DNA from: Escherichia phage vB_EcoM_Kelasse
Sequence record: MW749001.1
Strand: one strand, 5' to 3'
Length of the DNA stretch: 64,000 nucleotides
In this document: in pieces, positions 1-64,000 of the stretch
Position numbering within the stretch: the first letter of the stretch is position 1
How the letters are laid out: each line of letters opens with the position of its first letter
Notes under the pieces: generated by a model
Told to the model about the DNA's origin: nothing
The model's database searches: none
What the model saw: the letters and a program-made list of their open reading frames with translations, nothing else
Translations under genes and position numbers: made by a program

Positions 1-1
1 T

Positions 2-271
2 TTATTTAAAACGAATAGTTGAATCCTTAAAGAACAGCCCAGAACATACTGTTCCTTCTACTTTCTGCCCGGTAGGTCCAATAGCACGAAATCCAGTATG
101 TTGGAAATCATTTTCAGAGCAACCGAACCAGTTATATCCAGTGATTTCAATATTCGTAAAACCACTTGATGATAAAATTTTAGTTGCATTATCAGCATCA
201 GTACATCCTACTAAAGATACTGCTAATACTAATGCTGCGATAGAACGATTAATATATTTCATAATTTTCAC
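2..271 (-). CDS. putative lipoprotein (89 aa)
   Basis: N-terminal signal peptide with lipobox LVGC; complete ORF. Confidence 0.55.
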   Translation of the reverse strand: MKIMKYINRSIAALVLAVSLVGCTDADNATKILSSSGFTNIEITGYNWFGCSENDFQHTGFRAIGPTGQKVEGTVCSGLFFKDSTIRFK

Positions 272-645
272 TTAAATTTAATAGCTTGAAGAAGACTAAT
301 AATTCTCAAGCGACTTCTTTCATCTTTAACTGTAAAGGAAAGAGGGTCGCCAGATTTCATGGTAATAGTGCATTCAAAATCAAAATCTTCTGTGACTTCT
401 TCGAAGAAGTCAAATTCTTCAGCATAAATTAGAACATTACTCTGCATACTGTGAAGAATTTTTCCGTTATTTCCAGACGCTGTACTAATCATCGTAACAT
501 TATGACCTTTCATATCTTCAACGATAAATTCGCTTGTAGATATTACAGCATTAATAGAACCATTCCTATAAATAGCAGACATTAGATATTTCTTTTCTTC
601 GCCTTCGCGAATACGATATTTCTTACCGATTTTAAACATAATCAC
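268..645 (-). CDS. hypothetical protein (about 123 aa)
   Basis: ORF track; track start is GTG, likely true start is ATG near 639 preceded by GGGTG. Confidence 0.5.
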   Translation of the reverse strand: MIMFKIGKKYRIREGEEKKYLMSAIYRNGSINAVISTSEFIVEDMKGHNVTMISTASGNNGKILHSMQSNVLIYAEEFDFFEEVTEDFDFECTITMKSGDPLSFTVKDERSRLRIISLLQAIKFK

Positions 646-818
646 CCTTTAAGTAAATCGTAAAAACCACCATTCACATGCTTAGGAGCAGAAGGCCGAC
701 GAGTAGACAAACGATGACATTTAGGGCAAACATCATTTTCTCGTTCAGAAATCTTTTTAATTTTTTCATATTCATGCCCGCAATCTTTAGATTGGCATTT
801 ATAATCATACATCGGCAT
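642..818 (-). CDS. small zinc-ribbon protein, FmdB-like (58 aa)
   Basis: Hand-translated, below ORF-track cutoff: MPMYDYKCQSKDCGHEYEKI...CPKCH; AAGGA Shine-Dalgarno 7 nt upstream; stop overlaps next start. Confidence 0.55.
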   Translation of the reverse strand: MPMYDYKCQSKDCGHEYEKIKKISERENDVCPKCHRLSTRRPSAPKHVNGGFYDLLKG

Positions 819-820
819 AA

Positions 821-1246
821 TTATTCCTTAAAATGTGCTTTCAACATCTGATACAAGGACCATGCCTGTTCATTATTTTCAATAGTAACTTTCATGACTG
901 GGAATTCTGTGAAATCTTCTATTTGTTCTTGCTCTTGCTCTTCCTGCTCTTGCTCTTCAGCTGCCTGATATGGATTTTCCACTTCATCAAAGAACTCGGC
1001 TTCGTTAGTAGAGAGCCAGATAAAGTTTTCGTCAAGGATATCACCATGTGTTGCATATCCAATTGTGCCAGTAAATGACATAATTTTAGTAGGACGACCA
1101 AGATGGTCAACATCTAAAATTTTAAAAGGATGCATACCTAAACGTCGTGCATAAATTCCGTTATCAGTATGGTCTTTAATAAAAGCTTCTTGAGCTTGTT
1201 TATTTTTAAATTGATACCATTTATTAACTTCAAATTTAATAGCCAT
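821..1246 (-). CDS. hypothetical protein with acidic EQ-repeat (141 aa)
   Basis: ORF track; low-complexity [12 protein letters not shown] segment. Confidence 0.5.
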
Positions 1247-1461
1247 TAATAAATTTCCTTCCAGTAAGTTGTGCCATCTTCAGTAATTTCACGAAATACA
1301 CCGTAAATTGGTTGTTTATCACCAACCTTTTCATACACATAAACCGAAGTCAAGTGAGTAAACTTGATGGTGTGTTCCTTTTGAACCACTACCAAATCTG
1401 GATCGAATAATACATCTTCAAATTCGTCATTAGTGCAATTCTGAACAATTTTACGTTTCAT
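1246..1461 (-). CDS. hypothetical protein (71 aa)
   Basis: ORF track; tightly packed with neighbours. Confidence 0.45.
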
Positions 1462-1474
1462 TACAATTTCCTCA

Positions 1475-1756
1475 TTAATTAAACAGTGGAGCGATACGTT
1501 TCAGAAGAGTAGCAGCACCTTTGGCGAATTTTACATCATGAAAAACAGTTTCTTCTTCCGTTACAACACGAGCTTTAATGTTTTCACAATCCCAATTTTT
1601 GCGAACAATCTTCAAAAGCTGCAGTAAATCTTTACATTCAGCAATATCGATAACACATCCACGAGAATCTTCCATTATAGCACGATAACCGTAAGCCATA
1701 CCATAATCGTTGAAAGATTGCTCGATGATAATTAAGTTTTCCATTTTATTCTCCAA
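1475..1756 (-). CDS. hypothetical protein (true start probably ATG near 1744)
   Basis: Track start is TTG; GGAG then ATG 4 codons downstream; leader shared with genes at 20204 and 62517. Confidence 0.5.
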   Translation of the reverse strand: MENKMENLIIIEQSFNDYGMAYGYRAIMEDSRGCVIDIAECKDLLQLLKIVRKNWDCENIKARVVTEEETVFHDVKFAKGAATLLKRIAPLFN

Positions 1757-1797
1757 GTTGTTTTCTGTATCAGTAGTTGATATTGATATAGTACCAT
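1741..1797 (-). repeat. promoter/leader repeat module, copy A
   Basis: About 55 nt near-identical to 62778..62834; contains 11-bp inverted repeat CAGTAGTTGAT / ATCAACTACTG. Confidence 0.7.
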
Positions 1798-1851
1798 AAT
1801 CAACTACTGATGTATATAGTTTTATGAAAAAATTTTAAACTTTATGCAAAT

Positions 1852-2304
1852 TTATGCTAAAGCTGCTTCGCACCATTTTTTAATTTGGAATTCAGGAACT
1901 ACCATGAACTGGCCTGCAAAAACAATATTGTAGAGCTTGACACCATCTTCTACCCAACGGTCCGAAATAAAACCAGCGACTTGATTCGTTGTCCATGGAG
2001 TTCCATCTGTTGCCGCCGCAATTGTGAATTTATGGTCTTTTACAACTAAAACTGAAGAACAAAGTTTCCATTTAAATGCGCTTTCTTCTGGCTCAATGAA
2101 CTGACTTGAGACATAACCAATGTTACCATCAGCGTCACGAACTTTAACCTCGTTACGACCAAAAACTGGATCACTTACAGAAAGAACTTCAACCAGCTTT
2201 CCTGCAACTTTAGAACGAGATGCAGACGATACACGCTTAATTTCACCGATAGTAATCATAATTTTTCTCTCTTTGTTGTTAAGATTTATACTCCGCAGGA
2301 CCAT
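1852..2304 (-). CDS. hypothetical protein, tandem paralog A (true start probably near 2259)
   Basis: C-terminus RWVEDGVKLYNIVFAGQFMVVP resembles neighbour; early promoter -10 lies inside track N-terminus. Confidence 0.55.
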   Translation of the reverse strand: MVLRSINLNNKERKIMITIGEIKRVSSASRSKVAGKLVEVLSVSDPVFGRNEVKVRDADGNIGYVSSQFIEPEESAFKWKLCSSVLVVKDHKFTIAAATDGTPWTTNQVAGFISDRWVEDGVKLYNIVFAGQFMVVPEFQIKKWCEAALA

Positions 2305-2332
2305 TATACTCTGGTCCCAAGAGTTTGTAAAC
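2303..2332 (-). promoter_or_regulatory. T4 early-type promoter
   Basis: Minus strand GTTTAC, 18-nt spacer, TATAAT. Confidence 0.5.
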
Positions 2333-2769
2333 TAGCTTACACGAACATTAATCACTGCGCTGCGAGGAACTACAGAGTACTCTCCAGCATGAACTACGTT
2401 CAGAAGTTCAACACCATCTTCAATCCACTGATCAGTCACCCATCCACCCACAGGATTCGCGAATGGACGACGAATATAAACTGCCTTACACAGCAGATCA
2501 GTTGGATCTTCAGGTTTTTCAATTTCTGTCAATAGACTAAAATCTTTTTCATAAATAATAAGCGGTGATACCATTCCATAATAGTTTCTAATTTCAATAT
2601 ACATCATACCGATAAGAATTCCGCTATTAACACTAATAACAGTAAAAGGATATCCGCCAGTTAAACCAAGAAGTTCACAAAACTTATTATAAGCTGCATT
2701 AGACAGTACCGAAAAATTCTTAATTTCATCAAATTTTTTCAATTGATAAACAGCATTATTTTTAATCAT
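2332..2769 (-). CDS. hypothetical protein, tandem paralog B (145 aa)
   Basis: C-terminus QWIEDGVELLNVVHAGEYSVVP similar to 1852..2304 product. Confidence 0.55.
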   Translation of the reverse strand: MIKNNAVYQLKKFDEIKNFSVLSNAAYNKFCELLGLTGGYPFTVISVNSGILIGMMYIEIRNYYGMVSPLIIYEKDFSLLTEIEKPEDPTDLLCKAVYIRRPFANPVGGWVTDQWIEDGVELLNVVHAGEYSVVPRSAVINVRVS

Positions 2770-2779
2770 AATTTTCTCT

Positions 2780-3322
2780 TTAATCTAAGGTAATAAAGCC
2801 TTTTAATTCGGCATGGGATTTACGGAACATTACTTGGTGCCCGCCAATGATAACTTGATCATCTGGAACTTCGTATACAGCGAGATAAAATCCTTTAGAA
2901 GCTAATTCTTCACGCTCTTCTCGTGTGAACCATCTCATCATATCATATTCGCTAGCGAAAGCAAAATGATAAAGAGCTATAAACCATCCTGGAATATAGT
3001 GATCTACGCCTACATATTCTTCTTTCTCAAAATTAGTATTAATTGCTATATTAGCATTTTTAACTAATAATTTGTCTTCATGCGGCACAGGAATTCTTTT
3101 ATTATCATTACTATGATGCATAAAATTGGGTCTGTCATAACCTACGCGTAATAACCACTCTTCACTCCATGAATCTATTATACTCCTGTACGGAGTTATT
3201 TGAACACAAAGATCTCGACGTATTGTTATAGCATCTTCATAATTAAGAATACTAAACGATGATTCAACACGATAAATTTTCATTTTATTATCCTCAGTAG
3301 CTATGGTGTTATAGTACCACAA
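2780..3322 (-). CDS. hypothetical protein (180 aa)
   Basis: ORF track. Confidence 0.5.
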   Translation of the reverse strand: MWYYNTIATEDNKMKIYRVESSFSILNYEDAITIRRDLCVQITPYRSIIDSWSEEWLLRVGYDRPNFMHHSNDNKRIPVPHEDKLLVKNANIAINTNFEKEEYVGVDHYIPGWFIALYHFAFASEYDMMRWFTREEREELASKGFYLAVYEVPDDQVIIGGHQVMFRKSHAELKGFITLD

Positions 3323-3346
3323 CTAACCGAGGAAGTAAACAACTTT

Positions 3347-4030
3347 TTATCGTTTTGTTGGAAGAGATAGAGGATCGCACTCTTCCTCTGACGGAGCATC
3401 TTCAAGACCCATAGCATAGCGTAAAGCGTACTTCATCATCAGGATGTCTTTCGCACAGTCATGAATAGAATCATGTGCAACGAATCCATCTAAAGTTCCC
3501 TTTGGAAGAGGACATGTGGTCATATCACGAACAAGCAGAAGTGCTTCAATTCTGGTACGAATATCACGCTGATTCCAGAATTTACATGGTTCTAACTTAA
3601 ATGTGTCAAGCTCATTCTCAGAAACGCCGTTAAGACGTTGAATATCGCGAATGAGATCGACTAAAATTGGAAAATCAAACGACATTCCACGGCACCAACC
3701 TTGAGATTTCCAAGGATCGATATTATGTGCATTGATGTAATCATTAAATTTTGCAATACCGTCAATAGTGCTTACATCTTCATCTGATGGTGCAATATTT
3801 TTTCTAGCTTCAGGAGATTGATTCTTCCACCATTCAATAGTGCTTTTAGTAAAAAGACGATGTCCTTTTTGGCTTTTTAAATCAAATTTGATTTTAATGC
3901 CACGTGAAACTAATTCATCAAATGTTTCAACCACTTCTGGATTAGGGTCAAAAGCAATTACAGCCAAATCAATAACAGCTGCTTTTTCACCGCTTCCCAT
4001 TGTTTCAAAATCTATAATAAAATCAAACAT
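3347..4030 (-). CDS. dexA: exonuclease A (DnaQ-like 3'-5' exonuclease)
   Basis: 227 aa; N-terminal DFETMG exo motif; size and position match T4 DexA. Confidence 0.85.
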   Translation of the reverse strand: MFDFIIDFETMGSGEKAAVIDLAVIAFDPNPEVVETFDELVSRGIKIKFDLKSQKGHRLFTKSTIEWWKNQSPEARKNIAPSDEDVSTIDGIAKFNDYINAHNIDPWKSQGWCRGMSFDFPILVDLIRDIQRLNGVSENELDTFKLEPCKFWNQRDIRTRIEALLLVRDMTTCPLPKGTLDGFVAHDSIHDCAKDILMMKYALRYAMGLEDAPSEEECDPLSLPTKR

Positions 4031-4287
4031 TAAACTTTCCTCGCTAAATCGCGAATTTGGCCTACAGTATAGTCTTGAATATAAACTTTATTAATAGGCT
4101 CATCAATAAATTTTGCCATAGATTCAATATCTTTTTGTATCTCTTTAAGACTGTATACTATCTTTGAAGCTTTTTCGCGAATAGTAATATTTTCAGGACC
4201 TGGATTTTCTTCAATGACAGCTTTAACATTTGTCATAAGAGATTTAAACTGGTACCAACTCAACTCAATCATTAATAATCGCCTCAT
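4030..4287 (-). CDS. hypothetical protein (85 aa)
   Basis: ORF track; one of three similar-sized small ORFs between dexA and dda. Confidence 0.5.
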   Translation of the reverse strand: MRRLLMIELSWYQFKSLMTNVKAVIEENPGPENITIREKASKIVYSLKEIQKDIESMAKFIDEPINKVYIQDYTVGQIRDLARKV

Positions 4288-4525
4288 AAAGATAGCTAAT
4301 TTCGCCTAAAACGTAATCATTGATTGTAACAGTTTTCACTTCACCGCAAAAGAATTCTAACGCAATTAAATCTCGTTCAATTTCTTCTAATTGAAGCATC
4401 AACTTATTAGATTCAATTTTTACAGTTTCACGATTTTTACCATGAGCAATTTCATAAATTTCGCTCACTTTATCTTGAAGCAGATAAAACTGGTCTTTAG
4501 TTATTTCCACGAATAGCTTCCTCAA
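4265..4525 (-). CDS. hypothetical protein (86 aa)
   Basis: ORF track. Confidence 0.5.
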   Translation of the reverse strand: MRKLFVEITKDQFYLLQDKVSEIYEIAHGKNRETVKIESNKLMLQLEEIERDLIALEFFCGEVKTVTINDYVLGEISYLYEAIIND

Positions 4526-4757
4526 ATTTAATTAGTAATTTACAGATACTTTCATCTAGTGTAATTACCGTATCTGTATTACTGTGATATGATTGTTTTT
4601 CAATTCGTTTAATTGCTAATATAGTATCACTTATAAGATAAAGCTTATGAAGGAGCTCAGCTCCTGTTACCATAACATCGAGATTATCTTGCTTATTAGT
4701 ATGCTTCCTTATACCATCTATTAGACGATTTAAATATTTTGAATTGATGTTAATCAT
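4497..4757 (-). CDS. hypothetical protein (86 aa)
   Basis: ORF track. Confidence 0.5.
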   Translation of the reverse strand: MININSKYLNRLIDGIRKHTNKQDNLDVMVTGAELLHKLYLISDTILAIKRIEKQSYHSNTDTVITLDESICKLLIKFEEAIRGNN

Positions 4758-4763
4758 ATAGCC

Positions 4764-6083
4764 TCACACATAAAACACATCATAACGACCACGTGTTACA
4801 CCAACATAAAGAAGTTGTTGAGCTAATTCAGCATCTGCATAATGAATACAAGGCGTATAAATGAAAGCACGGTCTACAGACATACCCTGAGCTTTATGGA
4901 ATGTTGATGCAGGAAGTGCTTTCACTTTACTAAACTGTGATTTAGCATCCCAAAAATCACTCCACGGAGCTTTTCCGCCTTTGTTCCAATTTTTATAAGT
5001 TTCTGCCGTTTTACCTAAAAACAGGTTAAACTTATATAGCTCTTCATCAGATGAAATTATTTTAATCTTTTCACGATAATATTCATCATCGCCATAAGTT
5101 TCTACTGTTAAATCCCAATGACGAATTAAGTATTCTCCAGGAACACCACGAGCTTTAACAAACGTTGATGTATACTCTGCTTCTATAATACGAACTAATT
5201 GTCCGTTATTAAAAATAATTTCTGACACAGGCTTTCCATCAATTTTATATGTTTTAATTAATGGTTCCTGCATTACAATAATTTCACCAACAATAAAATC
5301 TTTATCAGTTTCAAAAATCTTTTTACGAATAATGCTATTTAACTTGTCAACAGATTTATTCGTAAATGCCATTACGCGATTTTCAAACAAATCATCTAAT
5401 GATTTTACGATTGAAAAATAATTTACCATAAAATCGCGTAAAGCGGTATCACCAGTAAATCCACGTACTCCATGCCCGTCAACAACTTTATCATAAATCC
5501 ACTTACCGTTGCGAACATCAGTAGCTACATCAATAATAGGAGCATTACTGCGTTTAACTTCAGTAAGTTCACACTGATAAAAATCTTTGTGTGTAAAGAA
5601 TGGACTGATATAAGCAGTATTTTCTCCTGGATCAACAGGTCTAATTTGCTTATTATCACCTATTCCAATTATAGTACACCAAGGTGGAATAGTTGAAAGC
5701 AGAATTTTAAATAGCTTTCTATCATACATTGACACTTCGTCGCAGATTAATACCCTGCATTTAGCTAAATCTGGTACTTCCTTCTGTTCAAAAAGAACGT
5801 TTTCTTCATACGTAACTGGGTTAATTTTAAGAATACTGTGAATAGTACTCGCTTCTTTCCCCGACAGTTTTGAAAGAATCTTTTTAGCTGCATGTGTAGG
5901 AGCTGCCAAAATGATACCAGTTTCGCCTGTTGATATTAAAGCTTCAATGATGAACTTAGTAAGAGTAGTCTTACCAGTACCAGCAGGTCCATTAATAGTT
6001 ACATGATGTTTCTTTTCTTTAATAGCCCTCATAACGATGTTAAAGGCATTTTTCTGGCCTTCTGTCAAATCATCAAATGTCAT
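4764..6083 (-). CDS. dda: Dda DNA helicase (SF1B)
   Basis: 439 aa; Walker A GPAGTGKT; sequence recognised as T4 Dda. Confidence 0.95.
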   Translation of the reverse strand: MTFDDLTEGQKNAFNIVMRAIKEKKHHVTINGPAGTGKTTLTKFIIEALISTGETGIILAAPTHAAKKILSKLSGKEASTIHSILKINPVTYEENVLFEQKEVPDLAKCRVLICDEVSMYDRKLFKILLSTIPPWCTIIGIGDNKQIRPVDPGENTAYISPFFTHKDFYQCELTEVKRSNAPIIDVATDVRNGKWIYDKVVDGHGVRGFTGDTALRDFMVNYFSIVKSLDDLFENRVMAFTNKSVDKLNSIIRKKIFETDKDFIVGEIIVMQEPLIKTYKIDGKPVSEIIFNNGQLVRIIEAEYTSTFVKARGVPGEYLIRHWDLTVETYGDDEYYREKIKIISSDEELYKFNLFLGKTAETYKNWNKGGKAPWSDFWDAKSQFSKVKALPASTFHKAQGMSVDRAFIYTPCIHYADAELAQQLLYVGVTRGRYDVFYV

Positions 6084-6391
6084 CGGAAAGTCCCTGCAAT
6101 TGGAATACTAACAATACGCCCAGTATCTAGAATTCGTTGATATAATCTTTGTGTATCTACATCAGGCTTAACATGTTTAACTTCTATTTTATTAAACCAA
6201 AACTTGCGTGGAGTCTCAACTAGTCTTGGAATTCCCATATCTAAAGCTAGTTTATATTGGTCTTTGAGAGTAGTAAAAACTCTATCAGCAATCTCTCTTT
6301 CAAAAAACACAGCAGGACGATGTTCATCAAGCGGAACTGGCGCCGTAAATCCGTCTTTGTCTCGGTAAACTATCGCATATACATAAACCAT
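6080..6391 (-). CDS. hypothetical protein (dda.1 position)
   Basis: 103 aa ORF between dda and srd. Confidence 0.55.
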   Translation of the reverse strand: MVYVYAIVYRDKDGFTAPVPLDEHRPAVFFEREIADRVFTTLKDQYKLALDMGIPRLVETPRKFWFNKIEVKHVKPDVDTQRLYQRILDTGRIVSIPIAGTFR

Positions 6392-6392
6392 A

Positions 6393-7139
6393 TTATCCTC
6401 GGATAAGTTTAAAAATTGAACAATTTAGCGGGTATCCTCTTTTCAGTTTAAGTTTATCAATAAAAGACAAGTTTTGATACCGCTCTACACCTTGAATAAT
6501 TTTATCACACATATCATATTGCATTTCTGCTTCTGACAACTTTTTCACAGTTTTCCAATCCGAGCCTTTAAGAAGAACGTTCAATTTAACAACTTCAGCG
6601 CCTTCTGCTATGCGAGAACCATCAATACGAGCTTTAAGTGCTATAATCGTTAGCTTAACGTCAGAAGTTTGTTTTGATTTAGAAAGCTGAGAAATGTGTT
6701 CAATTCGATTTTCACGTTTTTTCTGTATAGCTTTAATTTGATTATAAGTCTTTTTGATTTTAGCCCATTTCTTTTCATCTAAATTTAGTTTATGAACTTT
6801 TTTCGCAGATGAACGACCAATTCGCAAAGCAAATAAATCACGCTTTTCAATCAACTCTTCTAAAGTATAATCAGAACGAAATGTATTATACTTTTTCTTT
6901 ACTGCAATAACATTCCCTTTAATGTATCCAATGTTATTATCAAAACGTTCTAATGATAATTTCTCTCCTTCAATACGATTATCAAAAGGTTCTCCCGAGT
7001 AAGCACAAACTTTCTGATCTAAAATGTTCTTAATGTAATTGAAGTCTAAGTTAAAATCTTTAGAACGTCTTTTTGCAGATGCCTGAGTATGCTCTAGACG
7101 ACGTTTAATTTTACGAATTTGATTATTAGTCAGTTTCAT
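6393..7139 (-). CDS. srd: Srd-position protein (248 aa)
   Basis: Size and position between dda.1 and modA; contains degenerate HNH-like segment CAYSGE...LERFDNNIGYIKGNVIAV. Confidence 0.5.
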   Translation of the reverse strand: MKLTNNQIRKIKRRLEHTQASAKRRSKDFNLDFNYIKNILDQKVCAYSGEPFDNRIEGEKLSLERFDNNIGYIKGNVIAVKKKYNTFRSDYTLEELIEKRDLFALRIGRSSAKKVHKLNLDEKKWAKIKKTYNQIKAIQKKRENRIEHISQLSKSKQTSDVKLTIIALKARIDGSRIAEGAEVVKLNVLLKGSDWKTVKKLSEAEMQYDMCDKIIQGVERYQNLSFIDKLKLKRGYPLNCSIFKLIRG

Positions 7140-7169
7140 ATTTTTCTCACGGACTGGTTAACTACTTAT

Positions 7170-7199
7170 ACTATAACATTTTTACTTTAACTTGTAAAC
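7170..7199 (-). promoter_or_regulatory. T4 early-type promoter upstream of srd
   Basis: Minus strand GTTTAC, 18 nt, TATAGT. Confidence 0.45.
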
Positions 7200-7256
7200 A
7201 ACTTTATGTAAAAATGCTTTAAAAATTTCATGGTATAATGAATCTAAGTCCTTCCA

Positions 7257-7859
7257 TTATAGATTAAATCCTTCAAAATCAAGAGTATAGATAGTGTATG
7301 TTGAATACTTTTTGTACTCATATCTATCTGCAATTCTAAATACACTTCCAGCTGGTATCATTACTTCTTGTTCATCTGAAACTAATTCCATATTACGATA
7401 ACGATGGCTATCCGGAAACTTAAAGTTTGGATTGTATTCTTTACAGCGTAGAGCTTTTATAGCATACTCCTGGAAATTGAATACCATAGGAGCTTTGAAT
7501 TCAAAAATAACTTGTGTGTTATACTCTAAACCAGAAGCAAAATGTAGAGCTATATTTTTATCATATGAAGCTGATACGACTTTATCAAATGTAATAATAT
7601 CAATTCCTTGATTTAACACCTGCTTAGTCTCAGCTGGAACACCTCTCCAAAGAGGTTTATCGTTTGGAACCAAACGAGATTTGATTATTTCATTTAACCA
7701 AGTATGGTCATCTGGTTTGTTGGTAATACAATGAATTAAAAGTTCAATTTCAGATAAATTAAACCCTTCAGAAAGTAATTCTTCACGAATAGAAGCACGC
7801 ACCGATGCATCCATTGATTTTATTTTAAAATCTTTTAGTTGCATTACTGAGTATTTCAT
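7257..7859 (-). CDS. modA: ADP-ribosyltransferase ModA
   Basis: 200 aa; size and position as T4 modA, adjacent paralog modB. Confidence 0.7.
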   Translation of the reverse strand: MKYSVMQLKDFKIKSMDASVRASIREELLSEGFNLSEIELLIHCITNKPDDHTWLNEIIKSRLVPNDKPLWRGVPAETKQVLNQGIDIITFDKVVSASYDKNIALHFASGLEYNTQVIFEFKAPMVFNFQEYAIKALRCKEYNPNFKFPDSHRYRNMELVSDEQEVMIPAGSVFRIADRYEYKKYSTYTIYTLDFEGFNL

Positions 7860-8479
7860 TCAATTACCTCAATATCATAAACTTTAAATGTTCCAAATGA
7901 ATCGTGTAATTTTTCTTTTGAAATAGAAGTTATTTTATACTTTCCAATTGGAATCATCCATTCTTGTTCATGTACAATCATCATTAAGTTATCAGTTCTT
8001 TCTGAATCTAACCCATCAGTATCTTCATACGTGTACTTAAACTCAGTGTTAGGAGAAGAAAGTATAATATCGCTGATATGGTCAGAATAATTAAAAGCTT
8101 TATCAGTTTTTAAACGAAGTATTGTTTCAGTGAAATATTCAGCATAAGAAAAAGAACACGCTGTATGCAAACTAGTAGTAAATGAATCTACCCTGTTCGT
8201 TGAAAACACTTCTCCAACTTGTAAATCTTTAATAAGTTCTTTTGTCGATTTTGATATACCACGATATAATTGATAAGGCGATTTAGTTAAATGCTTTTTA
8301 ATGATTTTATTCAACTGCCTATGAATAGCTTCATTCTTTTTGGCTTCCATACATTGCCAAAGAACAGACTGCTCAAAGTCAGTAAATTTTTCACAGACTT
8401 TTTTATACATATCATATTGAAAATCAACGCTTTCAGCTTTTATAGATAACTGTTCAACATCTGCAGGATTAATAATCAT
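7856..8479 (-). CDS. modB: ADP-ribosyltransferase ModB
   Basis: 207 aa; size and position as T4 modB. Confidence 0.7.
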   Translation of the reverse strand: MIINPADVEQLSIKAESVDFQYDMYKKVCEKFTDFEQSVLWQCMEAKKNEAIHRQLNKIIKKHLTKSPYQLYRGISKSTKELIKDLQVGEVFSTNRVDSFTTSLHTACSFSYAEYFTETILRLKTDKAFNYSDHISDIILSSPNTEFKYTYEDTDGLDSERTDNLMMIVHEQEWMIPIGKYKITSISKEKLHDSFGTFKVYDIEVIE

Positions 8480-8546
8480 GATAGCCTCCGTATACTTCAG
8501 AAGCTATCATATCATCGTTAGAAAGGAAAGTAAACAACTTTTTGAA

Positions 8547-8729
8547 TTATTTTGCCCAGGGAGCCCAAGGCGGAGGGTCAAGATGGTATGAAGCTAGTTC
8601 TTCTAGAAGAGCATCTGGGGCTTCAATTCCATAATTCTGTAATACTATACGGTACTCTTTCTTATAATCACTAGAATCATTCTGGATATTCGTAGAATGA
8701 TTATCTTCTAACATCTCAAATAAATCCAT
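8547..8729 (-). CDS. hypothetical protein (60 aa)
   Basis: ORF track; acidic. Confidence 0.45.
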   Translation of the reverse strand: MDLFEMLEDNHSTNIQNDSSDYKKEYRIVLQNYGIEAPDALLEELASYHLDPPPWAPWAK

Positions 8730-8737
8730 ATTAATTC

Positions 8738-9208
8738 CTAGCGATAAAAACCAAATTTACGATTAGTTTCAATGATCTTTCTTTCTTCTTCGGACATTCT
8801 CCATCGTAGTCCAACATCAAAATGAGCCCAGACCATCTTAACAAATGCATTTATATCTTTAATATCTTCAATAATGAATGTTTTACTTTTAGAAGGTTGA
8901 CTCGCTAATTTAACTTTATCGTCTTCAAACATGTCAAAAAGACCATATTCATGAGCTCTTTTATAGCCTTTAATAGTTAAAGCTTCAGAAGAAGAAAATG
9001 GTGAATCTGTATTCTGCAAAATATCTTCAGTATGCTTTATAATTAGAATAACATTTTCTGGATATTTTCTTTCTTTTATATCTTTAATTAAAATATCCGG
9101 ATTTTCTGCTAAAGGAATAATTAACGAGCATTTTTTATCAAGTGTATTTACTGATTTACCTTCTTTAGACATAAATTCTATTGAATATAATTTTGCTACT
9201 TCAATCAT
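8738..9208 (-). CDS. hypothetical protein (156 aa)
   Basis: ORF track. Confidence 0.5.
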
Positions 9209-9365
9209 GTGATTTCCTTTTGCCTACTAATGGACCGTCAGGAATTTTGTTTTCCTGAATGTATTTCTCATTTTCTTCCATCATTTTACTACCGATTTTA
9301 AGAAGCAAATCCATTGCTTCATTTGCTTTTGCTTTGGCCTCTTCTAACGTCATATCTTTGCTCAT
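9201..9365 (-). CDS. small hypothetical protein (54 aa)
   Basis: Hand-translated [21 protein letters not shown]...; ATG overlaps upstream stop (ATGA). Confidence 0.45.
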
Positions 9366-9565
9366 GATTTATCACCGTAAATATCTCTCATTAATTTAAG
9401 AGCTGAGCGCTCTAATTTCTTTTCTTTCTCAGCACTAATCATTGATTTCATCCATTCTTCCGATTCGTTCTGCATTTCTTTATTTGCCTGTTCAACCCAA
9501 CCATCATCAATATACATTGAGTTTGGTCTATTGAACCATTCAAGCATTTTCTTCAGAACTTTCAT
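9362..9565 (-). CDS. hypothetical protein (67 aa)
   Basis: ORF track. Confidence 0.45.
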
Positions 9566-10037
9566 TTGTTTTACCTAAAACAATAGTAGGAGCATCGTCA
9601 AATTCATGAATTTTTAGCAATTTTGGATTTAAATTATTCCATACATAATAAATAAAGTATGATAAAGCATCTTCACTCGCAATTATAAATTTATTTCCTT
9701 CATTTATTTTCCAGTCATATACTGAATCGTACGAATAAAAAGATAAAGGATTACCATTATATTGTTCTGCGCTAACATTAATGTATTCGGATTTAGTAAA
9801 TGCTTCAATTGCTCTAAACGGACTATTTGGCACAGTTTCAATAATTCCGATCTTTTTAAGTTTTATTTCAACATCTTCTGGAACTGGCATTGAAACGAAA
9901 TTTTCTACGAGATACATAGGGTTACAATAACCCTTATCAATCACTACGGCTACAGTAATTGGAACATCTTTAGCAAACGACATGCTATTACTGCTAATAT
10001 ACATTTCAAACAAAATCGCTTCCATAATTTTCCTCAA
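9540..10037 (-). CDS. hypothetical protein (165 aa)
   Basis: ORF track. Confidence 0.5.
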
Positions 10038-10375
10038 TCACAAGATGTAGATGAACAACTAGAATCACAAGAACTTCCACATGAATCACCTGCCCATACA
10101 TGAACAGGAACATTGGTGTCATATGAATCAGAACTAGACTGTGTATTCTGTGCATTAGATGATGTAGTAGGTGTTGACCAACGCCAAGGATTTTTATAAT
10201 ATTCTTGGGCTTCTTCATAAGTCATAGTAACTGCTTCTACTGTTCCATCTCCCATATAAACATATTCAACTACAGTTAAAGGAAGGTAGTCATTTGAAAT
10301 AGGAACTACACCTTCTCCGGGAGTTGTAGAGAAAAAATCTGTAAAGAAATTTTTAAACCAATTAAAGATAAACAT
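10034..10375 (-). CDS. hypothetical protein with Cys/Ser-rich C-terminal tail
   Basis: 113 aa; tail [18 protein letters not shown]. Confidence 0.5.
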
Positions 10376-10581
10376 TACAAAAAGCCTCTTTTGAATTCGA
10401 CTTGCTTCTCGCCATAATCATATCGAATCTCTGCATTAAATTCGACAGAACCATCTGCGTACATCATAAATGAATGCACAACAACTTCTGTAGACCATGG
10501 CTGCAGTTCATATTTTTTCATTACATGCCGTGAAATGATAATATCTAAATCTTCATTTGGTTTAATCCAGCGATTTAACAT
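10375..10581 (-). CDS. hypothetical protein (68 aa)
   Basis: ORF track. Confidence 0.45.
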   Translation of the reverse strand: MLNRWIKPNEDLDIIISRHVMKKYELQPWSTEVVVHSFMMYADGSVEFNAEIRYDYGEKQVEFKRGFL

Positions 10582-10645
10582 AGTGCTCTCCTCTATAAGA
10601 TAATTCTATTATACCATACTCATTTTGGAAAGTAAACCGGTAAAA

Positions 10646-10673
10646 TGAAAAAAGGACTCCTTCAGGAGTCCTT
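10646..10673 (-). terminator. rho-independent terminator downstream of soc
   Basis: Stem AAGGACUCC / GGAGUCCUU with 4-nt loop followed by U-tract. Confidence 0.65.
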
Positions 10674-10679
10674 GAATTA

Positions 10680-10916
10680 TTAACCACCTATTTCTGTAGG
10701 CGTAAACATTGCAGCATTCTTAGTTTTCCAAGTTGCTGCATCGGAAACTACATCAGAATAAGCTGCTTTTTCTGACGGAAAGATTTGATAATGAGAATCT
10801 GCGATACGGTGTTCATTTGAATATACATCAAATGCTACAGAAACTTCCATACCTTTAACTTCTTTGCCTTCACCCGCTGGATGAGTAAAGGTCTTGATGT
10901 TAACGAAACCACCCAT
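10680..10916 (-). CDS. soc: small outer capsid protein Soc
   Basis: 78 aa; motifs NIKTF, SVAF, HYQxFPSEKAAYS as in T4 Soc; late promoter upstream, hairpin downstream. Confidence 0.8.
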   Translation of the reverse strand: MGGFVNIKTFTHPAGEGKEVKGMEVSVAFDVYSNEHRIADSHYQIFPSEKAAYSDVVSDAATWKTKNAAMFTPTEIGG

Positions 10917-10947
10917 AATAAACTCCTTTATTGTTTAATTACAGGTG

Positions 10948-10955
10948 TATTTATA
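10948..10955 (-). promoter_or_regulatory. T4 late promoter motif TATAAATA upstream of soc
   Basis: Exact TATAAATA on minus strand about 32 nt upstream of soc ATG. Confidence 0.6.
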
Positions 10956-11129
10956 TCAGTCTTCAATGAAAACTTGTGCTAGGAATTCGTGTTCATCATG
11001 AATTTGTTTATATAAAGCCATTACAGCATTTATATTAGAGCTATCTACTTTAAGCTGATAAGCATACCACTCGTGTAAATTAATTAAAGCTTTTTGTCGT
11101 CTAATAAATTCTTCTTTGGATATTTTCAT
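10956..11129 (-). CDS. small hypothetical protein (57 aa)
   Basis: Hand-translated MKISKEEFIRRQKALINLHEWYAYQ...; ATGA overlap with upstream ORF; occupies T4 segF position. Confidence 0.45.
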   Translation of the reverse strand: MKISKEEFIRRQKALINLHEWYAYQLKVDSSNINAVMALYKQIHDEHEFLAQVFIED

Positions 11130-11326
11130 TTTGAATGCTCTATAATTAATTTTAAAGCTTCTTCACTGACAAAAATTTCATCAGGACCTTCTTCTACAAC
11201 CCAATCAACCACACGAAGCTGATTAGATAAGAGCTCACATACGAGCTCCTTGTCATAATTTTTAAATAGCTGGTCAATATGTTTCTTGTGGGCTTTCTTA
11301 AGCTGTCGTTTATTTAAACGAGCCAT
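11126..11326 (-). CDS. hypothetical protein (66 aa)
   Basis: ORF track; between soc and 56. Confidence 0.5.
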   Translation of the reverse strand: MARLNKRQLKKAHKKHIDQLFKNYDKELVCELLSNQLRVVDWVVEEGPDEIFVSEEALKLIIEHSK

Positions 11327-11844
11327 TAGTAACCTCGGTCTTGGCGAGCGAAGTTTTCAGCATTTTTCAGATAATAAAGTTTAAAGATTTCTTCAGCCGT
11401 AAGACCGAGACCTTGGAACATGTTCAGAACGAAATGAAGAATATCAATCATTTCGAATTTAATTTCCAACTGGTCTTGTGGAGACAAATCAGTAATCAGA
11501 GTTTCACGACGTTCACCATGTTGAGCTTTCCATGGCTTCCATACAGCAGATGCATCTTTTTCACCATTGCTCATACCACCAAGAGAAGTCAGAAGTTCGC
11601 GGAATTCATCATCAATATAATCTTTCTGATTGCGCAGCCAATCAACAACTTCACCTGCAGTAGCCAAATCATCAGGATGACGGTTATATTCAGGTTTATC
11701 TTTAGCTAAACGAACCTGCAGAGATTTCTGCATATCAAGCATAACCTGCAGCGGGTCTTTTTCATCACCGAGAATATCCCAGTATTCATTTTGAGCTTTA
11801 TCAGCGCCTTCGATCAGTTGTGAACATTCATTAAAGTAAGCCAT
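11326..11844 (-). CDS. 56: dCTP/dCDP pyrophosphatase gp56
   Basis: 172 aa; recognised as T4 gp56. Confidence 0.9.
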   Translation of the reverse strand: MAYFNECSQLIEGADKAQNEYWDILGDEKDPLQVMLDMQKSLQVRLAKDKPEYNRHPDDLATAGEVVDWLRNQKDYIDDEFRELLTSLGGMSNGEKDASAVWKPWKAQHGERRETLITDLSPQDQLEIKFEMIDILHFVLNMFQGLGLTAEEIFKLYYLKNAENFARQDRGY

Positions 11845-11916
11845 TATTTTTTCCTTTCAATTCATGGGTTAGTAGATTAATTATACAATAAATATATAAA
11901 GCAATAAGGAGGACAT

Positions 11917-12117
11917 ATGGTACAAAAATTAATGGCACTTGTTAATGCCATAAAAGGTAATAAAAAACGTATAGCTTTTACTATTTCTGCTATGGTAGGA
12001 ATTTTACTCTGGAACTTTATTCTATCACCTGTTGCAATTGCACATGGTATTAATATTCCAGTAGTTACTCTTGATACATTCGTAGATTTAGCATTTGCTT
12101 TAGTTGGGTTAATTTAA
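11917..12117 (+). CDS. small hydrophobic membrane protein (66 aa), plus strand
   Basis: Strong AAGGAGG Shine-Dalgarno 5 nt upstream; only plus-strand ORF not shadowed by a minus-strand gene. Confidence 0.5.
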   Translation: MVQKLMALVNAIKGNKKRIAFTISAMVGILLWNFILSPVAIAHGINIPVVTLDTFVDLAFALVGLI

Positions 12118-13142
12118 ATCTTAGCATATTTAGATAACCTCATTTTAGCCATCAACCCCTGGGCAATATTATTTTTCATATATTTCATAATTTGTTCAGG
12201 GGTTGCACCTTCCTTTCTAATCATATCATTGACATCTTTTGATTTCCAGGGAGATTTATCCCAAAACATAACCCTTTCTCCTGCATCAACTAATTTAGTC
12301 ATTCGTTTGATAGTGTCAGGGTGACGAGGTTCATTATCTAAAACCCACACTCGTCTATCTTTAAATGGAACAACTTCTAGGTCTAATTGACCACCCGTAA
12401 TAGCTATACCATTTTCAATAAAAAGTGAATCTATAGGTCCTTCTAGAACATATACATCACCATCTTTAACTCGTTCAACACCGTAAATTTTTGTTGCCTC
12501 AGGATAAGCTTTAATGGTGATATATTTTTGAGGAGCATCTTTCTTTAATGCACGTCCTTGAAAAGACTCAGCTTTTCCATTAGCATTATAAATTGGAATA
12601 ACAAGACGAGGCTCAGGTATTTCCTTTTTATATGTTCCCGGTGCTATGCTATTAACTAATTTAGGCCATTCAGTTGTAAACCAAAGATATTTCCATTTAT
12701 CCTTTGGAATACAACGAGCTTTTACATATTTTATAATTGCATGGTCTTCCGCCAGTTTATCTAATCGAACACATGACGGAAGAGATTTAATTATTTTCTT
12801 CTCAGGTTGTTTAGGAAGTTCTTTAGGTTTTTCTACTGGACGACTTTTACCTTTTTCTTTTCTTATTTCAAAGATATACTCACGATATAAATCAGGTTCA
12901 AACTCCTTTAAATATATTCCGATTGGTGCATGATAGTTACAGTTATAACAATGAATATTTCCTTCATTATTATCACCATAATACCATCCACGAGCTTTAT
13001 TCTGGTCGGTTTTTGAATCTCCACAAACAGGACATCTAAACCGTAATTTAAAAGTTGAACTATTATTTACTTGTGTGAATTTAGGTAAATGAGCTAATGC
13101 ACGGTATGCAAACTCATTATCAATCCAAGGTATTGATGACAT
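12114..13142 (-). CDS. 61: DNA primase gp61
   Basis: 342 aa; N-terminal zinc ribbon CPVCGDS...CYNCNYH; TOPRIM-like core. Confidence 0.9.
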   Translation of the reverse strand: MSSIPWIDNEFAYRALAHLPKFTQVNNSSTFKLRFRCPVCGDSKTDQNKARGWYYGDNNEGNIHCYNCNYHAPIGIYLKEFEPDLYREYIFEIRKEKGKSRPVEKPKELPKQPEKKIIKSLPSCVRLDKLAEDHAIIKYVKARCIPKDKWKYLWFTTEWPKLVNSIAPGTYKKEIPEPRLVIPIYNANGKAESFQGRALKKDAPQKYITIKAYPEATKIYGVERVKDGDVYVLEGPIDSLFIENGIAITGGQLDLEVVPFKDRRVWVLDNEPRHPDTIKRMTKLVDAGERVMFWDKSPWKSKDVNDMIRKEGATPEQIMKYMKNNIAQGLMAKMRLSKYAKI

Positions 13143-13144
13143 TT

Positions 13145-13309
13145 TTACTCTTCTTTTTCTTTAGATTCCTCTTTTTTCTTTTTAGGAATCTGTTCAGGGC
13201 CTTTATTTACTACAGCGCCTGACGTTGTTCCAGTAGAGATATTTTCAGGATTACCACCTGAATCTCCAGCGACCATATCTTCTTTGATAAATTCTTTATA
13301 TGTTTTCAT
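13145..13309 (-). CDS. small protein with capsid-targeting-like N-terminus (54 aa, 61.1 position)
   Basis: Hand-translated MKTYKEFIKEDMVAGDSGG...; GAGG Shine-Dalgarno; Lys/Glu-rich tail. Confidence 0.5.
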   Translation of the reverse strand: MKTYKEFIKEDMVAGDSGGNPENISTGTTSGAVVNKGPEQIPKKKKEESKEKEE

Positions 13310-13310
13310 A

Positions 13311-13937
13311 TTAACCTCTATTCATAAAAGCATTAAAAATTTGGTCATCAATAGAAACATTTACTTTAGACTGTTTTTCAGATGGTAATTCGTATCCACA
13401 TATTACAATTTTATGATCAATATTAAAATACACAGAAGCAATATGATTAATGATGTTTTCAGTAAAGTCTAAATCAACATCAATATCTTTTTGACCACAG
13501 CCCAAAGGATAAATAATGCGAGTAATTCGATTATCTTTAACAAAGATTCCACCGACATACTCTGTACTGCGTTTAAAGTCTACACGCCGACGAAATGAAA
13601 AATATTCAGGCTCTTTATGAGCTCGGCTCATAGGACACAACGAATAACTAGAATAAGAGATGTCAAATCCTACGCCTTCGATATGAGCCAAAGTGTCATG
13701 ATTAAACCAATTATAATCGTACGCCAAATCCATTAGATTATAATATGTAAAAGGCACCGGATTAACATCATTAGTCACAAGCATGTAATTAGCAACTGCT
13801 ATAATTTCATTGTTTTTAACGAATACAAACCGTGATTGATGCGAATGACCTGGACCCGCGTTTTCACGATTAATGATATAACACTGGGCACCTTTATATT
13901 TGTATGTATCTTTGCACTTGTGCATTTGATAGAGCAT
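13311..13937 (-). CDS. hypothetical protein (208 aa, 61.2 position)
   Basis: ORF track; position between 61 and sp. Confidence 0.55.
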   Translation of the reverse strand: MLYQMHKCKDTYKYKGAQCYIINRENAGPGHSHQSRFVFVKNNEIIAVANYMLVTNDVNPVPFTYYNLMDLAYDYNWFNHDTLAHIEGVGFDISYSSYSLCPMSRAHKEPEYFSFRRRVDFKRSTEYVGGIFVKDNRITRIIYPLGCGQKDIDVDLDFTENIINHIASVYFNIDHKIVICGYELPSEKQSKVNVSIDDQIFNAFMNRG

Positions 13938-14230
13938 TATTCACCTACCACTTCAGCGATGATATTTTTGTTATTAAAGTTTTTATCGCAATACAGAACA
14001 TAATTATACTGCATTACACCACCAGACTTAAGTTGTTTTTGCACTTCAGCTTTCATTTCAGGACGATCGCGCTCAACGATATTCATAATATCCGCTTCAA
14101 TTTGAGTTTCAACTTCAGTCTGATCCGCAGTCATAGACCATTCACACAAATCTTTATCATAACCTGCCATAGCAGGCTGAGCAGCACAAGAAGCTAAAGC
14201 AAAAATTGTGGCAAAGATAAATTTTTTCAT
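13937..14230 (-). CDS. sp: spackle periplasmic protein Sp
   Basis: 97 aa with signal peptide; size and position as T4 sp. Confidence 0.75.
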   Translation of the reverse strand: MKKFIFATIFALASCAAQPAMAGYDKDLCEWSMTADQTEVETQIEADIMNIVERDRPEMKAEVQKQLKSGGVMQYNYVLYCDKNFNNKNIIAEVVGE

Positions 14231-14290
14231 GATAATCTCCTCAGTAGTTTATGTTTATATAGTATCTCAATTTCCAACAAAAGTAAACAG

Positions 14291-14590
14291 TTATTTTAAA
14301 ACTTCTGCGTAATCACATGTTACAAACTGTTTCTCTAGCTTGACGATTTTACGAAAGTATCTTTTGCATTGGCGAATCTGTCGCTTCGTAGGACGTACAG
14401 CAAACTTAATAAATTCCACTCGACCAAATGGAGGACTTTCTTCTGCTGGAATATCTAACACCAATTCCCACGTATCTGCAATAAGTGCTTTGAATTGAGT
14501 ATTTTTCCTGATGTTATACGGTGTAGGTTTAAATAAAACAATATGCATATTATCCTCGGCAATCCACTTCACATACTTTCTTGTCATCAA
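14291..14590 (-). CDS. hypothetical protein (99 aa, 61.4 position)
   Basis: ORF track; basic protein. Confidence 0.5.
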   Translation of the reverse strand: MMTRKYVKWIAEDNMHIVLFKPTPYNIRKNTQFKALIADTWELVLDIPAEESPPFGRVEFIKFAVRPTKRQIRQCKRYFRKIVKLEKQFVTCDYAEVLK

Positions 14591-14732
14591 TGAAAGCTTT
14601 AACTAATGCTTTATTAACTTCAGCATATTGAGTAGTAGCCCATTGAACGTCATCTTTCATCATTGTGATTTCTTTAGTAAACATGCTTTCATTCTTAAAC
14701 CACCCCATAAAAACTACCTTTACCAATTCCAT
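14550..14732 (-). CDS. dmd: Dmd, inhibitor of RnlA/LsoA toxins
   Basis: 60 aa; size and position immediately downstream of gene 41. Confidence 0.75.
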   Translation of the reverse strand: MELVKVVFMGWFKNESMFTKEITMMKDDVQWATTQYAEVNKALVKAFIDDKKVCEVDCRG

Positions 14733-14761
14733 AACAATCTCCTCATTTAACCAACAAGACT

Positions 14762-14791
14762 ACTATACCATAGTCTTGTCAGCTTGTAAAC
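14762..14791 (-). promoter_or_regulatory. T4 early-type promoter upstream of dmd
   Basis: Minus strand GTTTAC, 18 nt, TGGTATAGT; -10 flanked by 7-bp inverted repeat. Confidence 0.5.
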
Positions 14792-16218
14792 TAAAATTTT
14801 AATTCATTTGCCAAAGCATCTAACTGAGCTCGAGTGGATTCATTTCTTTGATAGCGATTCTGCTCAGCCTGAATCTGTTGTGAACCTGCTACTTCGTTCA
14901 CTTCAGTTGGAGTAGAATCTTGTTCAATTTCTACCCATTTCTGATTTCCCTTTTGAACACCCATCAAAAACTTATTCCACTTATTCTTATCGCCATATCG
15001 TGATTTGATTTGCTTAATGAGTTGTTGTTCAGCAGCTGCTAGCTCCTCGGTTTCAATGACCGCAAGCATAAAATCAGCTGTTGCTGGAAGACCAGCAGAT
15101 TCTGCAATATCGCTCATGTTAACATCGGAAGAGTCCCAAGCTTGTTTACCGACCTGTGCTGCAGTCCAAAGAACAGTTTCGGTTTCAACAGCCAGAGCAC
15201 GCAATTCCTCTGCAATAGCTTTAACAGTTGTGTAACTATTTTCTGAATAAACTCTGATGCGGCAAGATTTACAAATACCTAGATAGTCGACAATAATGAT
15301 TGTTGGAACAAAATTCTTCTTGAGCTTCAATTCATTCAAGAGAGACCTGAATGTGTTAGCGTCTGCTCCACCAGTAGGATACTGTTTAACGATTAAACGA
15401 CCAAGGGTAGATTTCTCACGCCATTTTTCCATTTTTCCTTTATATTCAGCGTAAGAAATATGCCCATCATCAATGTCATCAAGAGAAACATCAAGCATGT
15501 TAGCGTCAATACGCTTAGCACAGACTTCTTCTGCCATTTCCATGGAAATGTAAAGAACATTATGTCCGAGCTGTAAATAATCTGCTGCTAATGAACACAG
15601 ACCTAATGATTTACCAACGTTAACGCCAGCCATTAAAACGTTCAGTGTTCCAGTCTCAGCTCCGCCTTTAGTAATTTTGTTTAGAATTCTGAGTTTAAAT
15701 GGAACTTTACGAGCTTTATTCATATAAGATAGCCAACGTGCTTCATAGTCATCCATCCAATCATGACCAACGTAACTATCAAATGAAATAGATAATGCTT
15801 GCCGCATGATGTCAGGAATAGCACCAACATCCGGCATTTTCTTATTTCGTTTTTCCGGAGGAAGCTCAGCATTAGTTTGAATTTCGATTATTTTAGACGT
15901 AGCATTAAACATCGCCCTTTGCTGAACATATTTTTCTGTTTCTTTTACTAACCAGCTGTGGTCTTCTGGAGAATCAGCCAGTTTTGAAATAAGTGTTTTT
16001 ACACCAGAATATTCTGTTTCAGTAAATGAACTATTTTCTAATGCAACATTTAACGCATTAATAGATGGAACGCTATGATACTCATTGACATGAGATTTAA
16101 TTAATTTGAATGTATTTTTAGCTGGACCACTTTCAAAATATTCTGAATCCATATATGGCCAAACTTTTGAAAAATAAGCTTGATCAAATATAAGATGAGA
16201 AAGAATAATTTCTACCAC
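14791..16218 (-). CDS. 41: replicative DNA helicase gp41
   Basis: 475 aa; DnaB-like, Walker A GVNVGKS. Confidence 0.92.
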   Translation of the reverse strand: MVEIILSHLIFDQAYFSKVWPYMDSEYFESGPAKNTFKLIKSHVNEYHSVPSINALNVALENSSFTETEYSGVKTLISKLADSPEDHSWLVKETEKYVQQRAMFNATSKIIEIQTNAELPPEKRNKKMPDVGAIPDIMRQALSISFDSYVGHDWMDDYEARWLSYMNKARKVPFKLRILNKITKGGAETGTLNVLMAGVNVGKSLGLCSLAADYLQLGHNVLYISMEMAEEVCAKRIDANMLDVSLDDIDDGHISYAEYKGKMEKWREKSTLGRLIVKQYPTGGADANTFRSLLNELKLKKNFVPTIIIVDYLGICKSCRIRVYSENSYTTVKAIAEELRALAVETETVLWTAAQVGKQAWDSSDVNMSDIAESAGLPATADFMLAVIETEELAAAEQQLIKQIKSRYGDKNKWNKFLMGVQKGNQKWVEIEQDSTPTEVNEVAGSQQIQAEQNRYQRNESTRAQLDALANELKF

Positions 16219-16227
16219 ACTTACTCC

Positions 16228-16587
16228 TTAAAAGAATTTAAACTTTTTCTTTGACCTTTTATTAAATGCATCTTGTAGTTGCATTGTAATACATTTTTCT
16301 ACATGAGGAGCTAACTCAGCTTTTCTTTCTTGGTCAAGAACAGCAAAGTCCATTACAACCTTTCCATCAACCCAATCCAGTTTAGTTACATACACTATAT
16401 GTGTAGAACCATCTTCTAGTTTAATGACAATCTCCTGGATAACATTTTCCATGGCAGATTTAATTATCTTAAGAGACTCGTTAAAAAGACGTTCTTTTCT
16501 TTCTTCCCCCTCCGAAGAGGGGGATTCATCGATAATTTCTAGATCTAAGTCTAAATCATCTTTATTCATTAAATTCTTCCATATCAC
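16228..16587 (-). CDS. 40: gp40 head vertex assembly protein
   Basis: 119 aa; position between 41 and uvsX. Confidence 0.6.
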   Translation of the reverse strand: MIWKNLMNKDDLDLDLEIIDESPSSEGEERKERLFNESLKIIKSAMENVIQEIVIKLEDGSTHIVYVTKLDWVDGKVVMDFAVLDQERKAELAPHVEKCITMQLQDAFNKRSKKKFKFF

Positions 16588-17743
16588 TTAACTGCTCGAG
16601 GTCAGTTTCTAAATCAGCTGCTGATTTACTTTTACTTTCTGGAGATTTAAATTTTTCAACCTTTGAGTTAATCAATTCATCAACTTCAGCTTCAACAATT
16701 TCATTACTATCAATAGCACCTAACTGATAAGCACGTTTAATAGCATCTCGGAATGGTTGATGCTTAAATAAAGGACCCCAGAATGTAGTGCAGTTGGTAT
16801 CTTTTGCACGCCAAGATTTTTCTTCGCGAATCATCTCGCCAGTTTCTTCGTCAAGAAATTCACGAGCATACCAACCATTCTTAGGTTTTACAACAAATCC
16901 TAATTCTAGAGCCATATCTAACAATCCAGAATAAGGATCGATACCACCGTCAAATTTAACATCAATAAAGAATTTACTTTTTTCTTTAACGGTACGAGAT
17001 TTTTCTACATTTAGAACAAATTGATACCCCTGAAGATCAGAACCATCTTTAATCTGGCGTTTACCGATAATGAATACAGTATCAGCCGAATACATTACGC
17101 CTGTACCACCTGTCATCACGGTTTTACTAAACATTTCAATTGTTTCAATTGTATGGTTAACCGCAACACATGGAATATTTTTAATGCTAAAATAAGGAGT
17201 AACAATACGGAATAATGACTTCAGTGATTTAGCACGAGTCATATCTGCCACAGATTTTTCATTCAAGGCATCTTCCGTTTCTTTCTTAGAAGCCATATTA
17301 CCGATTGAGTCGATGAATACAATAACCTTTTCACCACGCTCAATAGCTTCAAGCTGGTTCACCATATCAATTTTCAGCTGTTCAACTGACTGAATTGGCG
17401 TATGAATTACTCGTTCCGGGTCAACTCCCATGGATCGTAAATAAGCTGGAGTAATACCAAATTCGCTATCATAGAATAGACAAACCGCGTCAGGATATTT
17501 GTTCAAATATGCCGCAACCATAGTCAAAGACATATTTGATTTAAAGTGTTTAGAAGGCCCTGCGAAAATAGTTAAACCAGACTGCATGCCGCCATCAATC
17601 GCACCAGAAATAGCAATATTAAGCATTGGGATTTTTGTACGGATTACATCCTTTTCATTAAAGAATTTAGATGTAGTCAGTTCAGCAGTCATTTTAGAAG
17701 TGGAAGCTTTAATCAAACGGGATTTTAAATCTGCAATAGACAT
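16562..17743 (-). CDS. uvsX: UvsX recombinase (RecA-like)
   Basis: 393 aa; RecA fold with Walker A-like GPSKHFKS. Confidence 0.9.
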   Translation of the reverse strand: MSIADLKSRLIKASTSKMTAELTTSKFFNEKDVIRTKIPMLNIAISGAIDGGMQSGLTIFAGPSKHFKSNMSLTMVAAYLNKYPDAVCLFYDSEFGITPAYLRSMGVDPERVIHTPIQSVEQLKIDMVNQLEAIERGEKVIVFIDSIGNMASKKETEDALNEKSVADMTRAKSLKSLFRIVTPYFSIKNIPCVAVNHTIETIEMFSKTVMTGGTGVMYSADTVFIIGKRQIKDGSDLQGYQFVLNVEKSRTVKEKSKFFIDVKFDGGIDPYSGLLDMALELGFVVKPKNGWYAREFLDEETGEMIREEKSWRAKDTNCTTFWGPLFKHQPFRDAIKRAYQLGAIDSNEIVEAEVDELINSKVEKFKSPESKSKSAADLETDLEQLSDMEEFNE

Positions 17744-17820
17744 TCATTTTTTCCATAGGCATCATTATATTTTCCTCACTGGTTAAAGATAGAGTAATTA
17801 TAACACAATAAATTTAGGCA

Positions 17821-18669
17821 TTAATCAACTGCTATTGGATGAATAGCATTAAACTTATGAAATGCTTCTGATTTTTCTTTACGCGAAACACACATGCGAA
17901 GAACCTTTAATGGCTCGTCTTCTTCACCCAACGATTTTCGTTTTTCAATATTCGATGTTTTCCAACGAGCTTGCTCTGGAAACTCTCTATTGATTTGCTC
18001 AAGCGCTCTATTATGTTTAGAATTACTGCGAATTGAACTACACCCGCCAGGAGCTTGTGCTTTTCCAGATACAACCAGATATTTGAACAGGGCTAAATGC
18101 GGATAACCTTGATTAATTAAATTGAGAAATGCATACATATCTTCGCATAAATCAATTTTTCCATACCCAATTTGTTCTGTCGTAAGTTTTCCGAGGTCAT
18201 ACCATGTATTCGTGAATCCATATGAATTTTCACGATAATTACCCCAAGATGAAGTAATTTTAAAAATAGGTAGACGAGCATGGCCATGATAATACCCGCA
18301 ATCCATGGCATCCTCAACATATTGAATCAATTCATAGAACTGTTCACGAGTCAATTGATTGACTTTATCTACGCAACGACGATCATCTCTTTTTCGCATT
18401 GAACTCATACGAATAGTAGTATCATCGTCAATCATCCAGATTCGTTGACCTGCATACATATCGGTAATTGCTTTACGAGTACCGGCAATTCCGTTTACAT
18501 CATCAGGAATAGTTATAATTTTAGCTCTAGACCCATAAGCGTCATGATAAGCTTTTTCTTCATGTTCACGCACTACAATATGGGGTTCATAATCAGTCGG
18601 AAACATATCAAGGGCAGAAACTGCCCCGACACGCTGATAACTTGGAATTACGAATTGAATCATTTCCAC
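17821..18669 (-). CDS. DxD glycosyltransferase (GT-A like), probable beta-alpha-glucosyltransferase
   Basis: 282 aa; WMIDDD motif; sits at T4 segA/beta-gt position but is not T4 beta-gt. Confidence 0.55.
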   Translation of the reverse strand: MEMIQFVIPSYQRVGAVSALDMFPTDYEPHIVVREHEEKAYHDAYGSRAKIITIPDDVNGIAGTRKAITDMYAGQRIWMIDDDTTIRMSSMRKRDDRRCVDKVNQLTREQFYELIQYVEDAMDCGYYHGHARLPIFKITSSWGNYRENSYGFTNTWYDLGKLTTEQIGYGKIDLCEDMYAFLNLINQGYPHLALFKYLVVSGKAQAPGGCSSIRSNSKHNRALEQINREFPEQARWKTSNIEKRKSLGEEDEPLKVLRMCVSRKEKSEAFHKFNAIHPIAVD

Positions 18670-19400
18670 TCACCTTTATAGTCTTTTTTCACAATATGAG
18701 TTTCGCCAGTATTCCACCAATGATCAACCAAGTAAAAATGACGAGAATATACATGAAGACTTCCGACATTCCATATAATAGAACCCGCTTTATACTGACG
18801 AGTTGAATCGCCTGCATTCAAATCAGATACTAATTTATCTAATACGTATTTTTGCCATGCATAATCATTACGGAATCCGAAGACCACGTCATTTGAGCGC
18901 ATGCTTACTACTGCATTGACTTTCTTATCACGAATCAGGTACTGTACTGTATTAGTACACATGAAATCTGACATACCATCTTTATTGTAGTCAAATTGCA
19001 TGGATGGACGAGTATAAATCATGATACCACGTCGAGAATCAGGATTTTGACCAAGTTCAGCTAAACACATATCATACTGGGCATAGTTATCTTCTGACCA
19101 AATAGCCCAACCATAATTCGAGTTAATTTCGCCTTTAGAAGATGCTACCTGCTGCCAAATCTTTGGTGTTTCGCCTGGAATATCTTTAACAAACAAGCTC
19201 TTAGATTTATACCATTCAAGTTCACGCTGAATGTATTCATCATTAAGAGCGCCAAAAATAAAGGGTTCATCTGCTACAAATGATGCGCCAATAATTTCAA
19301 TAGTTTTAACGCCAGTTTTATCAACTACGAAATCTTTTTCCTTTAATGCAGTTCCCAAATAAAAACGGATTTCTTCAACTGTCATAGAGTCATTAATCAT
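18660..19400 (-). CDS. 42: dCMP hydroxymethylase gp42
   Basis: 246 aa; recognised as T4 gp42. Confidence 0.92.
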   Translation of the reverse strand: MINDSMTVEEIRFYLGTALKEKDFVVDKTGVKTIEIIGASFVADEPFIFGALNDEYIQRELEWYKSKSLFVKDIPGETPKIWQQVASSKGEINSNYGWAIWSEDNYAQYDMCLAELGQNPDSRRGIMIYTRPSMQFDYNKDGMSDFMCTNTVQYLIRDKKVNAVVSMRSNDVVFGFRNDYAWQKYVLDKLVSDLNAGDSTRQYKAGSIIWNVGSLHVYSRHFYLVDHWWNTGETHIVKKDYKGEWK

Positions 19401-19407
19401 TTAAACC

Positions 19408-19557
19408 TCAATTGATACATTCATATTTAACTTGTAACAGTAATAAACCCCAACCTAAAATAATAGTCGGAATCATAAGAGGAACCGTTACACTATAGTA
19501 TATACTTATTATAATCATCAAGATTAAAAGCAACACTTCTATAATTTTGCTTTTCAT
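19408..19557 (-). CDS. small hydrophobic peptide (49 aa)
   Basis: Hand-translated MKSKIIEVLLLILMIIISIYYSV...; ATGA overlap with imm stop. Confidence 0.4.
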   Translation of the reverse strand: MKSKIIEVLLLILMIIISIYYSVTVPLMIPTIILGWGLLLLQVKYECIN

Positions 19558-19805
19558 TCCTTCTCTCTGATGATAATTACTTGATTTGGCTGTGCAGACT
19601 TTTTAGTTTCACCCGCAATTGACCAAATAAATGTAATAAACCAACCAATAATTGACCAGTTAAACAGCAAAGACGTGAAAAAGATTCCTACTGTCGATTT
19701 TGACCCACGCATCAAGGCGATAAACCATGGAAGCATGTATATAATAATAGCCAACACACCTGAAACTAAAACCATAAAAATTGAACCTGCTACTAAAGTT
19801 TCCAT
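19554..19805 (-). CDS. imm: immunity (superinfection exclusion) membrane protein Imm
   Basis: 83 aa; two transmembrane segments; size and position as T4 imm. Confidence 0.75.
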   Translation of the reverse strand: METLVAGSIFMVLVSGVLAIIIYMLPWFIALMRGSKSTVGIFFTSLLFNWSIIGWFITFIWSIAGETKKSAQPNQVIIIREKE

Positions 19806-19812
19806 GTTTTCC

Positions 19813-20193
19813 TCACTTAGTCAAATTTTTTACGCATGAATTATAAGAATTCACTACATACTCCATCGGAGCATTTTTACCGGTACGCCATTGGTAATTA
19901 TTAGCCCAATTTGCCCAAAGCTCGGCGCAGTAGTTTTCAATTTTTTCTTCGCGTGTAATTACATCCGAATTACGATATGCTTGAGCAGATTCATCTGGAC
20001 GAATAGCTTCGTCAAAATTTGCCTGCATTTGTTCTACTGTTTGCTTTGGAGCTTCTTTATAACACTTGACATTAGGATTATAAAACTTGCTTGAACAGTT
20101 TACAATTTTTCCTACATCAGACTGATTTACTACCGGTCCTTGAGCTACACAACCAGTAAGACCTAATGCAATAACCAAAATAGCGATTTTCAT
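19813..20193 (-). CDS. putative lipoprotein (126 aa)
   Basis: Signal peptide with lipobox LTGC. Confidence 0.55.
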   Translation of the reverse strand: MKIAILVIALGLTGCVAQGPVVNQSDVGKIVNCSSKFYNPNVKCYKEAPKQTVEQMQANFDEAIRPDESAQAYRNSDVITREEKIENYCAELWANWANNYQWRTGKNAPMEYVVNSYNSCVKNLTK

Positions 20194-20203
20194 AATAATT
20201 TCC

Positions 20204-20452
20204 TCAAATGCAAGTAGTAATTACTCCAGTAGTGCTTATGCAGGTATTACCCATTTGCACACCTAAAGATCCATTTGTATTCACATGAAGATTATCATCA
20301 ATTTTAACTGATATTTTACCATTAGTGTGAATAACGGTGCTAGATTCAATCACAGGTTGAGTATCATTTTCAACACTAACAAATGGAACTGCTGCTAATG
20401 CAACTAAACAAACTGCTAAGCATCCCATAACAATTTTCATTTTATTCTCCAA
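20204..20452 (-). CDS. small secreted protein (true start probably ATG near 20440)
   Basis: Signal peptide MKIVMGCLAVCLVALAA; leader TTGGAGAATAAAATG shared with two other genes. Confidence 0.5.
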   Translation of the reverse strand: MENKMKIVMGCLAVCLVALAAVPFVSVENDTQPVIESSTVIHTNGKISVKIDDNLHVNTNGSLGVQMGNTCISTTGVITTCI

Positions 20453-20460
20453 ATCCGTAT

Positions 20461-20530
20461 TAGTTGATAGTTGTATAGTACCATGGAAGAACAGTCTTGT
20501 AAACAGTTTTGTGAAAATTTTTTAGGGAAT
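20461..20530 (-). repeat. promoter repeat module, copy C
   Basis: AGTTGATAGTTGTATAGTACCATGGAAGAACAG identical to 62811..62843. Confidence 0.7.
20475..20504 (-). promoter_or_regulatory. T4 early-type promoter downstream of gene 43
   Basis: Minus strand GTTTAC, 18 nt, TGGTACTAT; part of repeated module. Confidence 0.5.
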
Positions 20531-20586
20531 TCTAAAGGTCCAGAATCATCTGTTTTTCATAAGTATAGATTTATATTACTTGTATG

Positions 20587-20607
20587 AAAAAGGGACCCGG
20601 AGGTCCC
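20587..20607 (-). terminator. tetraloop hairpin/terminator downstream of gene 43
   Basis: GGGACC-UCCG-GGUCCC followed by U-tract. Confidence 0.55.
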
Positions 20608-20620
20608 TAGATTTATTCTA

Positions 20621-23317
20621 TCAGCCAAACAGGAAGTCTAACGAAGCTTTTTCTTCATAGTCCATACCAGCCGATTCACACATGCCTGCAAGCGGTTTAA
20701 CAAACGATTTTTGGAACAAAGTTGAGTAGTCAATCCAAGATAGTACATCAGAACGAATTTCTTTTGGAAGTTCTGTACCCGACGGCCAAGCAATGCACTT
20801 GTCGCCAAATGGATTTCCTTCACGTAATGGAAGAACCATTACCTTATTTCCATCCAAAATTGGAGCTACACCCAGACCACTAACAGCTCGACGATAAGTT
20901 AGCACACCACGAATATGGAACGGGCATTTAAATCCTGGCCAACCTTTATCATCATATTTCGCTATATCGTTCGCAGTTTTTACTTCAGCAATAACTTTAT
21001 AGTCAAGTTGACGATATTCTTTCTCGAAGTTCTTGTAATATTCTTGGACAGACTCTTCACCTTCCTGAAGAATACGACGAATACTTTCTTCAAGAGCTTC
21101 TTGAACTGCTTTAGGCGTTGAACTTTGCTGAGTTTCCATACCCATGATTTTTAGATGCGGTTCAGCAAAACGCTTATCTTCCATATCATATACGTTCAGA
21201 GCATAACGCTTTTTCGCTTTCCAAAATCCACCAACGCCCTTTGAACCAAGTGGAGGGCAAGAAATAGCTTCACGGTCCATATGCATCAGATGCTCGCGGT
21301 TATTCATATAATCACATAACTCACGATATGCAACATCAATCATAGGTTCCATCTTTTTCTTACCGAACTGATTCATGAATTCAACTAAATCGTTCTGCTC
21401 TTTGAATCGGTCAAGACCAACTTTTTCAATAACTTTATCTACACAAACATATACCGAATCAGTATCACCTGCTGCAATGAAATCTTCGCCATTAGTTCCG
21501 CACACTTTATTCAGATACTCATTAATTTTACGAGCAATCCACTGAATACCAACTTGGCCGAAAATTGTGATAGCAGTAGCATTTCGCAAATCATAGTAAC
21601 GGAAATGAATATTACCAAGAGCACCGTAAAGGCTGTTAATAAGAATTTTACGGTTCAGCTGATTTGTATTAGCAAGTGTAGCCGCTTTTTCACATTCTTC
21701 AATCAAACTATTGAGAACAGATTCAGTATAATTCGATAGTTCATTTAAGAAATCATCACTGAACTTAACATATCGTTCAACTTCAGGTTTAGTTGAACAA
21801 GACCCTGCGCCTTTCATAATAATCTTTTTAATAGCTTCGGCATTCATTTCTTCAGCGAACATTTTCTTTTTCCAATCTTTACGCTGGAAAAATACTTTAG
21901 CGATTTCCTTTGGAATGATACCTTCTTGATGCTTATCATACATCCATCCATTCGGAGAACAAGAATATTCATCACTCGGTTTAGGAGCTGTTCCTGCGAT
22001 ATATTCATGAATTGGATGAACTTTAAACTGCCCACGAATAGTCTCAGGACTAATGTTAACCTGACGAATAATGCTCGGATACAGAGACGTCAAGTCAAAA
22101 CTCATAATATATCGACGAGCAATTGGTTTAGGTTCAAACACAAATGCACCCGGAAAACTCTGTTTAACATGCGAACCTTGTTGAGGAATAACCTTATGTT
22201 CACCTTTCAATGAGTTAAAAATAATAGCATCCCAGGTTTTAATAGGACTCATTACACCGGAAAAAGGCATTTTAGCGTAATAAGACATACTTAAAACTAG
22301 ATCGATAAACCCGCGAATTTTATCAATTGCTTGAACTGATTCTACGTCAATGATGTTATAACTAATGTATCGTTGATGATTAGTCTCACGAAGTTTATTA
22401 ATAGGACCGTCGTATGGTAATTTACCTTTTTTGGTTTCATGTTGAGCAACTGATTCCAAAGAGAATGACGGCAAATTAGTAAAAGCGAATTTCTTGTACA
22501 AATCTAAATAATCAAGAATAGATACGCCATCAATAGAATAAATTTCTTTGCTACCGTACATATTTTGAATTAATTTAGATTTTACTCGACCGATTGGAGA
22601 GAAGCGTTTCATACTACGTTCACCGAGAACCATTTTAACGCGATTCATGATATACGGAACGTCAAATCCCTCAATATTCCAACCGGTAAAAATAGCAGGT
22701 CGTTTCTGTTCCCAAAGATTAATATATTCCATGAGCATATCACGCTCATTATCGAATGGCATATAAATTACTCGGTCAAGAATTTCTTGAGGAACTTCAT
22801 CACCACCTTCACAGTCAAGCTTAGCAGCTAACTTTGCATCCCATTTTGATACTGAACCATACATTGAATTCAAAAGGTCGAAAACATAAAAACGATCATC
22901 AATTGAATCGTAATGAGTGATAGCATCAATTTCATATTCAGCTTTCATTGGGTCAGGAAATTTATCACCAGTAACCTCAATGTCACAGTTAGCTACACGA
23001 ACAAATTTTCGGTCATAAACAATTTCTGAACCGTATGTATCACTGATATAAGCGAGTTTAAAATCGTTCATACCGAGAGCTTCGAGACCGATGTCTTCCA
23101 TTCGTTTCATCCAATCTCGAGCATCTTTCATTGATGGAAATTTTTGAGGAGCGCAATTTTTACCATAGATGTCTTTGTACTTTGACTCTTCCTTACAATG
23201 CCTAAACATAGTCGGAAGATATTCTACTTCACGAGTACGTTCCTTTCCGTTTTCATCAATATAACGTTCAACAATGTTATTTCCGACTGTTTCGATAGAG
23301 ATATAAAATTCTTTCAT
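20621..23317 (-). CDS. 43: DNA polymerase gp43 (family B)
   Basis: 898 aa; recognised as T4 gp43. Confidence 0.95.
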   Translation of the reverse strand: MKEFYISIETVGNNIVERYIDENGKERTREVEYLPTMFRHCKEESKYKDIYGKNCAPQKFPSMKDARDWMKRMEDIGLEALGMNDFKLAYISDTYGSEIVYDRKFVRVANCDIEVTGDKFPDPMKAEYEIDAITHYDSIDDRFYVFDLLNSMYGSVSKWDAKLAAKLDCEGGDEVPQEILDRVIYMPFDNERDMLMEYINLWEQKRPAIFTGWNIEGFDVPYIMNRVKMVLGERSMKRFSPIGRVKSKLIQNMYGSKEIYSIDGVSILDYLDLYKKFAFTNLPSFSLESVAQHETKKGKLPYDGPINKLRETNHQRYISYNIIDVESVQAIDKIRGFIDLVLSMSYYAKMPFSGVMSPIKTWDAIIFNSLKGEHKVIPQQGSHVKQSFPGAFVFEPKPIARRYIMSFDLTSLYPSIIRQVNISPETIRGQFKVHPIHEYIAGTAPKPSDEYSCSPNGWMYDKHQEGIIPKEIAKVFFQRKDWKKKMFAEEMNAEAIKKIIMKGAGSCSTKPEVERYVKFSDDFLNELSNYTESVLNSLIEECEKAATLANTNQLNRKILINSLYGALGNIHFRYYDLRNATAITIFGQVGIQWIARKINEYLNKVCGTNGEDFIAAGDTDSVYVCVDKVIEKVGLDRFKEQNDLVEFMNQFGKKKMEPMIDVAYRELCDYMNNREHLMHMDREAISCPPLGSKGVGGFWKAKKRYALNVYDMEDKRFAEPHLKIMGMETQQSSTPKAVQEALEESIRRILQEGEESVQEYYKNFEKEYRQLDYKVIAEVKTANDIAKYDDKGWPGFKCPFHIRGVLTYRRAVSGLGVAPILDGNKVMVLPLREGNPFGDKCIAWPSGTELPKEIRSDVLSWIDYSTLFQKSFVKPLAGMCESAGMDYEEKASLDFLFG

Positions 23318-23371
23318 AGATATTCCTTAGTTTATAGCCCGAGTTATTAGGCTCTTGATATATTATACTCC

Positions 23372-23393
23372 AAATAAGGGGCCGAAGCCCCTT
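23372..23393 (-). terminator. C(UUCG)G tetraloop hairpin downstream of regA
   Basis: AAGGGGC-UUCG-GCCCCUU. Confidence 0.5.
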
Positions 23394-23395
23394 GC

Positions 23396-23764
23396 TTAAT
23401 TACCAATCGTATATTTAGGAACGAGTTTCCATTCATGTTTTTGTTTAAAAGAAATAACTCGGAAGTTATTAGTTAAATCTTTCATAAAAGTTCTTTGACC
23501 AGGAACGATTTCAATCAGTCCCCAATCTTCTAACAACCATGCAATCGAATCACGACGAACTTCATCTTCTTCTGTCATTTCAACTTGACGGCCATCCATA
23601 CGAAGCATTTCTTTAAAATGAACGATATAGTATAGTCCTTTTTTCTGAAGAATATGACAGGACTGATACAGAACTTTATCTTTATTATTAGCAATTCCCA
23701 TACGAGTCAAAGTTTCTTTTACTTTCAGAAAATCTTCAGGTTTTTTAAGAGTAATTTCAATCAT
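23396..23764 (-). CDS. regA: translational repressor RegA
   Basis: 122 aa; size and position as T4 regA. Confidence 0.8.
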   Translation of the reverse strand: MIEITLKKPEDFLKVKETLTRMGIANNKDKVLYQSCHILQKKGLYYIVHFKEMLRMDGRQVEMTEEDEVRRDSIAWLLEDWGLIEIVPGQRTFMKDLTNNFRVISFKQKHEWKLVPKYTIGN

Positions 23765-23765
23765 T

Positions 23766-24350
23766 TTACCATTCCAATGCTAGTTTTTTGAGTTGTTTCT
23801 GTTCTTTTACGTTCTTAGTCACTTCTTTCAAAAAATCATCCGTGACTAATCCTTTAAGTTCTTTTAATACTAAAGGTAGTTTTCCATTTTTAGTAAGAAT
23901 TGATTTATAGTTAATTGCATCATTTGTATTAACTTGATAACGCTTAGCAAGTAACTTAATAATCAATACTTCGGTGGAATCTTCAACTAGTTTTGCCCAT
24001 TTACCATATCTTTTACCACGAGGAACTGCAGCCATTAGATAATTAAAATGAGCTTCATCACTTAATCCAGAACCGATTAAATTCATAGCATATACAGCTG
24101 GCATGCACTCTGGAAATTGTGATAATGCATTTTCAACCATGAATTTTGAATAATCTTTTTGAGCAATAGAGCATTTAGTTTTATTATTAATAGCTCCAAT
24201 TATTTCAAAAAACTCATTTTCAGCTTTTTCTTTAAAAGAATCAGCAGCGGATTGGACAGCTGTCCAATCTTTTGAATACCAAGCAACTTGATGCTCGTTT
24301 AATTGAATATCATCTTCAAATAAGCTCATATCACTTCCACTGCATTTCAC
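23766..24350 (-). CDS. 62: clamp loader subunit gp62
   Basis: 194 aa; immediately downstream of gene 44. Confidence 0.8.
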
Positions 24351-25305
24351 ATGCTAACTGAATGAAAAGATAAGCTAAATGCAATTCAGTATTAGCTGCA
24401 ATACCATGATACTGATTATTTTCGCCGACAATTTCGTACATACGAATAATACTCTGTGGAGTTACACGTGAATAGATTTCTTCGGCAAGTTTACCCACGA
24501 ACCACGAATAATCGGCTGCATATTTTGGTGCTAAAGCTCTGAGTTGTTTAACATCTTTATTTTTGAGAGACTCAAGAACATCATCAATAGCACCACGATC
24601 GTTAGTAACCAGTGATAAAATACCAGCATCCAAAACACCTTTAGATGAATAACTATCGAGCTCGCCAATAGTTTTACGAAAATCAGGAAAATTCTTTTTA
24701 ACCAAAGCTGCTACAACTTTCATATCAGCTATAGCAATTCCTTCATGTTTACAGATTTCAGTCAATCGACGAATCATCTGCTTCATCATTTCAATTTTAT
24801 CTTCATCGGTCGGTTGACCGAACGTAATAACTCGGCAGCGTGACTGAAGCGGTTTAATAATACCATCAATATTGTTAGCAGTAATAATAATACTACAGTT
24901 TGAACTATAAGCTTCCATAAAGGAACGAAGATGTCGCTGAGACTCTGCTAATCCTGAGCGGTCAAATTCATCAATAACGATTACTTTTTGACGACCATCA
25001 AATGAAGCGGCGCTGGCAAAATTAGTCAAAGGACCACGAACGAAATCAATTTTACAATCTGATCCATTCACAAACATCATATCAGCATTTACATCATGAC
25101 ACAATGCTTTTGCTACAGTTGTTTTACCTGTTCCTGGAGAAGGAGAATGAAGAATAATATGTGGAATCTTACCTTTACTTGTAATAGATTTAAAGGTTTC
25201 TTTATCAAAGGCGGGAAGAATACATTCATCGATAGTAGATGGACGATATTTCTGTTCAAGAATGTGTTCTTTTTCATTTACGGTAATCATAATTTCCTCA
25301 TTCAA
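24331..25305 (-). CDS. 44: clamp loader ATPase gp44
   Basis: 324 aa; AAA+ Walker [10 protein letters not shown]. Confidence 0.9.
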
Positions 25306-25320
25306 GTTTTAGTGTAAATT

Positions 25321-25340
25321 ATAAAGGGCCGAAGCCCTCT
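25321..25340 (-). terminator. C(UUCG)G tetraloop hairpin downstream of gene 45
   Basis: GGGC-UUCG-GCCC. Confidence 0.5.
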
Positions 25341-25341
25341 A

Positions 25342-26028
25342 TTAAAAATCGTGGGTAGAATCAGCTTCAAGAGCTACTACATAATTCGCGTGTTCACCTT
25401 CAAATTTAGCAGCACCTTGTTTACCTTTTGCCCAGAGCAGAAGTTTATAATTTCCTGGTTGCATTTTCATATTTGTCATATTGATAATGAAATTAAATGT
25501 ATTTTCACCATCATAATCACCAAGAGTCAAAGAATATTTAACACGGGTAAGAGCAGAATCTTCTACTTTATTAAAACCGTTAATTACGATTTTACCTTCT
25601 TTTACTGTGATAGCAATTGTATCAATCTGCAGACCACGAGATACACGCAACAGTTGTTGAAGGTCTTCAGCTTTAATTTCAGTAACAACAGATGCTACCG
25701 GGAATGGAATTGGTTTATTAGGAGCAACTACTGTACTCGGATCGGCTGCTGGCCAAAAAATTGTTGAACGGGCATCAGCAATTTTAATATTACCATCTTC
25801 TGACTGGGAAATTTCTGCATCGTCATTAACTAGAGACAGAATACCGAGAAAACCGTTCAAATCGTAAATCGCTACATCAAAATCAATAGTGTCAGAAATA
25901 TTTGCTTCCGCATAAGTTGTACCATTAACTGCGCGAGTCATAATAAATTGACCGGATTTAAGCATAATACCAGAGTTAATAGTAGCGAAATTTTTAAGCA
26001 GAGCAGTAGTATCTTTAGACAGTTTCAT
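25342..26028 (-). CDS. 45: sliding clamp gp45
   Basis: 228 aa; size and position as T4 gp45. Confidence 0.9.
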   Translation of the reverse strand: MKLSKDTTALLKNFATINSGIMLKSGQFIMTRAVNGTTYAEANISDTIDFDVAIYDLNGFLGILSLVNDDAEISQSEDGNIKIADARSTIFWPAADPSTVVAPNKPIPFPVASVVTEIKAEDLQQLLRVSRGLQIDTIAITVKEGKIVINGFNKVEDSALTRVKYSLTLGDYDGENTFNFIINMTNMKMQPGNYKLLLWAKGKQGAAKFEGEHANYVVALEADSTHDF

Positions 26029-26083
26029 GTAATTTCCTTCAATTCAAATGAGATTTAATTTTATAACTAATTTAATAAAGCAA

Positions 26084-26473
26084 TTAACGATTAAAATCAG
26101 CCGCAATTGTTTCCGCAACAATTTGTGCAGCAACAATTAGGCGTTCATCTGCATTACCGCAATAATCATCTTCAAGGCGTTCACCACATGAAGTCATAAT
26201 AAATTTAGCACCGGCGTTTAGAGATTCTGTAGTATGTTTGCGCATTAGTTCAATCCATTTATTACTTACTTCACGATCGATAGCTTCATAATACGCATGA
26301 CGAGCAGGTGCAGATTTAATTTTGTTCTGAATAACTTCCATTGCGTTATCAGAAAGAGACAAAACCCATGCTCGACGGATTTTATTTTGGTTTTGTGGAT
26401 TTGATTCAGAACGCACGTGTTTTGGCTGAATATCTTTTACATCAACAGTATAATTCACAGTAATTTTAGTCAT
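26084..26473 (-). CDS. rpbA: RNA polymerase binding protein RpbA
   Basis: 129 aa; size and position as T4 rpbA. Confidence 0.65.
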
Positions 26474-26482
26474 AATACACCT

Positions 26483-26671
26483 TTAGTCATAATAATCAGT
26501 AACAGTCCAAGCTTCATTTCTATTGGACATTATTTTTGTATATTCTGCTTTAAATGCATTCCTAAGCATATATTCAGTAACTATATGCTCTTCATTAGAA
26601 AAATTATTTCTCAGAATATATCGTTTTATTTCAGGAATAGTTAATAGATGCTGTCCAGTTGAATATTCCAT
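26483..26671 (-). CDS. hypothetical protein (62 aa, 45.2 position)
   Basis: ORF track. Confidence 0.5.
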   Translation of the reverse strand: MEYSTGQHLLTIPEIKRYILRNNFSNEEHIVTEYMLRNAFKAEYTKIMSNRNEAWTVTDYYD

Positions 26672-26726
26672 GTTTTTCCTCCATAGAGATTATACTCTAA
26701 TAAATTAAAGCATAATCTCTTATAAA

Positions 26727-28409
26727 TTAAACCATTACAGTAAATCGACCAACTTTCTTCATTTGAAGATGCTGACCATATTCTTGTGGGTCATGGTCTT
26801 TATGTGAAATTATAAAGACATTAGTGTTTTTCATTGAATTTATAATATTAGCTACACCTTTAATACCTTCGGCATCAAATGACCCGTCAAACACTTCATC
26901 GAGTATTAATGTACTAATACTAACACCAGATACAATAGAAGCAATATCACGCCAAGTAAATAAAAGAGCAATATCAATTCGCGCTTTTTCACCTTCACTA
27001 AATGAAGCATAACTAAAATCTTCACGACCACGGGATTTAATTGTCTCATTAAATTCTTCATCTAATGTAAACACATAATCCGCTTCCATTATTTTAAGAT
27101 AATGGTTAATCTGTTTATTAAATAATGGAATGTACTTTTTAATAATAGCACCTTTAATACCAGAATCTTTGAGCATGTCAGTCAAAATTCCTCTGTGGTA
27201 TTTTTCCATTACTAAATTAGTTTTTGTCTTAACAATTTTATCAAGTTCTTCTTGAAGCAGTGCTATTTCATCAGCATGGTCAATAAACTCAGAAGATGCT
27301 TTTTCTATAGCTGCTTTAACTTTTTTAGCTTTATCTACCGTCGTGATTAGAGATTGCTTTTTATTGCGAATATCATTTGCCAACGACTGCTGAGTTTTAA
27401 TATTATCTCGGTATTCATCAACAAGAACTTTTAAATTATCACGGTGTGTTGAAAGCTGTTCAAACGAATGCGTACATTCAGAAACTTTATCTTTAATTTT
27501 AGAAACAACTTTATCACCGGAACTTAATTGTGACAAGCAGGTTGGACATAATCCACCTTCGTGATACATATTAATGACTTTATTATACGAGTCAATTTTT
27601 GATTTAATTAAAAATGCTTCTTGACCGATTTTATTAAATGCATCAGTCGGGTCTTCATCTAAAACAATATTAACTAATCTTTCATTAGCTTCTTCTATTT
27701 CCGATTTTAGCGTTCTAGCTTCTTTTGCCAAATCATCATACATATTTTGTAGACGAGTAAGGTTGTCACCCGTTAATTTTTTCTGGCGTTCAACGTTATC
27801 ATTATATATTTTAATTTGTTGGATAATACTATCTTTTTTAACATCAAGCACTTGGTTTTGTGAATTTAATTCACGTATTAGTGCTTTATTAAGCTTATCC
27901 ATTTCAGCTAATGTTCCTACCTCAAGCAGGTCTTCCACAAGCTTTCTTCGCGCAGGGGTCGACAAACCCATGAAAGGGGTATACCCTGCTGTACCAAGGA
28001 CAACAATCTGCTTGAAACTGGCATATGACATTCCGATAAGCTGTTCAAATTCTGCTTGGAAATCTTTACTGCTGGCAGATTCATTAAGACGTGTACCGTT
28101 AACGGTGATTTCGAAAACGTTTGGTTTTTGTCCTCTTTTGATATAGTACTTTTTCTCATCATATTCCATCCACAGTTCAACTAAAAGTTCTTTCTTATTT
28201 GTGCTGTTTATTAATTGACCTTTCTTTACATCACGAAATGGCTTGCCAAAAAGCCCAAACGTGATGGCTTCTAACATAGTAGACTTACCACCGCCATTTC
28301 GTCCAGTAATAAGAGTTTTTTGAACCTTATCTAATTGAATGTCAATAGGATTTCCACCTACTGACATTATATTTTGATACCTAACTCGGTTTAGTTTAAA
28401 ATTCTTCAC
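26727..28409 (-). CDS. 46: recombination nuclease subunit gp46 (Rad50/SbcC-like)
   Basis: 560 aa; Walker A GRNGGGKST, central coiled coil with CPTC zinc hook, C-terminal ABC signature. Confidence 0.92.
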   Translation of the reverse strand: MKNFKLNRVRYQNIMSVGGNPIDIQLDKVQKTLITGRNGGGKSTMLEAITFGLFGKPFRDVKKGQLINSTNKKELLVELWMEYDEKKYYIKRGQKPNVFEITVNGTRLNESASSKDFQAEFEQLIGMSYASFKQIVVLGTAGYTPFMGLSTPARRKLVEDLLEVGTLAEMDKLNKALIRELNSQNQVLDVKKDSIIQQIKIYNDNVERQKKLTGDNLTRLQNMYDDLAKEARTLKSEIEEANERLVNIVLDEDPTDAFNKIGQEAFLIKSKIDSYNKVINMYHEGGLCPTCLSQLSSGDKVVSKIKDKVSECTHSFEQLSTHRDNLKVLVDEYRDNIKTQQSLANDIRNKKQSLITTVDKAKKVKAAIEKASSEFIDHADEIALLQEELDKIVKTKTNLVMEKYHRGILTDMLKDSGIKGAIIKKYIPLFNKQINHYLKIMEADYVFTLDEEFNETIKSRGREDFSYASFSEGEKARIDIALLFTWRDIASIVSGVSISTLILDEVFDGSFDAEGIKGVANIINSMKNTNVFIISHKDHDPQEYGQHLQMKKVGRFTVMV

Positions 28410-28669
28410 AAAAGATTCCTTTTAATGTATCTTTTAGACCATTCTATCATATCATCATAATCTAAAAAGTATTCATCAAATTCAGCCACGCAAACAACAC
28501 CTTGTGTTGTTTTTGATGTAATATAAATTATTCCAACATATCTAGAATCTTCTTCGGTATAATCAATATTTGCTATGAATTCATCATTAATGTCAAATGT
28601 CGAAAACTTCACAGTATGCATCCTTAATACAAGATACAGCCATATCTCGCAATGATTTAGGTGTGTCAT
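28406..28669 (-). CDS. hypothetical protein (87 aa)
   Basis: ORF track. Confidence 0.5.
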   Translation of the reverse strand: MTHLNHCEIWLYLVLRMHTVKFSTFDINDEFIANIDYTEEDSRYVGIIYITSKTTQGVVCVAEFDEYFLDYDDMIEWSKRYIKRNLL

Positions 28670-28856
28670 TATCTAAAATGTTGAAGTTAAAAGATACAGC
28701 CCAGTCAGTGCAGACTGTAACCTTTTTAATACAATTATCTTCAACCTCTAGCGGTTCAAACCAATATTCAATAATTTCTTTATGACCAATATCATCTTTT
28801 ACTTCGCATTCAAAATGCTGACTCATCATAACATTTTTAAATTCATCAAAAGTCAT
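28593..28856 (-). CDS. hypothetical protein (87 aa)
   Basis: ORF track. Confidence 0.5.
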   Translation of the reverse strand: MTFDEFKNVMMSQHFECEVKDDIGHKEIIEYWFEPLEVEDNCIKKVTVCTDWAVSFNFNILDNDTPKSLRDMAVSCIKDAYCEVFDI

Positions 28857-29872
28857 TGTGTTGCCTCTACATATAACTGATTTGCATATTGAATAAGTGC
28901 TTCACGATCAGAATCAGTGATGTCTGGAATTGCATTAATGTATTCTTCCATCAACGTCTGAAGAGATTGAACTTCAACTTCTTCACTGTCATCTGACTCG
29001 ACAGAGTTATCAATCTTTGACACAACTCGTAATGAATGCACAACTTTTTCTAGTTCAGATTCGAACTTCGTCAGATTTTTGTCTACTTCAGTTACTATAA
29101 CACGTACTGATAGATTTGTAAAATCTTTATAGTCAATTTTTCCTTTAAATGGATAATGAATTCTACGGTGCCAGGTAGTATTGTTTGGAATAAATTCCAT
29201 TCGTTCTGTTTCTGTATCAAACATCCAGAACCCACGAGGGTCATTCTCGTCACCTGCAGTTAGTGTCCATGGTGTCCCAATATATCTGACGTTAGCAGCC
29301 TCAGAGATAGTATGGAAGTGACCAGACCACACCTCTTTATAAGTCTTAAGGAAATCAGGTTCAAGACCGTGAGATTTCATTCCTTTATAAAAATAAAATC
29401 CATTCAGCTCCCAGTGACCAACACAAAAAGAAGCAGATGAAGTTTTGATGTGTTCAAGAATTTCACCAGTATTTTCTTCGCACATCCAAGGAATTAAATC
29501 AATCAAACACCCGTCAAAATCTACTGTAGTAGGCTTATCATATACTTTAACATTAGGATATTTAGCCAAAAGCTCAGTAGAGGCATTTGGATGCATTACA
29601 TTTTTGTAGTGGAGATCGTGATTTCCTACAATAGTATGTAATGTGATTCCAGCGTCATCAAGCATTTGAACTATTTCGCGAGCGAACTCCATAGTTTTAT
29701 GCGTGATTGCTTTTCGCACATCAAAAATATCGCCGTATTGAATCCATGTAGTAATTCCATTTTTCTTAGAATATTCTATTGCTTGTTTAATTCCATCAAT
29801 TTGAATACCGCGAATCCACTCATCATCAGCTTTAACGCCTAAATGCCAATCACCTAAATTTAAAATTTTCAT
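28853..29872 (-). CDS. 47: recombination nuclease subunit gp47 (Mre11/SbcD-like)
   Basis: 339 aa; calcineurin-like phosphoesterase motifs GDWH, GNHD. Confidence 0.9.
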   Translation of the reverse strand: MKILNLGDWHLGVKADDEWIRGIQIDGIKQAIEYSKKNGITTWIQYGDIFDVRKAITHKTMEFAREIVQMLDDAGITLHTIVGNHDLHYKNVMHPNASTELLAKYPNVKVYDKPTTVDFDGCLIDLIPWMCEENTGEILEHIKTSSASFCVGHWELNGFYFYKGMKSHGLEPDFLKTYKEVWSGHFHTISEAANVRYIGTPWTLTAGDENDPRGFWMFDTETERMEFIPNNTTWHRRIHYPFKGKIDYKDFTNLSVRVIVTEVDKNLTKFESELEKVVHSLRVVSKIDNSVESDDSEEVEVQSLQTLMEEYINAIPDITDSDREALIQYANQLYVEATQ

Positions 29873-30009
29873 ATATCAAGAACCGTCATTGAAATGCAAA
29901 ATAAAATTATTGAAATAAATCCATCTGGAGTGCTAAAGAACCCAATCCAACATGCTCTAGTGAATAGATAAAATGCAAGAAAAAGTATCACATATCCAAG
30001 AAATATCAT
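29869..30009 (-). CDS. small hydrophobic peptide (46 aa)
   Basis: Hand-translated MIFLGYVILFLAFYLF...; stop overlaps gp47 ATG. Confidence 0.4.
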   Translation of the reverse strand: MIFLGYVILFLAFYLFTRACWIGFFSTPDGFISIILFCISMTVLDI

Positions 30010-30029
30010 TATATCAAACTCCGTATAAA

Positions 30030-30050
30030 GCTAAAGGGCCGAAGCCCTTT
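30030..30050 (-). terminator. C(UUCG)G tetraloop hairpin downstream of alpha-gt
   Basis: AAGGGC-UUCG-GCCCUU. Confidence 0.5.
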
Positions 30051-31251
30051 ATTTTGTAATAATGTCAAATTGCTCTTTAAAGCAGAAGCTTGAATCTTGA
30101 TGCTGATACAAAAATTCATACGCTTTTTCTCGCTCACGGTCATAAAGAGCTCGGTCAGATGACAGTTCTTTAATACGCTCGAATGTTGATTCCATATCAT
30201 TTTCATCAAACCAAATGATACCGCTATCATGCGAAATTAGCGGAGTATTATCAACACGGAATTTTAAATTTTCGCCAGTAGATTTCCAAAATACCGGAAT
30301 TGTTCCACATGCACCAAGCTCGAGATGAGTATATTCTAAAGAACGTTGTAGATATTTTTTATCCAACTTACTCAACTGATAACCAAAACCGGATTTACTC
30401 ATACGTTCAAGCATTTCGCTATTTACATAACGGTCAAGAATTTGCGTTGGCAAATTAGGAGCAATTTTAATTTGGTCTACTTGATGAAGACGATAATACT
30501 CGTATGGAATTCCTTTTTCTTTAATAGGAATGAACGCTGGAGAACGTTCCAGACCTTCCATAATAGTACTTAGTCCTGCAGGTTTAAGATGTTTTTCATG
30601 AAAATCAAACATCTGATAAAAACCTTTCCATGTAGTCGTACGACCAATCCAACGGTTGATATTCATGTTAATTTCAGAAACATCTTTCCAGTAAGTTGAC
30701 CGAACCTTCGCAATATCCATAGGAGGCTGAAAGTTATATACTGTCGGTGCTTCTTCAATATCATCAAACAGAGAAACAGTTTCTGGATACCATTCTTTCA
30801 TCAGAACTTTATTAAAATCACCATTATCAGAATGGCTAAAAATAACATCAGCTCGACGAACAGTTTCTTCTAATCCCAAATTTCGACGCAAAGAAAGAGA
30901 AGAATGGTCATGCTGATAAACTACAACACGAACCGAAGGTTTAATGTTATCAATAATTTTTTTATAGTTATTAATAGTGTCTTCTTCAACCGAAGTAGCA
31001 GGAACTGAATTGATAATTAGAATATCACAATCATTTACCAGCTTAAGTGTTTTATCATATTCTTTTGCCAATAAAACCGGAATTGAAAATGATTTATAAT
31101 CATGCGCGCAATTACGAGTAAATGATTTATCTTTAGCATAAACCAAAGTTACTTCATGACCATTTTTAATAAACCAATCACGTTGCTCGAGTGAGAATTT
31201 TGTTACACCACAACCTTCAAGACCTCGAGCCATAAAAATACATACTTTCAT
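30049..31251 (-). CDS. a-gt: alpha-glucosyltransferase (hydroxymethylcytosine)
   Basis: 400 aa; recognised as close to T4 alpha-gt. Confidence 0.9.
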   Translation of the reverse strand: MKVCIFMARGLEGCGVTKFSLEQRDWFIKNGHEVTLVYAKDKSFTRNCAHDYKSFSIPVLLAKEYDKTLKLVNDCDILIINSVPATSVEEDTINNYKKIIDNIKPSVRVVVYQHDHSSLSLRRNLGLEETVRRADVIFSHSDNGDFNKVLMKEWYPETVSLFDDIEEAPTVYNFQPPMDIAKVRSTYWKDVSEINMNINRWIGRTTTWKGFYQMFDFHEKHLKPAGLSTIMEGLERSPAFIPIKEKGIPYEYYRLHQVDQIKIAPNLPTQILDRYVNSEMLERMSKSGFGYQLSKLDKKYLQRSLEYTHLELGACGTIPVFWKSTGENLKFRVDNTPLISHDSGIIWFDENDMESTFERIKELSSDRALYDREREKAYEFLYQHQDSSFCFKEQFDIITK

Positions 31252-31494
31252 TTAATATCCTCTTTGTTTTGGTTTATTTTACCAAAAATTTATAAAGCAA
31301 TATAGGAGCCGAAGCTCCTATCCACATAATACGCCATACAGAGGCTCATTAGAACTTTTAAATTTTATGCGCTTATATGTTATAGTTCCTTCTGCTTTAG
31401 CTTTATCATGAGACTCTTTAAAGCGTCTCATCATTTCCTCTTTAGAGGAACGAATTTTATTATAATCTATTTCAGAAGTCTGGGTGTTCATCTT

Positions 31495-31701
31495 TCATAA
31501 TTGCCACCATTTTTTGACTTGATAAGAATCAACCCACACTTTCATATTAGGGTCTGCTCTTACAATAGGAGGATTAACTTCTTTAATTGAACTATCATGG
31601 TATTCTTTTTCAGAAATTTTCACACAAAGATGACCATTCAAAGATTCAGTAAATCCTGCATTAATTTTAAGACGCTTGAATTTTACGTGTGTAAGCATCA
31701 A
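31495..31701 (-). CDS. hypothetical protein (68 aa)
   Basis: ORF track. Confidence 0.45.
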   Translation of the reverse strand: MMLTHVKFKRLKINAGFTESLNGHLCVKISEKEYHDSSIKEVNPPIVRADPNMKVWVDSYQVKKWWQL

Positions 31702-31984
31702 TCATATCCTCAATCTGCGATCTAGTAGTCTTCCAAAGAATACTGATGAGTTCATCGTTATATGGCTGTTTTAGAATATCCCGACTTTTCTTGATAGCAT
31801 ATTCGTATTGAGCAAAATTATTATTTTCAGCTGCAATCTGAGCGTGCTTATAAAGACGATTCAGTTCGCGTTTGTTTTTAGACAATAACTTATTTGCTTT
31901 TCTTTCTGCTTCAAGACGGTTCTTTTCTTCAATAGAAGAAATAAGCTTTTCCACTTCATCATTAATTTCGGGTTTATCAGTCAT
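31667..31984 (-). CDS. hypothetical protein (105 aa)
   Basis: ORF track. Confidence 0.5.
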   Translation of the reverse strand: MTDKPEINDEVEKLISSIEEKNRLEAERKANKLLSKNKRELNRLYKHAQIAAENNNFAQYEYAIKKSRDILKQPYNDELISILWKTTRSQIEDMIDAYTRKIQAS

Positions 31985-31985
31985 A

Positions 31986-32204
31986 TTATTTCTCTAATAT
32001 AAAATAAAAATCATCATCTGTTAAATGATACCGATAGTTTAATTCTACACCATTAGATTTAAAAGCGGTATCATACGGATTTTCTGGATCAATATCAATG
32101 TCAAGAGCTAAAACTTCCCTGAGATACATTTTAAGTAAATAGGGAATAGCTTCAACTTCAGGTATTTCTTCCAAGAATCCGGAGAGGTTAATCGTTAGCC
32201 TCAT
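31986..32204 (-). CDS. hypothetical protein (72 aa)
   Basis: ORF track. Confidence 0.5.
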
Positions 32205-32751
32205 ATAAAAAATCCAAACTAGGAGAATCGTCTACAACACTTTTCTTTTCAGCCCCCGGTGTTCTATAGGTTGATTCTTCGTAATGCGTCATTTTATCGT
32301 AGATGTCTTGAATAAAAGTTTCATCCACTAACGCAACCATATCGTCGTCACGACTGTCATAGACATTGTGAACGAAGTAACTATATTTCTTTGCAACTTC
32401 CTTACGTTCTTTTTTAATACGCTGGACAAATGCATTAAAACAAGCTTGAGTTATATACGCATGTGGGTTTTTATATTTCGTTTCATCAAAATTATGAAGC
32501 CCCTTAATAGAAGCTTCTATACCATCTGCAATCATTTCTTGTTTCCAAGACTGGGTGTATCCTGAAAAGTTGAAACGTTTAGATAAGCCTTCTGCAATAA
32601 GCATAATGGCTAATCCGATAGTATCATTCTGACGAACTACTTTATTTGGGTCTTTATTATTTGCTAATTCTGTTTTCCAATCAATAATAGCTTGTAAAAG
32701 CTCTTTATTGTTTACGTAATTATATTTAGGCTTAGTTTCTGACATTTTCAC
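32188..32751 (-). CDS. 55: late sigma factor gp55
   Basis: 187 aa; recognised as T4 gp55. Confidence 0.9.
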
Positions 32752-32823
32752 CTCTTAGCTCAATTCATAGATCTATTATATCATAATATTTGAAGATCTA
32801 TCTTAAAGCATAGAGGATATCAG

Positions 32824-33093
32824 TTATCTAAGTAAACAGTATGCTTGGAATACTTTTTCCATCATCTTTTTAAATTCATGAATATCTATATAATGACTAG
32901 TTAGATCAGCATGATATAAAAAGTCTAAAAACTTTTCATGTGTACTAACATATTCACTTTCATTTAATTCAGAAACATGGCTTTCCCAATATCCAACACC
33001 AGTCTTATTTGGGAAAAATGAAATTTTCATGTATTGGTCAACATAGAAAATGCCATAATTTTCAATAGTAATAGAAATATTAATAAATTTCAT
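32824..33093 (-). CDS. hypothetical protein (89 aa)
   Basis: ORF track. Confidence 0.45.
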   Translation of the reverse strand: MKFINISITIENYGIFYVDQYMKISFFPNKTGVGYWESHVSELNESEYVSTHEKFLDFLYHADLTSHYIDIHEFKKMMEKVFQAYCLLR

Positions 33094-33305
33094 ACATTCA
33101 TCAACTTAGCCGCTTCAAGAGCTGCATCTAGTGAATCAAATTGGTCAACGTATTCAATCAATTCGCCATAATTGGCATATAACCACCATTGGCTAAATTC
33201 ATACTCAAGGATGAATCCGTTTCCTTCAATTTGAGTTAAACCAATGCCATTTGTATTTACTTCATATCCAGCAAGACGCAAATCGTTAATAAGAGCTTCG
33301 TTCAT
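33090..33305 (-). CDS. hypothetical protein (71 aa)
   Basis: ORF track. Confidence 0.45.
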   Translation of the reverse strand: MNEALINDLRLAGYEVNTNGIGLTQIEGNGFILEYEFSQWWLYANYGELIEYVDQFDSLDAALEAAKLMNV

Positions 33306-33307
33306 AA

Positions 33308-33634
33308 TTATACCTTAGTAATTTTCAGGTCTGCAAATTTTTTCTTGCGTTGATTTTTCATGCGACGAATAGTTTTATCGGAAATTTCATGCTTTTGATA
33401 AGCTTTAGATTCTACACCAAAAGCTTTAACATCAAATTCTGACAAGATATATTGAACCAACAATTCACGGACAGTATTGCGTCCAATCTTCTGATCATTC
33501 TGTTTCATCGTTTGATGAAGCTCTTTTTCCCATTTATCCAAACTTTGAGGAGTTACAATATCGCCTTTTTCTAGCAAAGAAACTACTTTATCATATGCGT
33601 AAGAATTAATGACGTTTTTAATTTGAATAGTCAT
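33308..33634 (-). CDS. hypothetical protein (108 aa)
   Basis: ORF track. Confidence 0.5.
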   Translation of the reverse strand: MTIQIKNVINSYAYDKVVSLLEKGDIVTPQSLDKWEKELHQTMKQNDQKIGRNTVRELLVQYILSEFDVKAFGVESKAYQKHEISDKTIRRMKNQRKKKFADLKITKV

Positions 33635-33668
33635 ACATTATCCTCAATTACGTTAAAATTTTATTATC

Positions 33669-33688
33669 CAAAAAGGGCCGAAGCCCTT
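33669..33688 (-). terminator. C(UUCG)G tetraloop hairpin
   Basis: AAGGGC-UUCG-GCCCUU followed by U-tract. Confidence 0.5.
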
Positions 33689-33887
33689 AGCTAAACTTTT
33701 TGGCACCCTTCCAGCCTTCGTACATCATTGCGGCTGATATTAATATTGCTCCTGAGCAACTTGAATATTTGTGATTCCAAAACCAGTTTAGAAAAACTTC
33801 ATCATCAATACCTTGTGCTATCATATTTTCAAAGAACTGACGACGAGCTTCGGCAATTCGTTGCGATAATTTAGATTCAGGATTCAT
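33687..33887 (-). CDS. hypothetical protein (66 aa)
   Basis: ORF track. Confidence 0.45.
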   Translation of the reverse strand: MNPESKLSQRIAEARRQFFENMIAQGIDDEVFLNWFWNHKYSSCSGAILISAAMMYEGWKGAKKFS

Positions 33888-34103
33888 TTAAATTTCCCAA
33901 TTACCATTTTCATCAATGAATTTAATCCAGTCATTTACTGACCACTTAGTTGTATCGCCTTTTGGAGTAACATTTAAAGTGTATAACCCCTGCTTAAAAA
34001 GCATTCGTTTGATATTCATATTTTCCTCAGCTGTAACGATAACACTCGTTTGATTTACGTTTAGCAACTCGTTGAGAAGTATTATAATCAAAATCATCGT
34101 CAA
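33888..34103 (-). CDS. hypothetical protein (71 aa)
   Basis: ORF track; overlaps next ORF by about 77 nt. Confidence 0.4.
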   Translation of the reverse strand: MTMILIIILLNELLNVNQTSVIVTAEENMNIKRMLFKQGLYTLNVTPKGDTTKWSVNDWIKFIDENGNWEI

Positions 34104-34359
34104 TGTAAACTGATTTTTTCAACTTTCTTACTTCACCACGTAATTGGCGATTTAGCTCATCTTTAACTTCTGAATCAATACCTTTCATTCTACGCCATTT
34201 ATCTGAGCGAAAAATGTTTTCAACCATATCTTTATGACTTACCCCATCAGGAGCTTTACGCTTTCCGAAATAGTCATAATCACGCACTTTTAAGTCTTTA
34301 CGACGATACGTTTTACCCATGGAGTTTAATTTCCTTAGCAACTGAACTAAATGCAGCAC
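34027..34359 (-). CDS. hypothetical basic protein (110 aa)
   Basis: ORF track. Confidence 0.45.
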   Translation of the reverse strand: MLHLVQLLRKLNSMGKTYRRKDLKVRDYDYFGKRKAPDGVSHKDMVENIFRSDKWRRMKGIDSEVKDELNRQLRGEVRKLKKSVYIDDDFDYNTSQRVAKRKSNECYRYS

Positions 34360-34495
34360 GATCGCAAATCATGCGTTTATGTAACTTGAGTATAATATAG
34401 CAAACTTCAAAACTATTTACATGAGTAACACGAACAGCATTACCATTAATGAGATAATACTGTCCCTTTTTAATTTCTTTATCAACCATAACCAT
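34313..34495 (-). CDS. hypothetical protein (60 aa)
   Basis: ORF track. Confidence 0.45.
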   Translation of the reverse strand: MVMVDKEIKKGQYYLINGNAVRVTHVNSFEVCYIILKLHKRMICDRAAFSSVAKEIKLHG

Positions 34496-34652
34496 ATCAA
34501 TTCCTCAAAGGTAATTCATATGTTAATAATACCACAGTTTGAACTTCTTGTAAACAACTTTGTGAAATTATTTTAGGGAACGATAAGAAGGGAACGATAG
34601 CTTAGAATGGTAATATACAGAATGCGAGAAAGAAAGGCCCAGAGGGCCCGTC

Positions 34653-34976
34653 TTAGTCTTCTATGATATCTCTATCATATCCAAGTGAAATGAGAGTTTC
34701 TTTGAAGTGTTTAATGTTCTTTTGTCTAGAATCATTGATGAAAATGACTGGATAACGAATATTAAGAGATGTGAATCCAGCGCGTTTAGCAAGAGATACA
34801 ATCAGTGGACGATCATACTCAATCTTACCATTATTTGTAAGAACTTTATAAAAAGTAAAAGGAGCATTGAGCTCCTTTAGAAGTTTTGTAACTGATTGAC
34901 ATCCAGGACAACGACCTACTTCATCTGGAATTCCATAGACTTCAATCTTATTCTTTAAGTTCGAGTTTTGTTCCAC
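34653..34976 (-). CDS. nrdH: glutaredoxin-like protein NrdH (probable GTG start)
   Basis: CPGC redox motif after KIEVYG strand; track N-terminal extension overlaps another gene and is probably not translated. Confidence 0.6.
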   Translation of the reverse strand: MEQNSNLKNKIEVYGIPDEVGRCPGCQSVTKLLKELNAPFTFYKVLTNNGKIEYDRPLIVSLAKRAGFTSLNIRYPVIFINDSRQKNIKHFKETLISLGYDRDIIED

Positions 34977-35259
34977 GAGAAATAATTCCTTGGTAAGCCC
35001 AATAAGGAGGATTAACAGAATCCTCACCAGAGTTTTCTTCAGGAAAATAAACCTGGATAACGAAGCCGGATTCATCAAAGGTGAAATAAGTAGTAGGCAG
35101 TTCACCTAACAAATCGGCACGAGCGTTGATTTCTTCGAGGTCTTGTTCACGTCCAGCCCAGAAGCTTGGGTTCAGACTACATTCATAGAAATAATAGTCA
35201 TTACCGAACATATCAAAACCATTCCAACTCTCTACTACATACCGCTCAAAACTAATCAT
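34948..35259 (-). CDS. hypothetical acidic protein (103 aa)
   Basis: ORF track. Confidence 0.5.
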   Translation of the reverse strand: MISFERYVVESWNGFDMFGNDYYFYECSLNPSFWAGREQDLEEINARADLLGELPTTYFTFDESGFVIQVYFPEENSGEDSVNPPYWAYQGIISRGTKLELKE

Positions 35260-35261
35260 AA

Positions 35262-35477
35262 TTAAGCCTTTTTATCAAGAACCGCATTCAGCTTGTTAGT
35301 AATTTTATCCAGACGCTCATTGAACTCACTAGAAGATAAGCCCTTTTCTGGAGAAATTAAACTAATCACGAAAAATATAGCAATAAAAGGAATAAGAAAA
35401 ATAGCTCCAACTGCCATAAACAGAAAGAACGTTACAGTTGTAAGAAAATCAGCTAAACCTTTACGAAATTTATACAT
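35262..35477 (-). CDS. small membrane protein (71 aa)
   Basis: One long hydrophobic segment FLTTVTFFLFMAVGAIFLIPFIAIFFVISLI. Confidence 0.5.
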   Translation of the reverse strand: MYKFRKGLADFLTTVTFFLFMAVGAIFLIPFIAIFFVISLISPEKGLSSSEFNERLDKITNKLNAVLDKKA

Positions 35478-35592
35478 ATTTTACCCTTAATTGATTAACC
35501 AAGCATTGATAAGCACTAAACTATATTGCGAATAAAATTCTGGACCAAAATGAAAAATCATATCATTTATAGTATCCATAATGTAATTCAAT

Positions 35593-36063
35593 TTAATCAT
35601 GTGTCCACACCCCATCGGTATTTGACCAAAGTCGCTGATTATCTGATCCTCGCCACAGCTTTTTAGTCGGAAGATTTTTCTCATACTTCCCATCAATAAT
35701 AACATCAACATATTTAAGCATTTCTAGTTGTTTAATATCTTCAAACTTATATCCTGTCCACAACCAAATGCTTTTATTGGGATAAAGATTTTTAATAGTT
35801 TGAACCACAGAGTGAATCACGTCTCTGTTATCAGGATAAAGAGGGTCACCTCCGGTTATAGTTAATCCTTCTATATAATCATTATTCAAACATTCAATCA
35901 ATTGTTCTAGTGTTTCACCAGTGAATGGAATACCATTTCTAGCATTCCATGTTGATTTATTATAACACCCTTCGCATTTATGCAAACAACCTGTAACGAA
36001 AAGAACGACCCTGCAACCAGGGCCATTAACAAAATCGCAAGGATAAAATCTATCATAATTCAT
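35593..36063 (-). CDS. nrdG: anaerobic ribonucleotide reductase activating protein NrdG (radical SAM)
   Basis: 156 aa; CLHKCEGC radical-SAM cysteine motif. Confidence 0.9.
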   Translation of the reverse strand: MNYDRFYPCDFVNGPGCRVVLFVTGCLHKCEGCYNKSTWNARNGIPFTGETLEQLIECLNNDYIEGLTITGGDPLYPDNRDVIHSVVQTIKNLYPNKSIWLWTGYKFEDIKQLEMLKYVDVIIDGKYEKNLPTKKLWRGSDNQRLWSNTDGVWTHD

Positions 36064-37877
36064 TGGTGTTTAACCCTATGCATGATTTCTTTATTTTTGC
36101 CAAGATTAAATCCGCGTTCGTTCGGATTTCCCAAATAACCACATGTTCTTCTTATGGTATTCATCTTTTTAGGATCAGTTTCTCCACAAATAGAACAAAC
36201 AAATCCGTTTTCAGTAGGAGTCATTTCATGGGTACTTCCACATGTAAAACATTTATCTACTGGCATATTAACACCAAAATAATCTAAATGTTGTGCAGCA
36301 TAATCCCATACGGCCTCAAGACCTTTTAAGTTATTTTTCATATCAGGAAGTTCAACATAAGAAATGTGACCACCTGTCGCAATGAAATGATATGGCGCTT
36401 CACGAGAAATCTTTTCAAACGGAGTAATATTTTCTTCTACTGAAACATGGAAACTGTTAGTGTACCAGCCTTTATCAGTGACATCCTTTACACTTCCATA
36501 TTTTTCTGTATCAAGTTTACAGAAGCGATAACAAAGGTTTTCAGCAGGAGTCGAATATAAACTAAAAGCAAATCCAGTTCTTTCAGTCCACTGTTTAAGA
36601 TGAGCATTCATTTTAGTTAAAATTTCTCGTCCAATATCACGACCGACAAGAATATTCAATTCGTGAATACCAATGTATCCTAAAGACACTGAACTTCTAC
36701 CGTTTTTAAATAACTCAATTATGTCGTCATCAGGTTTAAGACGAACCCCGAATGCACCTTCTTGGTAAAGAATAGGAGCAACAGTTGCTTTAACTCCTTT
36801 TAAGGAACTAATTCTACACATCAAAGCTTCAAAACATAAATCCATTCGTTCATTGAACAATTCAACAAATTTCTGTTCATTGAACTGTGTTCCAATATAA
36901 GAATCTAACGCGATGCGAGGAAGATTCAATGTTACAACACCAAGATTATTACGTCCATCAAGAATTTCATTGCCAGTCGAATCTTTCCATACGCTCAAGA
37001 AACTACGGCATCCCATCGGAGAAACAGGAACAGATGAACCAGTGATAGCTTTATTGTTCTTAGCTGAAATAATATCAGGATACATCCTTTTGCTTGCACA
37101 CTCTAGAGCAAGCTGCTTAATATCATAGTTCGGATCGTCTTTATAAAGATTAACACCTTCTTCAACGAACATAACAAGCTTAGGAAAAATAGGAGTTATC
37201 CCATCACGACCGAGACCTTTAATACGATTTTTCAGAATTGCTTTCTGAATCATTCGTTCAGTCCAGTCAGTTCCCGTACCAAATGTAATTGTTACAAAAG
37301 GTGTTTGCCCGTTTGAACTAAAGAGAGTATTTACTTCATATTCATAAGCTTGGAATGCATCGTATACGTCTTTTTCTGTTTTAGATTGAGCATAATTTAA
37401 CGCATCGGCGATTTGCCATTTTTCTGCATCCTCAATATGTTTTGCATAGGTGCGTTTAACATAAGGAGAAAGTACTTTATCTACATTCGCAAAAGTCGTT
37501 CCGCCGTATTGGTGAGAAGCAACCTGTGCAGTAATTTGTGCCATAATTGCAGTAGCAACACCGATTGATTTAGGAGTTTCAATCTGCGCATTACCAAGCT
37601 TAAATCCGTTCTCAAGCATTCCTTTTAAATCTACTAAACAACAATTAGTAAATGGAAGAGCAGGGGAATAATCAATATCGTGGAAATGGATAATTCCGCT
37701 TTCATGTGCTTTCATAATAAAAGACGGGACCATATTTTTGGCAATGTGTTTAGACACAATACCAGCCATAAGGTCCCGTTGAGTTGGAAAAACACGAGAA
37801 TCTTTATTAGCATTCTCGTTTAAAAGGTCTTTATTAGTTTTATGAATCAATCCTTCAATTTCTTTTTCAATTGTCAT
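36060..37877 (-). CDS. nrdD: anaerobic ribonucleoside-triphosphate reductase NrdD, intron-less
   Basis: 605 aa continuous ORF; C-terminal glycyl-radical motif RRTCGYLG and CxxC zinc site. Confidence 0.92.
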   Translation of the reverse strand: MTIEKEIEGLIHKTNKDLLNENANKDSRVFPTQRDLMAGIVSKHIAKNMVPSFIMKAHESGIIHFHDIDYSPALPFTNCCLVDLKGMLENGFKLGNAQIETPKSIGVATAIMAQITAQVASHQYGGTTFANVDKVLSPYVKRTYAKHIEDAEKWQIADALNYAQSKTEKDVYDAFQAYEYEVNTLFSSNGQTPFVTITFGTGTDWTERMIQKAILKNRIKGLGRDGITPIFPKLVMFVEEGVNLYKDDPNYDIKQLALECASKRMYPDIISAKNNKAITGSSVPVSPMGCRSFLSVWKDSTGNEILDGRNNLGVVTLNLPRIALDSYIGTQFNEQKFVELFNERMDLCFEALMCRISSLKGVKATVAPILYQEGAFGVRLKPDDDIIELFKNGRSSVSLGYIGIHELNILVGRDIGREILTKMNAHLKQWTERTGFAFSLYSTPAENLCYRFCKLDTEKYGSVKDVTDKGWYTNSFHVSVEENITPFEKISREAPYHFIATGGHISYVELPDMKNNLKGLEAVWDYAAQHLDYFGVNMPVDKCFTCGSTHEMTPTENGFVCSICGETDPKKMNTIRRTCGYLGNPNERGFNLGKNKEIMHRVKHQ

Positions 37878-38347
37878 TTTAAACTCTTTCTAAGCTGCTT
37901 CTTAAATGAAGCTATTAATTGTGTTTTAGTGTCAGATTCATTATATTCAAATCCTCTTTGAAGCATCTCAGCCATCATTTCCTCTTTTCCTAAACGAGAA
38001 AATTCCTTTGATTTATCTCCAACAAAGTTAGGGTGAATATTATTTTGGGTGTAATCGGATTTTAAATAAGTAAGTAAATTTTCTAACCATTCAAGATAAT
38101 CAACACCTTGCCCCTTTAAGCCAGAACGATTAAATTTATGTTTCATTTGACCTTCTGCGGCATTGCAGAGATTACAAAGCAATCCACGTACCTTTCCTGC
38201 TTTTGGTCCATTTAATTCATGGTCATGGTCGAGGTGATTAGCTTGAACGTCAGGATTTAGTTCTCGTTGGCAAATTAAGCATTTACCATTTTGTGCATCA
38301 TAAAATTTCTGTTTTTCTTCTTTATATAATTTGCCAGTCAATAACAT
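37874..38347 (-). CDS. 49: endonuclease VII gp49 (Holliday junction resolvase)
   Basis: 157 aa; recognised as T4 endo VII, CxxC zinc motifs. Confidence 0.9.
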   Translation of the reverse strand: MLLTGKLYKEEKQKFYDAQNGKCLICQRELNPDVQANHLDHDHELNGPKAGKVRGLLCNLCNAAEGQMKHKFNRSGLKGQGVDYLEWLENLLTYLKSDYTQNNIHPNFVGDKSKEFSRLGKEEMMAEMLQRGFEYNESDTKTQLIASFKKQLRKSLK

Positions 38348-38389
38348 AATAAAACCCTTACCTTAAATAGATAAGGGTATTTATTATTT

Positions 38390-38893
38390 TCAAGTATTGT
38401 AAAACATTTGATTCAATCGCTTATATTGCCGAATCTTTTGGTCAGAAAAAGAAATTTGGGTTTCAAGCCATTCAATATATTCTGCCGCAGCTTGCATCAA
38501 ATTTCCTTCATAGCCATCGTTATTTTCTTGTGCAGCTAATTTAGCTAATGCGTATGAAATACGTTCACCTTGAAAATCGGCTTTAGGCTTCTGAACAACT
38601 TGATTAGTTCTATCTACAACTTCTTCAATTTCGCCATTTTCTACTGATTCAGTATTCCACAAGCACCAATACGTAATTGGCTTATCGTAGATGTTAATAA
38701 TCTTTCCATCAGAAAGTTCAATTTCAATAATTCCAGTATCAGGCTCTATATCATCTTCACATTCTTTTGCAAGTTCACGAACTTTAAAGACAGTACCTGC
38801 ACTAAGTTCCGGCCAGTAATTACACAGCCCTGTATCAGCACGATTAATTCTAAACCACTTATCTACTGTAATCATGTCCCATCTCCATATCAA
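38390..38893 (-). CDS. pin: Pin-position protein (inhibitor of host Lon protease)
   Basis: 167 aa; position downstream of 49; called by position and size only. Confidence 0.5.
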   Translation of the reverse strand: MIWRWDMITVDKWFRINRADTGLCNYWPELSAGTVFKVRELAKECEDDIEPDTGIIEIELSDGKIINIYDKPITYWCLWNTESVENGEIEEVVDRTNQVVQKPKADFQGERISYALAKLAAQENNDGYEGNLMQAAAEYIEWLETQISFSDQKIRQYKRLNQMFYNT

Positions 38894-38998
38894 TTAAGTC
38901 ATTTATCGTTGGTTCATTATATACTGTTTCTTCATCAGTGTAAACCGGTTCTTCCGGCTCTGGCTCTACAGTTTCCCATCTAGCCGCCCACCAAGGTT

Positions 38999-39319
38999 TT
39001 ATAGCGTAATCCATTCTCGTACTGTCTGAGTTACTACACGTTCATGGGGCTCGACTAGTTCAACAGTCGGAACTGCATAATACCAGTCAGAATGATAAGA
39101 ACCTGACCGAGATTCATTTACAGCCACATGTACATTATGTTTTGGACTAAAGTAAACACACTGACGATATTGACATTTACCATCTTGCACCCAGTCTTCT
39201 ATTTCGACAGGTTTAAGATAATCGGAAAAATCGAAATCATAGTTTTCCGAAAATGCATCATGGTCTTCAATGATTTCGCTCAGAACTGCATCAACATCTA
39301 ATTTATTTTCAATAGTCAT
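38999..39319 (-). CDS. hypothetical protein (106 aa)
   Basis: ORF track. Confidence 0.5.
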   Translation of the reverse strand: MTIENKLDVDAVLSEIIEDHDAFSENYDFDFSDYLKPVEIEDWVQDGKCQYRQCVYFSPKHNVHVAVNESRSGSYHSDWYYAVPTVELVEPHERVVTQTVREWITL

Positions 39320-39329
39320 TTTTCACCAA

Positions 39330-39500
39330 TTAATTTCGCAATTTATTAAGTTCTTCATCATCAATCCAGGATTCTAGTCCTGATGGCAGGTCACATTCAA
39401 TTTCCCAAAGAAGTTCTTCAATTTTCTGAAGACGATCTAGTTCTTCGGCTGGAATAGTAACCATTGACGGAGCTCGTGATACATTAATATCGTAAATCAT
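39330..39500 (-). CDS. small acidic hypothetical protein (56 aa)
   Basis: Hand-translated MIYDINVSRAPSMVTIPAEELDRLQK... Confidence 0.45.
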   Translation of the reverse strand: MIYDINVSRAPSMVTIPAEELDRLQKIEELLWEIECDLPSGLESWIDDEELNKLRN

Positions 39501-39502
39501 AT

Positions 39503-39718
39503 TTACCCCAATTTAACCATACAATCGCCGTATTTCCACTTAGAAATAGACTTTTCACCATTAGAATAATAAACTTCGAGTTTAGCACGATTATTTTTAA
39601 TTTGAATAACCTTGGCTGTCATCAAAGTTCCATACCCATAATAAACTGCAACTTCATCACCTACATATACCGCGCTTCCGCGGTAATCATGAATATAGTC
39701 ATTTCCTTCGAGCATCAT
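39503..39718 (-). CDS. hypothetical protein (71 aa)
   Basis: ORF track. Confidence 0.5.
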   Translation of the reverse strand: MMLEGNDYIHDYRGSAVYVGDEVAVYYGYGTLMTAKVIQIKNNRAKLEVYYSNGEKSISKWKYGDCMVKLG

Positions 39719-39978
39719 TTAAAATATTCTCGCAGCTGGTCAAATCCACCAATATGACTTCCATCAGGAGCAAATACCTGGGGCATTGTCAAGCCGATTT
39801 GAGTATCACGACCTAGTTTAGTCAGAAGCTCAGCGATTTTCTCATCATCAAAAACACCTTTTTCCGGCATAATGTTGATAAATTCAAACGGCTGTTTCTT
39901 CACGGTCAAAAGACGTTTTGCATTATCGCAATACACACATTTATGAATGTTGCTATCATAACCATATACTTTAAACAT
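39715..39978 (-). CDS. nrdC: thioredoxin/glutaredoxin NrdC
   Basis: 87 aa; recognised as T4 thioredoxin, active site CVYC. Confidence 0.92.
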   Translation of the reverse strand: MFKVYGYDSNIHKCVYCDNAKRLLTVKKQPFEFINIMPEKGVFDDEKIAELLTKLGRDTQIGLTMPQVFAPDGSHIGGFDQLREYFK

Positions 39979-39979
39979 A

Positions 39980-40222
39980 TTATTCCTTAATTCCTAATAC
40001 TTGTTTAAAAGTCTCGTCGTAATCAAGACTTTGGCCCGTTTGTTCTTTATGTTTGTATATAATATCACTTACTTCTGATAGCATATTTTTATATGAACGA
40101 GTTAAAGCAGATTTAAGCACGCTGTATCTATCAGGAAATTTACCATGTTCATTATAATAAGCTATTGCTAATTCACGGACTGCCTTTTCAGCAGCCTCCA
40201 TATATTCTTTACGCTTGGTCAT
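39980..40222 (-). CDS. hypothetical protein (80 aa)
   Basis: ORF track. Confidence 0.5.
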
Positions 40223-40224
40223 TT

Positions 40225-40614
40225 TTAATCCAAAATATTATTAGGCATTGGTTGAACACTCACAAGTTCTTTAAAGAACTCAGTAGAGTCAGGCAATTTA
40301 ACCATTTCCGGAGCATGCTTACTGAATTTATGTTTACATTGACGGCATTTATATTCAAGCTCTGGTTTACGCCAGTTAATCAATTGAACTTGTTCAGTAC
40401 CGCATTCAGGGCAATTAGGAACGTTTTTAGAAGCTCTTTCACGTCGTTCAACCATAGCCATAATAGCATCCCATGCTGGAGGTTTAAAATCTAAATCGTC
40501 GCAGCCGTGAATCTTTCCACGCATTTCCATATCATCTTCCTCACCAGCCATAATAATTTTAATTAAACTGGAATTACTTGAAGCTGCAATGTCTTCTAAT
40601 AAACGCTTTTTCAT
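40225..40614 (-). CDS. zinc-ribbon protein (129 aa)
   Basis: CPECG...CRQCKHKF four-cysteine motif. Confidence 0.5.
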
Positions 40615-41540
40615 TTCAATACCTCAATAGCATTACGTAAACCATTTGCTTTTGCATTAAGAGCTTTTAACAATTTGGTGTGTTCTGCAATTTGGGCTTC
40701 AACTTCAATCAAACGGGCATTGAGATATTCACGTTCTTCACTCAGATTATCAACCTTTTCTACTTTAGGCTCTTTTACAACTGTCTTATATGTATTAGGG
40801 TTCTTCAGTTTAATTAGAATGCGTGAACTGTATAACATTGAACCATTATCTTCGGTTTCGTCATACATTTCCACTACGTCCATAATTTTTAACATCATGC
40901 GGAGTTTATAAGACAACGAACGAATAGTTTTGTTGTGCTTATTAATTTCTTTAGCTGTCATGGTGCCAAGATTACGTGAGTAATAATAAGGAACCTGGAT
41001 ATTAATTAATACTGATGAACCACCTGGCTTGTGTGTTACTTCATCAGCAATAACCCAGTCCTTAACATGAACTGTATTTGTACGGTCATCGCCCGCGGTA
41101 AATAGTTTGCGAGCATGCTTAAAAAGCATATTCACTTGGTCATTGAATTGACAAGCAAATTTATCAGCAAATTTAGTTTCAGGAATGGTAGAAAACCAAT
41201 CAGCCAAATGAGTCTTTTTAACATCATTAACAATAGTAAATTCAACCAAATCGGTTATAGATGTCTCAGATTTAATGAAGCTCGGCTTCATAAAGTTTTT
41301 AATGTTCTCATGAGCTACAGTAGAAGATAACATACGAGAACGTTTAAACCATTCAAGCAAATTGCCTAACGAATGAGAATAAGCGTTTTGAGTATCTTTA
41401 CAGATATGATTTTCCTGACCAACATATTGAAGGAAATCACGAAGAATATTATTGATTACTGCTCTGTGCCCGATCTGATAATTACGGTGTTTAGTAATAA
41501 GACTGTCAAAATAATCAATATAATGTTTACGAGTTTTCAT
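40611..41540 (-). CDS. hypothetical protein with C-terminal coiled coil (309 aa)
   Basis: N-terminus MKTRKHYIDYFDSLI resembles next gene; C-terminal heptad-rich 45 aa. Confidence 0.55.
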   Translation of the reverse strand: MKTRKHYIDYFDSLITKHRNYQIGHRAVINNILRDFLQYVGQENHICKDTQNAYSHSLGNLLEWFKRSRMLSSTVAHENIKNFMKPSFIKSETSITDLVEFTIVNDVKKTHLADWFSTIPETKFADKFACQFNDQVNMLFKHARKLFTAGDDRTNTVHVKDWVIADEVTHKPGGSSVLINIQVPYYYSRNLGTMTAKEINKHNKTIRSLSYKLRMMLKIMDVVEMYDETEDNGSMLYSSRILIKLKNPNTYKTVVKEPKVEKVDNLSEEREYLNARLIEVEAQIAEHTKLLKALNAKANGLRNAIEVLK

Positions 41541-41592
41541 ATTCTTCTCACTTGGTTAATGGTTTATACTCCGAGCCATCCTTGGCTTTAAA

Positions 41593-42645
41593 TTACTTAA
41601 TTAACTGTAAAGCTTGTTCAAGACGATCAAGACGATTAACGGATTCTTCCCAAATCTTTTTAGCCTGCTCATATTCTTTCTGCGCTTTATTAGAAATTTC
41701 TAGAACTTCTTTATAAGCTTTTTCTAATGCAATAACTTCTGGACGAATTTCTACCGGTTCAGGTGAATCATCAAGACATTCCATTAGTTCCTCAAGGGTA
41801 GTTTCTTCTTTAGGAGTATTCACAATTTCATCACATTTTTGTTGGTAAATTTCTTTACTAGTAGGTGAATAAGCACATTTCACTTCACGAAGACTAATTA
41901 CAATTTTATATCCTTCCCATCCGCATATATTCTTAAAAGGATATGTATGAATATTTTCTACTGTTTCCATACAAAGTAATGCAGTCTCTAACTGACGAGT
42001 TATAGTGCTAGCAATTGAGAAAAATTTATTAATGTTCTTTTGGTTAGTTTCTGGTGTAAAAAATCCATAATTCACAAAAATAGCTACTTTATTTTTATCA
42101 AGCTCATATTCTTTTATGATAATCATATCAGAAGCCAAAGGATGAATTTGACGATAATCGCCATAGCATAATTTAGAAGCTGATTTTAAAATTTGCTTTT
42201 TGAAAAGTCTGAAATTACTAATCCAACGACGAGTAAAAATATTCTCAGGGTCTTCTTTATTATTAAGATGATAAGAATTAACATCACCGAACCAATTATA
42301 TCCTACTACATCTTTAGTTCGTTTAATTTCTTTCCCAAAATTACCAAGAATATCCCGATTAACCAAATATGAAAGAAGACGAGACTCTTTAAAGGTTTTC
42401 TTGATAACATCTTTATCTACACGGCTAGAAATTTTACGAATTTCATGAATAAATTTAGTAGAAGAAACAATACTTGCATCAACACTATTGAGCCATTGAT
42501 TGATAATAGAAAGAACGATATTTTGACCAAACATCGGTATAGCTTTATCATCAATAACGCTATTGAATGATTTGATATATTCGTTACGAGTCATATTAAT
42601 CTCCTCAGTAGAAAGTAAGAACATTATACCACATCCTTGTGGCAA
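41593..42645 (-). CDS. hypothetical protein with C-terminal coiled coil (true start probably near 42594)
   Basis: Early promoter -10 lies inside track N-terminus; GAGGAG Shine-Dalgarno before internal MTRNEYIKSF. Confidence 0.55.
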   Translation of the reverse strand: MPQGCGIMFLLSTEEINMTRNEYIKSFNSVIDDKAIPMFGQNIVLSIINQWLNSVDASIVSSTKFIHEIRKISSRVDKDVIKKTFKESRLLSYLVNRDILGNFGKEIKRTKDVVGYNWFGDVNSYHLNNKEDPENIFTRRWISNFRLFKKQILKSASKLCYGDYRQIHPLASDMIIIKEYELDKNKVAIFVNYGFFTPETNQKNINKFFSIASTITRQLETALLCMETVENIHTYPFKNICGWEGYKIVISLREVKCAYSPTSKEIYQQKCDEIVNTPKEETTLEELMECLDDSPEPVEIRPEVIALEKAYKEVLEISNKAQKEYEQAKKIWEESVNRLDRLEQALQLIK

Positions 42646-42652
42646 AGTAAAC
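42624..42652 (-). promoter_or_regulatory. T4 early-type promoter
   Basis: Minus strand GTTTAC, 17 nt, TGGTATAAT. Confidence 0.55.
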
Positions 42653-43536
42653 TAGTTCAGTGCATTTAGTGCATTGTTCAGTTTAGAACGTTGCTTCGTG
42701 AGATTTTTGACTTTTTCTTGTGCTTTTTCTAGCATCTTTTCAGCTTCTAACACTTCATTGGTCGCTTTAACGAGTTCATCATCTACTGCCTTAAGGGACT
42801 TCTCAATCGCATCCGCGTGCCATTTTTCAACAGGTTTAAGACTCGGATTTTCAATAGGAAGAAAATTCACTTTATTGAATTTCCATGCATCTTTATTACC
42901 TGAACTATACATCCAAAATTTAGGATCATTTGACGAGTAATTAGATAAATTTAAGTTATCTTGCACTTCCTGCTTTTTCTCTTGCGGGACTTCGTCCTTT
43001 CTCAAAAAATCGTATTTAAATGAAACGATCATATCAAGTTCATATGTTGTCGTATCTAATTTAAATCGTTCGAAATGCTGCGAAATCTTAGATTGAACAG
43101 CAGCAACAACATCCATATACTTAAATGCTTCTGTCAGCTGTGATTTAAGACATTCACAAATTGAAAGAGAATTTTTTGTATTAGGTTTAAAGCTAATTCG
43201 TGCAGTTCTATTATTTTCTTTTAATGGTCTTACTTCCATCTGAAGAGTATAACCATCAAATTTCAGGTTCTTTAAGTTAATATCAGAACCTTTTAATCGA
43301 CTAGCCGTCGACAAAATTTGCTTTAATTGTTTACGGAATAGAGCAATAAATCTCCATTCAATACGATAATGATTTGGATTGAAAAATCCAGATGATAAAT
43401 CGACCTTACTCTGACCAACACCTTGAACAAATAGAGGATTTTTATAATCAATAGTTTTACAGAAATCGGTGAGCTGCTCACGAGCAGTCCATTTGAGTAA
43501 TATACCCTGCTTCATTAAAATGACGTAACCATTCAC
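42652..43536 (-). CDS. hypothetical protein with C-terminal coiled coil (294 aa)
   Basis: ORF track; 5' end overlaps 43478..43672 in another frame. Confidence 0.5.
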   Translation of the reverse strand: MNGYVILMKQGILLKWTAREQLTDFCKTIDYKNPLFVQGVGQSKVDLSSGFFNPNHYRIEWRFIALFRKQLKQILSTASRLKGSDINLKNLKFDGYTLQMEVRPLKENNRTARISFKPNTKNSLSICECLKSQLTEAFKYMDVVAAVQSKISQHFERFKLDTTTYELDMIVSFKYDFLRKDEVPQEKKQEVQDNLNLSNYSSNDPKFWMYSSGNKDAWKFNKVNFLPIENPSLKPVEKWHADAIEKSLKAVDDELVKATNEVLEAEKMLEKAQEKVKNLTKQRSKLNNALNALN

Positions 43537-43672
43537 TGCTATTCATATATTTAAAGTGAATATCACGATTAACTTTATCAGGGTCTAAATTATTTTGACA
43601 CAAAAATGTCATAACATCACGAGTATAGCTGGCATTACGAACCATATCTTCAATTTGAGAACGAGTTTTCAT
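43478..43672 (-). CDS. short ORF (64 aa), possible N-terminal fragment of the downstream gene
   Basis: Begins MKTRSQIEDMV like neighbouring paralogs; overlaps 42652..43536 by 59 nt. Confidence 0.4.
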   Translation of the reverse strand: MKTRSQIEDMVRNASYTRDVMTFLCQNNLDPDKVNRDIHFKYMNSSEWLRHFNEAGYITQMDCS

Positions 43673-43680
43673 GGTGTTCC

Positions 43681-44589
43681 TTAAGATTTAAGTAAATCGA
43701 CAATTTTAATTAACTTTTCACGCTCAGATTTAGCTTTACTACTCAATCCAGATAGTCTGAAAATTTCATCGTCATAATGTTGAATAGAAATATTCAGCTC
43801 TTCAATTTGCTTATTAAAATAATCAATTTGTTCAGAATGTTTTTCGTTACTACGAACTGGTACAGGTTTTGTAGGCAATTTAGTTAAACTGGATTCATCC
43901 GGGCGATAAATTAAAATGCAATTTGAACCAATCGGGCATTTAGCACCAGATGAATATTCTAACGTTCCAGCTTCTTTTAAAACTTCAAAAGCTAAACAGA
44001 GATGATGCCCCATATTAACATAATCTGTAGAGCGAGCTCTGACGTAATAATCATCGCCGCGAATACTAAATTTAAAGCATTTAAGGTCTTCTGTATTATT
44101 GGTCTTAAAAATCATTTGTTTATCTAGACCTTTAGCTAATCGAGCGCCTAATGCTAATAATCGTCGTTGATTTTCCCACAAATCTGCGATCATTTGGTCA
44201 AATGATAATTTCGGCATTAGTCGACCGTAAAGATCATAGCCTTTATTATAATTGCGAAGAATTTCACTTGCATTAATACGAGACAATGCTCCAATTTTAT
44301 TAAGGGCTTTCATAATGCGATTAGATAAACCCATTCCAGACCCGTTTGTTCGCTGTAAATGTTTTTCTAATCCAAATCCAATATCAACTTTAAACTTATC
44401 TAAAATTTCTGCATGAACATCTCTGTCAATAACATTCAAATCCAAAGTTGGGTTAAATCTATGAAAAAATTTATCTGGCTCTCCACGACGAAGTACAGTC
44501 CATTCATTCAATTTTTTATTAACTAAAGATTTAATTACTGCATTGACATTATTAATTACTACTGACATATTTTCCTCACTCAATTTCAA
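43681..44589 (-). CDS. hypothetical protein with C-terminal coiled coil (302 aa)
   Basis: ORF track; C-terminal heptad-rich region. Confidence 0.55.
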   Translation of the reverse strand: MKLSEENMSVVINNVNAVIKSLVNKKLNEWTVLRRGEPDKFFHRFNPTLDLNVIDRDVHAEILDKFKVDIGFGLEKHLQRTNGSGMGLSNRIMKALNKIGALSRINASEILRNYNKGYDLYGRLMPKLSFDQMIADLWENQRRLLALGARLAKGLDKQMIFKTNNTEDLKCFKFSIRGDDYYVRARSTDYVNMGHHLCLAFEVLKEAGTLEYSSGAKCPIGSNCILIYRPDESSLTKLPTKPVPVRSNEKHSEQIDYFNKQIEELNISIQHYDDEIFRLSGLSSKAKSEREKLIKIVDLLKS

Positions 44590-44983
44590 TTTTACTAAAT
44601 ATACAGAATATGATGGAAAAGACTATATAAGCACCGCATACAGATTGAACTAATACCATTCCAAAGAACCAAACAATATTATCAAACAATGTCTGTTTTA
44701 CGTCGAAAGGACGTAAACTTACAGTAATATTATCGCCTTTTTCTATTGATGAATACATCTCTGGGGAAATATATTCGCTAAATCTATAACCGTCTTTGAG
44801 TTCATATACGGCAATAAACGATAAACTAGACCCCTTTCCTTGAGTTCCTGTAAGGGTATTAACTACAGTAACATCATAATCTTTATAATGCATATAATCA
44901 TTAATTGCGTAATAACCATATGCAATTACTATACATAAACAACATATCAATAAATTCAATCTTTTAATTATCAACTGTTTCAT
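44576..44983 (-). CDS. membrane protein (135 aa)
   Basis: N- and C-terminal hydrophobic segments. Confidence 0.55.
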   Translation of the reverse strand: MKQLIIKRLNLLICCLCIVIAYGYYAINDYMHYKDYDVTVVNTLTGTQGKGSSLSFIAVYELKDGYRFSEYISPEMYSSIEKGDNITVSLRPFDVKQTLFDNIVWFFGMVLVQSVCGAYIVFSIIFCIFSKIEIE

Positions 44984-45038
44984 AATAATCTCAATTAAAA
45001 GGGCTTAGAACCATTATACCATCCTTGGTATAAAGCGG

Positions 45039-45626
45039 TTATGCGAGTACCGTCTTTAACCGTTCTTCAAACTTCCGAAGAGTATTCTGGCGTTCAGCTC
45101 TTTGCTTTTTGTAAGTTTCAATACGCTCTGAAATGAGAGTGTATCGTTCATTTACTGATTCTTTCATAAAATCAGGAATTTCACGAGAAGCTTTAATCTC
45201 GTCAAATTTATCAATAACAGCTTGCTCTTCAGCAATTAAGTTATCATACATCAAAATATCTTTCTTGATGAACTCAATATCTTCTTGAGTTACACGAGAT
45301 AATTTAGATGCTTTATCCTTTTTGTACTGTTCGTTAGTATCACGAGACCAGTGTAATGTACGATTTTTATTCGTATTTTTGTAAATTTCTACAATACCAA
45401 TCTCATCGATAATAACGATCCAATTCCAACGAGATTTGTAAATTTGTCCTCCATCAACCGTGATTTCACCTCCAATTGAGATGTCATTAAAGAACTTGCT
45501 TTGAGCTTCAGATTTAAATTTACCATCATTGTAGTTTACCAAGTTGAAAATATCTTTAGCATTCATTTTCTGTTCCTCCGTAGTTGATAGTTGTATAGTA
45601 CCACAGAGGAACGGTCTTGTAAACAA
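45039..45626 (-). CDS. hypothetical protein (true start probably near 45566, about 175 aa)
   Basis: Early promoter inside track N-terminus; GGAGGAA Shine-Dalgarno before internal MNAKDIF. Confidence 0.55.
   Translation of the reverse strand: MFTRPFLCGTIQLSTTEEQKMNAKDIFNLVNYNDGKFKSEAQSKFFNDISIGGEITVDGGQIYKSRWNWIVIIDEIGIVEIYKNTNKNRTLHWSRDTNEQYKKDKASKLSRVTQEDIEFIKKDILMYDNLIAEEQAVIDKFDEIKASREIPDFMKESVNERYTLISERIETYKKQRAERQNTLRKFEERLKTVLA
45595..45624 (-). promoter_or_regulatory. T4 early-type promoter
   Basis: Minus strand GTTTAC, 18 nt, TGGTACTAT. Confidence 0.5.
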
Positions 45627-45941
45627 CTAAAAGAAACTTCTTTCACAATTTTTTCCACTGAACCACGCGCTCACTGCTTTCTTAGTCTCAGGAGCAGTGT
45701 TATCCATAAACCATTCAAAGGCAGCCTTTTTATGATTCTGGAGGGCTTCTCGGGCTTTAATCTGCTCACGGTCTATTAACACTAACATATGAGCCTTTCT
45801 TGTCACCAAGGGCTTCTTATGATTTTTTGAATACTCCCAATCATTTGTCCATCGCATCGTTGTTGCGAACTGAAATACTGCTTCTTTAATTTTAGTTTCA
45901 TAAATTTCACGAGCCTTTGAGTATAACATCATTACCTCCAT
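45627..45941 (-). CDS. hypothetical protein (104 aa)
   Basis: ORF track. Confidence 0.5.
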   Translation of the reverse strand: MEVMMLYSKAREIYETKIKEAVFQFATTMRWTNDWEYSKNHKKPLVTRKAHMLVLIDREQIKAREALQNHKKAAFEWFMDNTAPETKKAVSAWFSGKNCERSFF

Positions 45942-46030
45942 TTACCAGTTTAATTCTAGTCATCTTTTTGATGGCAGTCCATATAATCTATTTCTGAACT
46001 GCCTTTTTGTCATAGAAGGCCTCTTATGAA

Positions 46031-46999
46031 TTATTTCAGAAGAGTAACCTCAGCGATTTCTTCCCAACCGTTTTTGTCGGTCATAATAAAGTCAGCAAGA
46101 TAAAGCGCAGTACGCAGTGAAACATTGCGTAAACGATTAACATTGACTTTCATCCATGATAATGCTTTATAAGTTTCTTCATCAGAAAGACCGCGCTTTT
46201 GCATCATGTCAGTTGAAAGAATAACATCTTCAACCCTAACCATAATTTCTTCATTAGTGTGAACACCCAAATCCAAATAAACTGAGCGGGACACTAATGC
46301 TTGTAAATGTGGAGCAAGTTTAGTACCACGATCTAATTCGCGGTCAATGTCAACGTTTGTGATAAAAACAATCGTTCCTTTAAATTCAAACTCACGCTCA
46401 ATGCCTTTTTCTTCTAAGTAAGAAGATGCGGTGCTCCAGCAGACTTTACGGGTCTCTCCGGTGTCCAGAGCAGCTTTCAGAAGATTAAGAATGTCCATAT
46501 CAGAGAAAACATCCACATCATCAATCAAAAGGACAGAATTCTCTTCACGATTATTCCAAAGCTGCTCATAAAGACCAATACCAGAGATTTTACCATTAAT
46601 GCTTTTATACTCAATGTATCCAATATCATTTGCTTTATTTAAAGCTTTATCTAAAGAATACGTTTTACCAATACCTGCTGCTCCCGAGATAATTAATGAA
46701 CGAATGTTTCCGTTAATAATACCATTCGTCATCATTCCCATAACATTAAATCTTTTATTAATGCGGGTTTTCATATCTTCATACGATTCTTTAACTTCTT
46801 CAACTTTTACACCATCATATGAAATGTCTGATTTGTAAACCCAAACACCGCGACGCTTACCGTCAATTTCAACAAAAACTTTACCATCTCCTTGTGCATC
46901 TACCGGAGCATTATCTGGGAACCATTCACCTAAGAGCTCAAAAGTTCCAGAGATTTCTTTGCCAAAGTAGATACCCTTATTGATAGTTACAGTTTTCAT
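46031..46999 (-). CDS. AAA+ ATPase with about 90-aa N-terminal domain
   Basis: Walker A GAAGIGKT, Walker B LLIDDVD, sensor-1-like FITN. Confidence 0.65.
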   Translation of the reverse strand: MKTVTINKGIYFGKEISGTFELLGEWFPDNAPVDAQGDGKVFVEIDGKRRGVWVYKSDISYDGVKVEEVKESYEDMKTRINKRFNVMGMMTNGIINGNIRSLIISGAAGIGKTYSLDKALNKANDIGYIEYKSINGKISGIGLYEQLWNNREENSVLLIDDVDVFSDMDILNLLKAALDTGETRKVCWSTASSYLEEKGIEREFEFKGTIVFITNVDIDRELDRGTKLAPHLQALVSRSVYLDLGVHTNEEIMVRVEDVILSTDMMQKRGLSDEETYKALSWMKVNVNRLRNVSLRTALYLADFIMTDKNGWEEIAEVTLLK

Positions 47000-47056
47000 T
47001 TTATTCTCCTTTGATTTGATAGGACTACTATAACATAATCCTATCAGTTTGTATAC

Positions 47057-47257
47057 TTATTTTGACATTTCTTCGATGTCACGACGATACCCGTCACGAA
47101 CTTCACGAAGAGCTTCAAGGCCACACATAGGCTCGATACCAGTAATGTGAACTTGATTAATCTGATACTCTACATCTTCTAACTGAGCGAAAACATAACG
47201 ACGTTCAGCTGCACAACCAGATTTAGCTTTACCGAAACGTTTATTCAAAGTAGTCAT
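47057..47257 (-). CDS. hypothetical protein (66 aa)
   Basis: ORF track. Confidence 0.45.
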   Translation of the reverse strand: MTTLNKRFGKAKSGCAAERRYVFAQLEDVEYQINQVHITGIEPMCGLEALREVRDGYRRDIEEMSK

Positions 47258-47344
47258 TTTGTATCTCCAATTTACTCATTTGTTTTGATAGTTGTATAGT
47301 ATACCATAAAGCTTTATGCTTGTAAACAACTTTGTGAAAAATTT

Positions 47345-47375
47345 TTGAAATAAAAAAGGGAGCCCGAAGGCCCCC
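47345..47375 (-). terminator. hairpin/terminator downstream of nucleotidyltransferase gene
   Basis: GGGGGCC-UUCG-GGCUCCC followed by U-tract. Confidence 0.55.
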
Positions 47376-47377
47376 TA

Positions 47378-48391
47378 TCATTTATAATAACTTCGGTGGT
47401 TTTCAAGATAAACCTGTTCGAGGAAATTATTCCAAAAGCTCATATCTACTGTTTTAGGCATACCATTCTTAGAAGCGTCAGTAGATGCTGCTTCTACTTG
47501 ATCGACCACATCTTCCAAAAACTCTTGAACTGTTTTAAATGGATGTTTACCCAACTTCACGTCGAGAATAAATGGAGCATCTTGGAGTGGATAAACCAAG
47601 TCACCAGTTTTGTAAATTTCCAATAGTTGAAGTCCACCACGACAAGCATGACTCAGAGCTTTCCAGTCAATACCTTCATTGGCTTCGGCCTTACGAGCAC
47701 GTTCACCATATTCAGCATCTAATTTGTTCAGTGACTGCTTAAGCTCAATAAGAGAAAGCGTTGTCTGATATTTACGACCCAATACAGTATAGAACGTTTG
47801 TGGACCTGTTTTCTCATGATTATGGAACACCCATTCACAGAATTCGTTTTCTGGAAGACGATGCTTAATATCTTCAACTTTAGTGCGACGCTGCTTAATA
47901 GAACCATCTTCTTGGTAATCAACCCATTGCTCGGGGATTTGATTAACTACTTTTAATACATCGCGTAATGCAGCCAAACGAGAACCCTTGACACCGTATT
48001 TAGAAGCTTGCTTGCGGACATATCCTAAATAGGATTTCATGTTAGTCGTATAAAAACGAGAACGGTTGTCTTGAATAAACTTCCACACGTCAGGCAAATC
48101 AGATTTAACCACTAGTTCAGGTGGAGTGTGAAGCATATCCAATGCTACAGTTTCACCATCTGCTGCTAATTTAAAGAAATATTTAAGACTGTATAGTTCA
48201 TGGTCAATATCATCTTTAGTGTTTTTAGATGATGTGTTGTTAGTGTTTTTACTCATGTGCTCTTTGACATTTCCGATAAGAATATCACGAGCAGGAGGAA
48301 CAAAAATTTCTTTAAAATCTACATCAGATTCTGGGGTAGAAGTTCCATAAAGATGACTACCAAAATAGCTTTTCATTACTGTTTTCATCAT
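47378..48391 (-). CDS. nucleotidyltransferase-fold protein (Pol-beta superfamily), 337 aa
   Basis: N-terminal FGSHLYGTSTPESDVDF matches the GS-x(9-13)-DxD nucleotidyltransferase signature; hairpin directly downstream. Confidence 0.6.
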   Translation of the reverse strand: MMKTVMKSYFGSHLYGTSTPESDVDFKEIFVPPARDILIGNVKEHMSKNTNNTSSKNTKDDIDHELYSLKYFFKLAADGETVALDMLHTPPELVVKSDLPDVWKFIQDNRSRFYTTNMKSYLGYVRKQASKYGVKGSRLAALRDVLKVVNQIPEQWVDYQEDGSIKQRRTKVEDIKHRLPENEFCEWVFHNHEKTGPQTFYTVLGRKYQTTLSLIELKQSLNKLDAEYGERARKAEANEGIDWKALSHACRGGLQLLEIYKTGDLVYPLQDAPFILDVKLGKHPFKTVQEFLEDVVDQVEAASTDASKNGMPKTVDMSFWNNFLEQVYLENHRSYYK

Positions 48392-48849
48392 TCAGCCTTA
48401 TATTCAATAACAGGACATACTTTAGCTTTACGAGCTTTTAAAAATTCAACGATAACCGATTTCTTGGGTTGAATAGGAGGTAAACCTTTATACGCCCTAT
48501 CAATATTTTCTACGTGTAAAGCATAATCCTTTTTCCATTTATAATCTTTATATTTTTCACGCAAATGTGCAGGAATAACAAATGAACCGATAATAAGTAA
48601 AACAACCAAAAGTGCAAGTATAAATGCCGATGGAAGAAGAGTCCATAAACTACCGAAAATAAGCCAACGTTGTAGGCTTTCTGCACAAATAATTGTTAGC
48701 CCTACGAGTATAGCACATCCAAAAATAGAAACGAAAAATGTAGGAATGGCAATAGACCAAAAATATGCGCATAGTGTCTTAGGTCGTTGCCATTCATCGT
48801 TAAACAATTTGAATAATTTATAGTGCCAAGAGTTTTCATTAATAATCAT
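48388..48849 (-). CDS. multi-pass membrane protein (153 aa)
   Basis: Three to four hydrophobic segments. Confidence 0.55.
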   Translation of the reverse strand: MIINENSWHYKLFKLFNDEWQRPKTLCAYFWSIAIPTFFVSIFGCAILVGLTIICAESLQRWLIFGSLWTLLPSAFILALLVVLLIIGSFVIPAHLREKYKDYKWKKDYALHVENIDRAYKGLPPIQPKKSVIVEFLKARKAKVCPVIEYKAE

Positions 48850-48851
48850 AA

Positions 48852-49373
48852 TTATCCTTTCATTGAAGGCGTAACAGTTGTTAAATACTTAATCATAGCT
48901 TCAGCTTCTGATTTTGATAATGAAATTTCTCCATTGTTTTGACGAATAGAAATAAAATCCGGATGACGGTCACCACCAGCTTTTAAAACACACATATAAG
49001 TATCAACTTCGCCTTCAATATTTGAAATGATTGAAGCAGTTCCACATGAATGCGGTTTTTGATAAATCAATACAGCTTTTCTTCCGCCATTTGACTGTTC
49101 ATAAACTTTTAATACATCAAACAAATCAGTTCTTTTATCAATAGCTAAAATGTTATTTTCATCTTCAATGTTAAATCCTTCGGATACTTCATAAAGTGTC
49201 ACCCATAAATCGCCAATATCAATAACAGCGTTCACTTTTCCATGACTTTCAAGAGCATGACAAATTTTCTTGATTTCGTCATAACTCATTTTAATAATAT
49301 CATCTCCTTGAATAAGAAAGATGTCATTTTTAAATTCAACACGAATTAAACCACTTCCACTTGAAATAAACAT
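48852..49373 (-). CDS. hypothetical protein, tandem paralog (173 aa)
   Basis: C-terminus SKSEAEAMIKYLTTVTPSM resembles neighbour. Confidence 0.55.
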   Translation of the reverse strand: MFISSGSGLIRVEFKNDIFLIQGDDIIKMSYDEIKKICHALESHGKVNAVIDIGDLWVTLYEVSEGFNIEDENNILAIDKRTDLFDVLKVYEQSNGGRKAVLIYQKPHSCGTASIISNIEGEVDTYMCVLKAGGDRHPDFISIRQNNGEISLSKSEAEAMIKYLTTVTPSMKG

Positions 49374-49379
49374 ATTTCC

Positions 49380-49934
49380 TCACTTTGAAATCATAGTTGG
49401 AATGACAGAATCAAGATAAGTCTTTAGTGCAATAGCTTCGTCTTTGGTAAATGTGACAATATGTGCTCGAGAATCATCAATTTGGCGAACAAGTACGACA
49501 TCGCCATCTTCATAAGAAGTCTTGACATCCAAAGTCGTAGTATAATTTGCAGCTACTGGATTAATAATGCTAGCACCGCGATCTTTAGCCCATTGAAGTT
49601 TAGCCTTTTCGGGTGTTTCGACTGTTTCAGATTCCAAGAATTCTTTCACCTTGGCAACGAATGTTGCCCAATTGTTGATAGAAAGACACATAAATTCAGT
49701 TTCAATATTACCGCCGTAAAGGCCACGATAAAAACGAACTTGGAGGTCGCCTGTAATATTAGTTACACCGGTAACTCCTGAGGGAGCATAAGATAAAATC
49801 GCAGCCAGTTCCATAGGAAGAATAGTAATACTATCGTCTTCCTGCGTCAGAACGTATACATTACCGCGTTTTTCGATAACTAGGTCACCGAACAAATCAG
49901 TTGTTTCAATTACAGCTTTCATATTATTTACCAA
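49380..49934 (-). CDS. hypothetical protein, tandem paralog (184 aa)
   Basis: C-terminus TKDEAIALKTYLDSVIPTM resembles neighbour. Confidence 0.55.
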   Translation of the reverse strand: MVNNMKAVIETTDLFGDLVIEKRGNVYVLTQEDDSITILPMELAAILSYAPSGVTGVTNITGDLQVRFYRGLYGGNIETEFMCLSINNWATFVAKVKEFLESETVETPEKAKLQWAKDRGASIINPVAANYTTTLDVKTSYEDGDVVLVRQIDDSRAHIVTFTKDEAIALKTYLDSVIPTMISK

Positions 49935-50109
49935 TTAAAGTTTCAATATAAGAATCAAGATTTACTTTAGCTTCTTCCATAAGAGTTTTGTATTTAATCT
50001 TGTTAGCATGTCCGGAGAAAGCTGATTCATCAATAATTGTTGATGTATGAACAGCTTTACTATACGTCTCAATTAATTCTCTTAATTTAAAAGCCTGCTC
50101 ACTTGTCAT
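49924..50109 (-). CDS. hypothetical protein (61 aa)
   Basis: ORF track. Confidence 0.45.
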   Translation of the reverse strand: MTSEQAFKLRELIETYSKAVHTSTIIDESAFSGHANKIKYKTLMEEAKVNLDSYIETLIGK

Positions 50110-50213
50110 TACATACTCCTCTGAATCATATCAATAATGTTGTTTACCAAATTATAAGTAAACATTGGGTAATTATATTGAATCATCACATACACAACAA
50201 ACAAAACTTTCAT
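50109..50213 (-). CDS. small hydrophobic peptide (34 aa)
   Basis: Hand-translated MKVLFVVYVMIQYNYPMF...; strong AAGGAG Shine-Dalgarno 7 nt upstream. Confidence 0.4.
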   Translation of the reverse strand: MKVLFVVYVMIQYNYPMFTYNLVNNIIDMIQRSM

Positions 50214-50241
50214 TCTCTTCTCCTTGGCAGTTGACAAGATT

Positions 50242-50271
50242 ACTATACCATAACCTTGCCAACTTGTAAAC
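50242..50271 (-). promoter_or_regulatory. T4 early-type promoter
   Basis: Minus strand GTTTAC, 18 nt, TGGTATAGT. Confidence 0.45.
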
Positions 50272-50273
50272 CA

Positions 50274-50447
50274 TTAAATGACGTTTTCAATAAAATTCTG
50301 AAGCTTTGTGTGAGCATCAACCATGATTTTCATTTCTTCTTTTGCGAAAGCTGTACCTCTTTCCCGAGCAGAATACTCATAGTCAGAAACTGCATTAGCA
50401 TATTCTTCAATTAGCTTCATTAAAAACATCTGCTTTTCAGTTTTCAT
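50274..50447 (-). CDS. small hypothetical protein (57 aa)
   Basis: Hand-translated MKTEKQMFLMKLIEEYANAVSDYEY... Confidence 0.4.
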   Translation of the reverse strand: MKTEKQMFLMKLIEEYANAVSDYEYSARERGTAFAKEEMKIMVDAHTKLQNFIENVI

Positions 50448-50631
50448 TATTCCACCTAATCATTTCAAGATATTGAACTAACTTAGCTTTGGATTTATCC
50501 AAATCTCTTTTAGCTGCTTCTATACCGTCGTATGAATATCCTTCACAATGCTCAACTGCTAATTGATATGAATCTATTTCAATATCACGTGCTAATTTAA
50601 TGATTTTTTCAAACTGTTCGCGTGTTAGCAT
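50437..50631 (-). CDS. hypothetical protein (64 aa)
   Basis: ORF track. Confidence 0.45.
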   Translation of the reverse strand: MLTREQFEKIIKLARDIEIDSYQLAVEHCEGYSYDGIEAAKRDLDKSKAKLVQYLEMIRWNNEN

Positions 50632-50633
50632 AC

Positions 50634-50873
50634 TTAAACTCTCGTATTATGATCGATAATTTCATCAAGAAACATATCTAACGCTTCTAAAGCATTATCC
50701 ACTTTAGTTTCAAAGTCTTTAATGCCTTTATTCGAAATACCCGATGAATACCAAGCAAAGTTAATGCGTTCCTCATCTGCTTTACGAATTAAAGCTACCA
50801 ATTCCTTAATTTTATCAGCTTGTTCGATACTAATCATTATTCCACCACATATGAAAGAGAGAATATTGCACAC
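50634..50873 (-). CDS. hypothetical protein (79 aa)
   Basis: ORF track. Confidence 0.45.
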
Positions 50874-51025
50874 GCCATGTGAGTTGCAACTTCATCACAC
50901 ATATTATAACGTTTCTTAAGAAATTCTACAAGTTCTTCACTAGTAACTTCATCCATGTCGACGAAAAAATCACCATTAATGATGACGTAGATATTTCCTT
51001 CTTGATTGAGTGCTTCAATTTTCAT
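50837..51025 (-). CDS. hypothetical protein (62 aa)
   Basis: ORF track. Confidence 0.45.
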
Positions 51026-51093
51026 GATGTTCTCCTCTTTATCCGATAGTTATATAGTACCACAGCTCAAACGGAAAGTAAACCGGTAAAATG

Positions 51094-51115
51094 AAAAAAG
51101 TCTCCCGAAGGAGAC
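51094..51115 (-). terminator. rho-independent terminator
   Basis: GUCUCC-UUCG-GGAGAC followed by U6. Confidence 0.6.
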
Positions 51116-51120
51116 TAATG

Positions 51121-51507
51121 TTATTCGAGGGAAAGAAGATACTTACTCTGGTAAAACATCCCAGTAATATCATCTATCGTGCTTTGAATGGCTGGAGGCA
51201 TTTCTTTATAAATGCTGTTAGATTGGTCTAGTATGCGATCAATCATTTTAATTGTGTCGGTAGGAAGTTTACTAGCATCTGGAATTGAAGGTGTGTATTT
51301 TCTACCAGAATACCCCAAATATTGCTCACCAAATTTATCAATCAAATCTGGCAACTCGGAGAAAATAAAATCGTATGCTTTGTGTCTAGCATAACTTTTA
51401 GTTTCAAAATGTGCAGAATGAAAATAAGCTTGTGCAGCCATTAATAAACCTAAGTATTCATCTGCCTTTGAAGGTTTTCCACTTTGTGAAAAGTCGCTGA
51501 ATTTCAT
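51121..51507 (-). CDS. hypothetical protein (128 aa, rI.-1 position)
   Basis: ORF track; hairpin downstream. Confidence 0.55.
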   Translation of the reverse strand: MKFSDFSQSGKPSKADEYLGLLMAAQAYFHSAHFETKSYARHKAYDFIFSELPDLIDKFGEQYLGYSGRKYTPSIPDASKLPTDTIKMIDRILDQSNSIYKEMPPAIQSTIDDITGMFYQSKYLLSLE

Positions 51508-51797
51508 TCAGTCTCCAATTTAATGTTCATAATTCTAGCGTATGATTGTGCCATCTCCGCGCCTCGTTCTATACATTCAAAATCAGAAGAGCACGGGTCA
51601 TTTTTATAGGTCGTTCTCATAAAACTATAGAATTGTTCAGACGATTCTACGCTTTTATTTTCAAAAAGCATATAAACGTGCCTAATACCAGATTCCATAA
51701 ATTTATCAAAATGAGGATCGACATTCGCTTCAATCGATGGAGATAAAACAAATGACAATCCTAGCATGGCAAATAGTGCCGTTGCTTTTAAGGCCAT
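51504..51797 (-). CDS. rI: lysis inhibition regulator RI
   Basis: 97 aa; signal-anchor N-terminus; recognised as T4 RI. Confidence 0.85.
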   Translation of the reverse strand: MALKATALFAMLGLSFVLSPSIEANVDPHFDKFMESGIRHVYMLFENKSVESSEQFYSFMRTTYKNDPCSSDFECIERGAEMAQSYARIMNIKLETE

Positions 51798-51809
51798 AAA
51801 GGCCTCCTA

Positions 51810-52022
51810 TCATTTTTGTCCTGTATTTACTTTATGCCGATGTACGGCCTTAACTTTATCAAGGTATTTTTCAAAATTTCGCAATCTAGTATAGTCTGCC
51901 GGAGATTGGTTGAGTGATACTTCTCGACGCAAAGCTGAAATAACATTTCCAACTTCCCTACGAATTTCATCTAATTGAAGAACAGTAAGATTGCGAAGTT
52001 GCTTTTCAGTTAATTGTAGCAT
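51810..52022 (-). CDS. hypothetical protein (70 aa, rI.1 position)
   Basis: ORF track. Confidence 0.5.
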
Positions 52023-52064
52023 ATATACCCCTTTAGTTAGATAAACCTATTTATAACTTTTGCA

Positions 52065-52646
52065 CTAACCGAGCTTTTTAGTTAATTCATTCCAATGTTT
52101 TCTACACAAAGAAACATAAATTTCATCACCAATACAGATTTGATTACCTTCTTTAACTGGTGTTCCATCTTCCATTAATCGAGCTGTCATAATCGCTTTT
52201 TTGCCACAATGACAAACTGCTTTTAGTTCAATAAGTTTATCAGCAATCGCTAAAAGTTCTTTAGAACCTTCAAATAATTTTCCGGCGAAATCAGTCCTTA
52301 ATCCATAAGCCATAACAGGAACATTATATGTATCAACAATTCGACTCAATTGATGCACTTGTTCAGTTTTTAAAAACTGAGCTTCATCTACAAATACACA
52401 ATGAATATCTTTTTGTGCTTCAGCCCATTTATAGAACTCGAAAATATCCATATCATCTGTAATAATATTCGCTTCCTGTTTAATTCCAATGCGAGAAACG
52501 ACTTCACAGACAGAATCGCGAGTATCAATAGCAGGCTTAAGAACTAATACACCCATTCCGCGTTCTTTATAATTATGCGCAGCAGTCAAAAGAGAAGCAG
52601 ATTTTCCAGCATTCATTGCTGCATAAGTAAAAATTAAACTCGCCAT
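52065..52646 (-). CDS. tk: thymidine kinase
   Basis: 193 aa; P-loop AAMNAGKS and C-terminal zinc site CHCG...C. Confidence 0.92.
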   Translation of the reverse strand: MASLIFTYAAMNAGKSASLLTAAHNYKERGMGVLVLKPAIDTRDSVCEVVSRIGIKQEANIITDDMDIFEFYKWAEAQKDIHCVFVDEAQFLKTEQVHQLSRIVDTYNVPVMAYGLRTDFAGKLFEGSKELLAIADKLIELKAVCHCGKKAIMTARLMEDGTPVKEGNQICIGDEIYVSLCRKHWNELTKKLG

Positions 52647-52655
52647 ATCACCTTC

Positions 52656-52841
52656 TTAAAGCGTATTCACATAAGCTATTAATTCATTTTCTTTCTTATC
52701 AAACCGATCAGCAAATTCTTCCTGCTGTTCAGGAGATAGCGGGCCGTATTCATCATAAAAGGTGTTTGCTTCTGTATGCTCATCTAGAAGTTCATGGATA
52801 AGCTCAAACAATTTATCTTTTTGTTCTTTGCTTAGGCTCAC
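52656..52841 (-). CDS. hypothetical acidic protein (61 aa, GTG start)
   Basis: ORF track. Confidence 0.45.
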   Translation of the reverse strand: MSLSKEQKDKLFELIHELLDEHTEANTFYDEYGPLSPEQQEEFADRFDKKENELIAYVNTL

Positions 52842-53014
52842 AGTATGTCAATCCCCAAAAGTTTTAAAATGACTCGTTTCTGATTCATAACCGCTACGAT
52901 TGAATGACCGTTGGGGTCTTTTTGACCTGATCCAATTATAAATCCTTTTTGCGTAGAAAGTTTAATCAAAACATCAAGTTCACGTAATAATTGATATTTT
53001 AAATCATCATTCAT
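52838..53014 (-). CDS. small hypothetical protein (58 aa)
   Basis: Hand-translated MNDDLKYQLLRELDVLIKLSTQKGF...; ATGA/GTGA overlaps at both ends. Confidence 0.4.
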   Translation of the reverse strand: MNDDLKYQLLRELDVLIKLSTQKGFIIGSGQKDPNGHSIVAVMNQKRVILKLLGIDIL

Positions 53015-53238
53015 TTTGGTTTACCTTCTTTAACGAAATCAGGATAAGGATAAAATCCTGAATAAAATCCTTCACCTTTATGATTGATGCATCCTTTATT
53101 AGAACAATAGCACCAATAATCGAAATCACAAGCCATTTCATCGTTGCATAAAGCAAAAACAACCGGCCACTTACACTTTTCACAGTGGGCATTTTTAAGA
53201 ATACTAGTTTGGCTCATAACCATGTAACCTTTAAGCAA
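53011..53238 (-). CDS. cysteine-rich small protein (75 aa)
   Basis: Nine Cys including CEKC and CxC pairs; probable zinc binding. Confidence 0.5.
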   Translation of the reverse strand: MLKGYMVMSQTSILKNAHCEKCKWPVVFALCNDEMACDFDYWCYCSNKGCINHKGEGFYSGFYPYPDFVKEGKPK

Positions 53239-53426
53239 TATTCTTCTACATGTTGTTTACGACCTTTCTTATCAATAAAGGTATATTCAACGAATGTCCC
53301 AATGTAGTCTTTATCTACATCATGTGGACTATTAATTGGACATTTAGTACGGCAAATGCGTTCCCATTGACGAATAATTACTGCTTTGTTTTTAGGATCA
53401 AACGGATGTGGGTAATGCACTTTCAT
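53214..53426 (-). CDS. hypothetical protein (70 aa)
   Basis: ORF track. Confidence 0.45.
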   Translation of the reverse strand: MKVHYPHPFDPKNKAVIIRQWERICRTKCPINSPHDVDKDYIGTFVEYTFIDKKGRKQHVEEYCLKVTWL

Positions 53427-53877
53427 AATCCACCACTATTAAATCAATATCAGGAGTAAACATGTCGATTAATTTAGAAACCTTATCCCAATCGCCGCCA
53501 GCAATACCACAACCTATGCGTGGAATGTAAATTACCGGTTTAAACAAAAGGGTTTCTGCCTGTAGATTTAATTCTATCATGCAGTTTACTAAAGCACCAT
53601 AATCAAGATTAGGACCTGGTTCGTATTGCGTATACAGGTTATAGCATATACCAAATCCCGTAGGACTATGTTTAAAAACAATAGACATATCGCCTAATTT
53701 ATCGCGAGAACCGTACTCAGTAGTGGTTTTATCTATTTCTAAAATTTTGGGATAGGCTCTGGCTAATTGACCCGCTACACCTGAACCCATAGTATGAAAA
53801 CAATTGCACCCGTGCGCAATAATATTACCTTGAAGAAATAGGGCGACAATATCGCCCTTGATATATTTTACAATCAT
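53398..53877 (-). CDS. macro-domain protein, TARG1/OARD1-like (159 aa)
   Basis: Pattern KGDI...AHGCNCFHTMGSGVAGQL...PRIGCGIAGGDW parallels the TARG1-type macro domain. Confidence 0.6.
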   Translation of the reverse strand: MIVKYIKGDIVALFLQGNIIAHGCNCFHTMGSGVAGQLARAYPKILEIDKTTTEYGSRDKLGDMSIVFKHSPTGFGICYNLYTQYEPGPNLDYGALVNCMIELNLQAETLLFKPVIYIPRIGCGIAGGDWDKVSKLIDMFTPDIDLIVVDYESALPTSV

Positions 53878-54215
53878 CTAGTACTCAATCCTCGATTATA
53901 AGAATCTACCAAACGGTCAACCATTGAATGACAAGCGGCTTTATCTTTTTCCTCCGCAACTGAACATTCTAAGGTATTCCACTTTTTAGCATATCGTTTT
54001 AACAATGTATCATTTTTGTATCTGCTTGATTTATCTCTTTCTCCGTCTTTATATGCATATATTAATTTCTGTGCAAATTCAGCTTGGCATGCTTTATTTT
54101 TCCCGCAATAATCCGCTGCAGTACGGTTTACATACTCTCTAATTTCAGTATATGATGTATCTGCTAACGCAGAAAATGAAATTAATCCTATACATAAAAC
54201 CAAAATTTTAGTCAT
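53874..54215 (-). CDS. secreted protein (113 aa, vs position)
   Basis: Signal peptide MTKILVLCIGLISFSALA. Confidence 0.5.
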   Translation of the reverse strand: MTKILVLCIGLISFSALADTSYTEIREYVNRTAADYCGKNKACQAEFAQKLIYAYKDGERDKSSRYKNDTLLKRYAKKWNTLECSVAEEKDKAACHSMVDRLVDSYNRGLSTR

Positions 54216-54753
54216 TTACTATTTCCAAAAGTTTATTATTTTTAAGGTAATTAGCCTTTTCTAGGACTTCAGAAGCATATTTAGAACCTGCTTTAACATT
54301 CCATCCCGAATTATAAGAGGATATTGCTTTTCTTATATCGCCCTTATGTATATTTAACCAATAAGAAAGTTCAATGTACGCCCAGGAAGCTGAATTGGAC
54401 CGTTTATTCAACATTCTTTTTATTTCAGCATCGGTCATATTATAACCAAGTTCCTTAACTCTTGCTCGCATAGTAGGCAAATAATTTTGGAACATTCCGT
54501 AGGCGTGATGCTTTGGTTTAGATTTTAAATTAACTCCGCCAGAGCTTTCTTGCCATAAAATAGCAGCCATTATATGACCTAATCCGCTCTTGTGGATATT
54601 TTTGTGTGTTTTATATTTTCCATCCTTAGAAAATTGTTCCCCGAATTGATACGCGTAACGCATGTTATCGAGTTGGACATTACTGAAAGTATGCTCGGAG
54701 CTATGCGCCATCATTGAAATGGCCAATAGACCAGCGAGTAGTGCTTTTCTCAT
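54208..54753 (-). CDS. periplasmic lytic transglycosylase-like protein (SLT domain)
   Basis: Signal peptide; WQESSGG and YGMFQ motifs typical of SLT domains. Confidence 0.6.
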   Translation of the reverse strand: MRKALLAGLLAISMMAHSSEHTFSNVQLDNMRYAYQFGEQFSKDGKYKTHKNIHKSGLGHIMAAILWQESSGGVNLKSKPKHHAYGMFQNYLPTMRARVKELGYNMTDAEIKRMLNKRSNSASWAYIELSYWLNIHKGDIRKAISSYNSGWNVKAGSKYASEVLEKANYLKNNKLLEIVND

Positions 54754-54760
54754 GCTTACC

Positions 54761-55222
54761 TCATTGAGTTTTAATTACTGCTTTAGAAGCCTTTCCTGGT
54801 AAACGACGACTGTTAATAATTGCCATCCTACATTGAAGTGACGGGTCTTTGAACTTCGCATTAGGTTTACAAACTGTAAATCCAAGCCAAAGATTTCCAT
54901 CTGTGATTTCTAAACGTCCAGGACGGTATTCAACCCCATCAATAAAATCCTCGTCAATGTCAGGACGCGGAGGCATACTCAGGAATTCATTAACTTCTAA
55001 AACATGGTCTTTTATTTTGTGGAATAATTCAAAAACATATGTCTCATCAATCTCCCGTTGAATTGCACGATCAAGAAGATGCTGAGAATATTTTAGATGA
55101 AACGATGAGACCCCTGCTGCTTTTGATGCCTCACGAATCTCATTGTTAATTTGACGAAACTCCGACTCAAAGTGACGACGAAGCTTATTTCGACGGATAA
55201 AAACTTCTGTGTTGATAGTCAT
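54761..55222 (-). CDS. regB: endoribonuclease RegB
   Basis: 153 aa; recognised as T4 RegB. Confidence 0.88.
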   Translation of the reverse strand: MTINTEVFIRRNKLRRHFESEFRQINNEIREASKAAGVSSFHLKYSQHLLDRAIQREIDETYVFELFHKIKDHVLEVNEFLSMPPRPDIDEDFIDGVEYRPGRLEITDGNLWLGFTVCKPNAKFKDPSLQCRMAIINSRRLPGKASKAVIKTQ

Positions 55223-55281
55223 GTTATTCTCCTCTTAACTGATAGAAAAATTATACCACAGTCAAGAGGAAAAGTAAACAG

Positions 55282-55602
55282 TTATTCTTTAAATCTAATC
55301 AATTTATTCATAGACTTTGAAACTTCTGCACGAACCTCATGTAGGTTTTTAAGCTGTTCAAGACGCTGCTCATAGTAAGCAATTTCATCTTCTTCGAGAC
55401 AGTCCTGCGAATCTTCTTTAAGATAACGTGCATAGTCCTGGAAAGCTTTACGGACTACTTCCTGGAAGTCATCAAGACTTTGAATTTTCTTAGGAGCAAC
55501 AGATACACGACGAGGGGCAGTATAATACTCATAACCAAACCCTGCGCTTAATTGAGCCATTAATATTTTTCCTCTGGTTGGAACACAGCACGACAAGCCC
55601 AC
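55282..55602 (-). CDS. hypothetical protein (106 aa)
   Basis: ORF track. Confidence 0.5.
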
Positions 55603-55862
55603 ATACTGGCTTCTTTGAGTTTCGTTTTAGCAATAGTTAACTGATCGAGGCTTTCAGCATAATTCTTCGCGAATTCACAGTCTTCACAATTATCTAGTGC
55701 TTCCCAGAATTCATCGTATAAAGCGTCAAAGATAAGTCCTAAACGAACTTCAGCGTCTTTAATAGCATTCACTTTACCTATTTTCTCTTCAGTATGTGGT
55801 TTATAACCCTTAATATCTTCAATCATATTTGACTTCCTCACCAGTACATAAATCATATTCAA
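55560..55862 (-). CDS. hypothetical protein (100 aa); candidate positional counterpart of T4 vs.4
   Basis: ORF track; position in the block after regB; no sequence confirmation. Confidence 0.4.
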
Positions 55863-56040
55863 CTAAACGAATAGGTTCATGAATGCCATATCCCTGAACA
55901 GAAATTTCTGTCGTAGGATAAATTCCACTAATATCACCCATGTTCCACGCTTCATTAAATTGCTGTTCGCCTGAATTACTAAACCATTTGGCGAAAGCAT
56001 TTAGCACATCTTTAGAACCTTCAATAATTATCTTTGCCAT
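55819..56040 (-). CDS. hypothetical protein (73 aa)
   Basis: ORF track. Confidence 0.5.
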   Translation of the reverse strand: MAKIIIEGSKDVLNAFAKWFSNSGEQQFNEAWNMGDISGIYPTTEISVQGYGIHEPIRLVEYDLCTGEEVKYD

Positions 56041-56402
56041 TACAAACTCTCAGTAAAGGTACGAGCGATAACGTCGCGCTGCTGTTCCGGAGTCAGAGAG
56101 TTAAAGCGAACTGCATAACCGGATACACGGATGGTCAGCTGCGGATATTTTTCCGGATGCTTAACTGCATCTTCCAGAGTTTCACGACGCAGAACGTTAA
56201 CGTTCAGGTGCTGACCACCTTCAATTTTAACTGTAGGCTGTGGTTCAATTTCAATTTCACGGGCATGCAAACCGTAGAAAATTTCTGGGTCTACAAAAGA
56301 GTCCTCTTTAAAGGTTTTAGAGACAATAATTCGTGCTTGAATACCATCTTCAAAATAAATAGTACCTTTATGTGTGCCTTCAAGAATTTGATATGCTTTC
56401 AT
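56040..56402 (-). CDS. autonomous glycyl radical cofactor GrcA/YfiD-like protein
   Basis: C-terminal [29 protein letters not shown] glycyl-radical domain; that half is visibly GC-richer than its surroundings. Confidence 0.85.
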
Positions 56403-56408
56403 ATAACC

Positions 56409-56789
56409 TCAATTAGAAAATAAATTTATCCAAGATTGTTCTTTAATTAAAAATGGCTCAGAATCATATGCCATTAAACTTTGGGTAATTAGTCCTTTAA
56501 AAGGCCCATCAATAAATTCCATGGTAAAATATGGAATTTTATTCATTAATCTTGCATTAGGAGCAGTACACAAAACTCTGCATCCTTTGAATACGCCTTT
56601 TTGTAATTTGTATTGCTTAGGATAAAATTCGCTCAAGACGTTGTTATTTGCCAAAATTTCAAAATGATTCACCAATTTATTTTTAATAGTTTTTGGCGAA
56701 AAATAAAGATATTCGAAAAGTTGCGTGTCTGTCATCATTGCATTCCGATTATGAAAAACTGTGGACGAGTAATACCACCAATGCAACAC
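56409..56789 (-). CDS. hypothetical protein (126 aa)
   Basis: ORF track. Confidence 0.5.
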   Translation of the reverse strand: MLHWWYYSSTVFHNRNAMMTDTQLFEYLYFSPKTIKNKLVNHFEILANNNVLSEFYPKQYKLQKGVFKGCRVLCTAPNARLMNKIPYFTMEFIDGPFKGLITQSLMAYDSEPFLIKEQSWINLFSN

Positions 56790-57322
56790 TTGCTATTACA
56801 ACAGTAATGTACAGTTTCAATATGAATATTGTAAATTTTATCCATATCAGGAGATTTAACAGGCTCATCAATTATATACAAAATCCGCGAAAGCGATAAA
56901 CCTCTGAACTTGCTTCCTTTATTACCGATAAAACTACGGACAGAATCGGTAAATAAGCGGAATCGAATATCATCGCTAGAATAACGAGAAAATTCTTTTT
57001 TAATGTGGCCCGCAGAAATTTTAGCGTAAGCTGAAGTATTAGAAAGAACAATAACTGTTCCACCATCATACAGCCAATTAGCAGCAAAGTTAGTCACAGC
57101 AGTTGATTTACCGGATTGTCTGCCACCATCTAATCGAAGTGTGCAATACTGCTTGAGTAAGTCTTCAAATGGTGGGATATAATCGTTTTTACAAATTTCT
57201 TCTACTCTAGCATCAGAATGGTGTGTAAAAGCATTCATCAGGGATAGATAAGGACCAGTTAAAAATGTTCTCATTTTATTCTCTCTAAATTTGGGCCATT
57301 CCATGGCGCATGAATTGTCCAT
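56735..57322 (-). CDS. P-loop NTPase (195 aa)
   Basis: Walker A GGRQSGKST, Walker B ILYIIDEP. Confidence 0.55.
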   Translation of the reverse strand: MDNSCAMEWPKFRENKMRTFLTGPYLSLMNAFTHHSDARVEEICKNDYIPPFEDLLKQYCTLRLDGGRQSGKSTAVTNFAANWLYDGGTVIVLSNTSAYAKISAGHIKKEFSRYSSDDIRFRLFTDSVRSFIGNKGSKFRGLSLSRILYIIDEPVKSPDMDKIYNIHIETVHYCCNSKCCIGGITRPQFFIIGMQ

Positions 57323-57427
57323 TTCTGTATTTACCCATTACCGCACTTGGGCTCGACCTTATTACAGGTTGGCGGGAATCCCTCATAGAATCATGAGGTC
57401 CAGCTTGTTCCCATATTTCTTATTTGC

Positions 57428-57901
57428 TTATTTGAATGATTTGACGTACTGAATAGAACCTTTACTATTCACGAAAGCGATTTTACCATTTTTATTATAC
57501 ATGGTAGCAGTACGCTGATAGCCATAAGTTTGTTTACCAGATTGATAACCAACTAATGCGAAATTATCTTCACCCATTTTATTCTGTTTAGCGCGAATAC
57601 GTTCATGACCGTGTGCCATAAGAACCTTAGCATCACCAGTTGAAATTGATCTACGAGTTTTTTCATCTTCAACTGTATTAACAAAGTCGTCAAATGAATC
57701 AAATTTAGCATGGGATTTATTATACAGTTTTCCATCTACTGCATAATTATATCCCTGTACATCCATCTCAACTTCTGTACCATCATCCAATACAGCAGTG
57801 ATTTTTTGACCTTTTTTAAATTTCAAAAGATCAGTAAAAGATTCAGCAATAATTTGAGAATTAATAGCTGCTTCAGTGATAAATTCTTGATATGTTTTCA
57901 T
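57428..57901 (-). CDS. internal-protein-like protein with capsid targeting sequence (157 aa)
   Basis: N-terminus MKTYQEFITEA matches the T4 internal-protein targeting motif. Confidence 0.6.
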   Translation of the reverse strand: MKTYQEFITEAAINSQIIAESFTDLLKFKKGQKITAVLDDGTEVEMDVQGYNYAVDGKLYNKSHAKFDSFDDFVNTVEDEKTRRSISTGDAKVLMAHGHERIRAKQNKMGEDNFALVGYQSGKQTYGYQRTATMYNKNGKIAFVNSKGSIQYVKSFK

Positions 57902-57910
57902 ATGTTTCCT

Positions 57911-58339
57911 TTAAATGTAAATATTTTTGCCGTAATACTTGTACCAGTGTGGCTTCATTAAAATTTTTTCATCGAGTCGTTGTTGACTCAATTTAATAGC
58001 TGATTTGCATGGATTATAATCATTTTTCCATTCTGCTGGAATATCGCTGATGTCAGGAACTTCAGTATCTTTTATACTAAACCCACGTTTTAAGCATTCC
58101 GTTATAATGTCTGATTGACGCTTTCGCAAAAATTCTAACTTATCGTAAAAGAACGTAACATGACCAGAGCCTAAAATAAACTCGGAAGATATTTTAAAAT
58201 CTTTAACCCGCTTACCATTTGCCACATGTTTACGAACTATACCAAAAACACGCGGCAATTCACGATACTCAGCCATAAGATGTTGGTCGGTCAGTTCAGA
58301 AACAAGTGTTAAATTGATACGAGTCATAATTTCCTCCAA
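57911..58339 (-). CDS. denV: endonuclease V (pyrimidine dimer DNA glycosylase) DenV
   Basis: Recognised as T4 DenV; true start probably internal MTRINLTLV. Confidence 0.88.
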
Positions 58340-58385
58340 GTAGTTGATGAATGTATAGTATCAAAGTCCTTGGAGGAAGTAAACA

Positions 58386-59188
<803 letters not shown>

Positions 59189-59644
59189 TTAAAAGAGGCT
59201 GTTCATTATTCGGTAAAGTGAAGGACCCATCACATATTGCCACTGAGTACGAGGAATAAGAGCAAAAGCATCCATCTCTGGAATCATAACACCATCTTTA
59301 TTTTCAAAATAAGACTCGCAATGGCAATTTCTAAACATCTCATGCTCTACTGGAATCGTATAATAAAACAGCTGTAAGTCTTTATTACTAGAATATTTAA
59401 ATACACCTAGGTCTTCTAGAAGGTCTGGATTATAATTGCTAAAACCGGTCTCTTCTAAGCATTCTCTTCGTGCTGCATCTAGTGCGCTCAAATCAGAATT
59501 TTCTACACGGCCTTTTGGAATATCCCAGCGATGTGCCATCATTCCAGGCTTACGAGAACCAGTAACCCGTCCCATGAATAAATCTTTATCTTCTGTCATA
59601 AAGATAATACCAGCTGATAATGTTTTCATTTTAATTTCCTGCAT
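59189..59644 (-). CDS. nudE: Nudix hydrolase NudE
   Basis: 151 aa; Nudix box region RRECLEETGF. Confidence 0.8.
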   Translation of the reverse strand: MQEIKMKTLSAGIIFMTEDKDLFMGRVTGSRKPGMMAHRWDIPKGRVENSDLSALDAARRECLEETGFSNYNPDLLEDLGVFKYSSNKDLQLFYYTIPVEHEMFRNCHCESYFENKDGVMIPEMDAFALIPRTQWQYVMGPSLYRIMNSLF

Positions 59645-60114
59645 TCGGTGATAAAATTATTTAAATTTTGAGTATATTTCTTTTCATCAAAAATCTTTTG
59701 CTGCCTACGTAAACGCCATGGCATTTCAATGAACGTGTACCATATCCCAGATAATATTGCTGCTGTAAAAATATTAACAAGTATGGTTAAAATAATCCAA
59801 TCTCCCGTTCTGTCTACTGGACTTTCTCCAAAGAAGCAAAATACAAATGATGTCACAGGAAAACTAATAATATACCACAGAATCATAATCTTATCTGTGA
59901 ACCAATCAGTGTTCGTTAATTTAGCGCGACCATTATGAATACACACGAATTTATCATCTGTTGCAGTAGATGGCTTAACTGGTTGATATCCCATTCTAAA
60001 CTCCCTAATCAGCAAATTTTTCATATCTTCGGAACAGCCATTCCAGTCAACTCTATCAACTGAAATGCCATCATCCCCATCATCTAAATCATACCAGCGA
60101 GTTTTTAAAATCAT
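59626..60114 (-). CDS. membrane protein, tandem paralog 1 (162 aa)
   Basis: Two hydrophobic segments; C-terminus NFITECRKLK. Confidence 0.55.
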   Translation of the reverse strand: MILKTRWYDLDDGDDGISVDRVDWNGCSEDMKNLLIREFRMGYQPVKPSTATDDKFVCIHNGRAKLTNTDWFTDKIMILWYIISFPVTSFVFCFFGESPVDRTGDWIILTILVNIFTAAILSGIWYTFIEMPWRLRRQQKIFDEKKYTQNLNNFITECRKLK

Positions 60115-60485
60115 TTGATTTTCCTACAATCATTCACGAATTCTTTCATTGATTCATTTTCAATATAAGACATGTAGTTATTATATTCTTTTAATTGTAT
60201 TTTGTAATCCTTTTTTCTTTGCCAATTTATTTTAAAATTATCATAATGAAAATATAAAATAATACCAAAGAATGAAAATAATGAAATCGCTATAGTATAA
60301 TGAAGTTCACTCCAAACTTCTATTATATCTACTATACCGCTGACATTACTGCGGATGTTTAAAATAATACAGTCAATCATTAATCCAATAAGACTACCAG
60401 CAAGAGCTGCAGCCAACGCCACAGCAAAAATTAAAAATGACTCAGAAAAAGAATATTTGACTTTATTTAGTTTTGGCTTTTGCAT
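60111..60485 (-). CDS. membrane protein, tandem paralog 2 (124 aa)
   Basis: Hydrophobic segments; C-terminus EFVNDCRKIK. Confidence 0.55.
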   Translation of the reverse strand: MQKPKLNKVKYSFSESFLIFAVALAAALAGSLIGLMIDCIILNIRSNVSGIVDIIEVWSELHYTIAISLFSFFGIILYFHYDNFKINWQRKKDYKIQLKEYNNYMSYIENESMKEFVNDCRKIK

Positions 60486-60880
60486 CGTGATTCCTTAACA
60501 AATTTCATAATTTCGTTAAATTCATGCATATCTAATTTAAGCTGGTGTTCCTTTTTAATCTTTTTACACTGAGCTTTCCATTCACGTACACGTTTACGAT
60601 AATGCCTTCCTTGATACCAATATCCTACCCAATTTACAGGTACCAATAAAAATGGAACTACTAATGGAAGAATTAATACTAACAAAAATATTACGCCAGA
60701 TTCAATATCAGTCATAAAGTCTATAACCATTCCAACAACCAATAGAATTACAAATGATATAGCTGTCACAGGACCTATTAATACATCAGTAGGAATTAGC
60801 TGACGCTTTAGTTCATACTTCACAGGTTTACTTGGAAGGTATAGTGATGGCTTTGACATATTCTCTACATTCCTTAACAA
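60467..60880 (-). CDS. membrane protein, tandem paralog 3 (137 aa)
   Basis: Hydrophobic segments; C-terminus KFVKESRCKSQN. Confidence 0.55.
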   Translation of the reverse strand: MLRNVENMSKPSLYLPSKPVKYELKRQLIPTDVLIGPVTAISFVILLVVGMVIDFMTDIESGVIFLLVLILPLVVPFLLVPVNWVGYWYQGRHYRKRVREWKAQCKKIKKEHQLKLDMHEFNEIMKFVKESRCKSQN

Positions 60881-61433
60881 ATTTTTCTAATAATAAATCG
60901 CTTTCAAAATTAGGATTTTCCACGAATTTATCAAAAAGATCATCAACGATAGTTAAGATATTCTTTTTATTAAGAATACGCTTATTTTCATATTTTGTTT
61001 CAGAGTCAACTATAAGAGTAAAGAAATATTTCTTTCCCTGAAATTTTACCGTAGTATCAATATATAACAAATTTGACTTTTGTAAATTACGTTTAAACCA
61101 TGCGTCACTTAAACTGTAAACGCCAAGATAATCATAATCGTCATTTAAATAACAAACTGTCCATTCAGGAGAAATGAAATCAGTAAATTCAACATCAAAA
61201 TCACACGTCAATGAATGAATTGATTCAATACTTTTAATGAGTATTCCAGGACGTATTAAAGACTTTTTACCTTTATAAAATCCAGAAAGACTTTCATCAG
61301 TTTCGTATGAAGACCCCCAATAGTAATTACGTCCTTCTGCCATACGTTTAAGAGCATTTAGTAATTGATCTGGAACATCAACCTGTCTTTGGAACTCTTC
61401 AAACATTGAATTGAAATCACTTTGCATTTTCAT
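60828..61433 (-). CDS. hypothetical protein (201 aa)
   Basis: ORF track. Confidence 0.5.
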   Translation of the reverse strand: MKMQSDFNSMFEEFQRQVDVPDQLLNALKRMAEGRNYYWGSSYETDESLSGFYKGKKSLIRPGILIKSIESIHSLTCDFDVEFTDFISPEWTVCYLNDDYDYLGVYSLSDAWFKRNLQKSNLLYIDTTVKFQGKKYFFTLIVDSETKYENKRILNKKNILTIVDDLFDKFVENPNFESDLLLEKFVKECREYVKAITIPSK

Positions 61434-61450
61434 TCCTATTTACTCCAAGT

Positions 61451-61470
61451 AATAGGGGCCGAAGCCCCTT
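61451..61470 (-). terminator. C(UUCG)G tetraloop hairpin without clear U-tract
   Basis: AGGGGC-UUCG-GCCCCU. Confidence 0.4.
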
Positions 61471-61474
61471 ATCA

Positions 61475-62068
61475 TTATTTCAGAGAATTAATATATTCCT
61501 GGACATCGGCAGAGGTAGTTTCAACCCCAGAAATATTGCCGTTAAAAGTTTCAACTCGAGCAAGGGTATCTTCAATATCAACCTTAGTCAGTGCTGCAAT
61601 TTCAACTACATCATCGGCAGTACTAATTCCAAGGGCATTTGCCGCACGAGTTTCACGAATATATTCCAATTTAACTGCAAGTTCTTGGCGAGCATCATCT
61701 AACTCAACTACTTTCTTGGCGATTTCAATTCGCATTTCAGCATAACCGTCAGCTTTAGTAGTCAACTGCTCAGCTGTTCGGCGATATAGTAAACCGAGTT
61801 TAGCATGCATTGTTACATCTTGACCTTCGGAAAGAAGTTTTCGAATTTCACGCTCTTTTGATTCGGCCTGTCGATTCTTTTCGATAACAAGTTCACGAAT
61901 ACGTTTTTCTTCATTAATAGATTTAATAGAAGCAGTTTTTAGATCTTTAATTTTATCAAGTAGTTTTGCTGCTGCAGCAGTATACTGTTCTTCAACAGAT
62001 AGATTTTTAGCCATAGCAGAACCAAGTTTAGTGCGAATAAACTCAACAATTTTCTTCAGTGTGTTCAT
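61475..62068 (-). CDS. coiled-coil protein (197 aa)
   Basis: Heptad-rich throughout; loosely PspA-like layout, unverified. Confidence 0.5.
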
Positions 62069-62125
62069 AGTATTTCCTTAGATTGATACAATTAGATAAT
62101 ATCACGTTTTTAATAGATTGTAAAC

Positions 62126-62461
62126 TTATTCTTCGTCTATCTCATCGATAAAGACGTCAATGGCCTCGATAACGGCATCATTGATAGCCAATAAAGTAAA
62201 ATCATCGTCAGTACCTTTATAAGATTCTGAAGCATTGATATATGCTTGATTGACGAGTTCCCAAGCCTTTTTAAAATAAGGAGTTTCATCATCAGGACAA
62301 ATATCCCGCACACCTTCAAAGATACGATTGGCATAATCTAACACCCATTGTACAGGCATGTTTTGAGAACGTTCGTTAAACTCTTTAAATTCCTTAGATT
62401 CAAAAAGCTCTTCAGGATAATAATTTCGATTACAAAAAGCTTTACTAAAGTTACGTTTCAT
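62126..62461 (-). CDS. hypothetical acidic protein (111 aa)
   Basis: ORF track. Confidence 0.5.
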   Translation of the reverse strand: MKRNFSKAFCNRNYYPEELFESKEFKEFNERSQNMPVQWVLDYANRIFEGVRDICPDDETPYFKKAWELVNQAYINASESYKGTDDDFTLLAINDAVIEAIDVFIDEIDEE

Positions 62462-62516
62462 AATGTTCTCCTCAAGCTACAGGCTCATAATATCTCAATC
62501 ATGAGCCTGTGTAAAC

Positions 62517-62792
62517 TTATTTCATATTATTGAAATATTCTTCTGCGATTTCGTCGTTATCATGGTAAACTTTAGAAGACAGTTTAACATAACCTTCAGC
62601 AGTGAACATGTTAATCACAACTTTTACAGTATACCACTGACCGTCTTCATTACCCATTACTGCGTAAGTTTCAAACATCGGATGGTCAGGACCGATAACT
62701 TTAATATCATTCACTGTACGACCGAAATCTTCTGAAACGCATTTCATAAAGAAGTTGAACAGTTCGCCGTAATTATCCATTTCATTCTCCAA
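62517..62792 (-). CDS. hypothetical protein (true start probably ATG near 62780)
   Basis: Track start is TTG; GGAG then ATG downstream; promoter and leader module shared with genes at 1475 and 20204. Confidence 0.5.
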   Translation of the reverse strand: MENEMDNYGELFNFFMKCVSEDFGRTVNDIKVIGPDHPMFETYAVMGNEDGQWYTVKVVINMFTAEGYVKLSSKVYHDNDEIAEEYFNNMK

Positions 62793-62880
62793 GTTGTTTT
62801 CTGTATCAGTAGTTGATAGTTGTATAGTACCATGGAAGAACAGGGATGTAAACCGTTTTGTGAAAAATTTTTTAAAAAGT
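62778..62880 (-). repeat. promoter/leader repeat module, copy B
   Basis: 5' part matches 1741..1797; 3' part matches 20461..20530; partial copies near 45581 and 47285. Confidence 0.7.
62825..62853 (-). promoter_or_regulatory. T4 early-type promoter
   Basis: Minus strand GTTTAC, 17 nt, TGGTACTAT; part of repeated module. Confidence 0.5.
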
Positions 62881-63019
62881 TTTAGAGAATTCTAGGGAGG
62901 GAAGGGGCAATTAAAGGATAGGATAATATATTATAAAGGGTAGAAACTAAATGATGCCTAGAGAGGTCCAGAAAGGCCTAGATGCCAAAAAGCCCTATCA
63001 TTTAGATAGGGATTTAAAA

Positions 63020-63583
63020 TTATTTATCTAGTTTAGTTATTATAGCTTCTGCGGCAGCTTTTAGCTTAGATGCGGTGTTAATACGATTTTTAATTTCAGT
63101 ATACGCATCGCCAAGAACATCAAGGCTATCAGAATAAACACTTACACTATTGCGTTCGCTATTTGAAATAGAACCTTTAGTTTTACGTTCAAAATCGGTG
63201 TACACGTCTTGAAGATCACGGGCTGCCTTCTTTGCATCATCCAATGCATCAAGAGCTTTATTCAAAGCATTAACATATTTTTTAGTGTCGAACATATTCT
63301 TAGAAATTTTAACAGGTGCACGTTCAGGAGTAGCTAAGGCAGATTTAGGAACCTGAGCGCCAGATGCCAATTTCTTAGAAATTTTGAAAAATGCTTTATT
63401 GAAACTATTTTCTTGACTCATCGTAAAAGAACTATTATCAATGTTATACATTTCAATAGCTTTAGCTTTCCACTTAAGAAAATCGCCACGGTCTTTTGGG
63501 TCCAAGTGGAAGAATACTTTAGTAAGATCTGCTTCAGATGGTAATTTTGCTGCTTCGGTTAAAAATTCGGCGTAGGTTTTCAT
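63020..63583 (-). CDS. internal-protein-like protein with capsid targeting sequence (187 aa)
   Basis: N-terminus MKTYAEFLTEA; hairpin downstream. Confidence 0.6.
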   Translation of the reverse strand: MKTYAEFLTEAAKLPSEADLTKVFFHLDPKDRGDFLKWKAKAIEMYNIDNSSFTMSQENSFNKAFFKISKKLASGAQVPKSALATPERAPVKISKNMFDTKKYVNALNKALDALDDAKKAARDLQDVYTDFERKTKGSISNSERNSVSVYSDSLDVLGDAYTEIKNRINTASKLKAAAEAIITKLDK

Positions 63584-63660
63584 TTAAAATCCTTGAAATA
63601 ATTTATTGGTTATTAATTATTTATCACGTTGTTATATGTAACAGCATTCTCCGAGCGATT

Positions 63661-63700
63661 CAAACTAAAAAGCCCCAACCTTTCTGTCGGGGCTAAGAAT
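63661..63700 (-). terminator. rho-independent terminator downstream of 63702 ORF
   Basis: AGCCCC / GGGGCU stem with 12-nt loop followed by U5. Confidence 0.5.
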
Positions 63701-63701
63701 G

Positions 63702-63989
63702 TTATTTAATTTGCTTAGCAGACCAAATGCGGTCTTTGATAATTTTTTGGATGTCTTCAACATACTCAAGAGAGTGAACATGTGGGTTATCTTTGAAACT
63801 ATAAGCACGAGCTAGCTTTTGGCCTTCAGTTTTGATTACTAAAAGCTCTTTAAGGATAGCTTCATATTTGGAGATAATTCCTTTAACAATATTTTTCTCT
63901 TGTGCGACTTTAGGATCTGCTTTAGGAGCAGGTTTACCAGAAGCCTTTGCAAAAGCAGCGCCAGTAGCAACTAAACTTTTCCAGGCCAT
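63702..63989 (-). CDS. hypothetical basic protein (95 aa)
   Basis: ORF track; hairpin downstream. Confidence 0.5.
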   Translation of the reverse strand: MAWKSLVATGAAFAKASGKPAPKADPKVAQEKNIVKGIISKYEAILKELLVIKTEGQKLARAYSFKDNPHVHSLEYVEDIQKIIKDRIWSAKQIK

Positions 63990-64000
63990 ACTAACTGCAT

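Follow-up and report, generated by a model that had tools for sequence, protein, structure and literature searches.

Small early genes of a T4-like phage, among them an ortholog of T4 gene 39.2 with a predicted FmdB-type zinc ribbon

Small genes of the early region

The stretch of DNA analysed here, 64,000 nucleotides of Escherichia phage vB_EcoM_Kelasse (MW749001.1) and hereafter called the window, is the early-gene region of a Tequatrovirus, i.e. a T4-like phage. Its first 6 kb and its segment at 38-54 kb share 97-98% DNA identity with RB27, RB3, AndreasVesalius and PhiZZ23, its genes, all on the minus strand, are arranged as in the early region of T4 from 39.1 up to the e/tRNA region, and its GC content is 34.5%. 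An earlier note on this DNA had proposed, without giving a strand, that gaps in a track of ORFs cut off at 60 aa contain real small genes at ten positions. Each of the ten coordinate pairs exactly delimits a minus-strand ORF that runs from an ATG through its stop codon. The lengths are 58, 54, 57, 54, 49, 46, 56, 34, 57 and 58 aa in order of position, and each ORF occupies a gap between larger genes where it abuts or overlaps a neighbour. Three further genes of less than 60 aa, a-gt.2, 49.1 and 55.4, were absent from the list in that note and are given here together with the ten:

642..818, minus strand: ortholog of T4 39.2 (NwgI), 58 aa, predicted FmdB-type zinc ribbon (PF09723, TIGR02605), synteny with goF, dN/dS 0.20
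9201..9365, minus strand: modA.4 ortholog, 54 aa, 98% identical to T4 modA.4, phrog_2681 (2e-37), dN/dS 0.11
10956..11129, minus strand: 57-aa ORF between soc and a 66-aa ORF by gene 56, phrog_9053 (4e-24)
13145..13309, minus strand: 61.1 ortholog, 54 aa, 96% identical to T4 61.1, phrog_1823 (7e-34), dN/dS 0.18
19408..19557, minus strand: 42.1 ortholog, 49-aa hydrophobic peptide, 94% identical to the T4 sequence, phrog_3610 (6e-26)
29869..30009, minus strand: 47.1 ortholog, 46-aa predicted membrane peptide, 100% identical to T4 47.1, phrog_6693 (1.5e-31), dN/dS 0.10
31318..31491, minus strand: a-gt.2 ortholog, 57 aa, phrog_2140 (1e-38)
33888..34019, minus strand: 55.4 ortholog, 43 aa, 100% identical to T4 55.4, inside a longer, mechanically called TTG-ORF
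38859..39014, minus strand: 49.1 ortholog, 51 aa, acidic, 100% identical to T4 49.1, phrog_2382
39330..39500, minus strand: 56-aa acidic protein (net charge -9), helical in its model, phrog_3402 (1.5e-40), annotated in PhiZZ23
50109..50213, minus strand: mobD.2 ortholog, 34 aa, 94% identical to T4 mobD.2, phrog_3515 (3e-22), TAATG overlap downstream
50274..50447, minus strand: mobD.2a ortholog, 57 aa, DUF7438 (PF24219, 59.8 bits; GA 25), 96% identical to T4T mobD.2a
52838..53014, minus strand: 58-aa ORF of the tk.1-tk.3 region, phrog_3452 (1.4e-27), dN/dS 0.30, annotated in PhiZZ23

In these 64 kb, the 60-aa cut-off thus conceals no fewer than 13 real genes. The novelty that the earlier note implied for the small ORFs fails, as all ten are already known, seven being named T4 genes and three being annotated in close relatives, and 39.2 has a published function. 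The reality of the genes, their family membership and their orthology are established by the present analysis. We propose, with a probability of about 0.87, that the listed ORFs are ordinary, already catalogued T4-like small early genes, and that 642-818 is the 39.2 ortholog, most likely acting on GroEL.

Frames, coupling and conservation

The small frames are closely fitted to their neighbours. A start and the upstream stop share an ATGA at 9365 (modA.4, with the stop of srh), 11129, 19557 (42.1, with the stop of imm) and 53014, and a stop overlaps the downstream start at 29869 (ATGA, with the start of gene 47), 50109 (TAATG, mobD.2) and 52838 (GTGA), so that the 52838-53014 frame overlaps a neighbour at both ends. 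The starts at 818, 13309 and 39500 lie 1-2 nt past an upstream stop, the start at 50447 overlaps mobD.3 by 11 nt, modA.4 overlaps the start of modA.3 by 8 nt, and 42.1 ends 7 nt ahead of gene 42. For 39.2 the start lies 2 nt past the stop of goF, and its own stop lies 2 nt ahead of the next ATG. A Shine-Dalgarno match of at least 4 nt to TAAGGAGGTGAT at positions -18 to -4 is present in seven of the ten ORFs, as against 14.7% of all coding-strand ATGs. Three of the ten products are hydrophobic, namely those of 19408-19557 (GRAVY 1.51), 29869-30009 (1.73) and, more weakly, 50109-50213 (0.60). The earlier note, which had spoken of Shine-Dalgarno sequences, ATGA-type coupling and several hydrophobic peptides, is borne out on these points, the ATGA arrangement being real at four starts and at the stop at 29869. 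The products of 42.1 and 47.1 are small predicted membrane peptides whose translation is coupled to that of imm and gene 47, respectively. Small early genes packed head-to-tail in this manner would be carried on polycistronic early transcripts, and their translation would draw either on their own Shine-Dalgarno sites or on coupling to the neighbouring gene.

Conservation was assessed in 117 loci fetched from IMG/VR, for which gp61, gp47, tk, goF and dda, as larger neighbours, and not the small ORFs themselves served as anchors. Intact frames were found, depending on the ORF, in from 8 of 10 to 31 of 31 matches, and down to about 40-50% amino-acid identity. Since only 7 loci came from the goF anchor and 11 from the dda anchor, the distant homologs of 39.2 come mainly from the 10-kb flanks of loci anchored on gp61. 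Gene 61.1 has a Gly/Ser-rich core (MVAGDxGGxxxNIxSGTTSGAVVNKGPE) and a Lys-rich tail (loci L005-L035). In 28 of the 31 loci anchored on gp61, with primase identities as low as about 50%, it immediately precedes the primase gene 61; two of the remaining loci have no upstream DNA, and one is very distant. A further match of 61.1, to phrog_2086 at positions 109-154 of 156, suggests that some phages carry it as part of a larger fusion protein. mobD.2 is intact in 17 loci, down to 48% identity. The homologs of 52838-53014 are likewise intact, at 57-58 aa and 38-98% identity, and no homolog of this ORF was found in T4. The gene call upstream of it is ambiguous: a 61-aa ATG ORF (53007-53192, minus strand) has no PHROG match, and another frame (53011-53238, minus strand) corresponds in position to a 70-aa gene of PhiZZ23, its stop forming the ATGA with the start at 53014. 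The 10956-11129 frame, for which no T4 homolog was found and which is annotated as a hypothetical protein in relatives, is intact in five near-identical loci at 96% identity and is the weakest conservation case of the ten.

Could some of the ten be chance open frames in intergenic spacers that are never translated? The expression data available for T4 bear on this question in two ways. A time-resolved omics study (PMC9697503, Table S2) records early-class transcripts for 39.2, modA.4, 61.1, 47.1, mobD.2 and mobD.2a and mass-spectrometric detection of the proteins ModA.4, 49.1, a-gt.2 and 55.4; the proteins of 39.2, 61.1, 47.1, mobD.2 and mobD.2a went undetected in it. The lack of peptides for these five orthologs would agree with chance frames, but it is also to be expected because the products are very small or membrane peptides, and it is not positive evidence. 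The Shine-Dalgarno matches at 10956-11129 and 39330-39500 are weak (3 nt), and the first of these ORFs was found in only five loci so similar, with 10 substitutions in total, that its conservation test is a weak one. Against chance stand several features of the set. In random sequence generated by a Markov-1 model and matched in size and composition, an ATG-ORF of equal or greater length arises on that strand with a probability of 0.0008-0.017 per site; nine of the ten reading frames are unbroken in homologs at 40-60% identity; dN/dS in pairwise comparison with the window copy lies at 0.08-0.30, values biased downwards because the homologs were found by protein similarity; all ten ORFs match PHROG families (E about 8e-12 to 1.5e-40); and the starts and stops are tightly coupled to those of the neighbours. 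We accordingly hold it to be very improbable that any of the ten is an untranslated spacer frame, and the rates point to small ORFs evolving under purifying selection. The claim of real small genes in the gaps of the ORF track is thereby sustained. For modA.4, 61.1, 47.1 and mobD.2/2a, a literature search for functional work brought up nothing relevant.

Functional readings of 39.2, 39330-39500 and 42.1

From its sequence the product of 642-818 is predicted to be an FmdB-type zinc ribbon, scoring 45.8 bits against PF09723 (Zn_ribbon_8; curated cut-off (GA) 34.4) and 45.0 bits against TIGR02605 (CxxC_CxxC_SSSS; cut-off 31.3). The MPxYxYxC...CPxC arrangement from which the earlier note had recognised this family is indeed present: the product reads MPMYDYKCQSKDC...CPKC, its N-terminus MPMYDYKC furnishing MPxYxYxC from residue 1, with a first knuckle of the form C-x4-C, not CxxC, and CPKC as the second. 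An exhaustive HMMER search of 1.84 billion representatives returned 148 clusters at E <= 1e-3. MPxYxYxC is kept in all T4-like homologs and in seven of the nine representatives retrieved from that search, several of which display the canonical FmdB layout MPxYxYxCxxCGxxFE...CPxC...AP...KGSGWY, and in nine divergent homologs, with identities as low as about 41%, none of the cysteines C8, C13, C31 and C34 is replaced. Across the T4-like homologs the four cysteines, MPxYxY, ISxRD and an AP motif are invariant and the spacing of the first knuckle varies between CxC, CxxC and Cx4C; a conserved SAPKHVNGGFYD tail follows the ribbon. Four short strands, which a ribbon would be expected to have, are present in an AlphaFold model; because the mean pLDDT of this model is 52 (from a shallow alignment of 5 sequences), the zinc-ribbon fold is assigned from the sequence profiles. 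A sequence search of the PDB gave only insignificant matches to L31 zinc ribbons (E 0.66).

The product has 81% identity to 39.2 of T4T and T4 'wild', which is likewise 58 aa long, and 96.6-98% identity to RB27-type copies, and in RB27, T4 and T4T alike 39.2 lies downstream of goF and upstream of 39.1 and gene 39. The earlier note had named frame disruption in close relatives, along with a lack of ribosome occupancy, as what would count against it; what is seen instead is that, among 879 phage records with relatives of 39.2, 851 align over at least 80% of the gene in one place. An alternative 44-aa frame lies inside 39.2 (674-808, minus strand), and the copies of Shigella phage vB_SsoM_113 and Salmonella phage Manna enter this frame after the second knuckle, ending in ...VCLLVGLLLLSM; these two single-member clusters are probably sequencing errors or rare frameshift alleles. 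The adjoining 123-aa ORF (268-639, minus strand) matches phrog_622, and weak matches to a goF-annotated PHROG (1.2e-7) suggest that its product may be a distant goF paralog.

According to accounts of the T4 work (PMC5153855 and PMC4396842, citing Ang & Georgopoulos 2012, PMID 22234860), Gp39.2 is a 58-aa peptide that moves GroEL to an open conformation in which the chaperonin can bind host and phage co-chaperonins, and T4 with 39.2 deleted is blocked on hosts that carry specific groEL mutations. In light of its orthology with T4 39.2, the window 39.2 most likely acts on the host GroEL chaperonin as well, the mechanism being inferred from this published T4 work. As far as those accounts describe it, 39.2 would shift GroEL towards an open state to which GroES or the phage co-chaperonin can bind, and GroEL so opened would aid chaperonin-dependent folding during infection. 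In the 2012 work of Ang and Georgopoulos, homologs from RB69, RB43 and RB49 are said to behave similarly. A different role is implied by the databases, in which NC_000866 and many relatives carry the name 'FmdB-like transcriptional regulator' and phrog_1076 is categorised under 'transcription regulation'. On that reading the 58-aa ribbon would bind DNA or RNA polymerase and control phage or host genes, and both its basic character (net charge +4) and its position among the early genes motB, srd and modA, which remodel host transcription, would suit such a regulator. The label, however, was taken from the family name and not from experiment, and we found no experimental basis for it; neither a helix-turn-helix nor another DNA-binding domain was found in 39.2 with the Pfam and NCBIfam profiles, and we know of no demonstration of a DNA-binding role for FmdB proteins. 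The sole experimental work on 39.2, as it is summarised in the accounts cited above, reports modulation of GroEL, so that the widely propagated regulator name is unsupported by it. We judge a role as transcriptional regulator to be very unlikely and favour action on GroEL.

An antagonism of host defences might similarly be read from the annotation of the 39330-39500 product, either as an antitoxin against a host toxin or as a DNA mimic of acidic character that, in the manner of T7 Gp5.9, inhibits RecBCD. The label 'antitoxin from a toxin-antitoxin system' is attached to phrog_3402 and to the copies of PhiZZ23, fPS-65 and UFV-AREG1; the charge of -9, the helical model (an AF2 prediction of two helices, pLDDT 74) and the placement in a variable accessory slot would be in keeping with this role, as would weak matches to PF25708 Gp5.9 (E 4.7e-4, 20.5 bits) and phrog_6234 (E 8.6e-4). 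Yet the PF25708 match stays below the Pfam cut-off (GA) of 24.5 bits and spans 19 residues only, an hhalign comparison of the family with T7 gp5.9 gives a probability of 0.7% over 15 columns, and Foldseek against the PDB returns nothing below E 5. We therefore rejected membership in the Gp5.9 family on the grounds of the hhalign result, the sub-threshold Pfam score and the missing Foldseek match. Both neighbouring genes lack a toxin family, matching instead phrog_2112 and phrog_2294 (49.2); no antitoxin family match was found for the ORF in Pfam or NCBIfam, and a literature search found no paper behind the label, so that the antitoxin of an adjacent pair was rejected too. The ORF has 26 close homolog clusters. 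An anti-defence role is possible but unsupported, and we think it improbable, preferring to class the ORF with the other small early genes.

A further functional link can be considered for 42.1. This gene directly follows imm, either overlapping it or within 9 nt, in all 22 loci that contain 42.1 (window 19408-19805; loci L005-L063), and does so even in T4-like lineages that have no adjacent gene 42; about 12 loci have imm but no 42.1. Its motif PxMIPTLIxGW...Q.KYxCxN is kept, with an intact frame, down to 43% identity. The constant adjacency suggests an imm-42.1 module. That 42.1 is a functional partner of the superinfection-immunity protein Imm, and not an incidental neighbour, is a tentative idea to which we give perhaps one chance in several; were it correct, T-even superinfection immunity would be a two-component membrane system.

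Reference records and comparison with known systems

The reference record of T4 itself differs from the window at several of these genes. NC_000866 gives 45 aa for 39.2 and 38 aa for mobD.2a, the remainder of each aligning in another frame, and these short versions result from indels: in the alignment, 39.2 of NC_000866 has a 1-nt insertion absent from T4T (HM137666) and T4 'wild', both of which give 58 aa, and its mobD.2a switches frame relative to the 57-aa copy annotated in T4T. The sites corresponding to the truncations are 642-818 and 50274-50447 in the window, 1666-1840 in locus L002 and 17996-18165 in locus L003. Gene 42.1 is annotated in T4T and missing from NC_000866. We considered whether the disrupted T4 frames of 39.2 and mobD.2a speak against these genes and rejected this, because resequenced T4T (for 39.2 also T4 'wild') has them at full length. 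Pipelines that copy the T4 RefSeq inherit a truncated 39.2, a truncated mobD.2a and a missing 42.1. In view of genes already catalogued and a published function of 39.2, the present results carry little weight as discovery and have their practical value in annotation.

Other differences from T4 were noted in passing. In the vs.5 region the window has a 73-aa ORF (55819-56040, minus strand), to which the 58-aa vs.5 of the T4 RefSeq aligns in two frames; the T4 reference may be in error here too, or the alleles may truly differ. A 282-aa ORF (17821-18669, minus strand) lies between uvsX and gene 42, where T4 has segA and a 351-aa beta-glucosyltransferase; the DNA glucosylation gene of this phage may differ from that of T4. 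The window apparently lacks segF, a homing endonuclease gene, and the slot in which T4 carries segF is occupied by 10956-11129. Likewise, 39330-39500 occupies a variable accessory slot in which T4 has 49.3.

Compared with T4, the six other named genes among the ten, together with 49.1, 55.4 and a-gt.2, resemble the T4 small early ORFs in being 93.9-100% identical and in sharing both their neighbours and their overlaps. Unlike in NC_000866, 39.2 and mobD.2a of the window are full length, as in the resequenced T4T. The window also differs from T4, and agrees with RB27, in the extra 123-aa ORF at 268-639 that separates 39.2 from 39.1. The 39330-39500 product has in common with T7 Gp5.9 that it is small, acidic and, in its model, helical, and shares a VTIP-like N-terminal motif with it.

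The closest comparison is that of 39.2 with T4 gp39.2 (NwgI), with which it shares the length of 58 aa, the goF neighbour, the four cysteines and the C-terminal SAPKHVNGGFYDLLKG tail, whereas the two proteins differ at 11 of 58 positions, most of which lie between the knuckles or beyond the second one. With the FmdB family at large it has in common MPxYxYxC and two cysteine knuckles, and its AP...GGFY matches the AP...KGSGWY of the family. It departs from the family in having C-x4-C in place of CxxC as its first knuckle and in lacking the Ser/Gly-rich C-terminal tail; furthermore, 39.2 is encoded by a phage and associated with a chaperonin-related phenotype, whereas the role presumed for the family is a regulatory one.

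Follow-up and report, generated by a model that had tools for sequence, protein, structure and literature searches.

Copies A, B and C of a promoter and leader module, each placed directly upstream of a small gene on the minus strand, are very probably paralogous copies of a composite early-gene cassette of the T-even phages, which is the reading that best explains the data as a whole. The analysis covered a 64,000-nucleotide stretch of Escherichia phage vB_EcoM_Kelasse (sequence record MW749001.1), here called the window. Hundreds of Tequatrovirus (T4-like) genomes match positions 1400–2400 at 95–99% identity, and the order of the minus-strand genes is that of T4 (39, goF, cef, motB … 43 … regB … e.8). 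The ORFs behind the cassettes are orf89 (1475–1744, 89 aa, between cef and motB; phrog_3720), orf78 (20204–20440, 78 aa, between gene 43 and imm.1; phrog_4189) and a homologue of T4 e.8 (62517–62780; phrog_2678), all minus-strand genes of unknown function. Each product falls into a PHROG family of its own, in agreement with an earlier note on this DNA, which had called the genes unrelated. T4 has the same three loci (A at 6548–6647, B at 27027–27101, C at 70653–70717) and carries additional relatives of the cassettes before nrdC.8, nrdC.10 and 55.6. The feature is already known in the form of the strong, unusually extended T-even early promoters, the RegB-sensitive Shine–Dalgarno (SD) consensus and cassette shuffling. 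What the earlier note had observed is confirmed here with a corrected anatomy, and its interpretation proved largely right.

In the mechanism that we propose, a cassette would comprise an A/T-rich upstream element, a sigma-70 promoter (GTTTACA, 17 nt, TGG TACTAT), the conserved core ACAACTATCAACTAC at the beginning of the transcript, a leader that is short and unstructured, and the SD with the start codon. Host RNA polymerase would initiate here immediately after infection, giving rise to a 28- to 37-nt leader followed by a small early ORF.

Extent of the repeat and promoter anatomy

Near-identical segments had been described at the three genes. The repeat itself is real, but its units are mosaic, as follows from the low likeness of A and B compared to the other two pairs. 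In the repeat search A and C share 61 nt at 92% identity and B and C 63 nt at 92%, as opposed to 71% over 63 nt for A and B; the gapped identities of the whole modules are 79% (A–C), 75% (B–C) and 68% (A–B). Copy A is like C from the −10 element to the ATG, and the likeness of copy B to C spans about −60 to +15. B, C and a fourth promoter (45581–45603) carry the core TGGTACTATACAACTATCAACTA without any difference; A has three mismatches to it. As to the common leader ending, TTGGAGAATRAAATG is found at the three ORF starts and at no other place in the window (three occurrences, expected 0.07). The 40-nt leader ATCAACTACTGATACAGAAAACAACTTGGAGAATGAAATG is present at C and, with one mismatch, at A, and nowhere else in the window (expected 0). 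A pattern scan of IMG/VR with the A/C leader returned three loci only; the INPHARED phage collection was used for the context survey.

About 20 more promoters of the form GTTTAC-N17-TAnnnT are found on the same strand of the window. One could argue for convergence, i.e. that each locus arrived independently at the generic T4 early-promoter and ribosome-binding-site consensus, without shared ancestry or recombination, given that GTTTAC, TGGTAYTAT and even ACAACTATCAAC are present in many other early promoters of the window and that GGAGAAUAAAA is in itself a functional consensus. For comparison, 22 early promoters of this strand were aligned in fixed register in all 231 pairs. B/C ranks first for the upstream region plus core (80% vs. 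a mean of 46%, z 4.5), and over the 40 nt past the −10 the most similar pair is A/C (93%, or 37 of 40 positions, vs. a mean of 35%, z 5.4). The A/C agreement includes 20 nt (CTGATACAGAAAACAAC...) that are found in no other promoter of the window, and the B/C likeness covers the spacer and the upstream region, which have no known consensus. The earlier note had allowed that the similarity might be limited to the generic early-promoter consensus; these scores speak against such a limit. Convergence, which also leaves the reticulate combinations of promoters and leaders (see below) unexplained, is very improbable as a general account and, as regards the A/C leader and the B/C promoter, is in effect refuted.

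The promoter elements of the paralogous cassettes are best preserved in B and C. Copy B (20438–20545, minus strand) has a −35 element TTTACA at 20498–20503, the TGG motif and a −10 element TACTAT at 20475–20480; from a predicted start at ~20468, a 28-nt leader runs to GGAGAATAAAA (20440–20450) and the ATG (20438–20440). Copy C (62778–62895, minus strand) has the same elements (−35 TTTACA at 62847–62852, TGG, −10 TACTAT at 62824–62829), a predicted start at ~62817, and a 37-nt leader followed by GGAGAATGAAA (62780–62790) and the ATG (62778–62780). In both, the −35 region reads GTTTACA (TTTACA vs. TTGACA), as is typical of T4 early promoters. Copy A (1742–1851, minus strand) consists of an A/T-rich region (1817–1851), a −35-like TATACA (1811–1816), a 17-nt spacer, TGG (1794–1796) and the −10 element TACTAT (1788–1793); its predicted start at ~1781 gives a 37-nt leader, then the SD and the ATG. 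The −35 region of A departs from the early-promoter form, with ATATACA in place of GTTTACA (5 of 7 positions). All three copies retain the 17-nt spacer, TGG and TACTAT of an extended −10 promoter, and an A/T-rich, UP-like region precedes the −35 in each (AAAAAATTTTTCACAAAAC in B and C, AAAATTTTTTCATAAAAC in A). Terminator-like hairpins on the same strand follow gene 43 (20591–20608, ~88 nt upstream of the −35 of B) and the ORF upstream of C (62993–63011, ~140 nt upstream of its −35).

A simple sigma-70 scan called B and C, each with TG before the −10, and did not call A, which has four of six matches per hexamer and 8/12 overall. Moreover, another group annotated predicted promoters in phage Lutter just upstream of the ORFs that correspond to the B and C loci. 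The description as a promoter and leader module is well borne out for B and C, which carry all elements of T4 early promoters, and is weaker for A with its degraded −35. Judged from these elements, A, B and C are predicted to be active promoters; A, in which TGG TACTAT is kept, would probably act as an extended −10 promoter, though it may be mainly a degraded cassette. A MotA-dependent middle promoter at A was rejected, as the −30 region is devoid of a TGCTT box. The T4 records hold no promoter features in AF158101 6200–8300 (around copy A) or in the inspected stretches of NC_000866, and the literature search returned no relevant T4 transcription-start map and no promoter sequences as text strings. 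The primary lists of T4 early promoters are reportedly those of Liebig and Rueger 1989 and of Wilkens and Rueger 1994.

Leader ends and the predicted RegB site

The common RNA-level regulation suggested earlier finds support in the sequence: the leader end corresponds to the RegB/S1 consensus GGAGAAUAAAA, and the endoribonuclease gene regB itself lies in the window (54761–55222, minus strand; Pfam PF10715, E 1.4e-68). The SD of orf89 at copy A, GGAGAATAAAA (1744–1754, minus strand), is an exact match to the optimal RegB/S1 site of T4. In the window this sequence occurs only at A, B and 46999–47009, in each case as an SD just behind an early promoter. When compared to the RegB site GGAGRAYARAA, for which GGAGAAUAAAA is the T4 optimum, A and B match exactly and C at 10 of 11 positions, with a G at position 8. 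In Durand et al. 2006 (PMC1702504), RegB cuts are mapped at T4 intergenic GGAG/GGAU motifs, the site must be single-stranded and is recognised together with ribosomal protein S1, and position 8 is among the most conserved A positions of the in vivo consensus. Copy C is therefore expected to be the poorer RegB site. A search of the accessible text of that paper for cef, imm.1, e.8 and nrdC.10 as cleavage sites gave no hit.

The earlier note had proposed that the leaders be folded. The primary leaders turned out to be nearly free of structure (−1.9 to −2.7 kcal/mol, z −0.4 to −0.7), and in the primary transcripts the SD is unpaired with a predicted probability of 0.79–0.85. The cassettes have in common with known RegB/S1 targets the 11-nt site, its predicted single-stranded state and its position as the SD of early genes. 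Based on these features, coordinated inactivation of the early messages by RegB is a known candidate for the common RNA control: the SD region would serve as an optimal target of RegB and S1, and the messages would be inactivated together a few minutes after the onset of transcription. The proposed common target would also account for the identical leader ends.

The conservation of the 40-nt leader before two unrelated genes might instead reflect regulation in cis by a structured RNA in the segment CUGAUACAGAAAACAAC, for example a riboswitch, a target for an sRNA, or the operator of a protein other than RegB. In addition to the lack of structure in the primary leaders, a search of the whole window against Rfam at gathering thresholds gave zero matches; this reading is extremely improbable. 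In read-through RNA of B and C, the SD could also be masked over a long range (unpaired probability 0.01–0.24); this was rejected as evidence, as the pairing is weak (about −12 kcal/mol over 115–124 nt) and involves large loops.

The inverted repeat of copy A and hairpins at other early promoters

Copy A contains a 43-nt quasi-palindrome (1769–1811, minus strand) with perfect 13-bp arms (1769–1781 and 1799–1811) and five further inner pairs (1784–1788 with 1792–1796); the −10 hexamer (1788–1793) is in the loop. The earlier note had correctly placed a perfect inverted repeat around the −10-like element and had given its length as 11 bp, two short of the actual arms. Among repeats with loops of ≤30 nt, these arms are the longest perfect inverted repeat in the window. 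The predicted hairpin is stable both as RNA (−20.2 kcal/mol, z −5.2) and as single-stranded DNA (−11.5 kcal/mol, z −4.6), and RNA and DNA folding revealed nothing comparable in B and C. The 3′ arm begins at the predicted transcription start (~1781). RNA initiated at A hence lacks the 5′ arm, and only read-through transcripts from the motB promoter can fold; the terminator scan found no terminator between motB and copy A. The hairpin ends 22 nt before the SD and leaves the start region unmasked. That the hairpin is itself an intrinsic terminator was rejected, since a U-tract is missing and the terminator scan was silent.

Alignment of A with C extends over the full length, including the A/T-rich upstream part, with differences at 9 of the 17 spacer positions. 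As the 3′ arm is part of the leader common to C and the 5′ arm stands in place of the C-type spacer, the repeat arose in the lineage of copy A. Its simplest origin would be one templated strand switch; mutations of this kind are classically known in T4. In the proposed scheme, the spacer of A would have been remodelled into the complement of +1 to +13, and this remodelling would have weakened the −35 and turned the cassette into an extended −10 promoter with a stable hairpin only in motB read-through RNA.

Such an origin raises the prospect that the repeat is a functionless by-product, in which one templated mutation copied the leader into the spacer and crippled the −35 at a dispensable locus. 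The nine differences from C are clustered in the spacer and jointly create the perfect arm, the ORF behind the cassette is in decay in T4 and missing from ES26, and the locus falls within a deletable region (PMC6070864). Still, the palindrome is unchanged in the great majority of ~535 genomes, hairpins at the same position are common, and a sister subfamily is clearly under selection (see below). We consider a by-product unlikely. The hairpin is invariant in T4, ES26 and KNP1, and the one change in Lv5cm converts a pair into U·G; owing to this near-invariance, it offers no covariation of its own.

Alternatively, the repeat could act as DNA, either as the operator at which a dimeric protein silences the promoter or as a cruciform that affects promoter opening or draws in structure-specific nucleases or recombination. 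The perfect 13-bp arms exactly bracket the −10, they form the longest perfect inverted repeat of the window, and the single-stranded DNA folds with the values given above. A common operator is contradicted by the arm sequence, which is found nowhere else, the other promoter hairpins having unrelated arms. Moreover, the related subfamily pairs through G·U and compensatory changes as RNA would, the Lv5cm arm change gives U·G, and the inner stem contains a G·T. A role at the DNA level is improbable on this evidence. With moderate confidence, the hairpin of copy A is attributed to an RNA-level role in read-through transcripts, by analogy to the hairpins discussed next. A barrier, processing or stability element would be most likely; a plausible guess is a barrier or stability element that would, for instance, shield the motB RNA once RegB has cut the SD that follows.

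To place the copy A hairpin in context, the region from −24 to +30 around each −10 was folded for the 22 early promoters. Ten of them yield strong hairpins (−15 to −24 kcal/mol; z ≤ −3.7) in which the loop holds the −10, the 5′ arm falls in the spacer and the 3′ arm lies just past the −10. The promoters at 14791, 50271 and 47056, together with the T4 orthologues of the first two, form a homologous subfamily with a 15-bp stem that is 97% paired, compared to 20–64% in slid controls. Four pairs are changed on both sides, and several switch between G·U and G–C or A–U. Similarly, a C–G pair of the e.7 promoter hairpin is T–A when the window is compared to T4 or HY01. The maintained pairing and the compensatory changes show that promoter-embedded hairpins are under selection, and the tolerance of G·U points to RNA.

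In a second subclass, GTTTACT is directly followed by TTCCTCC, an anti-Shine–Dalgarno sequence that forms the 5′ arm. This is seen most clearly at the regB promoter, whose spacer is paired with the regB SD in a 15-bp hairpin (−22.4 kcal/mol, z −5.8). The same spacer/SD arrangement, built from different sequences, is seen in Mosigvirus, Gelderlandvirus and Jiaodavirus, and in Gaprivervirus and Muldoonvirus the AUG region of regB is paired with the spacer and −10. In total, masking of the regB start region by a promoter-embedded hairpin was observed in six genera, the sequence differing in each. Across the window, the SD is masked in the read-through context for 6 of 17 promoter-proximal genes and for 12 of 90 other genes (Fisher p 0.04).

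It is possible, if somewhat doubtful, that these hairpins represent a general T4-like design in which an RNA hairpin around the early −10 sorts transcripts by origin, read-through RNA being folded and promoter-started RNA unfolded. In the anti-SD subclass (regB), translation of the promoter-proximal gene and its cleavage by RegB would be confined to RNA made from the gene's own promoter; in the subclass of copy A, the hairpin may protect the upstream message after RegB has cut the downstream SD. If true, the design would be an early-phase counterpart to the known masking at the late promoters of e, soc, 49 and I-TevI. These four, all with late promoters, are the only masked start regions listed in the reviews consulted (PMC3014915). 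These reviews mention no such masking for regB, and no earlier description of a promoter-origin hairpin design was found in the literature searched. The class of promoter-embedded hairpins is the part of the present results that merits further work.

Cassettes among related phages and comparison with known systems

The surroundings of the cassettes differ among relatives. At locus A, orf89 is intact in the window and in JLBYU24. In T4, Lv5cm and KNP1 an internal out-of-frame deletion leaves an 11-codon stub behind an intact cassette, and in ES26 orf89 is cleanly lost, the A leader being joined to cef within the SD. At locus B, promoter B, the B leader and orf78 are followed in the window by imm.1 with its own start region. 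T4 is devoid of orf78 and has the B leader joined directly to imm.1, with the junction within ATGAAAAT, a sequence common to both starts. In RB51, promoter B is retained with hardly a base changed as far as ...ATCAACTAC; beyond this point, a leader of the nrdC.8 type (GGAGGAACCGAAAATG) is followed by an unrelated 83-aa ORF that replaces orf78, and homology resumes at the imm.1 start region. In HY01 and W143 the e.7 slot, which adjoins copy C, is occupied by different ORFs; homology is lost there just past the e.7 promoter/SD and regained at the promoter or start region of e.6.

Promoters and leaders are reassorted as well. A further member of the family, the nrdC.8-type promoter at 45564–45665 (minus strand), combines the core TGGTACTATACAACTATCAACTA with a different leader, GGAGGAACAGAAAATG. 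Another (47255–47365, minus strand; promoter at 47327, E-type) drives an extra 66-aa ORF in the window, where nrdC.10 has a different, hairpin-type promoter; in T4, the same promoter type serves nrdC.10 itself via a B-type leader. Across the compared loci, the leader types L1, L2 and L3 are each paired with two promoter types. This reticulate pairing requires crossovers in the shared core. The breakpoints in relatives map either to the SD/ATG or within the promoter core, which is conserved, and some junctions (the orf89 deletion of T4, the fusion of B leader and imm.1) show only 4–8 nt of microhomology at the SD/ATG, so that homology between cassettes is not needed for every event.

The earlier note had suggested recombination between distant loci and a search for rearrangements between copies in related genomes. 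The comparison supports local events, i.e. gain, loss, fusion and replacement at each locus together with the reticulate mixing of promoters and leaders, but none of the compared relatives shows a rearrangement that links the distant loci A, B and C with one another. Deletions between the copies are expected to be lethal, as the copies are direct repeats with essential replication genes between them. We propose that the identical stretches of 25 to 60 nt would serve as homology patches for the very active phage recombination system, by which small ORFs would be deleted, fused and exchanged between phages and promoter and leader halves reassorted. Repeated regulatory cassettes of this kind are ordinary for T4-like phages, in which they mark sites of gain, loss and swap of small genes; here they explain the coming and going of orf89 and orf78 among relatives. 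For annotation, they define three early transcription units and predict early messages that would be shut off by RegB.

T4 early promoters are described as UP/−35/TGn/−10 promoters with extra consensus regions (review, Hinton 2010, PMC2988021). B and C share every listed element as well as strand and position with this class, and their T4 orthologues are almost identical; copy A differs in ATATACA vs. the expected GTTTACA. The likeness of A to C and of B to C reaches well past the class consensus. The copy A hairpin follows the same logic as T4 e, soc, 49 and I-TevI (PMC3014915), in that read-through RNA folds and internally started RNA lacks the 5′ arm. In those cases the promoters are late and the SD or AUG is masked, whereas copy A has an early-type promoter and its hairpin stops 22 nt short of the SD.

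A further close parallel is with the promoter-early stem-loop (PeSL) cassettes of T4-like phages (Arbiol et al. 2010, PMC2839356; Comeau et al. 2014, PMC4122927), for which the published crossovers fall in the interval from the −10 to the ATG (PMC2839356, PMC4122927), and mini-circles and stem-loop attenuation were studied by inverse PCR and reporter assays (PMC2839356). With regard to the stem-loop, only A has one over the −10 (−20.2 kcal/mol), and the promoters of B and C are without hairpin (z about 0), having an ordinary terminator only, 88–140 nt upstream. In PST/T4 the PeSL stem-loops lie just upstream of the promoter, whereas the loop itself contains the −10 in A and in roughly half of the window's early promoters; stems in the window are A/T-rich and of varied sequence, in contrast to GGGG...CCCC. 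Stem-loops over the −10, as at A, or between −35 and −10 have been published for RB49 and phi1, one of them with attenuator activity, and the PST/T4 consensus TTTACW-N17-TAYWAT fits B and C. The cassettes described here have the PeSL composite, in which an A/T-rich region and an early promoter are followed at the 3′ end by the SD and the ATG; like PeSLs, they are repeated often, concentrated in variable (hyperplastic) regions, and located beside indels and replacements of small ORFs among close relatives.

Inverted repeats and paired spacers at early promoters

The Rfam search returned no family at gathering score across the whole 64-kb window. Perfect inverted repeats of at least 11 bp with a loop of at most 30 nt number only three in the window, namely that of copy A (the early promoter and leader cassette downstream of motB) and those at 5322-5366 and 27084-27130. 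A homologous subfamily of minus-strand early promoters (14738-14791, 50218-50271 and 47003-47056) carries a 15-bp stem enclosing the -10 element, with 97% pairing and four compensatory double changes among the five sequences compared.

Further minus-strand early promoters, at positions 58384, 45624, 8535, 3340 and 42652, have TTCCTC(C) right behind GTTTACT, and this motif is complementary to the Shine-Dalgarno sequence (SD) of the downstream gene. In the read-through context, i.e. in RNA begun at an upstream promoter, the SD is masked in 6 of 17 promoter-proximal genes of the window as compared to 12 of 90 other genes (Fisher p 0.04).

A 28-nt stretch (10627-10654 and 51073-51100; GGAAAGTAAACCGGTAAAATGAAAAAAG on the plus strand), spanning a terminator tail through the -35 element, is identical in two early promoters. 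Each is preceded by a G+C-rich hairpin, and the two hairpins differ from each other. This arrangement is a canonical terminator-promoter cassette.

Genes adjoining the three repeated cassettes

Upstream of copy A, motB (1852-2304, minus strand) is a hybrid gene derived from two motB paralogues, both of which are carried in tandem by JLBYU24, RB3 and GiZh. Compared to these phages ~495 bp are absent, and the crossover zone lies at ~2186-2233. Behind copy B, the 5' end of orf78 (20424-20440, minus strand) reads ATGAAAATTGTTATGGG, within which AAAAUUGUUAUG equals positions 1-12 of the RegA SELEX consensus aaAAUUGUUAUGUAA. According to a review, this consensus has an exact match in no T4 message; orf78 itself is absent from T4.

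Behind copy C, e.8, e.7 and e.6 have one early promoter apiece, all inside ~750 bp, with those near e.7 and e.6 at 62461-62530 and 62068-62130 (minus strand). In the e.7 slot, HY01 carries a different ORF of 171 aa and W143 one of 58 aa; an additional 54-aa ORF is present there in Lutter. Relative to T4, the interval between the e.8 promoter and rnaC holds an insertion of ~670 bp (62996-63663, minus strand). It contains an ORF of 187 aa (63020-63583, minus strand; phrog_2280) with its own terminator at 62993-63011. Its N-terminus, MKTYAEFLTEAAK, resembles the capsid-targeting sequence that T4 internal proteins carry.

The regB promoter hairpin

The early promoter of the endoribonuclease gene regB is enclosed by a hairpin (55220-55279, minus strand), of which we found no mention in the reviews consulted. 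In the predicted fold, the -35/-10 spacer pairs with the regB SD (-22.4 kcal/mol, z -5.8); the 5' arm would be absent from promoter-started RNA. The same spacer/SD architecture is present, with differing sequences, in Mosigvirus, Gelderlandvirus and Jiaodavirus, while in regB of Gaprivervirus and Muldoonvirus it is the AUG region that pairs instead of the SD.

Follow-up and report, generated by a model that had tools for sequence, protein, structure and literature searches.

The 64,000-nt stretch of phage DNA analysed here (referred to as the window) is a Tequatrovirus (T4-like) segment with 96-98% identity to positions 4.3-68.2 kb of Escherichia phage JLBYU22. Gene 56 and gene 61 are separated by a gap of 269 bp, in which the following features are found, together with the two genes themselves:

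11326..11844, minus strand: gene 56 (dCTPase/dUTPase), the left flank, a 172-aa ORF
11880..11902, minus strand: putative MotA-type middle promoter of gene 56, with GCTT at 11899-11902, a 13-nt spacer and TATAAT at 11880-11885
11887..11894, plus strand: putative late-promoter box AATAAATA, which is TATAAATA with A at position -13, 30 nt before the ATG of the dam.1-family gene
11906..11912, plus strand: Shine-Dalgarno sequence AAGGAGG, 4 nt before the ATG
11917..12117, plus strand: coding sequence of the dam.1 family (RB69ORF029w, RB32ORF030w, phrog_2024), 66 aa, with an ATG start
11922..11951, minus strand: terminator-like hairpin ATGGCATTAACAAGTGCCAT followed by a T-run, 3' of gene 61 and inside dam.1 codons 2-12
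12107..12148, plus strand: weak terminator-like hairpin at and after the dam.1 stop codon, within gene 61 at its 3' end
12114..13142, minus strand: gene 61 (DNA primase), convergent with dam.1, the two stop codons overlapping in TTAA at 12114-12117

The original prediction of a 66-aa plus-strand ORF with an AAGGAGG Shine-Dalgarno sequence, in a gap of about 270 bp between genes 56 and 61, is thus borne out at 11917-12117, and the same is true of its view that this is the sole convincing plus-strand gene, as dam.1 is the only annotated plus-strand CDS in the JLBYU22 counterpart of the window (4.3-68.2 kb). The sign of the GC skew flips locally across the ORF. Gene 56 is labelled gp56/dCTP pyrophosphatase in the records of RB51, SA20RB and JLBYU22, and the site at 11880..11902, whose homologue is entered in the SA20RB record as 'T4 middle promoter GCTT(N13-15)TATAAT', is presumably active as the gene 56 middle promoter. 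The stretch between gene 56 and dam.1, which contains this promoter on its minus strand, measures 72 bp, and a plus-strand transcript initiated from the AATAAATA box is predicted to start near 11900. The 4-nt convergent overlap of the stop codons is also present in T4, in Mosigvirus and in distant T4-like contigs. As a separate observation, the minus-strand middle promoter of gene 56 and the plus-strand late box of dam.1 are interleaved within about 25 bp (11880-11902), the late box falling between the two elements of the middle promoter, which is read from the opposite strand.

The reading frame is a genuine gene that is under purifying selection and retains its synteny. Among 13 distinct Tequatrovirus sequences the pooled dN/dS is 0.16, and the variable sites are distributed over the three codon positions as 12/2/14, with second positions seldom varying, while five sequences from Mosigvirus and Gaprivervirus give a dN/dS of 0.36; the amino-acid substitutions are conservative, chiefly V/I and A/T. 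The protein was detected by tblastn in 696 phage records, and inspection of records one by one placed it in at least four genera of the Tevenvirinae, namely Tequatrovirus, Mosigvirus, Gaprivervirus and Kanagawavirus. In every case it converges with the primase gene from the strand opposite to the early genes, with an exception in spacing in one distant homologue locus (L015), where a 124-aa gene stands between the dam.1 homologue and the primase gene. Residues 2-66 match positions 1-65 of the 65-position profile of phrog_2024 (E=1.4e-31), a family of unknown function that is likewise matched by 16/16 diverse dam.1 relatives. Even at about 20-30% identity, the N-terminus of family members is still basic, and their hydrophobic helix, with W-N-(F/Y)...P, is still followed by the motif G..LP..(L/I)(D/E); a GGAG-containing Shine-Dalgarno sequence precedes every T4-like homologue examined.

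It could be argued that the ORF is untranslated and that its conservation stems from overlapping signals of the neighboring genes, i.e., the terminator and the 3' end of gene 61 and the promoter of gene 56, as a minus-strand terminator-like hairpin does lie within codons 2-12 and the gene 56 middle promoter does overlap the dam.1 5' UTR. This reading is very improbable in the face of a dN/dS of 0.16-0.36 with its codon-position pattern, of a strong Shine-Dalgarno sequence in all T4-like lineages, and of a frame, a length (57-70 aa) and motifs that persist to about 20-30% identity, where the DNA itself is unalignable. The hairpins, moreover, are not conserved beyond Tequatrovirus. The one at 11922..11951 has 8 base pairs and the tail TAATTTTTGT (-8.9 kcal/mol, z -2.2) and is identical in T4, and SA20RB has a rho-independent terminator annotated at the same place, yet it is not kept in Mosigvirus or Kanagawavirus. 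The hairpin at 12107..12148, with the tail TCATTTTAG and -13 kcal/mol for 12095-12160 (z -2.2), also coincides with a terminator annotated in SA20RB, and no counterpart was detected in T4 in the same scan. A conserved bidirectional terminator was considered as a component of the dam.1 unit and rejected, since both hairpins are lineage-specific and hence no defining part of the unit. No Rfam family was matched in 11300-12700.

The gene is a typical representative of a family that has been catalogued before without being characterised, and is nothing new in kind. The protein called dam.1 in T6 (MH550421), RB69ORF029w, RB32ORF030w and, in AR1, ar1_033 is present in identical form on 259 contigs, and identity within the family amounts to 92-100% across Tequatrovirus and to about 50-55% with Mosigvirus and Gaprivervirus. 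Its members share with the window gene the strand, the position adjacent to the primase gene, the stop-codon overlap, the Shine-Dalgarno sequence and the late box, and differ from it in nothing of substance; the T4 record NC_000866.4 omits its copy. The family is small, and homologues recovered by word-indexed and exhaustive profile searches are nearly all in T4-like phage contexts. When 1.84 billion representative proteins were searched exhaustively with a profile, 15 clusters only were returned, of 44-72 aa, in which full-length members have 57-72 aa and the shorter ones are truncated fragments, and an IMG/VR scan for the locus yielded 5 loci only, all of them close relatives. No paper on the gene was found in the literature searched under the family names and under T4 ORF and ribosome-profiling topics. 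On one metagenomic contig (L022:267-673), two family members stand in tandem, one Gaprivervirus-like and one Kanagawavirus-like, and thus at least two paralogous dam.1 subtypes are able to coexist. The sole non-T4-like context seen is that of a remote member (L019:3001-3213; E=1e-4, with a phrog_2024 match), which lies beside bacterial genes at the end of a prophage-like tail/lysozyme block and has no TATAAATA box.

In the T4 reference record dam is located between genes 56 and 61, as the original prediction had stated, and dam is indeed missing from this interval here, with no Dam homologue found in the 64-kb window by tblastn with T4 Dam as the query (best E=0.78). The ORF does not, however, sit in the dam position, as the original prediction had it, since T4 and T2 carry dam and the same ORF side by side. 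In NC_000866.4, dam (16846-17625) is followed by a 309-bp featureless gap before gene 61, and the T4 copy of dam.1 lies between the two, at 17738-17938 on the plus strand; its product is identical to that of the window gene in 64/66 residues, and AAGGAGG and GATAAATA are found upstream. This copy has no feature in NC_000866.4 and likewise none in the T4 record KJ477684, whereas dam.1 is annotated in T6, RB51, AR1 and many further records. In T2 the order is dam, an extra 181-aa ORF and dam.1, and the T6 record MH550421 is without dam in this interval and names the ORF 'dam.1'. The comparison of the interval with T4, T2 and T6 therefore upholds the absence of dam from the window, but not the notion that the ORF stands in for it. 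The extra ORF of T2 (AP018813, 15995-16540; L031:1696-2241) is labelled 'head outer capsid protein' and T2 dam.1 'putative head morphogenesis protein', the latter looking like an evidence-free transfer of a label by similarity.

The layout in which the ORF directly follows gene 56 and precedes gene 61, without dam, is shared by Mosigvirus, where no gene intervenes between gene 56, the ORF and the primase gene, by T6 and by distant T4-like contigs, while Kanagawavirus and several distant T4-like contigs are without dam and have other small ORFs in the slot. As T4 and T2 have both genes and the dam-less layout occurs in several genera, dam is the insertion and dam.1 the constant neighbor of the primase gene. 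In a BLAST comparison of T4 with the window, identity is 97% rightwards from 11 nt upstream of the dam.1 ATG and about 78% at the nucleotide level in gene 56 and its proximal upstream region (77.6% in gene 56), and about 900 bp of T4, comprising dam and its flanks, correspond to about 20 bp in the window. The late box and the Shine-Dalgarno sequence are homologous in T4 and the window, which places the junction directly upstream of the box. The cassette carrying dam is optional, measures about 0.9 kb and is inserted between the promoter of gene 56 and the late box of dam.1. The counts of records are as expected for presence or absence of dam at one locus: a 601-bp query spanning the dam-less interval is matched end to end by 322 phage records and T4-type dam DNA (at least 90% identity) is found in 182, which together approximate the about 502 Tequatrovirus records with dam.1 at 90% protein identity or more. 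Roughly one third of Tequatrovirus records are thus with dam, T4 and T2 among them, and two thirds without, including T6 and this phage.

That a membrane gene has replaced dam at the locus, be it as a cassette or as a functional substitute, would fit an interval that has the ORF and no dam, and is almost certainly wrong. In addition to the adjacency of the two genes in T4 and T2, the ORF, the late box and the Shine-Dalgarno sequence are homologous in phages with and without dam, several genera show the dam-less layout, and the protein has no methyltransferase features (no Pfam match). T4 Dam and the dam.1 product have only their neighborhood in T4 in common, Dam being an unrelated GATC N6-adenine methyltransferase of 259 aa that is encoded on the minus strand, is present in about 182 records and is absent from the window and from JLBYU22. 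The genome of JLBYU22 (166,300 bp), the closest complete one, contains no Dam homologue by tblastn (best E=0.93 with T4 Dam and 0.25 with E. coli Dam). A dam gene elsewhere in the genome, which would have counted against the original prediction, was thus not found there, and this phage, extrapolating from its closest relative to the DNA outside the window, most probably has no gene for Dam. In this lineage, GATC methylation of phage origin should be lacking, which may alter their sensitivity to methylation-dependent or methylation-sensitive host defences.

The late-promoter near-match that had been noted upstream of the ORF is the AATAAATA box at 11887-11894, and several observations bear on its use. 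A NATAAATA box is found 23-41 nt upstream of the dam.1 ATG in 9/9 T4-like lineages, among which the intergenic DNA around the box is otherwise unalignable, and in Kanagawavirus Q7622 it takes the canonical form TATAAATA. Of 50 listed T4 late promoters, 32 have a perfect TATAAATA and 9 have A at position -13, which is the commonest natural variant and the same form as the window box (Geiduschek and Kassavetis, PMC2988020), and position -13 is poorly conserved among T4-like phages (Nolan et al., PMC1524935). T4's own dam.1 box, GATAAATA, is a rarer departure from the consensus. Within the window, the motif WATAAATA is three-fold depleted, with 9 sites against 26 +/- 5 expected from shuffled sequences, and 7/9 of these precede the Shine-Dalgarno sequence and ATG of a real gene, namely soc, 49, e (two boxes), rI, a 70-aa ORF and dam.1. 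The distance from box to ATG is 21-39 nt for soc, 49, e, the 70-aa ORF and dam.1 and 52 nt for rI, the latter box not being flagged by the scan for Shine-Dalgarno sequence and ATG itself. The T4-type late genes soc, 49 and e thus have the same geometry as dam.1, but here they are minus-strand genes, and their products are known, whereas dam.1 stands alone on the plus strand over about 64 kb and its late expression is predicted. The plus strand yielded no sigma-70-like promoter. Taken together, the conserved box, the depletion of the motif and the late-gene geometry make late transcription the best inference for dam.1, which would accordingly be transcribed late.

Plus-strand copies of WATAAATA other than the dam.1 box were also noted in the window. 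Those at 567-574 and 9647-9654, the only two sites with no gene behind them, are not followed by an ORF with a Shine-Dalgarno sequence and ATG, and are possibly chance occurrences or promoters of antisense late RNA. The copy at 56354-56361 belongs, with the minus-strand box before rI, to one perfect palindrome (56347-56361), and is therefore probably a by-product of the rI late promoter.

The arrangement of the locus also raises the question of whether its main role is at the RNA level, with late antisense RNA shutting down the primase mRNA and the transcripts of gene 56 and oriA, and the peptide being secondary. [quoted passage not shown] Nonetheless, this reading has only a small chance of being right, as it is the dam.1 protein that is under purifying selection, and as the interleaving of the promoters is not general, the late box of T4 being kept apart from the promoter of gene 56 by the dam cassette. 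In addition, the L015 locus has a strong canonical terminator right at the stop codon of the dam.1 homologue, which would block antisense read-through there. Overlap of dam.1 with early read-through transcripts in antisense orientation follows from the gene layout only. Late antisense transcription into gene 61 and, in dam-less phages, occlusion of the promoter at gene 56 are possible as secondary effects.

The product of dam.1 is hydrophobic, as had been stated in the original prediction, with a GRAVY of +1.25, a main hydrophobic segment at about residues 19-42 and a C-terminus (...DLAFALVGLI) that is hydrophobic as well. AlphaFold2, run on an alignment of 13 sequences, models helices at residues 2-12, 16-42 and 52-63 with a mean pLDDT of 79.5, and a small protein of the inner membrane is predicted. 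Five K/R residues precede the transmembrane segment and two Asp residues follow it, the cluster of charges being N-terminal; by the positive-inside rule alone, the topology is likely to be N-in/C-out with a periplasmic tail. The C-terminal hydrophobic stretch could form a second, short membrane segment, and the last 16 residues, which are amphipathic to hydrophobic, may reside within the inner membrane's outer leaflet or on its surface. Searches for function by homology returned nothing significant in Pfam, NCBIfam, PADLOC or PDB sequences, either for the single protein or for 16 diverse members, and the only BFVD structures that Foldseek retrieved with the AlphaFold2 model were those of family members. 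The marks of a type I toxin of the Hok/Ldr kind, a family match together with an antisense RNA gene of its own, were not found, with Ldr_toxin at E=0.1 in 1/16 members and no Rfam family in 11300-12700.

Among the envelope proteins of T4, Imm, the antiholin RI and Sp resemble the dam.1 product by type only, being small, membrane or periplasmic proteins with a role at the envelope. No sequence or profile similarity of Imm or RI to it was found, hhalign giving no similarity to T4-type RI or Imm. Imm and Sp are early or middle proteins encoded on the minus strand, in contrast to the late-type box of dam.1.

Whether the product could be a holin, an antiholin or another lysis-timing protein deserves consideration, since it would be a small, late-type membrane protein whose hydrophobic helix at about residues 19-42 provides at least one transmembrane domain. 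In UniProt, a single family entry bears the name 'Holin', but this is a single label among hundreds of 'hypothetical protein' entries and no experimental support for it was found. Likewise, 2/16 members have a weak match to GTA_holin_3TM (E=0.08), but none of the matches to holin families is significant, and the hhalign probability against RI is 0.3%. The hydrophobic C-terminus is not the charged, hydrophilic tail that is typical of holins. As to context, the remote member L019 lies in a tail/lysozyme block, which is suggestive but of limited weight, whereas in T4-like phages dam.1 adjoins the primase gene and is never beside t, e, rI or spanin genes; in JLBYU22 it is far from the annotated holin, endolysin (with the product name 'baseplate hub + tail lysozyme'), rI regulator and spanins. 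A review of lysis inhibition contained nothing that maps to dam.1. With no charged tail, no holin match and no lysis cassette, dam.1 is not filed as a holin here, and a role of this kind is unlikely. The lysis system of T4 is considered to be complete in the absence of dam.1.

The locus is therefore probably to be read as follows: 11887-12117 is a real, conserved gene unit for a late-type membrane protein next to the primase gene, and dam is an unrelated, optional cassette that is absent here. With its late-type promoter box, strong ribosome-binding site and 66-codon CDS, the unit would be self-contained, and it would most likely be transcribed by the gp55/gp33/gp45 late RNA polymerase, giving a product that is abundant late in infection. 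The short, amphipathic N-terminus rich in Lys/Arg would face the cytoplasm, the one transmembrane helix (about residues 19-42) would carry the near-invariant W-N-(F/Y)...P motif, and the tail of about 24 residues, with the conserved G..LP..(L/I)(D/E) and the hydrophobic end, would be on the periplasmic side. The protein probably acts at the cell envelope, in lysis timing, membrane integrity or exclusion; for its late transcription, its topology and its envelope function alike, we infer from sequence features what the gene would do. In a more far-reaching version, which is tentative and has a modest chance of being correct, dam.1 would be an overlooked late gene of the T-even phages with an abundant inner-membrane product that has a late envelope role (lysis timing or inhibition, superinfection exclusion or membrane integrity), and in dam-less phages its late promoter could additionally help to switch off the gene 56/oriA promoter.

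The discovery value of the locus is little, as hundreds of T4-like genomes already have dam.1 entered as a hypothetical protein, and whether or not a T-even phage carries dam is a matter of simple accessory-gene polymorphism. Mildly notable is only the omission of dam.1 from the T4 reference annotation, because of which users of the T4 RefSeq record miss a conserved and probably highly expressed late membrane gene at 17738-17938 (plus strand), and screens built on that annotation have probably missed it as well. The interval between genes 56 and 61 can be described as a plasticity slot, which is empty here, is occupied by dam in T4 and by dam and an ORF in T2, and holds other small ORFs in distant relatives; as this slot is variable, gene order alone is no sign of functional replacement.

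Variation is also seen in the neighborhood of the slot. Gene 56 is only about 78% identical to that of T4, with flanks of 92-97% identity, and where T4 has the homing endonuclease gene segF, the window has ORFs of 57 and 66 aa that are soc.1/soc.2-like, as in T6 and T2. The segment 10956-11844 represents a mosaic boundary, which would fit gene conversion of the kind associated with SegF. On the other side of the locus, JLBYU22 and RB51 have an extra 118-aa, 61.2-like ORF (RB32ORF033c) between 61.1 and 61.2, which the window lacks at 13307-13937 (compared with L011:17742-18732), representing another small indel in the same early-gene cluster.

Follow-up and report, generated by a model that had tools for sequence, protein, structure and literature searches.

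The internal proteins of phage T4 reportedly carry capsid-targeting sequence (CTS) propeptides of the form MKTYQEFIAE, as described by Mullaney and Black in 1996. Mutagenesis of the IPIII CTS in Black's work assigned targeting mainly to residues 4 and 7 and processing to residues 8 and 10, and an Asp at CTS position 10 abolishes processing (PMC9026906). The capsid protein gp23 is matured by the same prohead protease, gp21, which takes off its N-terminal 65 residues; the product, gp23*, starts with a 25-residue N-fist that touches four subunits and helps to build the Soc site. In the unexpanded head this N-terminal region has no ordered structure and is located within the shell, probably in contact with the scaffolding core; it becomes the N-fist once the head has expanded (PMC9958956; PMC9546572). 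Another set of gp21 substrates, the small prohead-core proteins gp67, gp68 and gp22, is likewise cleaved behind Glu, and the resulting short peptides leave the head or are retained in it (PMC9958956). A mass-spectrometry study of T4 heads confirmed 13 sites of gp21 cleavage, spread over 9 head proteins (PMC5694885).

We examined a small ORF that may combine elements of these systems. It lies in a 64,000-nt stretch of Escherichia phage vB_EcoM_Kelasse (MW749001.1), hereafter the window, where a sequence-only reading had pointed out an unannotated 54-aa ORF with an internal-protein-like start between the primase gene and gene 61.2. The window belongs to a Tequatrovirus, and the 2.2-kb stretch around the ORF is 98.9% identical to Shigella phage KRT47. 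The features of the locus, all on the minus strand, are as follows.

13145..13309 (-), gene 61.1 CDS: 54 codons plus TAA, recognized from the ORF list, the T4 and KRT47 annotation, phrog_1823 and dN/dS.
13280..13309 (-), codons 1-10: CTS-like decapeptide MKTYKEFIKE, ending in a putative gp21 site, I-K-E↓D (here and below the arrow marks the known or putative cut).
13196..13279 (-), codons 11-38: N-fist-like module DMVAGDSGGNPENISTGTTSGAVVNKGP, the counterpart, by homology, of the ~28 residues that open mature gp23*.
13148..13195 (-), codons 39-54: basic patch and tail EQIPKKKKEESKEKEE, a conserved P-x-KK(K/R) followed by a variable charged tail.
13315..13318 (-), Shine-Dalgarno GAGG: 5 nt before the 61.1 ATG and within the final codons of 61.2, read from the sequence.
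12114..13142 (-), gene 61 (DNA primase): 342 aa, the constant downstream neighbour of the 61.1 family.
13311..13937 (-), gene 61.2: the upstream neighbour of 61.1, with a match to Pfam PF23813 (AdfA).

The ORF is present at 13145..13309, and its translation in the window ORF list, MKTYKEFIKEDMVAGDSGGNPENISTGTTSGAVVNKGPEQIPKKKKEESKEKEE (ATG start, 54 aa), is exactly the one that had been quoted; its strand, which the sequence-only reading left unstated, is minus. The proposed place between the primase gene and 61.2 is borne out by the minus-strand gene order of the window: 41 - dmd - 61.4 - sp - 61.2 - 61.1 - 61 - (terminator-like hairpin) - 56. The claimed GAGG Shine-Dalgarno was also found, and so were the Gly/Ser-rich stretch and, after it, the Lys/Glu-rich tail. 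The coding-strand sequence around the start reads ...AAT AGA GGT TAA T ATG, the TAA stop of 61.2 ending 1 nt ahead of the 61.1 ATG, and the ATG of gene 61 begins 2 nt after the TAA of 61.1. Further downstream, a 66-aa ORF at 11917-12117 (+), between 56 and 61, shares 4 nt with the end of gene 61; its product is hydrophobic and is labelled a predicted membrane protein in KRT47. The T4 record has dam downstream of gene 61 (16846-17625), and dam is absent here.

What did not hold was the description of the ORF as unannotated and easily missed. It is a genuine small gene of wide conservation, the T4-type 61.1, which has long been known and annotated. The T4 counterpart (T4p034, NP_049649.1, 54 aa, 'gp61.1 hypothetical protein') is 96% identical to the window protein; KRT47, the closest record, labels the same gene 'similar to phage T4 gp61.1', and the name 61.1 is also used in the records of RB14, RB43 and Ac42. 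A CDS is annotated at the locus in nearly all of 60 records taken as a spread sample from the 1396 phage records with a tblastn match. The gene also has its own PHROG: phrog_1823 matches the window protein with E=7e-34 over 54/54 positions, and phrog_2086, a 156-position profile of a longer form described below, matches through its C-terminal 46 positions (E=2.6e-16). We found no paper in the searchable literature that discusses the function of gp61.1; its name was met only as a table entry.

The sequence-only reading had looked to conservation of the frame in related phages, and the frame is kept there, as the 1396 tblastn records, the substitution pattern and the synteny all indicate. Among 21 short-form genes from several genera, aligned in frame, the median dN/dS was 0.13 (Nei-Gojobori, 119 pairs with dS>0.15), indicating purifying selection, and synonymous sites in the same set were often saturated. 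The reading frame and length class are maintained across genera, together with the start site and the Shine-Dalgarno. In 64/64 IMG/VR contigs that encode a relative, the gene immediately preceding primase is the 61.1 homologue; the primases at these loci fall to 40% identity, and the contigs range up to KVP40 size. The same position, on the same strand as gene 61, was seen in the window, T4, KRT47, Ac42, RB43, Aeromonas phage 60AhydR15PP and Krischvirus Makalu, and the remaining genes between 41 and 61 are wholly different in Ac42, RB43, 60AhydR15PP and the Krischvirus. When the family profile was searched against 1.84 billion representative proteins, only 50 clusters (50% identity) were returned, all of them small proteins of 50-251 aa. 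A chance or spurious ORF was ruled out by the dN/dS and the synteny. Two protein entries, P0099 and P0118, equal T4 gp61.1 with every T/A/S/P changed to I/V/L/F (e.g. MKIFKEFIKEDMVVGDLGGNFENIFIGIILGVVVNKGFEQIF...). These changes match complete C-to-T conversion of the coding strand, and the entries are probably database artefacts from assemblies of bisulfite-type or similarly converted T4 control-DNA reads.

The N-terminus of gp61.1 resembles the CTS of IPI, IPII and IPIII: it is a 10-residue M-K-T-Y-x-E-F-I-x-E with the same determinants and the (L/I)xE motif of gp21, here I8-K9-E10 followed by D11. It deviates from the IPIII CTS at positions 5 and 9 only and, judged by sequence, has all four CTS determinants (Y4, F7, I8 and E10). 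The claim that it shares the start of the internal proteins is confirmed within the window, where MKTYxEFxxE is common to three internal-protein-like ORFs. The six-frame translation of the window contains 4 matches to the pattern MK[TS][YF]x[ED][FVL][ILMV]x[ED], compared with 0 in 400 shuffles, and the other three ORFs that carry it, each encoded on the minus strand, start at 57901, 58667 and 63583. The 61.1 decapeptide is identical to these three IP-type starts at 7-8 of 10 positions; against MKTYQEFITE, the start of the ORF at 57901, 8/10 residues and 27/30 nt agree, with all synonymous positions the same. We consider the CTS resemblance of gp61.1 real as a likeness of sequence. AlphaFold2 predicts a short helix at residues 4-11 of the 54-aa form, at low confidence.

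The three other ORFs deserve brief description. Those at 57428-57901 (-) (157 aa, CTS-type start, phrog_3155 internal virion protein) and 58386-58667 (-) (93 aa, CTS-type start, phrog_3499 internal head protein) occupy the ipII/ipIII position of T4, and their lengths differ from those of T4 ipII (100 aa) and ipIII (193 aa). The ORF at 63020-63583 (-) encodes 187 aa beginning MKTYAEFLTE↓AAKL, has the same L-T-E site as gp23 and matches phrog_2280 ('unknown function'); its product is a candidate for a further internal or ejected head protein.

The CTS-like start is also found beyond the close relatives of T4. Position 4 is Y or F in MKT/MKS-type short forms from several genera, and many short forms of distant phages begin with a peptide like M-x-x-F-K-x-F-(V/I/L)-x-E. 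Therefore, such a start is old in the 61.1 family rather than newly acquired from an ip gene. Of 174 distinct family sequences, 162 have a hydrophobic-x-Glu motif ([LIVMF]xE) directly ahead of the module (44 of 50 short forms and 118 of 124 long ones), for example LNE↓DM, VTE↓M, LFE↓DM, MNE↓EM and LTE↓AE. On sequence criteria gp61.1 behaves like a CTS-bearing prohead protein, its packaging being putative. However, there are differences from the internal proteins. Their cargo is a folded anti-restriction or effector protein, whereas that of gp61.1 would be only 44 residues long, not basic overall and homologous to gp23; 61.1 lies in the 41-61 early replication cluster rather than at the ip loci, and it is near-universal in T4-like phages, unlike the highly variable IP genes.

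The similarity to gp23 begins within the decapeptide and extends through the module. Residues 2-38 of gp61.1 align without a gap to residues 57-93 of T4 gp23 (gene 23, L003 946-2511), with 16/37 identical residues (43%; BLASTP E=1e-8), KTYKEFIKE↓DMVAGDSGGNPENISTGTTSGAVVNKGP being paired with QAFGSFLTE↓AEIGGDHGYNATNIAAGQTSGAVTQIGP. Over this gapless 37-residue alignment E10 is in register with gp23 E65 (L63-T64-E65), the known gp21 cut residue, residues 11-35 correspond to the N-fist, and both segments appear disordered on their own. The N-terminal part of gp23 (1-118) matches phrog_1823 (E=4e-10) and phrog_2086 (E=4e-8), hhalign of a long-form alignment against gp23 residues 61-102 gave a probability of 96.2% (E=2.4e-9), and a short-form profile run against all PDB sequences matched only gp23/gp23* chains (best E=1.3e-5). 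The family profile did not recover gp23 from the 1.84 billion representatives, where it falls below threshold at that database size, and the gp23 link thus rests on the pairwise, PHROG, hhalign and PDB-scale searches. The invariant residues of the module are A14, G15, D16, G19, I24, G27, T28, T29 and G31. One family member, P0078, has YLTEAEVAGD, nearly a literal copy of gp23 FLTEAEIGGD. In a test for co-evolution or gene conversion between the two proteins, identity between gp61.1 and gp23 is just 1-2 residues higher within a genome in T4, RB43 and Ac42, three genomes being too few for this to be more than a lead. At codon 11 (13279-13277, -) the Asp of gp61.1 is aligned to gp23 Ala66; gp23 A66D is a published head-length mutation (PMC9546572), and the match may be coincidental.

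By these alignments gp61.1 counts as a segmental paralogue, best read as a stand-alone copy of the gp23 maturation region. The similarity is confined to gp23 residues of about 57-101, that to gp24 is not significant (E=5.7), and a Pfam search with the 54-aa form returned no family at E<=1 and no Gp23 or HK97-fold body model. Unlike gp23, gp61.1 has no HK97-fold body, N-arm or Gol region, and a Lys-rich tail replaces the N-arm. Since it is only 54 aa long and lacks the HK97 body, gp61.1 is not a capsid protein. The label 'major capsid (domain-containing) protein', given to it automatically in several pipelines, overstates the relationship and is misleading on a protein of this size.

The end of the gp23 propeptide itself resembles a CTS. 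In our reading of the alignment, residues 56-65 (AQAFGSFLTE), numbered like a CTS, have aromatic residues at 4 and 7, with Leu and Glu occupying 8 and 10, and the same pattern is present in the gp23 of RB43 (ESFGGFLAE) and Ac42 (EAFSGFLSE). The CTS of the internal proteins may be a copy of the capsid propeptide end. No paper was found in the searched literature that states this likeness or links the CTS, the cleavage site and the N-fist. Nor did the searched papers take up the structure of the family in long and short forms, whereas automatic database names do hint at the link.

The short forms, of 51-64 aa, come from several genera with T4-type and related genomes. Their P42 and K44 are invariant and K45 is nearly so. 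The predicted tryptic peptide of gp61.1 is EDMVAGDSGGNPENISIGTTSGAVVNK, and its semi-tryptic form would begin at D11. Long forms of ~121-177 aa, with a few of 245-251 aa, are found in Pseudotevenvirus, Acinetobacter, Serratia and KVP40-size phages; they consist of a conserved ~105-residue N-domain, whose invariant residues include D, Y, L, W, G, P, E, Y, PFH, R and K, followed by the same module and a KKRK or KKRKR-type tail. For one long form, AlphaFold2 predicted a helical N-domain (pLDDT 78-90) and a disordered module (pLDDT<50), and the model of the 54-aa form was of low confidence (pLDDT 60.8, pTM 0.19). The 54-residue gp61.1 is predicted to be largely disordered, and the predicted disorder in the long form and low confidence in the short form are the grounds on which its module may be likened to the N-terminus of gp23 before expansion. 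Foldseek with the long-form N-domain against the PDB gave nothing below E=2.8, and hence neither a related solved fold nor a hint of function, and Pfam assigned no family to the long forms or the 245-251-aa variants. The members P0119, P0132, P0137 and L043 2210-2947 (149-251 aa) have a second CTS-like peptide after the basic patch (NFKQFVEGLE, DFKQFVESLE, GFKAFMEG) and an extra domain of ~95 residues that lacks Pfam or PHROG annotation; by their sequence arrangement these proteins look like multi-part precursors.

The expression record of T4 bears on what gp61.1 might do. In time-course omics the 61.1 transcript is of the early class (PMC9697503, Table S2), and the protein was not detected in the accompanying infected-cell time-course proteome (Class_P = NA; PMC9697503). 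The ipII and ipIII transcripts are likewise early and their proteins late (PMC9697503), so that early transcription of 61.1 leaves a role in the head possible. Gene 61.1 sits in an early operon. Scanning of the window revealed no late promoter TATAAATA near 61.1 or within the dmd-61 operon, and sigma-70-type promoter matches in the operon were not above chance, the best site being upstream of dmd. Knock-down of T4 61.1 by CRISPRi-ART with dCas13d had no fitness effect (score -0.84, p=0.93, 'Not Fit'), and prior essentiality is given as unknown in the same table (PMC11879866). The text and searched supplements of the T4 head mass-spectrometry study of gp21-processed proteins make no mention of 61.1 (PMC5694885). 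For the processed, packaged and injected peptide of roughly 44 residues that the sequence-only reading had put forward conditionally, the proteome, the head mass spectrometry and the promoter scan thus gave no direct support. With regard to gp67, gp68 and gp22, gp61.1 would be a comparable small gp21 substrate. However, the genes for these proteins are in the late head cluster 20-67-68-21-22-23, whereas 61.1 is early, unlinked and dispensable; gp67 and gp68, unlike 61.1, are listed as essential in the CRISPRi-ART table, and none of them has sequence similarity to gp61.1.

The reading that we favour, though tentatively, is that gp61.1 is targeted to the prohead core by its decapeptide and that a gp21 cut after Glu10 leaves a 44-residue peptide. 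The CTS-like decapeptide would bring gp61.1 into the assembling core, the prohead protease would cut at I-K-E↓D, and the cut would release a peptide made up of the N-fist-like segment and the basic patch. In the long homologues the same cut would part the ~105-residue helical N-domain from the same C-terminal peptide. The released peptide could remain with the DNA, be lost from the head or occupy the docking places of gp23 N-fists. The likeness to the CTS, the residues at positions 4, 7, 8 and 10, the E10-E65 register and the retention of hydrophobic-x-Glu argue for entry into the prohead. However, gp61.1 went undetected in the proteome, has no late promoter and could be knocked down without effect, all of which argues against it. 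So does the composition of the mature part: after E10 the net charge is about -2 in this phage, and the peptide, unlike the classical internal proteins, is not basic overall. A function in the head would also leave the constant linkage to primase unexplained. To our knowledge, no extra N-fist-like density has been reported in the published 3.3-3.4 A maps of the T4 head. A more specific version, which we regard as rather unlikely, holds that gp61.1 enters the prohead, that the gp21 cut leaves a 44-residue N-fist peptide, and that the CTS, gp23 56-65 and the gp61.1 start are one core-binding signal. The peptide could then fill N-fist/Soc-site positions that gp23 cannot, e.g. at gp24 or portal vertices, or alternatively tune shell-scaffold contacts, and the end of the gp23 propeptide would be the prototype of the CTS.

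The neighbourhood of 61.1 points to a different possibility. Gene 61.2 (13311-13937, -) matches Pfam PF23813 (AdfA, anti-DarT factor A) over its full length with E=3.9e-136, and since this AdfA-type gene is grouped with dmd and sp, the 41-61 interval of Tequatrovirus has the look of a cluster for counter-defence; 61.2 is merely 'hypothetical' in the T4 and KRT47 records. An early transcript, made in Tequatrovirus from an operon shared with 61.2, dmd and sp and dispensable on the laboratory host, as is typical of counter-defence genes, would suit a gp61.1 that acts outside the prohead as an early-made, soluble mimic of the nascent gp23 N-terminus and occupies or titrates its binders. The partner might be a host immune sensor of capsid protein, for which gp61.1 would be a decoy, or a phage or host factor handling gp23, for instance a chaperone, the scaffold or the protease zymogen, and the CTS-like start would merely be inherited from gp23. 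The predicted disorder, shared with many mimics, is consistent with this role, and capsid proteins are known defence triggers, with Lit/Gol acting on gp23 itself (PMC3014915). However, counter-defence genes are usually patchy, and 61.1 has stayed beside primase in phages ranging from T4 to those of Acinetobacter and Aeromonas and those of KVP40 size. The aromatic positions 4 and 7 of the short forms and the conserved hydrophobic-x-Glu would have no explanation if gp61.1 were neither cleaved nor targeted. PADLOC gave no match for gp61.1, though its library covers defence and not anti-defence proteins. Nor is gp61.1 a Gol mimic, because its similarity to gp23 stops at about residue 93-101, which we take to be where the Gol peptide of gp23 begins. 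On balance we consider that gp61.1 is unlikely to be such a mimic, while giving the idea appreciable weight.

The constant neighbour itself suggests that gp61.1 might be tied to primase, either as a replisome accessory whose basic tail contacts DNA or gp61/gp41, or as a leader cistron whose translation would set gene 61 expression through translational coupling. The homologue stands immediately upstream of gene 61 at all 64 IMG/VR loci and likewise in every annotated record inspected; in the window, 2 nt separate the 61.1 stop from the gene 61 ATG, and the KK(K/R) patch is conserved. However, in several genera 30-220 nt or more lie between 61.1 and gene 61, and therefore tight coupling of the two is not general; coupling alone would not preserve 18 invariant residues at a dN/dS of 0.13, and the sole detectable homology is to a capsid segment, not to a replication protein. 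We judge a primase-linked role improbable. That 61.1 has no present function, as a chance frame or a decaying fragment of a gene 23 duplication, would agree with a very short ORF that was undetected in one proteome and gave no knock-down phenotype. Such a remnant is scarcely credible against synonymous sites that are saturated while the protein is kept at that dN/dS, the spread through 1396 tblastn records and 50 clusters, and the conserved synteny, start site and Shine-Dalgarno. About a fifth of our expectation is reserved for an explanation outside those considered here.

T4 head assembly is among the best-studied assembly pathways, and the sorting of proteins into the T4 scaffolding core is still termed 'mysterious' (PMC9958956). 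Since gp61.1 joins an IP-type peptide to a gp23 cleavage site and a copy of the N-fist, it suggests that the CTS is the same signal as the end of the gp23 propeptide. It would provide a minimal natural substrate for probing targeting, gp21 specificity and N-fist docking, and work on T4 packaging vectors gains a second natural CTS variant. If gp61.1 is not packaged, it would still be a mimic, produced early, of the late protein with the highest abundance, and as such relevant to the conflict between phage and host.
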